Of a stretch of 64,000 bases of DNA, positions 1 through 64,000 are shown one piece after another. The DNA is taken from contig CALXPP010000001.1 in the NCBI GenBank assembly GCA_944390345.1, forward strand, positions 20,570 to 84,569, in the 5' to 3' direction. Source of the DNA: an uncultured Clostridia bacterium. Lineage in GTDB: Bacteria > Bacillota > Clostridia > TANB77 > CAG-508. A program made the translations under genes and the position numbers. The notes below the pieces were generated by a model. The model searched no databases, was not told the origin of the DNA, and worked only from the letters and a program-made list of their open reading frames with translations. Each line of letters opens with the position of its first letter. Within the stretch, counting starts at the first letter, position 1.

Positions 1-10448: not shown

Positions 10449-10868
10449 ATGGAAGAAGAAATTGTATTAAAAATTAAAAAATCTACAGTTTTAGATATAT
10501 TAAATCTAATTTTAAAAATTTATACAGTATTTTTATTTTTCTTAGCACTGATAATTCAATCTAGTGAAACAATTATTCAAACAGGTATTATGATAGTAGT
10601 TATTGTAGTTTTCGATTTTATTAATGATGGAGAAATAATACTATCAAATAAAGGTATTAATGTTTCAAGCTTAGGCTTTACAAATTGGAGAAATATAGAA
10701 AGGTTTGATATAAATAAACACATTGTATCTGTAAAAATCAAAGATGAAAGAACTAAAAAAGTACAGATCAGTATAAGAGAAAGCAATATAAATATAAAAA
10801 ATGCTAGTAGATTAGCAGAAGCAAAATTAGAATTAAATTCTATGAGAAATAATTCTTCTGATTTTTAA
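10449..10868 (+). CDS. hypothetical membrane protein
   Basis: Two predicted TM helices near the N-terminus; AGAGGA RBS; no family recognised. Confidence 0.5.
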   Translation: MEEEIVLKIKKSTVLDILNLILKIYTVFLFFLALIIQSSETIIQTGIMIVVIVVFDFINDGEIILSNKGINVSSLGFTNWRNIERFDINKHIVSVKIKDERTKKVQISIRESNINIKNASRLAEAKLELNSMRNNSSDF

Positions 10869-11040
10869 AATCCTTTTTAAAAAATTTTAGAATATTTTTA
10901 GAAGAAAAGCAAACATATTTAATAAGTTTATAAAATAGTTTTAAAAATCTTAAAAGAATATAGCTTTAAAAACCTTATAAAAAGTACTTGATTTTTTTAA
11001 TATAAAATGATAAACTAAATACATCAAAGGGATGAATTCT

Positions 11041-11088
11041 AAACAGATTAAAAAAAAACTCTTTTTTAATCTGTTTTTTGTTTTTTTA
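11041..11088 (+). terminator. leader terminator (attenuator) upstream of pyrG
   Basis: aacagattaaaa...ttttaatctgtt hairpin followed by ttttgttttttt, ~30 nt before the pyrG RBS. Confidence 0.6.
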
Positions 11089-11119
11089 TTTTAATATATG
11101 GAATATGAAAGGAGTAGCA

Positions 11120-12721
11120 ATGGGTACAAAATATGTATTTATAACAGGAGGAGTGGTATCTGGTTTAGGAAAGGGAATAACAGCATCATCTTTAGGAAGA
11201 TTACTAAAAAATAGAGGATATAAAGTTGTAAATCAAAAGTTTGATCCTTATATTAATATAGATCCAGGAACTATGAGCCCTTATGAGCACGGAGAAGTTT
11301 TTGTAACAGATGATGGAGCAGAAACAGATTTAGATTTAGGTCACTACGAAAGATTTACAGATGTAAATTTAACTAGAAACAGTAGTATTACTTCGGGAAA
11401 AATTTATCAAAGTGTAATAGAAAAAGAAAGAAAAGGGGATTATTTAGGAAAGACAGTGCAAGTAATTCCACATGTTACAAATGAGATTAAAGATAGAATA
11501 TATAGCTTTGAAAATTCTGATGTAGATATAGTAATTACAGAACTAGGAGGAACAGTTGGAGATATTGAAAGTGAAGCTTTTATAGAAGCTATTCGTCAAG
11601 TAGGATTAGAAAAGCCAAGAGAAGATGTTTTGTACATTCATGTTACCTTACTTCCATATATTTCAGGTTCAAATGAACTTAAATCAAAGCCAACACAGCA
11701 TTCTGTAAAGGAATTACAATCTTTTGGTATAAAACCAGATATATTAGTTTGTAGAAGTGAAATAGAAATATCAGAAGAAATAAGACAAAAAATTGCTTTA
11801 TTTTGCAATGTTCGACCAGAAAATGTAATTCCAAACCTAACAGCAGAAAACTTGTATGCCGTTCCAATAATGCTAGAAAAACAAGGATTGGCAGTTGCTG
11901 CTTGTAAGCATTTAAAATTAGAAAATATATTACCAAACAATGAAGCTTGGGAAAAAATGCTAGATAAAATTAGAAATTTAAAAGAAGAAGTAAAAATTGC
12001 TTTAGTAGGAAAATATATGCTATTGCAAGACTCTTATCTTTCTGTTGCAGAAAGTTTAAGACATGGGGGCTTTGCTAATTCTGCAAAAGTAGATATTGGT
12101 TTTATAGATTCAGAAACTATAAATGAAAATAATGTTGCAGATATTTTAAAAGAATATGATGGTATATTAGTTCCAGGGGGATTTGGCTCAAGAGGAATAG
12201 AAGGAAAACTATGTGCTATAAAATATGCTAGAGAAAACAATATTCCTTTTTTAGGAATTTGTTTAGGAATGCAGATGGCAGTAGTAGAATTTGCAAGAAA
12301 TGTACTCGGCATAAAAAATGCAAATTCAGCAGAGTTTGATGAAGAAACTTCAGATCCAGTAATACATATAATGGAAACTCAAAAAGAAATTACAAAAAAA
12401 GGTGGAACAATGCGTTTAGGAGCATATCCTTGCAAAATAAAAAAGGATACCTTAGCTTACAAAATATATGGTGAAGAAGATATATCTGAAAGACATAGAC
12501 ATAGATTTGAATATAACAATGATTATAAAGAAAGATTAGAAGCAGCAGGTCTAATATGTTCTGGAACTTCACCAGATGGTAGTTTAGTAGAAATTGTAGA
12601 GAATATAAACCATCCTTTCTTTATAGCAGGGCAATTTCATCCAGAATTTAAATCTAGACCAGATAGACCAGCACCTTTATTTAAAGCTTTTATTAAAGCT
12701 ACATTAGAAAATAAAAAGTAA
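11120..12721 (+). CDS. pyrG: CTP synthase
   Basis: [20 protein letters not shown]-terminus after AGGAG RBS; C-terminal GATase with GICLGMQ and HPEF motifs. Confidence 0.95.
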
Positions 12722-12769
12722 TTTTTAGAAAGGAATACTTGTAAGCTAATTACTTACAAAAAGAACAGT

Positions 12770-13723
12770 ATGAAATTTGTAAAAGTACAAAAGAGTAATC
12801 CCAATATTATAGAATGTACAGAATTAAATAATGATGTATTAGTTAGAAGAATTAATTTAGAAATCTATAATCATATTCAAGTAAGAATTTTAGATAAACA
12901 GTATGCAATACTAATAGAAAAAGGAGAAATTTTAGCCGTTTGTTCTGAAGCAGGAGATTATGAAATAGATTTTGATTTAGAAGATAATTCAGCAAGCTTA
13001 AAAAAATGGAAGTTATACAAAGATGAAAAAACTAAAACTTTACCACTTTCACTAGTGTTTATAAATTTAAAGGAAATTACAGAAAATAAATTTTACTTTA
13101 AGAAACCAATTGAATATGTAGATTGGACAAATTGCTATTATGATGAAAACTTGAAACAAAAACTTCCTTTAAAAACACAGTTCATAGGAGATGGAAAATT
13201 TAATTTTATTATAGAAAATCCTGTATTATTTCTAAATTCTATTCTAGGTATTAGAGAACACTACACAAAACAGGAACTATTAGAGCAGATAAGAAAAATA
13301 GTTGTAAATTCAATAAAATTAGGAATAGATGAATTAGGAGAGGAATATAAATTATCTATAAAACTTGTAAAAAATAAATCCAATGAACTAGAAATTAGAG
13401 TAAGTCAAAACAACTATGATGAAAAATTAGCAAAAAGAGGAATAAAAATTACATATTTTGAAATTACAAATTTTGAAGAATTAAATCAGAGTAAAACAGA
13501 TAACAGTAAAAATAATTTTGAAAAATTGTTTTTACAATTATATAAGGCAAGCAAAAATCCAGAATTTATAGAAGCAAAAAATATAACAGTTAGTATAAAT
13601 GAAGAAGGCGAAATAATTGCAAAAAGATTAGATAATATTTGCAAAAGATGTGGCAGTTTAATAGAAAGTGAAGATAAATATTGCAAAAACTGTGGTGCCA
13701 AAGTTACTGATATATCAATGTAA
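12770..13723 (+). CDS. SPFH-like domain protein with C-terminal zinc ribbon
   Basis: 317-aa ORF ending CKRCGSLIESEDKYCKNCGAKV (CxxC...CxxC); family assignment by recollection only. Confidence 0.55.
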   Translation: MKFVKVQKSNPNIIECTELNNDVLVRRINLEIYNHIQVRILDKQYAILIEKGEILAVCSEAGDYEIDFDLEDNSASLKKWKLYKDEKTKTLPLSLVFINLKEITENKFYFKKPIEYVDWTNCYYDENLKQKLPLKTQFIGDGKFNFIIENPVLFLNSILGIREHYTKQELLEQIRKIVVNSIKLGIDELGEEYKLSIKLVKNKSNELEIRVSQNNYDEKLAKRGIKITYFEITNFEELNQSKTDNSKNNFEKLFLQLYKASKNPEFIEAKNITVSINEEGEIIAKRLDNICKRCGSLIESEDKYCKNCGAKVTDISM

Positions 13724-13765
13724 AAATAAATACTGTGAAAATTTTGTGAAATTTTAAAATTAGTA

Positions 13766-13822
13766 TTGACAATTGAACTAAAAAGGTATAAATTATTAGC
13801 AGTCAAAGAAAAAGACTGCTAA
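13766..13822 (+). promoter_or_regulatory. groESL promoter (TTGACA) plus CIRCE/HrcA operator 13796-13822
   Basis: TTGACA at 13766-13771 with an A/T-rich -10; inverted repeat TTAGCAGTC-N9-GACTGCTAA matches CIRCE TTAGCACTC-N9-GAGTGCTAA with a symmetric change. Confidence 0.8.
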
Positions 13823-13841
13823 TATTATTTTAAGGAGGTAA

Positions 13842-14129
<288 letters not shown>

Positions 14130-14141
14130 GAGGGATTTTAA

Positions 14142-15776
<1,635 letters not shown>

Positions 15777-15791
15777 AATATTTATTAATAA

Positions 15792-15831
15792 AAAGAGATG
15801 TAACAATCAAAGAAAGTTACATCTCTTTTTT
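15792..15831 (+). terminator. rho-independent terminator after groEL
   Basis: aaagagatgtaac...gttacatctcttt hairpin followed by T run. Confidence 0.8.
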
Positions 15832-15849
15832 GCGTTTTTAGAAAACTAA

Positions 15850-15972
15850 TTAGCAACCACAGCCTCTGCCATTATTGTTTCCACAGCAGCAGAAAAGGAT
15901 TATTAAAAGAATTATAATCCATAAGCAGTCATTGTCTAAGAAACCACATCCACAACCTCTATTTTCTGGCAT
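15850..15972 (-). CDS. 40-aa Cys/Gly-rich hydrophobic peptide (YjcZ-like small spore-type peptide?)
   Basis: Below the ORF-track cutoff. GGGAGGG RBS 8 nt before ATG; MPENRGCGCGFLDNDCLWIIILLIILFCCCGNNNGRGCGC then TAA. Confidence 0.5.
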   Translation of the reverse strand: MPENRGCGCGFLDNDCLWIIILLIILFCCCGNNNGRGCGC

Positions 15973-16260
15973 AGTATATTTCCCTCCCTTTTTTATATCT
16001 TTTTTATTTTTTTCTTTTGTATAATACATAGTATGAAAAAAATAAAAAAGTGTTACAAAGTTAATATTATACGGATAGCTATTGATTTGATTTTAAGATA
16101 AAAATTATAAAACGACAAAAAGATATAAAAAACGACAAAAGGTGAAAAAAGAAGAAAAAGTACAAAAAGAGTAAATATTTAGTAAAAAGTTTAATAATTC
16201 AGTTTTTAAAAAAAATAACCTCAACTTGTAGTAAAATTTGTTGCCAGAGGTGATTAATTA

Positions 16261-17196
16261 ATGAAAAAGATTATTAAACTGCAAAAAAGAATGGTAACTT
16301 TTAAAACTATTGCAGAAGACTTTTTGATCTTTAAAAAAAGGCAAATAAAGCAATCTACTTATTATAATTATACTTATAAAATACAGAAATATTTACTACC
16401 AGCCTTTGAAAATTTAAGCTTAGAAGAGATATTAGAATATGATTTTAATAGGTTTAGTGAGCTTTTATTAGAAACTACACAAATCTCTAATAAATTTTTA
16501 AAAGATATTTTATTAGTATTAAAATCAATTTTAAAATTTGCAGAAAAAAAGTATGATGTAAAAATGAAGTTGGATTTAATTAATTTGCCAAGAGTTCGTA
16601 CACATAGCTTGAAAGTATTTTTAGAAAGCGATAAGAGAAAAATAAAAGCATATTGTATGAACTCAGAAAATACCAAAGATATAGGAATTGCTCTATGTTT
16701 ATATACAGGTATGAGAATAGGGGAAATATGTGCTTTAAAATGGGAGGATATTGATTTAAACAAAAGAATAATTTATGTAAGGCATACTTTACAAAGAATC
16801 TATATAGATAAAAAGAATACAAAAATTATAATTGATGCCCCAAAATCAGAAAAAAGCATAAGAAATATTCCTATGTCAAATATGATATATACAAAGCTCA
16901 AAAGTATGAGAGAAAATTTTAGCAAAGATGATTTTTTTCTAACAGGAGATAGCAAAAGCTTTATGGAACCAAGAGGTTATCAATACACCTTTAAAAAAAT
17001 GCTAAAAGAGTGTAAAATTGCAGAAAGAAATTTTCATTGTTTAAGACATACTTTTGCAACAGATTGTATAAGTGTAGGAATGGATGTAAAATCTTTAAGT
17101 GAAATACTAGGACATTCAGATGTGAGTATTACTTTAAATAGATATGTGCATTCATCAGACAAAATTAAAAAGCGCTATTTAGAAAAACTAGCGTAA
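16261..17196 (+). CDS. tyrosine recombinase / phage-type integrase
   Basis: C-terminal catalytic signature (TGMRIGEI, HCLRHTFAT, LGHSDVSITLNRYVH); N-terminal SAM-like core-binding region. Confidence 0.85.
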   Translation: MKKIIKLQKRMVTFKTIAEDFLIFKKRQIKQSTYYNYTYKIQKYLLPAFENLSLEEILEYDFNRFSELLLETTQISNKFLKDILLVLKSILKFAEKKYDVKMKLDLINLPRVRTHSLKVFLESDKRKIKAYCMNSENTKDIGIALCLYTGMRIGEICALKWEDIDLNKRIIYVRHTLQRIYIDKKNTKIIIDAPKSEKSIRNIPMSNMIYTKLKSMRENFSKDDFFLTGDSKSFMEPRGYQYTFKKMLKECKIAERNFHCLRHTFATDCISVGMDVKSLSEILGHSDVSITLNRYVHSSDKIKKRYLEKLA

Positions 17197-17352
17197 AAAT
17201 TTAAAAATCCATAAAAACAATTTTTTATAGAGTAGCTTATTTATTGAGTATTTTTAATAATATTTATTAAAATGCTTTATAAATAAGCTTTTGTTGTTTT
17301 TTATAAAATTTGACATAATTAGAACAAAACTTTACATAATGTAGAAAAATCC

Positions 17353-17381
17353 TTGAAATATTATAAAAAATATGTTATAAT
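17353..17381 (+). promoter_or_regulatory. sigma-A type promoter for the deaminase gene
   Basis: TTGAAA-N17-TATAAT with TG extension (tatgtTATAAT). Confidence 0.55.
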
Positions 17382-17466
17382 CTTAAACTAAGTAGTAGTA
17401 TAAAAATTATAACTTAAATTTTGAATATATAAGTAAAAAAATAATAGTATGGAGGTTTAGTGTTAA

Positions 17467-19956
17467 ATGGAAAAAATGCCAGTTTGGAAAGTGTTTTACT
17501 TAGATAAAGAACAAGACATAAAAGTAAATTTATATAAGAAAAATGAAGATGAATTAGCTTATTGTATAGAAACACCCAACCATAATACTGGAAATTTAAT
17601 TACTAATTTAGCAAAAGTTTGCAAATTAGAAACTCGTCAAAATGAGCACGATAAAAGAATTATTACTGGAATATTACCAGCTAGTTTAAATGCGGATAAT
17701 GAAGAAGTATATATATTTAGACTAGGTGGTATTAAAATTGCAAATATATATGCTAATGGATTAATTGAAATGAAAGCAAAAATACCAGCAATTACTAAAA
17801 TTCTAATGGCACAGACTAAAGACTATAAATTAAGTATAGATAAAACTATAGTAAAATTTTACATATTAAAAAAGGCAAAGTTTAGAACAGATTTACATAC
17901 ACATCTAAATGCAATGCTTACACCAGATATATTAATTGCTTTAGCTATTAAACACCAAATTAGATATCCATTATACTTTATACAAAAATTAAATTTAAAA
18001 ATTACGGATGACCAATCAAAAAAACTAGAAATGTATAGAAAGGCTTTAGAAAAACGCTACGAAAATAGTGACTTAAGAGGAAAAGCTTTTGAAAGAAAAA
18101 TAAAAGATGAGACTTATATAAACTTTGCAGATTTAATATTAAATAACTTAGAAAATGCAGAGGAAAATATAAGAAAAATTAAAAACAGCTTAGTATTAAT
18201 TAAAGATGGTCAGGCAGTTTTCACTAATCTAGATAAATTATATATAGTATATAGATATGTTTTTACAAAAGGAAGAGAAGCAGAAATAAAAGTAAAGTAT
18301 ACTCAAAAACAAATCGATAGTATACCAGATGAATCTGTAAAAGAACATTTAAATCAAATGTTAGAAGATGCAAAACCAGGAAATAAATATGAAAACAATA
18401 ATATACTAAAAGATAAGCTTTTATGGATTTCTAGAGAGTATCAAAAGCAAGGAATTAAGCATGTAGAAATTTCTACAACGGATTTAGTAAAAAAAGGAGA
18501 AAAAGGAGTAGCTTTCCTAAAAACTCTACACGAAATTCTACCTTTAGCAGAAGCAGAAACAGGTGTAGCAATTAGATTTTTGGCAGCTATTCGTAGAGTA
18601 TGGCTTTCTCCAGATGAAATAAGAGAAGCACTAGATGTATTAAAAGCAATGGCTAGAAGTCCTTATGTAGTAGGAAGCGACATAATAGGTGAAGAGATAA
18701 ACGATATTGCAGATTTTAGAGAATTAATTGCAGAGCTTGTAAAATATGCTGTATATGAAGACAACAGCTTTACAATTCAAATTCACGCGGGAGAAAATGA
18801 TGCTTTTAAGGATAATGTATATTCTGCAATTGAATGTGTAAAGGCAGCAATTCCAGAAGGTGCTGAATGTCCTAAGGTTAGAATAGGACATGGTTTATAT
18901 GTAGAAAATCTAAATTTTGAAAAAGGCAAGAAATTAATGGAAGATATGAAAAATATGGGAGTTGTTTTACAATTTCAATTATCTTCAAATGTGCGTTTAA
19001 ATAATTTATCAGATTTACAAAATCATCCTATAAAACAATATTTAGATAGTGGAGTAGCTTGTGTACAAGGCACAGATGGATTTGGAATATATGGTACAGA
19101 CACTTTAGAAGAACAATTAGCTTCTCAAAATTTACTTGACCTAACTAATGAAGACTTTATGAAGATGAGAGCTGTAGAAGATAAAATTTTAGCAGATAAT
19201 GAAAAAGCTTTTAAAGAAAAGTCAGAAGCTTTTGCAAAGTTAATTAAAAATAAATCCTTAGAGCAAGCCATTTTAGATTTAGAAGAAGAAAACTTCAAAA
19301 AGAGCAAAAATAAAAAGATTAAATTTTACTTTAAAAATAATTTAGAAGCTTCAGAAGTATTAAAAGAAAAAGTAGTAGCACTTCCAGAAAATAAATTTCC
19401 AGTAATAATTGCTGGAGGTAGTTTCAATACTAAAGGTAGAGAAACTATTATAAACGAAAGTGCAAAAGCTACTTTAAAAGAATTAATAGACAAACTAGAC
19501 AATAAAAAAGCTTATTTTGTAATAGGACCGAAAATGGAAGGCTATGAAAAAGCAATTTTAGATTTATCTAAAGAGATGAATAAAAAATTTGAAATAAATG
19601 CAATTGTTCCAAAACTATTATCAGAAGAAGAAAAAGAAAAACTAGAATCTAAAGATTTAGATGGAGTGTGTGTTTCAACAGAAACAGAAGAGCTTGGAAT
19701 ATACAAAAGCTTTAACTATGAAATATTTGAAAGAAGAAGTTCAGCAGTAATTGCTTTTGATGGAAATTCTCCAGCTTATAACTTAATACAAGAAGCAAAA
19801 AATGGTAAAGGAAAAGCAAAAATATTTGTAAATTCAGAAAATAATAATTTAAAAGAAAAGGCAAATAGTTTAAATGGATATGTAATTCCTTTCAAATATA
19901 CAGACAGCATAGCAGATAAGCTTTTAAAAGATTATCCAGAGCTTAAGGATAAATAA
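17467..19956 (+). CDS. adenosine-deaminase-fold protein with unknown N-terminal domain and C-terminal LOG/SLOG-like Rossmann domain (829 aa)
   Basis: ADA motifs DLHTHLN, IHAGEN, RIGHG, SSN, GTDGFG. C-terminal VIIAGGS ... YFVIGPKMEGYE ... INAIVP ... AVIAFDGNSPAYNLIQE parallels LOG-family GGS ... GGGxxG ... IGVIP ... PGGxGTxxE. Confidence 0.7.
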   Translation: MEKMPVWKVFYLDKEQDIKVNLYKKNEDELAYCIETPNHNTGNLITNLAKVCKLETRQNEHDKRIITGILPASLNADNEEVYIFRLGGIKIANIYANGLIEMKAKIPAITKILMAQTKDYKLSIDKTIVKFYILKKAKFRTDLHTHLNAMLTPDILIALAIKHQIRYPLYFIQKLNLKITDDQSKKLEMYRKALEKRYENSDLRGKAFERKIKDETYINFADLILNNLENAEENIRKIKNSLVLIKDGQAVFTNLDKLYIVYRYVFTKGREAEIKVKYTQKQIDSIPDESVKEHLNQMLEDAKPGNKYENNNILKDKLLWISREYQKQGIKHVEISTTDLVKKGEKGVAFLKTLHEILPLAEAETGVAIRFLAAIRRVWLSPDEIREALDVLKAMARSPYVVGSDIIGEEINDIADFRELIAELVKYAVYEDNSFTIQIHAGENDAFKDNVYSAIECVKAAIPEGAECPKVRIGHGLYVENLNFEKGKKLMEDMKNMGVVLQFQLSSNVRLNNLSDLQNHPIKQYLDSGVACVQGTDGFGIYGTDTLEEQLASQNLLDLTNEDFMKMRAVEDKILADNEKAFKEKSEAFAKLIKNKSLEQAILDLEEENFKKSKNKKIKFYFKNNLEASEVLKEKVVALPENKFPVIIAGGSFNTKGRETIINESAKATLKELIDKLDNKKAYFVIGPKMEGYEKAILDLSKEMNKKFEINAIVPKLLSEEEKEKLESKDLDGVCVSTETEELGIYKSFNYEIFERRSSAVIAFDGNSPAYNLIQEAKNGKGKAKIFVNSENNNLKEKANSLNGYVIPFKYTDSIADKLLKDYPELKDK

Positions 19957-20032
19957 AATATTATAAATTAGATAAAGCTAAAAAATACCTTAAAATTTAG
20001 ATTTAAAGTCTAAAAGAGAGGTATTTTTTTAA

Positions 20033-20061
20033 TTGACTTTTTTATAAGCTTTGTATAAAAT
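20033..20061 (+). promoter_or_regulatory. sigma-A type promoter for the ART-like operon
   Basis: TTGACT-N17-TAAAAT. Confidence 0.5.
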
Positions 20062-20119
20062 ATTTTTATATAGATAGCAGGAAATTTATTTTTTATTTAA
20101 GTCTTGTAGAAATTAATTT

Positions 20120-30233: not shown

Positions 30234-30932
30234 ATGAAGATAAATATTAAGAATTTTTTGTGTGAAATTTTAATTTTAACAATGCTTTTATTTACTCTAA
30301 CAGCGTGCACGGGTGGAACAGATGAAAGTAAAATAAAAGAAAAGGCATCTTCTGAGATAGATTTTTTAGAAAGTGAAATTTTCAAAATGGCCTTAAAATA
30401 TGCTAAAGGAGAATATAATTCAGAAGATGGTTTAGATTGGGAGAGCATATATGATGAAAGTGAAATATTAAATGAATCTTGGAGTACAGTGGTACTGGAT
30501 TTATCTAAATTAAATATTCCAGAAGAACAAATAAATGGACTCGGACAAGATGTTGCAAATTTAGTAATATCTATTAGTGCGCAAAATGAAGATGAATTAT
30601 TTACAAATTTATATAGCATTTATTCAAGACTACCTCAAATAGAGCAAGTATATTCAGATGATACAATTAGTAAAAGTAAAAGAGAACTAAAGAGAACAGT
30701 ATTTTTAGCATATGTGTATGCAGAAAATGAGAACTATGAAGCAAGCAAAAACGAAATTCAAAATGCAAGTAATAGATATAATGAAATGATGAAAGATACA
30801 AATTATATTAAAAACAGCAGTTACAATTTAAATAAAATATTAGTAGAAATAGAAGAACTAAAATCTGCTATAAACTTAGAAAACATTGCTTTAATAAGGA
30901 TAAGATTTGTTAATTTTATAGAAGAATTGTAA
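30234..30932 (+). CDS. putative lipoprotein
   Basis: Signal peptide ending in lipobox LTAC; AAGGAG RBS. Confidence 0.65.
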   Translation: MKINIKNFLCEILILTMLLFTLTACTGGTDESKIKEKASSEIDFLESEIFKMALKYAKGEYNSEDGLDWESIYDESEILNESWSTVVLDLSKLNIPEEQINGLGQDVANLVISISAQNEDELFTNLYSIYSRLPQIEQVYSDDTISKSKRELKRTVFLAYVYAENENYEASKNEIQNASNRYNEMMKDTNYIKNSSYNLNKILVEIEELKSAINLENIALIRIRFVNFIEEL

Positions 30933-31150
30933 AAATATTACAATTTTGTAATAAATAAAACTTAAGTATTGCAAATCTACTGAATAAAGTATATACTGAA
31001 AACGGTAGATATCAAAAACAGGAGATAAAAGTTAAATTTATTATAGGTGGTTGTTCCCTATAATAAGATTTCTTTAAATGTTTTATTTCTATTTTTTACC
31101 AAAGCTTACTAAAAAGTAAAATAAGAACAAAATAAACAAAGGAGGAAAAT

Positions 31151-33994
31151 ATGAAGGGCAAAAAAATAGTAAGAAGAGAAAATAAAGTAATGCCAAAATC
31201 TGAAAAAGCATTTAGCTTAAAGAGAAGCTTAAATTCAGGTGCAGGCATTACTTTAATTGCTTTAGTAATAACAATAATAGTAATGCTGATACTCGCAGGA
31301 ATAAGTTTAAATGCAGTAATAGGTGATAATGGAATAATAACACAAGCACAAAATGCAACATATATGCAAAGTGTAGCTGTATTAGAAGAATATTTAAATA
31401 GCTATTATGTAGAACATTATGAAGAAATAGAATCAATAGAAAATGAAAATAAAGCGGAAGTATTAGCAAGTCTATCTGAGTCTGGAAATTGGTTCTATAA
31501 AACAGCAATAGGATATGTAGTAGATGAAAATGGAAAAGCACATTATTTTTTAAAGATAGATAAAATGCCAGAGGAAATAAAGAGCCAGATAAAAGGCGGA
31601 AGTTCAGAAGGAAAAACCTTAGCAGATTATAAGAAATGTATAGATGTATATGGGGTAACAAAAGACTTAAAAGTATATTATTGTAGTGGAGGAACAGATA
31701 CAATAATAGGAGAGAGCTATGAACAGATAGCAGAAGATAATCCATTAAGAGAGGTATTTCCAGCAGGAAGTACTTGGAGTAAATTGATAAAAGGAAATGA
31801 TACAGAAAATGTAACAGCAGCAGAAATGAAAAGCATAAGAGATTTAACAATAGATGAAAACTCAGGAATAACAAGTTTAAGTGAATTATATAATTTTACA
31901 TCTTTAAAAAATTTAACAATAAATAATGTAAATATGGCAAGCCTAGATGGAATAGAAAATGCGACACAATTGCAATATGTATATTTAAAGAATAGTACAA
32001 TAGGAGACTATAAAGGAATATCAAAACTAAGTAGATTAACATATTTATATATGGAGAGAAATGGAAATACAGAGGAAGCAGATAATGGAGAAGTAGATAA
32101 ATTATTTACAGGACTAGAGGGAGCAAATTTAAGTAATTTGCAATATTTTGGAATATTTGGGGTGGACCAGAGGAATTATTATTATGGTTGGAACAATTCT
32201 TATTCAACAGATTCAAATAATGTAACAGATATATCGGGTTTTAGTAAATTAGGAGAAGGAACAAAGAAAGCAATAAGATATTTGTATTTAAATAATAATA
32301 GAATAACAGATTTGAGTTGTATAGCAGAATGTAGCAATGTGGAATTATTAAGATTAGAAGGAAATCTAGAAACGACATTAAATTATATAGCAGCTATGAA
32401 TAAACTAGTAAATTTAACAGTAGCAAATATGAAATTAAACGATATAAATGTATTTGCAAGTAATAGCTTTTCAAGATTAGAATATTTAAATTTAAGAGAT
32501 AATAAAGAAATAGAAGATTGTAGCTCTTTGAAAAATATTAATAGTTTAGAGAGTTTATATTTAGTAGGATGTTCAAATTTAGATGTAGTAAAAGTAGAGG
32601 AAATAGCAGATTTTTATAATGCAATTCTTATTAAAAATATAGATTCAAAATATACAGATTATTTACAAGGAAGTACAAAAAGAGTATATGATAATAAGAA
32701 TTTAACAGATACATCAGAGCAAATATTGGCACTAAAAAATATGAGTGTAGAAAATAAACTGAAGATAAAACAAATATCATTGGTAAATAATTCGCAATTA
32801 ACAGATAATTGTTTAAATGAAATACTAGGAAGTGGATTTACAAATTTAATATCTTTAGATTTAACAGGATGTTCAAATTTAACAAATCTAGATTTTTTAG
32901 AAGGCTTACCGAATTTAGAAGAATTACTAATAAATAGTACAGGAATAACAGGAGTAGAAGTATCAGAGATAGATGCTCACTGTTCAAAAATATATTGTTT
33001 TCAAGCAAATACAGCTATAGATTTAACAAAGATGCAGAAAACAATTTCTACCTGCACAACTTCTTCAAGTAATATAGCATATAAAAAATATGTTAATGGA
33101 GGATTAAAAATTAGTAGTGATTTGGTACCACAGCTTTCAAATTGTACAGAAATAACATATTTAAATACTTATGAAATTGGAAATTATAGTGGAACAGTAG
33201 ATTTATCAAATTGTAAAAAATTGACAGGTTGTAACTTTTATGAATCAACAAATACTAAATTTATATTACCTAGTACAGTAACTTCATTTGGAAGTCAAGG
33301 TTCAAAGTTACCAGATTTATCAAATTGTATAAATACTATAATATCTATAAATTGTAATTTTCTGAATTATTATACAACAAGTGAAGATTTTACAGAAATG
33401 TGTAAACAATTAGCAAATAGTACATCATTAATTTCAATAGAATGTACACCTAGAGTAGATTTTGATTTTAGTGGACTAAAATATTTAAGTGGAAGTAATA
33501 TTAATACAATTGCTATTACAAGAAATGGTACTTGGTTTGGAACATTTACAAAAATAAAAGATTTAGACTTAAGAAAACCATCAGACTATATAGAAGGCAC
33601 ACCACATTTTAATAATTTAAAGAGTTTAGCTTTAGAATATACAACAATAGAAAGTATGGAAAACTTTAAAGATTGTACAGCATTAGAATATATAAGAATC
33701 ACAAATAGTACTATAAACGATATATCAGCATTAGCAAATATGCCAAATTTAAAAACTATAAACTTTTCAAATAATAATATAGTAAATTTGGAGCCTATAC
33801 AAAGTTTAAACAATTTATCTACTTTAAATTTAACAAATAATAGCATTTACAACACCTATATAAATATAGATAATTTATCAATACTATCAAATTTAAATAA
33901 AAATCATTCATTAAAAACCTTATATTTAAATGGAAACAATATAGATGATTATAGCCAGTTAGATGGATTAAGCTGGTCAGCAAAAGATTGGTAA
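31151..33994 (+). CDS. modular type IV pilin-like leucine-rich-repeat protein (cassette 2; single uninterrupted frame)
   Basis: ...SGAGITLIALVITIIVMLILAGISLNAVIGDNGIITQAQNATYMQSVAVLEEY... then LRR units; junction Gly is an in-frame GGT (31322-31324); AGGAGGA RBS. Confidence 0.85.
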   Translation: MKGKKIVRRENKVMPKSEKAFSLKRSLNSGAGITLIALVITIIVMLILAGISLNAVIGDNGIITQAQNATYMQSVAVLEEYLNSYYVEHYEEIESIENENKAEVLASLSESGNWFYKTAIGYVVDENGKAHYFLKIDKMPEEIKSQIKGGSSEGKTLADYKKCIDVYGVTKDLKVYYCSGGTDTIIGESYEQIAEDNPLREVFPAGSTWSKLIKGNDTENVTAAEMKSIRDLTIDENSGITSLSELYNFTSLKNLTINNVNMASLDGIENATQLQYVYLKNSTIGDYKGISKLSRLTYLYMERNGNTEEADNGEVDKLFTGLEGANLSNLQYFGIFGVDQRNYYYGWNNSYSTDSNNVTDISGFSKLGEGTKKAIRYLYLNNNRITDLSCIAECSNVELLRLEGNLETTLNYIAAMNKLVNLTVANMKLNDINVFASNSFSRLEYLNLRDNKEIEDCSSLKNINSLESLYLVGCSNLDVVKVEEIADFYNAILIKNIDSKYTDYLQGSTKRVYDNKNLTDTSEQILALKNMSVENKLKIKQISLVNNSQLTDNCLNEILGSGFTNLISLDLTGCSNLTNLDFLEGLPNLEELLINSTGITGVEVSEIDAHCSKIYCFQANTAIDLTKMQKTISTCTTSSSNIAYKKYVNGGLKISSDLVPQLSNCTEITYLNTYEIGNYSGTVDLSNCKKLTGCNFYESTNTKFILPSTVTSFGSQGSKLPDLSNCINTIISINCNFLNYYTTSEDFTEMCKQLANSTSLISIECTPRVDFDFSGLKYLSGSNINTIAITRNGTWFGTFTKIKDLDLRKPSDYIEGTPHFNNLKSLALEYTTIESMENFKDCTALEYIRITNSTINDISALANMPNLKTINFSNNNIVNLEPIQSLNNLSTLNLTNNSIYNTYINIDNLSILSNLNKNHSLKTLYLNGNNIDDYSQLDGLSWSAKDW

Positions 33995-34008
33995 AATAGG
34001 AGGAGAAT

Positions 34009-34263
34009 ATGAATAATAAGAAATTTATAATATTACTAATAGTTATAGTATTGATAATAGTAGGTATAGTTGTAATTAATATAAACAATAATAAAAATGA
34101 ATCAGATAGTAATGCAGGAGAAGGAAATGTAGTAAAGAATGAAGAAACAGAGATGTATGAAGTATACGATGCAAATGGAAAATTAGTAACCACCTTAGAA
34201 GATGAAAGTATGAAAGAAATATATGAGAGTAATCCATATTTTGATCCAGATCCTACAAATTAA
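34009..34263 (+). CDS. 84-aa single-pass membrane protein, cassette partner (NPYFDPDP motif)
   Basis: AGGAGGAG RBS; identical to 38817..39071. Confidence 0.75.
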   Translation: MNNKKFIILLIVIVLIIVGIVVININNNKNESDSNAGEGNVVKNEETEMYEVYDANGKLVTTLEDESMKEIYESNPYFDPDPTN

Positions 34264-34497
34264 TAAAAAAACAACAAAAGCATTAAGTTTACAGTATAGT
34301 AAGCTTAGTGCTTTTTTAATGAAAATATTTTAAAAATTTTCTAAATTTAAAGTAAATTCTATAAATTCCTTGACTTTTCTATTTTACCTTGTTATTATAA
34401 ATACAGTTTTATTTAATCTAATTTATTTATTAAATTTTTATCAATTAGATAATTCATCTAAAATTTCCCCAAATTTAAAATTTTATAAAGTTAGGAA

Positions 34498-35391
34498 GTG
34501 ATGTGTATAAAAAATAAAAATATTGATGAATTTATGGTTCCCACTAACGATTATATTTTTAAGCGTATTTTTGGTTATGTAGGCAATGAAAATATCACTA
34601 AGAACTTACTTGAATCTATTTTAAAAATTAAAATTAATTCTGTTTCTTTAGATGGCAATACTATTTTAGAAAAAGATTTAGCAAGTGATAAAATCGGTAT
34701 ATTAGATGTTAAAGCTATTTTAGAAAATAAAATTCCTTGCGATATTGAAATTCAAGTAGTTCCTTTTGATAATATTACTAAAAGACTACTCTTTTATTGG
34801 TCAAAGTTATATCTAAAAACTATTAATTCTGGTGATTCTTATGATAATCTGCAAAAAGCAATAGTAATTTTAATTGCAGATTTTGATTTCAAAAAAATAG
34901 ATAATCTAAAAAATATCAATGATTACCACACAAAATGGCAGATTACTGCAGATAGTTCTACGAAACATATATTAACAGATGCTTTTGAAATACATACGAT
35001 TTCATTAAAACTAGTAGAAAAATACTTTAAAAAGAGTTATAATAAAGATGATAAGAATTTAATAAGATGGCTAAAATTTATAAAAGAGCCAGAATTATTG
35101 GAGGAAATAGATATGGAGAATGTTAATATAAAAGAAGCTAAAGAGCAATTGGATGAGCTAAAGAAAAGCAAATATGAGCAAGAACTTGCAGAATACAGGA
35201 TGAAAGAAATAAGAGAAAAAAAAGAAATTGAAAGCTATGGATTCAATAAGGGAAAAGAAGAAGGAAAAAAAGAAGGAAAAAAAGAAAAACAAATTGAAAT
35301 TGCAAAAAAGATGCTAAAAGAAAATATGGACATAAATTTAATTTCAAAATTAACTAGTTTGACAGAGAATGAAATAAGAAAACTAAATTAA
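34498..35391 (+). CDS. Rpn-family PD-(D/E)XK recombination-promoting nuclease / putative transposase (intact copy)
   Basis: PTNDYIFKRIFGYVGNENITKNLLESIL ... ILDVKA ... DIEIQV N-terminal nuclease-core pattern typical of Transposase_31/Rpn proteins. Confidence 0.8.
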   Translation: MMCIKNKNIDEFMVPTNDYIFKRIFGYVGNENITKNLLESILKIKINSVSLDGNTILEKDLASDKIGILDVKAILENKIPCDIEIQVVPFDNITKRLLFYWSKLYLKTINSGDSYDNLQKAIVILIADFDFKKIDNLKNINDYHTKWQITADSSTKHILTDAFEIHTISLKLVEKYFKKSYNKDDKNLIRWLKFIKEPELLEEIDMENVNIKEAKEQLDELKKSKYEQELAEYRMKEIREKKEIESYGFNKGKEEGKKEGKKEKQIEIAKKMLKENMDINLISKLTSLTENEIRKLN

Positions 35392-35579
35392 TTTAAAAAA
35401 TTTTTATATTAAATAAATTAGACAAATAAAATTAAAAGCATTAAGTTTGCCATATGGTAAACCTAATGCTTTATTTTTTATACTATAAATTTAATTTGTT
35501 TCTAATTTTTTGAAATTTTCCAAAATTTATTAAAAATATAACTTTAATTCATTTACTTAAGGTTTTTAAAATCTAATGA

Positions 35580-36016
35580 AATTCTAACATTATAAATGTT
35601 TTTAGTCAATACAAAAGAAAAAATAATTTTATTAAATTTATATAGAAAAATTCATTAAAGTGTTGATAATAAAGCTTTTCTATAAGATAAATATTTTCCT
35701 TAAGTAAATGACTTAAGGAATAATCCATAAAATAAAATACAAAGAGGAAGTCTAATGATAGTAGATATTTTAAGCAGAAATTTAAGGAAATATAAAGGAT
35801 AGCACTATATTTTATAGTGCTATTTGTGTTGCTTAAAATATACAAGAAACTTAAAATGGTTTTCTTTTAAGAAACAAAAGTGGCTATTGGAATCTTTCCA
35901 AATTTCTAAATAAAAATTTAGAAAAGTTGCATTTGTTTTTATGGATTGAGGAGAAAAGAGAAAGCAAAAACTTTTTCTTTTCTCTAACTAAAATAAAAAC
36001 TTAGGAGGAAAGCAAA
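35580..36016 (+). promoter_or_regulatory. conserved structured leader upstream of LRR cassette 3; inverted repeats 35722-35742 / 35927-35947
   Basis: Alignable with 3661-4098; same IR sequences; equivalent hairpins. Confidence 0.6.
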
Positions 36017-38802
36017 ATGAACGAAAGAAAGCCATATTATGAAAAGAAACGGAATAACATTAATAGCTTTAGTAATATCAATAATAGTAATGCTAATACT
36101 AGCAGGAGTAAGTTTAAATGCAGTTATCCGGAGACAATGGAATAATTACTCAAGCACAAAATGCAACATATATGCAAAGTGTTGCTGTTTTAGAAGAATA
36201 TTTAAATAGCTATTATGTAGAACATTATGAAGAAATAGAATCAATAGAAACAGAAAATAAAGCGGAAGTATTAGCAAGTTTATCTGAGTCTGGAAATTGG
36301 TTCTATAAAACAGCAATAGGTTATTTGGTAGATGAAAATGGAAAAGCACATTATTTTTTAAAGATAGATCAAATGCCAGATGAAATAAAGAGCCAAATAA
36401 AAGGTGGAAGCTCAGAAGGAAAAACTTTAGCAGATTATAAGAAATGTATAGATGTATATGGTGTAACAAAAGACTTAAAAGTGTATTATTGCTCAAATGG
36501 AACAGATACAATAATAGGTGAAAGTTATGAGCAAATAACAGAGGATAATCCATTAAGAGAAGTATTTCCAGCAGGAAGTACATGGAGTAAATTAATAAAG
36601 GGAAATGAAACAGAAAATGTAACAGCAGCAGAAATGAAAAGTATAAGAGATTTAACAATAGACGAAAATTCAGGAATAACAAATTTAAGTGAATTATATA
36701 ATTTTACATCTTTAAAAAATTTAACAATAAATAATGTAAATATGGCAAGCTTAGATGGAATAGAAAATGCGACACAATTACAATATGTATATTTAAAGAA
36801 TAGTACAATAGGAGACTATAAAGGAATATCAAAACTAAGTAGATTAACATATTTATATATGGAGAGAAATGGAAATACAGAGGAAGCAGATAATGGAGAA
36901 GTAGATAAATTATTTACAGGACTAGAAGGAGCAAATTTAAGTAATCTACAATATTTTGGAATATTTGGAGTAGATCAGAGGGAGTATTATTATTCTGAAG
37001 GTAGTGATAATTATTCAGGGGGAACGAGCAGCATAACAAATATATCTGGGTTTAGTAAATTAGGAGAAGAAACAAAAAAAGCAATAAGATATATATATTT
37101 AAATAATAATAAAGTATCAGATTTGAGCTTTATAGCAGAATGTAGTAATGTAGAAGTATTAAGATTAGAAGGAAATCAAGAGACAACATTAAATTATATA
37201 AGAAATATGAGTAAACTAATATATTTAACAGCAGCAAATATGAAATTAAATGATATAAATATATTTACAAGTAATAGTTTTTCAAGATTAGATTATTTAA
37301 ATTTGAAAGATAATACAGAGTTAGAAGATTGTAGTTCTTTAAATAATCTTAATAGTCTAACAAAATTATTCTTAGCAGGATGTTCAAATTTAGATGTAGT
37401 AAAAGTAGAAGAGATAGCAGACTTTTATAATTCAATGAGTAGAAAAAATATAGATTCAAAATATACAGATTATTTACAAGGAAGTACAAAAAGAGTATAT
37501 GATAATAAGAATTTAACAGATACATCTGAGCAAATATTAGCACTAAAAAATATGAGTGTAGAGGATAAACTAAAGATAAAACAAATATCATTTATAAATA
37601 ACTCACAATTAACAGATAATTGCTTAAATGAAATACTAGGAAGTGGATTTACAAATGTAGTTTCATTAGATTTAACGGGATGTTCAAATTTAACCAATCT
37701 AGATTTCCTAGAAGGGTTACCAAATTTGGTTGAGTTATTAATAAATGATACAGGAGTAGTAGGTAATGAAGTTTCAAAAATAGATAGTTATTGTACAAAA
37801 ATAGTGTGTGTTCAGATAAATACAGCTGTTGATTTAACAAAGATGCAGAAAGCTATTTCAAGATGTGCTACTTCAAATCCAGAGAAGACATATACTAAAA
37901 ATTATAGTGGAGGATTAATAATAAGTGGAAGCTTAGTTCCGCAGCTTGCAAATTGTACAGATATAACTTATTTGAATACTTTAGGTATTGGATATTATGA
38001 AGGAACGGTAGATTTATCAAATTGTAAAAAGATGACAAGATGTGGCTTGTATGCAAATATTACTAAATTTATACTTCCAAGTAGTGTAACTTCAGTAATT
38101 AATCAATCAGGAAAAATACCAGATTTATCAAATTGTATAAATACTATACAAACTATATCTTTTAATCAAATGAATGGTTATACAACAAGTGAAGATTTTA
38201 CAAATATGTGTAAGCAATTAGCAAATAGTACTTCATTACAAACTATGAGTCTTACACCTGCTACAGATTTTGATTTTAGTGGATTAGAATATTTAAGTGA
38301 AAGTAATATAAAAACGATAAATATTGCAAGAAATTCTGCTTGGTTTGAAACATTTACAAATATGAAAAATGTAGATTTAAGAAAACCATCAGACTATATA
38401 GAAGGCACACCACATTTTAATAATTTAAAGAATTTAACTTTAGAATATACAACAATTGTAAGTATGGAAAATTATAAAGACTGCACAGCATTAGAAAATA
38501 TAAGTATCACAAATAGTACTATAAATGATATATCAGCATTAGCAAATATGCCAAATTTAAAAACTATAAACTTTTCAAGTAACAATATAGTAAATTTGCA
38601 GCCTTTACAAAGTTTAAACAATTTATCTAGCTTAAATTTAAGCAATAATAGCATTTACAACACATATTTAAATATAGATAATTTATCAATACTATCAAAT
38701 TTAAATAAAAACCATTCATTAAAAACTTTATATCTGAAAGGAAACAATATAGATGATTATAGCCAGTTAGATGGATTAAGCTGGTCAGCAAAAGATTGGT
38801 AA
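36017..38802 (+). CDS. modular type IV pilin-like leucine-rich-repeat protein (cassette 3); two +1 shifts at CGG 36050-36052 and 36129-36131
   Basis: MNERKPYYEKK / GITLIALVISIIVMLILAGVSLNAVI / GDNGIITQAQ... An alternative start ATG 36040 gives MKRNGITLIALV and would need only the second shift. The body is close to cassette 2. Confidence 0.75.
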
Positions 38803-38816
38803 AATAGGAGGAGAAT

Positions 38817-39071
38817 ATGAATAATAAGAAATTTATAATATTACTAATAGTTATAGTATTGATAATAGTAGGTATAGTTGTAATTAATATAAACAATAAT
38901 AAAAATGAATCAGATAGTAATGCAGGAGAAGGAAATGTAGTAAAGAATGAAGAAACAGAGATGTATGAAGTATACGATGCAAATGGAAAATTAGTAACCA
39001 CCTTAGAAGATGAAAGTATGAAAGAAATATATGAGAGTAATCCATATTTTGATCCAGATCCTACAAATTAA
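38817..39071 (+). CDS. 84-aa single-pass membrane protein, cassette partner
   Basis: Identical to 34009..34263. Confidence 0.75.
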   Translation: MNNKKFIILLIVIVLIIVGIVVININNNKNESDSNAGEGNVVKNEETEMYEVYDANGKLVTTLEDESMKEIYESNPYFDPDPTN

Positions 39072-39181
39072 TAAAAAGCTTTAAATAATATTGAAGTGGT
39101 AGATTGTAAAGTTTATATAAATTTTAAAAATAATAAAAGTCATCATTCCTAGCTCACTTGGAAAAGATGACTTTTTGTAAT

Positions 39182-39607
39182 TTATAGAAATTTCTTTAAT
39201 CTCTCAATGTTATTTTCTTGCAAACGAATAAATCCATCTAAGATATTTTTAACTTCTTGAGTAGCTTGTGGATTTTGATTTAAAAGTTTAACGCCTTTAA
39301 TAATGCCCATATCATTTCCTTGTATTAATAGCTCAGAAATTTGTGAATTACTTTTATCTTTTATAGTATTCATTTGTATTCCCATCCAACTCATCATTTT
39401 TGTATTTAATTCTACATCATCTGGAATTTTTCCAGCCTCTTCAAATTTTGCATCTACTTTATCTAAAGAATCACGATATCTATTATATTGAAAGCTAAGT
39501 TCATCTTTAAAATTTGGTTCAGATACTTTTTCTGAAACATCTTCTATTGCAGTCATCCCCATAGTAATACCTTTATGAAGTTCATTTAAAATTGTTAAAT
39601 CATCCAT
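39182..39607 (-). CDS. hypothetical helical-bundle protein (141 aa)
   Basis: Clean minus-strand ORF with AGGAA RBS; all-helical looking; family not recognised with confidence. Confidence 0.5.
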   Translation of the reverse strand: MDDLTILNELHKGITMGMTAIEDVSEKVSEPNFKDELSFQYNRYRDSLDKVDAKFEEAGKIPDDVELNTKMMSWMGIQMNTIKDKSNSQISELLIQGNDMGIIKGVKLLNQNPQATQEVKNILDGFIRLQENNIERLKKFL

Positions 39608-39784
39608 AATCTAAATTCCTTTCTAATTAAATTTTTAATTCTTCTTTTTTATTATGTACAAATATGAAAAATATATTAAGGATATTAATGAAAATTAATA
39701 TTTTTCCTATTGAAAAAAATTGAATAAAAATATATACTAAAAAAAATACAAAAATTGAAATAATACCAAAAATACTAAAATTAA

Positions 39785-40396
39785 ATGGAGAATAAAATGT
39801 TTGAAATAATTCAAAATATAGATAATTTTATAATGAGCAAAATACCACTTTTATATGATAATACTTTAAATACAATGATGCTAATTACAACAAATTTAAT
39901 TTCTTTTGAATTTGTATGTGTTTTATTTATAGCACTTTTACTTATTGCACAAAATAAAAAAGATATTTCATATTTAATTACAGGAAGTGCAATTACTGTG
40001 TTAATTAATATGATAATTAAGAATATTGTACAAAGACCTAGACCAGAGGGAATAAAACTAACTATGGAAACAGGTTATAGTTTTCCAAGTGCACACGCTA
40101 TGCTTTCTGTTTTTGTATATGGCTTTATAATATTTTTATTAAGTAAACAAAAAGACAACAAAAGTGCTAAACTACTTAGTATTGCACTAGGTGTGCTTAT
40201 ATTGTGGATAAGTTTTACAAGAATTTATTTAGGTGTGCATTATTTGTCAGATGTAATTATAGGAGCTATATGTGGAGGAATTTGTTTAATTTTGTATATA
40301 AAATTTGTATATAAAAAGAATTTATTTAAACCAATTTTTGAGAAATATAAACAAAGACAGCAGAAAAAATCTCCAAAGAAAACATCAGAAAAGTAA
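39785..40396 (+). CDS. PAP2-family phosphatase (BcrC/undecaprenyl-diphosphatase-like)
   Basis: KNIVQRPRP, SFPSAHA, RIYLGVHYLSDV = the three PAP2 motifs; multi-TM. Confidence 0.8.
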   Translation: MENKMFEIIQNIDNFIMSKIPLLYDNTLNTMMLITTNLISFEFVCVLFIALLLIAQNKKDISYLITGSAITVLINMIIKNIVQRPRPEGIKLTMETGYSFPSAHAMLSVFVYGFIIFLLSKQKDNKSAKLLSIALGVLILWISFTRIYLGVHYLSDVIIGAICGGICLILYIKFVYKKNLFKPIFEKYKQRQQKKSPKKTSEK

Positions 40397-40412
40397 AAGG
40401 AGTAAAAGTTAA

Positions 40413-43400
40413 ATGGGAAATGAAGTAAAATGGACTGAAGAACAAAAAGAAGCAATTTATGAAAATGGAGAAAATATTTTAGTTGCAGCAGCTGCTGGTA
40501 GTGGAAAAACAGCGGTATTAGTAGAAAGAATAATTCAAAAGATTTTAAAAGACAAGATAGATATAGATAAATTATTAGTAGTAACTTTTACTAATGCGGC
40601 TGCTTCAGAAATGAGAGAAAGAGTATTAGAGGCAATATACAAAAAATTAGATGAAAATCCTTTAGATGAAAACTTACAAAGACAAATTATTTTACTTGGA
40701 AAATCAAATATTTGTACTATACATTCTTTTTGCTTAGATGTTATTAGAAATTATTTTTATGAATTAGATATACCAGCAAATTTTAGAATAGGTTCAGAAG
40801 AGGAAATAGAACTATTAAGGCAAGAAACTTTAGAAGATGTTTTTGAAGAATTGTATGAAAGCGAAGATAGTAGTTTTTCAAAATTAGTAGAGATATATAC
40901 AAATTATAGAGGAGATGAAGCTTTAAAAGAACTAATATTAAAAATATATAAATATATTCAAAGTGCGCCATTTCCAGAAGAATGGCTACATACCAATATA
41001 GAAAAATTTAATAGAAAATCAGAAAAATTGGATTTTTCAAATACTGATTGGGGGAAATTATTGCTTCAGGAACTAAAAGAAGAAATTTATGATGCAATTT
41101 GTAATTTGCAAGTTGTGGAAAATAAGCTATCAAAATTTAGTGAACTAGAAAAATTTTCTTTATGCATTCAGAAAGACATAGAAAAACTAAAAACTTTTTA
41201 TGAGCTTACTGGTAAAAATTGGGAAGATACTTATAAATTTTCGCAAGTATTTAAATTTGATAATTGGCCAAGAGATAAGATAAATATTGAGATTCAAGAG
41301 AGCGCAAAAAATGTAAGAGATGTGGTAAAAAAGAAATTAAAAGATACTATAAATTCCATATTACTATATAATTCAGAAGAGGCATTTGAAGATATTTATG
41401 CAATGTACGATATTTTAACCTATTTAGAAGCTACAATACTAAAATTTGATGAGGAATTTAAAAAAAGAAAAAAGGATAAAAACCTTATAGATTTTAATGA
41501 TATCGAACATTATGCTTTAAAAATTTTAGTAAAAAAAGATGAAAATGGAAATCCAGTAGAAACTAGTATTGCACAATTATATAAACAAAAATTTGAAGAA
41601 ATTGCAATAGATGAATATCAGGATAGTAATCAAGTACAAGAATATATATTGTCTACTATTTCTAGAGGAAATAATATATTTATGGTAGGTGATGTAAAGC
41701 AAAGTATTTATAAATTTAGACAGGCTTGTCCAGATTTGTTTTTAGATAAATACTTAAAATATACAAAAGAAAAAACGGGAAAAGGCTTAAAGATACAGCT
41801 ATTTAAGAACTTTAGAAGCAGAAAAAATATATTAGATTTTACTAATATTATTTTTGAAAATATAATGAGTAAGGGACTTGGAGATTTAGATTATACGAAA
41901 GAGGAATTTTTAAATTTAGGAGCAAAATTTGAAGAAAAAGAAAATTCTTATACAGAAGTACAAAAAGCTAAGACAGAATTATTACTTATAGATACAAAAG
42001 AAAGAGAGGAGCAAGATATTTGGAAGGAAACTGAAGAAAATATAGAAGATAAAGAAGAAAAAGATGAAACACAAGATTATTTAAAGATAATTGAAAAAGA
42101 GGAACTAGAAGCAAGATTAGTAGCAAAAAAAATTAAAGAGCTTATGGATAGTAAAATAAATATTTTTGACAAGAAAAAAGGTTATAGAAAAGTAGAGTAT
42201 AAAGACATAGTAATTTTACTTCGTTCAACTTCAAATCTAGCACAAATATATGAAAGAGAGCTTTTAAAAAATAATATACCTGTATATAGTGATACAAATT
42301 CTGAATATTTAGACACTTATGAGATACAAACAATTATTAATACTCTAAAAATATTAGATAATCCTACAGATGATATTGCTTTAGTATCAGTATTGCGCTC
42401 TGAAATAGGAGGCTTTACAGATAATGAATTAGTAGAAATAAGATTAGTAAATAGAGATACTAGTTTTTATCAAAGTATGGTAATGGCAAGTATAAAGCTA
42501 ACAGGAAAGCTTCAAGAAAAATTAAAAAGTTTTTTAGAGAATATAGAAAAATGGAGAGAAAAAAGTAGATATTTGAACTTATCAGAATTAATATGGCATA
42601 TATATGAAGAAACGGGTTTTTATAATTATGTTACTTTAATGCCAAATGGACTTTTAAGAAAAGCAAATTTAAAAAAATTATTTGAGAGCGCAAAAAACTA
42701 TGAAAAATCTAGTTTTAAAGGTTTATTTAATTTTATAAGATACATAGAAAAAATAAAAATAGGAAGTGGTGATTTATCTCCAGCAAAGATAATTGGAGAG
42801 AATGAGAATGTAGTTAGAATAATGAGCATTCATAAAAGTAAAGGACTAGAATTTCCAATTGTTTTTCTTTCAAGTACAGGGAAGAAAATAAATTTAAGGG
42901 ACTTAAATGACAATATTCTTTTGCATCAAGAGATAGGGCTTGGACCAGAATATATTAATTATGAAAGAAGAATTAGATATTCAACTGCAGCAAAACTTGC
43001 TATAAAAGTTTTATCTAAAAAAGAAACTATTTCCGAAGAAATGAGAATTTTGTATGTAGCATTAACTCGTGCAAAAGAAAAATTAATAATAACAGGTATG
43101 GGCAAGGAAATAAAAGAAGAACTAGAAAAAAAGAAAGAACTTTTAGAAATATATCGTTCTAAAGAAAAAATAAATCCTATTTTGCTAAAAAAATATACTA
43201 CATACAAGGATTGGATAGAACTAATATATATTTCAGGTAAATTAAAAGAAGAACTAGAGATAAAAATAATACCTAAAAAAGAATTAGAAGAAACAGACTT
43301 TGAAGCAGAAGAGGAAACAAAAAAATTTCCTTTTAAAGAAGATATAGATATGGAAAATATAGAAAGAAGTTTAAATTTTGTATATCCATATTTACTTTCA

Positions 43401-44141
43401 AGTAATTTACCTTTAAAGAGTACTGTAAGTAAGGTAAAAGAAATGCAAAATGAAGAAAACTATAATTTAGAAACAGATTTTTTTAGTGATCAATATATGT
43501 TGGATTTATCAGACCTTACTACTCAAAAAGAAGAAAAAAATGAATTTTTTATAAAAAATAAGCTGGATTTTGAATCCCAAAAGCCAAAATTTTTAACAGA
43601 AATAGAAAAAATTTCAAATAGCGAAAAAGGAAGTTTAGTACATTTTATATTGCAAAAAATAGATTTTACCAAAGATTATAATCTAGAGGAATTAGAAAGC
43701 TTTATAAATACTTTTGTTTTAAATAATACTATTTCTTTATCTCAGGCAGAAGCAATAAATAAAAAACAAATTTTAGATTTTCTAAATTCAGACTTAGCAA
43801 AGCAATTTAAAACTGCAAAGCAAATTTATAGAGAAAAGACTTTTTGTACAAAAATAAGAGCTAAAGATATTTTTAAAGAAGCGGATTTTTCAAAAGAAAA
43901 AGAAGAAAATTATATTTTAGTTCAAGGTATTATAGATTTATTCTTTGAAGATAGTATGGGAAATTGGAATTTAGTAGATTATAAAACAGACTATATAAAA
44001 GCTGGAGAAGAATATAAATTAATCGATAGATATAGAAGACAATTAGAAATATATAAAAAAGCTCTAGAAGATGAAATAGATACGAAAGTATTACATACAT
44101 ATATATATTCTCTAGCTTTAAATAAAAAGATTGAATTATAA
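40413..44141 (+). CDS. addA: ATP-dependent helicase/nuclease subunit A
   Basis: UvrD-type N-terminus (VAAAAGSGKTAVLVERI), IDEYQDSN, C-terminal RecB-type nuclease (VQGIIDL...DYKTD). Confidence 0.88.
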   Translation: MGNEVKWTEEQKEAIYENGENILVAAAAGSGKTAVLVERIIQKILKDKIDIDKLLVVTFTNAAASEMRERVLEAIYKKLDENPLDENLQRQIILLGKSNICTIHSFCLDVIRNYFYELDIPANFRIGSEEEIELLRQETLEDVFEELYESEDSSFSKLVEIYTNYRGDEALKELILKIYKYIQSAPFPEEWLHTNIEKFNRKSEKLDFSNTDWGKLLLQELKEEIYDAICNLQVVENKLSKFSELEKFSLCIQKDIEKLKTFYELTGKNWEDTYKFSQVFKFDNWPRDKINIEIQESAKNVRDVVKKKLKDTINSILLYNSEEAFEDIYAMYDILTYLEATILKFDEEFKKRKKDKNLIDFNDIEHYALKILVKKDENGNPVETSIAQLYKQKFEEIAIDEYQDSNQVQEYILSTISRGNNIFMVGDVKQSIYKFRQACPDLFLDKYLKYTKEKTGKGLKIQLFKNFRSRKNILDFTNIIFENIMSKGLGDLDYTKEEFLNLGAKFEEKENSYTEVQKAKTELLLIDTKEREEQDIWKETEENIEDKEEKDETQDYLKIIEKEELEARLVAKKIKELMDSKINIFDKKKGYRKVEYKDIVILLRSTSNLAQIYERELLKNNIPVYSDTNSEYLDTYEIQTIINTLKILDNPTDDIALVSVLRSEIGGFTDNELVEIRLVNRDTSFYQSMVMASIKLTGKLQEKLKSFLENIEKWREKSRYLNLSELIWHIYEETGFYNYVTLMPNGLLRKANLKKLFESAKNYEKSSFKGLFNFIRYIEKIKIGSGDLSPAKIIGENENVVRIMSIHKSKGLEFPIVFLSSTGKKINLRDLNDNILLHQEIGLGPEYINYERRIRYSTAAKLAIKVLSKKETISEEMRILYVALTRAKEKLIITGMGKEIKEELEKKKELLEIYRSKEKINPILLKKYTTYKDWIELIYISGKLKEELEIKIIPKKELEETDFEAEEETKKFPFKEDIDMENIERSLNFVYPYLLSSNLPLKSTVSKVKEMQNEENYNLETDFFSDQYMLDLSDLTTQKEEKNEFFIKNKLDFESQKPKFLTEIEKISNSEKGSLVHFILQKIDFTKDYNLEELESFINTFVLNNTISLSQAEAINKKQILDFLNSDLAKQFKTAKQIYREKTFCTKIRAKDIFKEADFSKEKEENYILVQGIIDLFFEDSMGNWNLVDYKTDYIKAGEEYKLIDRYRRQLEIYKKALEDEIDTKVLHTYIYSLALNKKIEL

Positions 44142-44216
44142 TTTAGAAAATTATTTACAAAAAATACCTAATATTGTATAATAAAATAGATTTAAAAGAT
44201 AAGAGGGGAAATATTT

Positions 44217-44876
44217 ATGGCTAGAATGAAAACATTCTTAACATATCTAATATTACTAGTTGGATTTTTTGCAGTATCAATGTTATTAGAGAATGGTCTT
44301 TTGCACAATATGTATGCATCAATTAGCGGAGATACTAATGGAAATTTAATTACTTCAGATGGAAATATGGATTCTAATTTAACAATTAGTGTAGAAGAGG
44401 CAAAAGCAAGTAATGTTAGTGGAAATTTAAAAATAAAAGTAACTAATACCTCTGGTCATTTTATAGAAAAATGCTATTTAAAAATAGATTTATATAGTAG
44501 ACAAGACCTATTAGCTGCTACTCAATATGTGGAAATTACAAATTTTGAAGTAAATGAAACAAGAAATTTTGAAGTGAAGTTTAAAGCAAAAGAAATTGCA
44601 AGATATGAGGTTTCTTTAATAGAAACAGCACCAGATAAAACAAATATTATAAATATTCTAGGCTGGGAAATAGATTTAAGTGATGTATTTGGAATGGATT
44701 TAACAAGATTTGCAGATTTATTTACAGTAGAAGGAATGAAATCTGGTTTATCAAATGTTTGGGACTTTACAGTAGCAGTAGTAAGCTCTGTACCACTATG
44801 GGCTTGGTGTATAGCTGCTGGTATTGTGGTATGGAATTTGCCAAAAGGTTTTCTATTTGGAATATTCCCATTCTAA
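44217..44876 (+). CDS. hypothetical membrane protein
   Basis: N-terminal and C-terminal TM segments; GAGGGGA RBS. Confidence 0.5.
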   Translation: MARMKTFLTYLILLVGFFAVSMLLENGLLHNMYASISGDTNGNLITSDGNMDSNLTISVEEAKASNVSGNLKIKVTNTSGHFIEKCYLKIDLYSRQDLLAATQYVEITNFEVNETRNFEVKFKAKEIARYEVSLIETAPDKTNIINILGWEIDLSDVFGMDLTRFADLFTVEGMKSGLSNVWDFTVAVVSSVPLWAWCIAAGIVVWNLPKGFLFGIFPF

Positions 44877-44951
44877 TAAAATATAGATTTAACAAAATAG
44901 ATATATAAAAGCTAGAACTTTATATATCTATTTTTAAAAAGAGGAGGTTTT

Positions 44952-45578
44952 ATGGAAGCAGTTATTTTAAATCACCCTTTAGTAACACACAAATTATCAA
45001 TTTTAAGAAGCAAAAAAACAGGAACAAAAGAATTTAGAGAAATAGTAGGCGAATTATCAGAATTTCTTTGCTATGAAGCTTTAAAAGATGCTGAATTAGA
45101 AGAGTGTGAGATAGAAACACCTTTAGTAAAAATGAAAACAAAGAGATTAAATGAAAATAAATATGCTTTTGTTCCTATACTAAGAGCTGGTATGGGAATG
45201 ATAGATGGAGTTTTAAATGTAATACCAAATGCTAAAATTGGGCATATTGGATTATATAGAGATGAAGAAACTCTAGAACCACATAAATATTATTATAAAG
45301 TTCCAAAAGATATTGAAAACAGAGAAGTTATTATAGTAGATCCAATGCTTGCAACAGGAGGTTCTGCTGTAGATGCAATAAAAATGATAAAAGCAGATGG
45401 AGCAAAGAAAATAAAGTTTTTATGTATGATTGCAGCACCAGAGGGAATAGAAAGAGTGCAAAAAGAATATCCAGATGTTCAAATATTTGCAGCAGCTTTA
45501 GATGAAAAGTTAAATGAAAAAGGATATATATTACCAGGACTTGGAGATGCAGGTGATAGAATTTTTGGAACTATATAA
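44952..45578 (+). CDS. upp: uracil phosphoribosyltransferase
   Basis: [13 protein letters not shown]-terminus, [14 protein letters not shown] motif, [13 protein letters not shown]-terminus. Confidence 0.95.
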
Positions 45579-45596
45579 AAGAAAGGAAAAGGTTTT

Positions 45597-46440
45597 ATGG
45601 AAGTTAATGAAAGTTTATTAAAAGAACTTAGTAAAAAGGCTATAAATATCAGAAGAAATATTATAGAAATGGTATATATGGCATCTTCTGGGCATCCGGG
45701 TGGAGCTTTATCCATTGTAGATATTTTAACGATTTTATATTTCTATGAAATGAAAGTAGATTTATCTAATTCAAAAGATGAGAATAGAGATAGATTTGTA
45801 TTATCTAAAGGACATGCTTCACCAGCTTTATATGCAACTTTAGCAGAAAAAGGCTTTATAAAAAAAGAAGAACTTAGAAAATTTAGAAGTATAAATAGTT
45901 TATTACAAGGTCATCCTGATATGAAAAAAATTCCAGGTGTAGATATGACTACCGGATCTTTAGGACAAGGATTATCTGCTGCAAATGGAATGGCTTTAGC
46001 TGGAAAATTAGATCAAAAATCTTATAGAGTATATTGTATGCTAGGAGATGGAGAAATAGAAGAAGGACAAATTTGGGAAGCTGCTATGAGTGCTAGCCAC
46101 TATAAATTAGATAATTTATGTGTAATAGTAGATAATAATAATTTACAAATAGATGGTGAAATTTCTAAAGTTATGAGCCCATATCCAATAGATAAAAAGT
46201 TTGAGGCTTTTGGATTTGAAGTTTTACGGAATAGATGGTCATAACTATAATGAAATTATAGAAGCTTTGGAAAAGGCAAAAACAATAAAGGGAAAGCCAA
46301 CTGCAATAATTGCTAAAACTATAAAAGGAAAGGGAGTTTCTTTTATGGAAAACGAAGCTAAATGGCATGGAAAAGCACCAAAGGAAGAAGAATATCTTGA
46401 GGCAATAAAAGAACTAGAATTAAGTGCAAAAAATATATAG
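45597..46440 (+). CDS. transketolase, N-terminal subunit; frame changes +1 at CGG 46227-46229
   Basis: [25 protein letters not shown] motifs. The 215-aa and 79-aa track ORFs join as ...[17 protein letters not shown]..., giving about 280 aa, the usual size of this subunit. Confidence 0.85.
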
Positions 46441-46499
46441 ATCTTAAGGTTTATAGGCAACCTAAAAAACCTAAATATATTTAAGTAAGGATTAAGTTT

Positions 46500-47429
46500 A
46501 TGAAACCAGAAATAAAAATAGCAACTCGTCAAAGTTTTGGAGAAGCCTTGAAAAAACTAGGAGATGAGAATGAAAATATAGTTGTTTTAGATGCTGATTT
46601 ATCTAGTGCTACAAAAACAGAAATTTTTGCAAAAGCGTATCCAGAGAGATTTTTTGATATGGGTATTGCTGAGCAGGATATGATTGGTACTGCAGCAGGT
46701 TTAGCTACTTGCGGGAAAATACCTTTTGCTAGTAGTTTTGCAGCATTTGCAACAGGAAGAGTATATGATCAAATAAGAGCAAGTATATGTTATCCAAATT
46801 TAAATGTAAAAATTTGTGGCACTCATGCAGGAATAACAGTTGGAGAAGATGGTGCTACACATCAAATGCTAGAAGATATTAGCTTAATGAGAGGACTTCC
46901 TAATATGACTGTGTTATGTCCATCAGACGATATTTCTACAAAATGGGCTGTAGAAGAAGCTAGTAAAATTAATGGACCTGTGTATATAAGACTTGCTAGA
47001 GCTGCGACACCAGTTATATATGAAGAAAATAAAATTTTTACATTCGGAAAAGCAGTTCAATTTGGAGATGGTACAGATGCTACAGTTTTTGCAACAGGTG
47101 TAGAAGTAGCGGAGGCACTAAAAGCGCAAGAAATATTAAAAGGATATAATATAGATATTCGTGTAGTTGATATGCTTTCTATAAAACCAATAGACAAGGA
47201 TATTATAGAAAGATGTGCAATGGGAACTGATAGGTTAATTTCAATAGAAGATCACAGTATAATAGGTGGACTTGGTAGTGCTATTGCAGAAGTTTTAACA
47301 GAAAGATATCCTGCAAAACTAAAAAGAATGGGAATGCAAGATACTTTTGGTCAATCTGGAAAAGCAGTAGATTTGATGAATTTCTACAAACTAAATGCAG
47401 AAGCTATAGTTAAAGAGTTGAAAAACTAA
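46500..47429 (+). CDS. transketolase, C-terminal subunit
   Basis: Pyrimidine-binding and C-terminal domains (FDMGIAEQDMIGTAAG...). Confidence 0.92.
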   Translation: MKPEIKIATRQSFGEALKKLGDENENIVVLDADLSSATKTEIFAKAYPERFFDMGIAEQDMIGTAAGLATCGKIPFASSFAAFATGRVYDQIRASICYPNLNVKICGTHAGITVGEDGATHQMLEDISLMRGLPNMTVLCPSDDISTKWAVEEASKINGPVYIRLARAATPVIYEENKIFTFGKAVQFGDGTDATVFATGVEVAEALKAQEILKGYNIDIRVVDMLSIKPIDKDIIERCAMGTDRLISIEDHSIIGGLGSAIAEVLTERYPAKLKRMGMQDTFGQSGKAVDLMNFYKLNAEAIVKELKN

Positions 47430-47623
47430 AAAATATGTAGTAAAATACAGAAGGGGTAAAAATACAATTTTTTTATCCTTTTTTTGTTTTTTAATTTGTA
47501 AATTTTACAGATAAAAAGAAGAAAAAACCAATTAATGCTATTGCAATTTTTATAGTTTACTGATATTATATTATAGAATTAAAATAGCATATACAATTTT
47601 ATAAGGAAGGTGCTAAAACTTAA

Positions 47624-48313
47624 ATGATAGAATTTAAAAATGTAACTAAGATATATAGTACAGGTACTGAAGCAGTACATAATGCAAGTTTTACAATAGA
47701 AAAAGGTGAATTTGCATTTTTAGTTGGAAGTTCTGGCTCTGGAAAATCAACATTAATAAAGTTAATTTTAAAAGAAGAAGAAGCAAATAAAGGAAATATT
47801 ATTATAAATGGTAAAGATATAACTTTTTTAAAACCAAAAAGAGTTCCTTTTTTGCGTAGAAGTATGGGAGTTGTTTTTCAAGATTTTAGACTATTACCAG
47901 ATAAAACTGTTTATGAAAATGTAGCTTTTGCAATGTATATAGTAAAAGCAACACCTAGACATATTAGAAGGCAAGTACCAATGGTACTTTCTTTAGTAGG
48001 GCTAAGCAATAAAGCAAAATGTTATCCAAATGAGCTTTCTGGTGGAGAACAGCAGAGAGTAGCTTTAGCTCGTGCTTTAGTAAATAATCCAACTATGATT
48101 ATAGCAGATGAGCCAACAGGAAACTTGGATCCGGTTACTGCTTGGGATATAATGAATCTATTAAACGAGATAAATGCAAGAGGAACAACTGTTGTTATGG
48201 CAACGCATGCACAAGATATAGTAGATAAAATGAAAAAAAGAGTTATACAAATAGACAAAGGTATAATTGTAAGAGATGATAAAAAGGGTGGGTATAATAG
48301 TGAGATACAATAG
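47624..48313 (+). CDS. ftsE: cell-division ABC transporter ATP-binding protein FtsE
   Basis: Walker A GSSGSGKST, signature LSGGEQQR, Walker B IIADEPTGNLD. Confidence 0.92.
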   Translation: MIEFKNVTKIYSTGTEAVHNASFTIEKGEFAFLVGSSGSGKSTLIKLILKEEEANKGNIIINGKDITFLKPKRVPFLRRSMGVVFQDFRLLPDKTVYENVAFAMYIVKATPRHIRRQVPMVLSLVGLSNKAKCYPNELSGGEQQRVALARALVNNPTMIIADEPTGNLDPVTAWDIMNLLNEINARGTTVVMATHAQDIVDKMKKRVIQIDKGIIVRDDKKGGYNSEIQ

Positions 48314-49193
48314 TTTTACATATTTATTGAGTGAAGGTTTTAGAAATCTATTTAAAAATAAAAAAGCAACAATGTCTTCTCTAGTAACAATGATTTGTGC
48401 AATGTTTTTATTTGGTATATTTTTTGCTATTGGAGAAAATGTAAACACAATAATGGAGCAAGTAAATATGGCTCAAGGAATGGAAGTGTTTATAGATATT
48501 GATGCAACAGATGAAGAAATTAGTGAGTTAGGAAATAAAATAAGAAGCTTAGGAGGCGTAAATTCTGCTACTTTAAAAACTAAGCAAGAAGCATTAGACT
48601 CAGTAAAAGATGAACTTAAGGATTTTCAAACTTTATTAGAAGGTTTTGAGGGCGTTTTTCCAGCTTCTTATATAGTAACTTTAACAGATTTAAATTTGAG
48701 CGAACAAGTAAAATCAGAGATATTACAGATGGAAAATGTTGATGAGATTATGAGTAGCGATCAAACTATTGAGCTTTTAATAAAGATAGCAAATGGTGTT
48801 AGAGTTGCAATCGCTGTTATATTTGTACTTTTAATAATAATTGCAATAACAATTATTTCAAACACAATAAAATTAACAGTACATGCTAGAAGAAAAGAAA
48901 TTTCTATTATGAAATATGTAGGTGCAACGAATAGTTTTATAAGAGGTCCTTTCATAGTAGAAGGTATAATAATAGGAATTATAGCTGCTTTAATTACAGT
49001 TTGTATTGTTGGAGTTTTATATAATGTAATTATAGAAAAAATAGAGTCTTCAATGATACTTCAACAAATGCAAGTTTCATTACTTCAATTCCAAGACTTA
49101 TCTAGATATATATTAATTGTCTATGCAGTTTTAGGTATAGGAATTGGTATTGTAGGAAGTAGCATATCAATGAGGAAATATTTGGAGGTTTAA
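48300..49193 (+). CDS. ftsX: cell-division permease-like protein FtsX
   Basis: Follows ftsE with overlap (GTG 48300); typical FtsX topology: TM, extracellular domain, three C-terminal TMs. Confidence 0.85.
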   Translation: MRYNSFTYLLSEGFRNLFKNKKATMSSLVTMICAMFLFGIFFAIGENVNTIMEQVNMAQGMEVFIDIDATDEEISELGNKIRSLGGVNSATLKTKQEALDSVKDELKDFQTLLEGFEGVFPASYIVTLTDLNLSEQVKSEILQMENVDEIMSSDQTIELLIKIANGVRVAIAVIFVLLIIIAITIISNTIKLTVHARRKEISIMKYVGATNSFIRGPFIVEGIIIGIIAALITVCIVGVLYNVIIEKIESSMILQQMQVSLLQFQDLSRYILIVYAVLGIGIGIVGSSISMRKYLEV

Positions 49194-49195
49194 AC

Positions 49196-50474
49196 TTGAA
49201 AAACATTATTAAAATTAATTTCATAATTTTAGTAATTTGTGTTTTAGTTCCAGTCTGTGTTTTTGCAGAAGAGACCATTCAAAATACTGAAGTACAGAAT
49301 TTGCAAAACCAAAATACCACAGAACAAAATACCACAGAACAAAATACAACCACAGAGTTAGATGGTTTAACTATTCAAAAAGATAATTTAGAAAATCAAA
49401 TACAAGCAAAAGAATCAGAAATACAGTATATACAAGAAGATATGTCTGCAACTCTATTAGAGCTTGAAGAATTATCTCAAGAAATTTCAGATAGACAAAC
49501 AGAAATTCAAGAAATAGAGTTACAAGAAGTAGAGTTAAATAAATACATAAAAGAAACAGAAGCAGAGTTAGCAAATTTAAAAGAACAATATGCAAAACAA
49601 GAAAAAGCTTTAAAATCAAGATTAGTAGCTATGTATAAAGTAGGAAATGTAGAATATTTGGATGTGCTTTTAAATTCTAAATCTTTATCACAATTTTTAT
49701 CTAATTATTACTATATTTCTATAATAGCTCAAACAGATACAAATTTATTAAATTCTGTTGAAGAAAAAAGAGATAGCATACAGACTTTAGCAAATAACCT
49801 AGAGGCTAAAAAGTTAGTATTAGAAGCTTCTAGAGAAACAAAAGAAAAAACACAAATAGCTTTGTCTAATATGAAAATTATAAAAGATAAAAGAGTTGCT
49901 GAATTAAATGAAAAAGATTTAGCACTTCATCAAGAAATTGAAACTTATAGACAACAAGTTCAAGACATTGAGCTAGAAATAAAAAGATTAGCCTTAGCAA
50001 GTGTAGGTGCAGAATATATTGGAGGAGTAATGGCTTGGCCAGTTCCTCGGATATACTAGAATCTCTTCTCAATTTGGCATGAGAACACATCCAATAACAG
50101 GAGTATATAAGCTTCATACTGGTGTTGATATTGCAGCACCAATTGGTGCAGATTTTGTTGCAGCAAATGATGGTGTTGTAGTAAAGGCAGAGTATAATGC
50201 AGCTTATGGCAATATGGTAATATTAGACCATGGTGGAGGAATTTCTACTCTATATGCTCATGGTAGCCAAATTTTAGTAGAAGTAGGACAAACAGTATTT
50301 AAAGGAACTGCTATTTTAAAAGTAGGTTCAACAGGATATTCTACTGGACCACATGCACATTTTGAAGTTAGAGTAAATGGAGAATATGTTCAACCACTAG
50401 ATTATATAACTTCATACAATACTCAAACAAATACACAAACAGAAGAAGTAAATTTAAGCAATACAGAAAACTAA
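49196..50474 (+). CDS. coiled-coil M23 peptidase (EnvC/PcsB-like FtsEX partner); frame changes +1 at CGG 50048-50050
   Basis: Signal peptide, long coiled coil, then ...MAWPVP-G-YTRISSQFGMRTHPITG...HTGVDI...HAHFEV. The 287-aa and 131-aa track ORFs join at the CGG. Confidence 0.8.
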
Positions 50475-50497
50475 TAAAAAGTAAAACGGAGGATAAA

Positions 50498-51674
50498 ATG
50501 AAAAAAAGATACTTTTTAAAATTTTTAATTTTGGTAATTATTGCAACTTTTTTAACTTCGTGCATATATTATTCTTATGCAGCACGGTGAAGATGATTTA
50601 AATGAGCAAAAGGAAGATGTACAAAATCAAATTGATGCGACAAATTCAGAAATAGCAGGCGTAAAATCAAAAATGACAGATCAATTAAATCAGATAACTA
50701 GGTTAAATTCTCAAATTGGAGATTATGAGTCTGAAATAAGTAATTTAGAGGCACAACTAAATTCTTTAAACACTGAAATTGCAGAGAAAGAAAAAAGTAT
50801 AGCAGAGAAAGAAAAAAGTTATCAAGAAAATAAAGATCTTTTAGCAAAAAGATTAGTGGCTATGTATAAAACAAGTAAAACATCATATTTAGATGTATTA
50901 TTTAGCTCAAAAGATTTATCTGATTTTATATCTAAATATTATCTAATAGAAAAACTAACAGAACACGATACAGAAATGCTAGAGCAAATTTCTAATGAAA
51001 AAGCAGCAATTGAAAATGAAAAAGCTACTTTAGAAACCTCAAAAAACGAGGTAGCAAGTGCAAAGGAGACTTTGCAAACCAAGAAAGATGCTTTAGATGT
51101 AACTAAGGCAGAAAAGCAAAATGTAGTAAACAATTTAAGTGCTGAAGAAAAAGAATTAGAGCAGCAATTAGAAGAATTTGAAAAACATAAAAAGGAAATT
51201 GAAGCGGAAATTGCAGAATTAGCTGAGAAAAATAGAAAAAATAACAGCAATAATAATGTTACTATAAATCCAAGTGATTCTGGCTTTATTTGTCCAATAG
51301 CTGGAAAATCAAAGAAGAATATTACTACAGGTTATTATGGATATAGTGGACACACAGGAGTTGATTTTGCAGTACCAGGAGGAACCCCTATTTTAGCAGC
51401 TAAAGCAGGAACAGTATATAAATCAGAAGCTAAAAAATCAAATGGTGTTTATGTAAGTTATGGAGAACATATAATAATAGACCATCATGATGGAACTATT
51501 ACCTTATATGCTCATGGAATGCCAGGTTCTAGACTAGTACAAAAAGGAGATACAGTTTCTCAAGGACAACAGATAATGAGTGTAGGAACAACAGGAAATT
51601 CTACTGGTTATCATTTACATTTTGAAATATGGGTAAATGGTTCGAGAGTTAATCCAACTCCATATTTACCATAA
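50498..51674 (+). CDS. coiled-coil M23 peptidase, probable lipoprotein; frame changes +1 at CGG 50585-50587
   Basis: GGAGG RBS, MKKRYFLKFLILVIIATFLTSC (lipobox LTSC) IYYSYAA, then CGG TGA. The +1 frame continues GEDDLNEQ... into the 365-aa track ORF with the HTGVDF...HLHFEI M23 domain. Confidence 0.8.
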
Positions 51675-51729
51675 TTTAAGATATTAATTAGGAGAGGAGA
51701 GCTTAGCCTTTAAGACTAACAAAATTTTA

Positions 51730-64000: not shown

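Follow-up and report, generated by a model that had tools for sequence, protein, structure and literature searches.

A chromosomal gene of uncultured gut Clostridia joining an adenosine deaminase core to a SLOG-like domain: a candidate allosterically controlled adenine-nucleotide deaminase

Regulated deamination of ATP and dATP has been recognised only recently as a strategy, in RADAR RdrB, Cad1 and Kongming, and to our knowledge all cases so far need a separate component that senses or generates the signal. In canonical adenosine deaminases (ADAs) Asp19 (mouse numbering) contacts the ribose 5'-OH and Asp296 the purine N7. Eukaryotic AMP deaminase (AMPD), a protein of about 800 residues, combines an ADA-fold catalytic domain with large regulatory extensions. 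Its substrate is 5'-phosphorylated, nucleotides control it allosterically, and it retains the aspartate pair of the TDDP motif. RdrB is a dodecameric ATP/dATP deaminase of about 800-900 residues that works with the ATPase RdrA, and Cad1 (CAAD) is a CARF-fused deaminase of type III CRISPR systems that converts ATP to ITP. In TaqCad1 both positions equivalent to mouse D19 and D296 are substituted; the enzyme converts ATP and not adenosine, AMP or ADP, and ATP activity is lost once both positions are reverted (PMC12669630). In ThsA, the SIR2-SLOG protein of Thoeris, the SLOG domain senses cADPR isomers; a role of the SLOG fold in immune sensing is thus proven (PMC11204291).

The window analysed here, a stretch of 64,000 nucleotides from an uncultured Clostridia bacterium, contains a gene whose features are collected in Table 1. 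Its 829-residue product is real and conserved. No other long open reading frame lies in the interval of the gene, and full-length homologues of 820-842 residues shared 60-100% identity with it. All strings quoted in an earlier note on this DNA (FRTDLHTHLN, IQIHAGEND, RIGHGLY, LSSNVRLN, QGTDGFG, VIIAGGS, YFVIGPKMEGYE, INAIVP and AVIAFDGNSPAYNLIQE) could be found in the translation, and the architecture proposed there, an ADA core, a Rossmannoid domain resembling the SLOG superfamily and an orphan N-terminal domain in one chain, was supported by our analysis. The promoter-like site, identified by consensus match only, scored highest in the region with 11 of 12 matches. It agrees with the gaps around most of the 81 orthologues, which measure at least 78 nt on both sides and argue for a monocistronic gene. 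Rfam searches at gathering and E-value thresholds detected no riboswitch or other cis-regulatory RNA upstream of the gene.

Table 1. Features of the deaminase gene, in positions of the window
Feature	Position	Strand	Remarks
Promoter-like site TTGAAA, 17-nt spacer, extended -10 TG-TATAAT	17353..17381	+	~85 nt upstream of ATG
Shine-Dalgarno sequence GGAGG	17452..17456	+	10 nt 5' of ATG, read directly
Three-domain deaminase ORF	17467..19956	+	829 aa + stop codon, ATG start
N-terminal orphan domain	17467..17877	+	aa 1-137; predicted three strands, helix, four strands, helix
ADA core, first segment	17878..18048	+	aa 138-194; zinc ligands H144, H146 (HxH); PF00962 profile positions 3-57
Family-specific barrel insertion	18049..18432	+	aa ~195-322; conserved DETYINFADLILNN and KDGQAVFTNLEK
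ADA core, second segment	18433..19236	+	aa 323-590; H440 (zinc), E443 (catalytic), H475, D537 (zinc), G538
Variable linker, partly helical	19237..19386	+	aa 591-640
C-terminal SLOG-like Rossmannoid domain	19387..19953	+	aa 641-829; AF2 model + Foldseek

The Pfam model PF00962 matched the protein with E = 2.1e-20 and 73.5 bits (gathering cut-off 27) in two stretches, residues 141-194 and 323-576, and classical ADAs were also matched among PDB sequences. By these matches residues ~138-590 are a genuine adenosine-deaminase core carrying an insertion of ~105 residues. LHtHLn of the protein stood opposite LHLHLe in the alignment to 3ou8 and 3rys, and in that to the Plasmodium vivax ADA hagEnd paired with hagEdv, righg with righg and gtDGfg with nsDDpg. 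H144, H146, H440, E443, H475 and D537 were invariant in 81 of 81 orthologues. The earlier note had read a "full amidohydrolase ADA signature" in the sequence. The ADA assignment stood, far above chance, but "full" was overstated, as the aspartates of HxHLD and TDDP are replaced by N148 and G538. At the first of these positions, Asp19 of mouse ADA, 71 of the 81 orthologues had N and the others H, S, Y or F; at the second, Asp296, all 81 had G, and divergent family members likewise read TDG.

The ATP-specific Cad1 departs from canonical ADAs at the same two positions, and by analogy this speaks for a 5'-phosphorylated substrate. The analogy is one of position and not of identity, the substituting residues being N and G here and G and N in Cad1. 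Cad1 likewise joins an ADA core and a Rossmannoid domain of nucleotide-sensor type in one chain, and its ADA model was the sole PADLOC match of the protein (E = 2.2e-15), over the ADA part of that profile (positions 261-559 of 605). However, the sensor-type domain is C-terminal and SLOG-like here, whereas that of Cad1 is an N-terminal CARF; an orphan N-terminal domain and the barrel insertion are additional, and the gene is lineage-wide and chromosomal. No CARF was detected at the N-terminus, since the PADLOC match was confined to the ADA part and the N-terminal domain had no fold match, and neither the neighbours annotated in the window nor the neighbour clusters that recur across 81 loci included cas-like genes. 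AMPD is similar in size and in its combination of the ADA fold with extensions, but its regulatory domains are unrelated, and the protein gave no match to PF19326 (AMP_deaminase).

The layout around the catalytic core is reminiscent of RdrB, with an N-terminal extension of ~140-150 residues before HxH and a large insertion that splits the barrel; the catalytic positions are H152/H154...H498/E501/H530 in RdrB and H144/H146...H440/E443/H475 here. The insertion, 128 residues between PF00962 profile positions 57 and 79 and ~105 beyond the Pfam model, lies at the site of "insertion 2" as described for RdrB (PMC9994260). There are also differences: no insertion 3 follows the final catalytic His (62 residues from H475 to D537), and a C-terminal SLOG-like domain is added. 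Membership in the RdrB family was rejected, as PADLOC gave no RdrB match even at E<=10, and no RdrA-type AAA+ ATPase adjoins the gene, whose neighbours are an integrase and a 599-residue protein with no ATPase match.

The N-terminal domain, which the earlier note could not assign, remained without HMM match in Pfam, PADLOC and PHROGs and without significant fold relative in Foldseek searches of PDB (best E 0.26, TM<0.33) and BFVD (best E 0.065). It was predicted by AF2 as a model separate from that of the C-terminal domain (pLDDT 73.2, pTM 0.67). A type III secretion chaperone-like fold was considered and rejected, the Foldseek matches being weak (E>0.3). The hallmarks FYLDKE.DI, TPNH.TGNLITNLA and IPAI.K.LM.QTK.Y. 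make up its signature, and it can be recognised in the divergent members P0319, P0348 and L085. Over the 81 orthologues its mean column conservation was 0.79 and that of the barrel insertion 0.75; the three domains were equally conserved, and ~480 residues outside the catalytic core are as well conserved as the core. The linker between core and C-terminal domain reached 0.59, with 4% of its columns at 95% conservation, and pLDDT was low at residues 13-24 of the C-terminal model.

For the C-terminal domain AF2 predicted seven strands (pLDDT 77.9, pTM 0.76). Among the best 20 Foldseek matches in PDB, 19 were N-terminal regions of TRPM8 or TRPM2, LOG proteins or Moco carrier protein (MCP), with E from 7e-4 to 1e-2, probabilities of 0.9-1.0 and, for LOG and MCP, target-normalised TM of 0.55-0.62. 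The TRPM8 N-terminal region (MHR1/2) came first (E = 7e-4). The domain thus did not fold into something unrelated, the outcome that the earlier note had named as speaking against its reading. On one medium-confidence model, to which sequence searches added nothing, we place it in the SLOG superfamily at fold level, with weak to moderate support; this superfamily takes in LOG, DprA/Smf, MoCF-BD, LSDAT/TRPM and ThsA-STALD. SLOG sensors of the ThsA type were absent from the top 50 Foldseek matches. The AGGS loop (residues 649-652), G687, E694, Y746-K747 and D/E776 were invariant family-wide, and these conserved polar residues and the Gly-rich loop suggest that the domain may bind a nucleotide-derived ligand. 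A role as ligand-sensing SLOG is plausible. As in ThsA, effector and SLOG would then share one chain, the effector being a deaminase here and a SIR2 NADase in ThsA. Neither a TIR-domain ThsB nor another signal synthase was found, with no PADLOC or Pfam TIR match in the neighbours, which vary across the 81 loci, and no enzyme able to make an ADPR-type signal is conserved beside the gene. Among 1.84 billion proteins the domain formed 184 representative clusters. Ten divergent matches were scanned: four near-full-length and three shorter ones contained ADA, and the other three had no Pfam match. On these matches the combination with ADA is obligate, as nearly every full-length C-terminal match carries ADA.

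At least 519 GTDB species-representative genomes encode the main-clade protein; the 80 listed among them all belonged to uncultured gut Clostridia or Clostridiales (one record was titled only "uncultured bacterium"). In the loci compared, all seeded by the deaminase gene itself, the main-clade gene was a stand-alone, monocistronic chromosomal gene with highly variable housekeeping genes at positions +1 and -1, and clustering of the open reading frames of 81 loci gave no conserved partner gene. Genes for guanine-deaminase-like proteins and dCMP deaminase were frequent neighbours. Homologues did not reside consistently in purine-salvage operons among the 81 loci, a setting that the earlier note had weighed as contrary evidence. 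About 17 loci shared the downstream order L32, dCMP deaminase, EngA, PlsY. The deaminase was 88% identical to its orthologues at loci L002 and L003, compared with 89% for CTP synthase and 90% for EngA, and GC content did not deviate. Phage and plasmid collections gave partial matches to the ADA core and no full-length relative, and no relative was found in IMG/VR. The gene appears to be inherited vertically, as a lineage-wide chromosomal gene. In one synteny group a Ham1-like ITP/XTP pyrophosphatase, a RelQ-type small alarmone synthetase and an HD protein lie within 1-5 kb of it. This neighbourhood would fit a route from ATP via ITP to IMP with an alarmone as ligand; it occurred, however, in only 5-10 of 82 loci, all of that one group, and the linkage may reflect descent only.

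In the window a tyrosine recombinase (integrase) lies upstream of the gene, and downstream of it comes a fast-evolving, variable gene for a 599-residue protein. The latter had a full-length homologue only at locus L002, and its C-terminal module of ~120 residues was found again in 14 other loci, all of one synteny group. By eye, it contains strings resembling R / S-T-S / E-x-E, a toxin-like motif. An ADP-ribosyltransferase identity is kept as a lead; Pfam, PADLOC, PHROG and PDB sequences gave no support for it. A search for att-like direct repeats around integrase, ADA and 599-residue gene returned short, low-identity AT-rich matches only. In the divergent clade of the family the deaminase is the middle gene of a conserved three-gene cassette, X-ADA/SLOG-Y, on AT-rich contigs resembling mobile elements; a Mob_Pre relaxase, TnpV and DUF6414 were found on one of these contigs. 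Neither the window nor loci L001-L083 contained a homologue of gene X; homologues of gene Y were found only at loci L019 and L038, 5-6 kb from ADA, and none beside main-clade ADA genes. The recombinase and fast-evolving neighbour in the window and the mobile-element-like cassettes of the divergent relatives are features that fit a role in conflict.

The best reading of these comparisons is that the protein is neither a LOG enzyme nor Cad1, RdrB or a housekeeping Add. We favour, with a probability of somewhat less than one half (about 0.45), a self-contained, allosterically controlled adenine-nucleotide deaminase that acts alone in the control of nucleotide pools and not in mobile defence. Domain identities, residue conservation, fold class and gene context are the observations from which we infer its substrate class, its regulation through the SLOG-like domain, its oligomerisation and its physiological role. 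The central TIM barrel, with zinc and catalytic residues intact, would remove the 6-amino group of a 5'-phosphorylated adenine nucleotide (ATP/dATP, possibly AMP) and not of free adenosine, yielding ITP, dITP or IMP. The SLOG-like domain would gate the core, most likely by binding a nucleotide-type ligand, by mediating oligomerisation, or by both. In RdrB it is the N-terminal extension and insertion 2 that build the assembly; here this part probably falls to the orphan N-terminal domain together with the inserted barrel segment. In the source genome the deaminase would act alone, from its own promoter and with no conserved partner. A vertically inherited, lineage-wide chromosomal gene of this kind hints to control of the adenine and inosine nucleotide pool, related to stress or salvage, and favours this role over mobile defence.

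A single-protein effector against phages or other mobile elements, of the Cad1/RdrB kind, is an alternative that we consider rather unlikely. Its SLOG-like domain would sense an infection nucleotide, conversion of ATP/dATP to ITP/dITP would lead to growth arrest, and the chromosomal main clade would represent a mobile three-gene system that has been domesticated and fixed. This would agree with Cad1 as the only match in a defence database, with the two altered active-site positions, the RdrB-like layout of extension and insertion, and the proven role of SLOG in immune sensing (PMC11204291). The cassette with its relaxase-bearing contig, and the integrase and variable gene with its by-eye motif next to the window's deaminase, point in the same direction. 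On the other hand, the surroundings of the gene show no conserved partner that could generate a signal (TIR, cyclase, Cas10 or RdrA-like ATPase), the loci searched contain no homologue of gene X or Y beside main-clade ADA genes, and full-length relatives on phages, plasmids or viral contigs are missing, as is any match to the RdrB model. Also atypical of patchy defence genes are its presence in at least 519 species genomes, next to housekeeping genes, and a conservation close to that of housekeeping genes in close relatives. The nucleotide-pool deaminase remains our preferred reading.

The C-terminal fold also raises the question of a bifunctional enzyme of purine-nucleotide catabolism, in which the ADA core would convert AMP or N6-substituted AMP to IMP and a C-terminal phosphoribohydrolase of the LOG type would release base and ribose-5-phosphate. 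The LOG family comprises cytokinin riboside 5'-monophosphate phosphoribohydrolases, YvdD and the PpnN core. Bona fide LOG structures, AMP complexes included, were matched by Foldseek with probability ~1.0 (1ydh, 5its, 5zbj, 5zbk, 5zbl, 7w2i, 3sbx, 1t35), and the strand-loop order GGS, G-rich, P, ERR, DG..E mirrors the LOG order GGS, GGGxxG, IP, ERK, PGGxGTxxE. Each motif follows the equivalent strand of the LOG fold in the AF2 model: strands 1 and 2 are followed by a Gly-rich and a G-rich loop respectively, strand 3 by Pro and strand 5 by an acidic helix. R756, R757 and E776 were invariant in the 81 orthologues of the main clade, and the guanine-deaminase-like and dCMP-deaminase genes often adjoin. 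The LOG-family order of motifs claimed in the earlier note could thus be retained as topology, but not as detectable sequence homology. Even at E<=10, Pfam gave no match of residues 600-829 to Lysine_decarbox/LOG (PF03641), and NCBIfam gave none to LOG (TIGR00730); two alignments used as profiles against PDB sequences found no LOG, and hhalign against an alignment (A4) of four LOG sequences recovered from PDB search output gave probabilities of 0.1-0.2% for alignments A1 or A5. LOG membership was rejected on these grounds. Furthermore, PGGxGTxxE is absent from the protein, the equivalent loop reading DGNSPAYNLIQE / FDGNSPAYNLIQE with another spacing to the acid and, in divergent members, FDGYQEAEYLVAD or YDSAHPAKNLVSD. 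The candidate catalytic arginines are not kept family-wide, ERR being replaced by FSQ, FSK or FNK in divergent members while the AGGS loop and YK stay. Among the full-length members examined the domain was, in contrast to LOG, always fused or adjacent to ADA. The nucleotide N-glycosidase offered as one option in the earlier note found no support; the domain is probably not a LOG-type glycosidase, and we regard the bifunctional enzyme as quite improbable.

We see little likelihood for a housekeeping adenosine/deoxyadenosine deaminase (Add) of purine salvage whose extra domains would serve stability or oligomerisation only: its closest sequence matches are classical ADAs, JGI annotates homologues as "adenosine deaminase" and the gene is chromosomal and vertically inherited, but the NCBIfam Add equivalogs (TIGR01430 / PRK09358) reached 63.9 bits at best against a cut-off of 216.55, with all nine models far below their cut-offs (216-549), the replacement of both substrate-contacting aspartates, with G538 invariant, is of the kind that accompanies loss of adenosine activity in Cad1 (PMC12669630), and ~480 extra residues as conserved as the core are hard to explain as decoration. 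On scores and aspartates alike, the earlier note was right to set the protein apart from Add.

A bolder proposal, which we put forward tentatively and with rather low probability, links the preferred reading with the mobile cassettes. SLOG-ADA would be an unrecognised class of one-chain ATP/dATP deaminases gated by a nucleotide signal, which would have arisen in a mobile X-ADA/SLOG-Y cassette and then been fixed in the core genome of a small-genome lineage of gut Clostridia as an alarm-responsive brake on the adenine pool. Its trigger might be a stress or infection nucleotide, e.g. an alarmone made by the RelQ-type synthetase nearby or an ADPR derivative, and a Ham1-type ITPase might clear the product.

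In conclusion, the union of an ADA core, a LOG/SLOG-like fold and an orphan N-terminal domain would be an undescribed wiring of a purine deaminase to a sensor. The family would add to the same catalytic core a third wiring, through a C-terminal SLOG-like domain and an orphan N-terminal domain, and, unlike RdrB, Cad1 and Kongming, it does so as a stand-alone gene across hundreds of abundant uncultured Clostridia of the human and animal gut. If nucleotides are its substrates, the protein would be a domesticated immune effector or else supply the missing link in adenine-to-guanine nucleotide interconversion in these reduced genomes. In both cases it would give direct experimental access to an unstudied lineage, to a new SLOG family with presumed ligand binding and to a domain without known fold relatives.

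We could establish which domains make up the 829-aa protein, how well it is conserved, its fold class and its gene context, and tentatively read it as a self-contained, allosterically gated adenine-nucleotide deaminase involved in lineage-specific control of the nucleotide pool (probability about 45%). Its gene lies in AT-rich chromosomal DNA (26.5% G+C in the window) without deviating composition around it, and is flanked on both sides by housekeeping genes (CTP synthase, groES/groEL, engA and plsY), along with tRNA genes. A GGAGG ribosome-binding site precedes it, the gene after it has a promoter-like site of its own, and no riboswitch was found upstream of the deaminase gene. All peptide strings quoted in an earlier note were found in the translation.

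Pfam A_deaminase matched the protein (E=2.1e-20) in two stretches, aa 141-194 and 323-576, with a barrel insertion at aa ~195-322 that adds ~105 residues between profile positions 57 and 79. Sequence searches of the PDB returned classical adenosine deaminases only, the top one from Plasmodium. H144, H146, H440, E443, H475 and D537 were invariant in an alignment of the 81 main-clade orthologues. The residue after HxHL, Asp19 in mouse ADA, is N148 here (Asn in 71 of the 81, the remainder having His, Ser, Tyr or Phe), and in TDD the second Asp (Asp296) gives way to G538, a Gly in all 81 and in divergent relatives as well. Exactly these two positions are substituted in TaqCad1 (G264 and N549), which converts ATP and not adenosine, AMP or ADP; reverting both abolishes the ATP activity (PMC12669630). 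The deaminase may thus act on a non-canonical, probably 5'-phosphorylated substrate, but since the replacing residues differ from those of TaqCad1, the likeness is one of position and not proof.

That the protein is instead a stand-alone immune effector of the Cad1 or RdrB kind seems unlikely to us, though not negligible. In the defence-database search only the Cad1 model matched, by its ADA half, and the RdrB model gave no match even at E<=10. RdrB, like the deaminase, has its HxH preceded by an N-terminal extension of ~140 aa and its barrel split by a large insertion (PMC9994260), but it also has insertion 3 and a partner, RdrA, both of which the deaminase lacks. A full-text search of the literature on SLOG with adenosine deaminase and on ATP-deaminase defence systems yielded only Cad1/CAAD, RADAR, Kongming and Thoeris, and no description of the SLOG-adenosine deaminase architecture. 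The immunity reading is kept alive by a cassette in a divergent clade, whose five members sit on contigs of 25-28% G+C, L082-L086 (P0348, P0319, P0350, P0342, P0354). Four of these contigs carry the full order X, ADA/SLOG, Y with tight or overlapping spacing; in L085 X is present and Y absent. X has ~290-336 aa (156-161 aa in L082 and L086) and a sub-threshold N-terminal likeness to zinc-dependent phospholipase C (Zn_dep_PLPC, E=0.03), and Y has ~156 aa. Besides the cassette, L083 carries a Mob_Pre relaxase, TnpV and DUF6414, and L084 encodes a further paralogue of Y and a protein of 907 aa that weakly matches a DEAD helicase. X had no homologue in the window, nor in the main-clade loci searched, and the only Y homologues among these loci were in L019 and L038, 5-6 kb from the deaminase. 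The cassette may be an undescribed mobile system and suggests that the family has its origin, or an offshoot, among accessory or conflict-type systems.

In L085, L086 and a further locus, L087, two neighbouring or overlapping ORFs encode the deaminase, the break falling at differing domain boundaries; natural splitting, frameshifted pseudogenes or misassembly could each account for this.

For the main clade, ORF clustering of the 81 loci revealed no conserved partner gene: the commonest +1 neighbour occurred in 13 of them and the commonest -1 neighbour in 10, further neighbours being genes for RNase Y, Ffh, a ClpB-like protein, HtrA and an M23 peptidase. Intergenic gaps on either side of the deaminase were at least 78 nt in most orthologues. 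The downstream synteny of the window (62-aa protein, dCMP deaminase, PTPS-related membrane protein, EngA, PlsY) is common to ~17 loci, identity to the closest relatives, L002 and L003, was 88% for the deaminase, 89% for CTP synthase and 90% for EngA, and no full-length relative was found in phage, plasmid and IMG/VR collections. Together these observations indicate a vertically inherited, monocistronic, chromosomal gene, with strong purifying selection on all three domains. Searched exhaustively by HMMER, 1.84 billion representative proteins contained no more than 184 clusters that matched the C-terminal profile, mostly fragments truncated by contig ends. When one genome was scanned for each GTDB species, at least 519 genomes encoded a relative. 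The 80 genomes listed are all uncultured gut Clostridia/Clostridiales MAGs, one record being titled only 'uncultured bacterium'; among them are Clostridium sp. CAG:389, Ca. Scatovivens and Ca. Merdicola. Ten divergent C-terminal matches were scanned. Seven contained A_deaminase, four of them near full length (P0319, P0342, P0348, P0350) and the others shorter; P0354, P0365 and P0376 had no Pfam match, and P0354 directly follows a separate 700-aa ADA ORF. The fusion is thus close to obligate.

Coordinates of the deaminase gene, its neighbours and related loci
Feature	Sequence	Position	Strand	Remarks
SPFH/Band-7 protein	window	12770-13723	+	C-terminal zinc ribbons; between CTP synthase and groES
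Tyrosine recombinase	window	16261..17196	+	Phage_integrase and SAM-like N-terminal domain, PHROG integrase; between groEL and deaminase
Promoter-like site TTGAAA-17-TG-TATAAT	window	17353-17381	+	best-scoring of region
Deaminase ORF	window	17467..19956	+	829 aa; opposite strand closed
599-aa protein	window	20120-21919	+	directly downstream of deaminase
C-terminal module of 599-aa protein	window	21530-21916		aa ~471-599, ~120 aa
Class-I glutamine amidotransferase	window	22167-22865		Peptidase_C26/GATase; in deaminase-rpmF slot
62-aa ORF	window	23024-23212		counterpart in L087 carries Pfam Ribosomal_L32p (rpmF); conserved downstream synteny
165-aa ORF	window	23408-23905		dCMP/cytidine-deaminase-fold protein, presumably ComEB-like; conserved downstream synteny
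Ham1-like/alarmone synthetase region	L087	1727-3193		upstream of deaminase
Split deaminase	L085	1246-4453		N-terminal domain and ADA start, then rest
Split deaminase	L086	5894-8786		ADA, then SLOG-like domain
Split deaminase	L087	3509-6035		overlapping ORFs of 514 and 344 aa

The surroundings of the gene in the window are partly variable. Only in L002 and L003, the two closest species, does the tyrosine recombinase occupy this position, and no att-like direct repeats were found within 15700-23500. The slot between deaminase and rpmF (19957-23023) is hypervariable: in the window it contains the 599-aa protein, one of 82 aa and the amidotransferase, in L002 a homologue of the 599-aa protein, in L004 a different 448-aa protein and an amidotransferase, and in L003 it is empty. 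A full-length homologue of the 599-aa protein was found only in L002, at 36% identity against 88% for the deaminase there, so that the former evolves fast. Its C-terminal module is a recurrent, non-universal neighbour of the deaminase, forming the core of ~184-243-aa proteins directly downstream of it in 14 other species (cluster 5, blastp E 1e-13 to 1e-18; L011, L015, L028, L029, L031, L033, L035, L038, L042, L051, L052, L053, L073 and L075). By eye, the N-terminal ~200 aa of the 599-aa protein contain R / S-T-S / E-x-E strings (LARG, FFSTSTRE, NEEEIILAPF) that recall R-S-E ADP-ribosyltransferase toxins; a long coiled-coil-like stretch rich in Lys and Glu comes next. An ADP-ribosyltransferase assignment found no support in Pfam, PADLOC, PHROGs or sequence searches of the PDB. 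Upstream, the SPFH/Band-7 protein was only 69% identical in L002/L003, against 89-95% for its neighbours.

Other neighbours give the family a nucleotide-metabolism flavour. A Ham1-like non-canonical NTP (ITP/XTP) pyrophosphatase lies upstream of the deaminase in five loci (L087, L031, L035, L038, L067) and a RelA/SpoT-type small alarmone synthetase in ten (L087 and nine main-clade loci); both belong to one synteny group 0.2-5 kb upstream, sometimes with an HD-domain protein between them. The -1 neighbour is a guanine-deaminase-like gene in ~10 loci. An ITPase would fit a route from ATP via ITP to IMP. The proximity of the Ham1-like and synthetase genes could be functional, through ITP clearance or an alarmone ligand, or may reflect shared descent and synteny only.

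The C-terminal domain (aa 600-829) had no match in any HMM library searched. Its AF2 model, obtained from 14 sequences, was a seven-stranded alpha/beta Rossmannoid (pLDDT 77.9, pTM 0.76). Against the PDB, Foldseek placed TRPM8/TRPM2 N-terminal regions, plant and bacterial LOG enzymes (among them several AMP complexes) and molybdenum-cofactor carrier proteins in 19 of the 20 top places (E 7e-4 to 1e-2, probability 0.9-1.0; target-normalised TM 0.55-0.62 for LOG and the carriers). We take all three groups to belong to the SLOG superfamily of the published classification. The earlier note had claimed a LOG-like order of motifs, and strand by strand the model bore this out topologically: AGGS follows strand 1, IGxKxxGxEK strand 2 and IPK strand 3, FERR closes the helix preceding strand 5 and DGNSP..NL.QE comes after that strand, in parallel to GGS, GGGxxGLMG, IP, HERK and PGGxGTxxE in LOG. 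It had also offered a choice between SLOG sensor and active N-glycosidase, of which the SLOG-like fold is supported and the LOG glycosidase is not. We rejected LOG membership because PGGxGTxxE is absent, hhalign against a LOG alignment built from PDB sequences gave a probability of 0.1-0.2%, profile searches of PDB sequences returned nothing, and the Arg pair is not kept once divergent members are added (AGGS, one Gly, E694, Y746-K747 and an acidic residue at 776 stay invariant). A bifunctional protein, deaminase plus LOG glycosidase, is for these reasons improbable. The domain is SLOG-like at fold level, which we hold with moderate confidence, and a ligand-binding or assembly module is more likely than a LOG-type glycosidase.

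The N-terminal domain, which the earlier note could not place, had no HMM match and no significant Foldseek relative in PDB or BFVD; its AF2 model (pLDDT 73.2, pTM 0.67) consists of three strands, a helix, four strands and a helix. It is the best-conserved part of the protein and still recognisable in divergent members. A housekeeping Add decorated with extra domains we find least credible of all, as the protein scores far under the NCBIfam Add equivalog cut-offs.

In the gated deaminase that we favour, the ADA core would deaminate an adenine nucleotide, the SLOG-like domain, as a module for ligand binding or assembly, would gate the core, and an oligomer would be built by the N-terminal domain together with the insertion. 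We would class the protein with the sensor-fused nucleotide deaminases, a known kind, its SLOG-like domain forming a new family and its N-terminal domain lacking known fold relatives; its physiological role would be a control of the nucleotide pool specific to this lineage.
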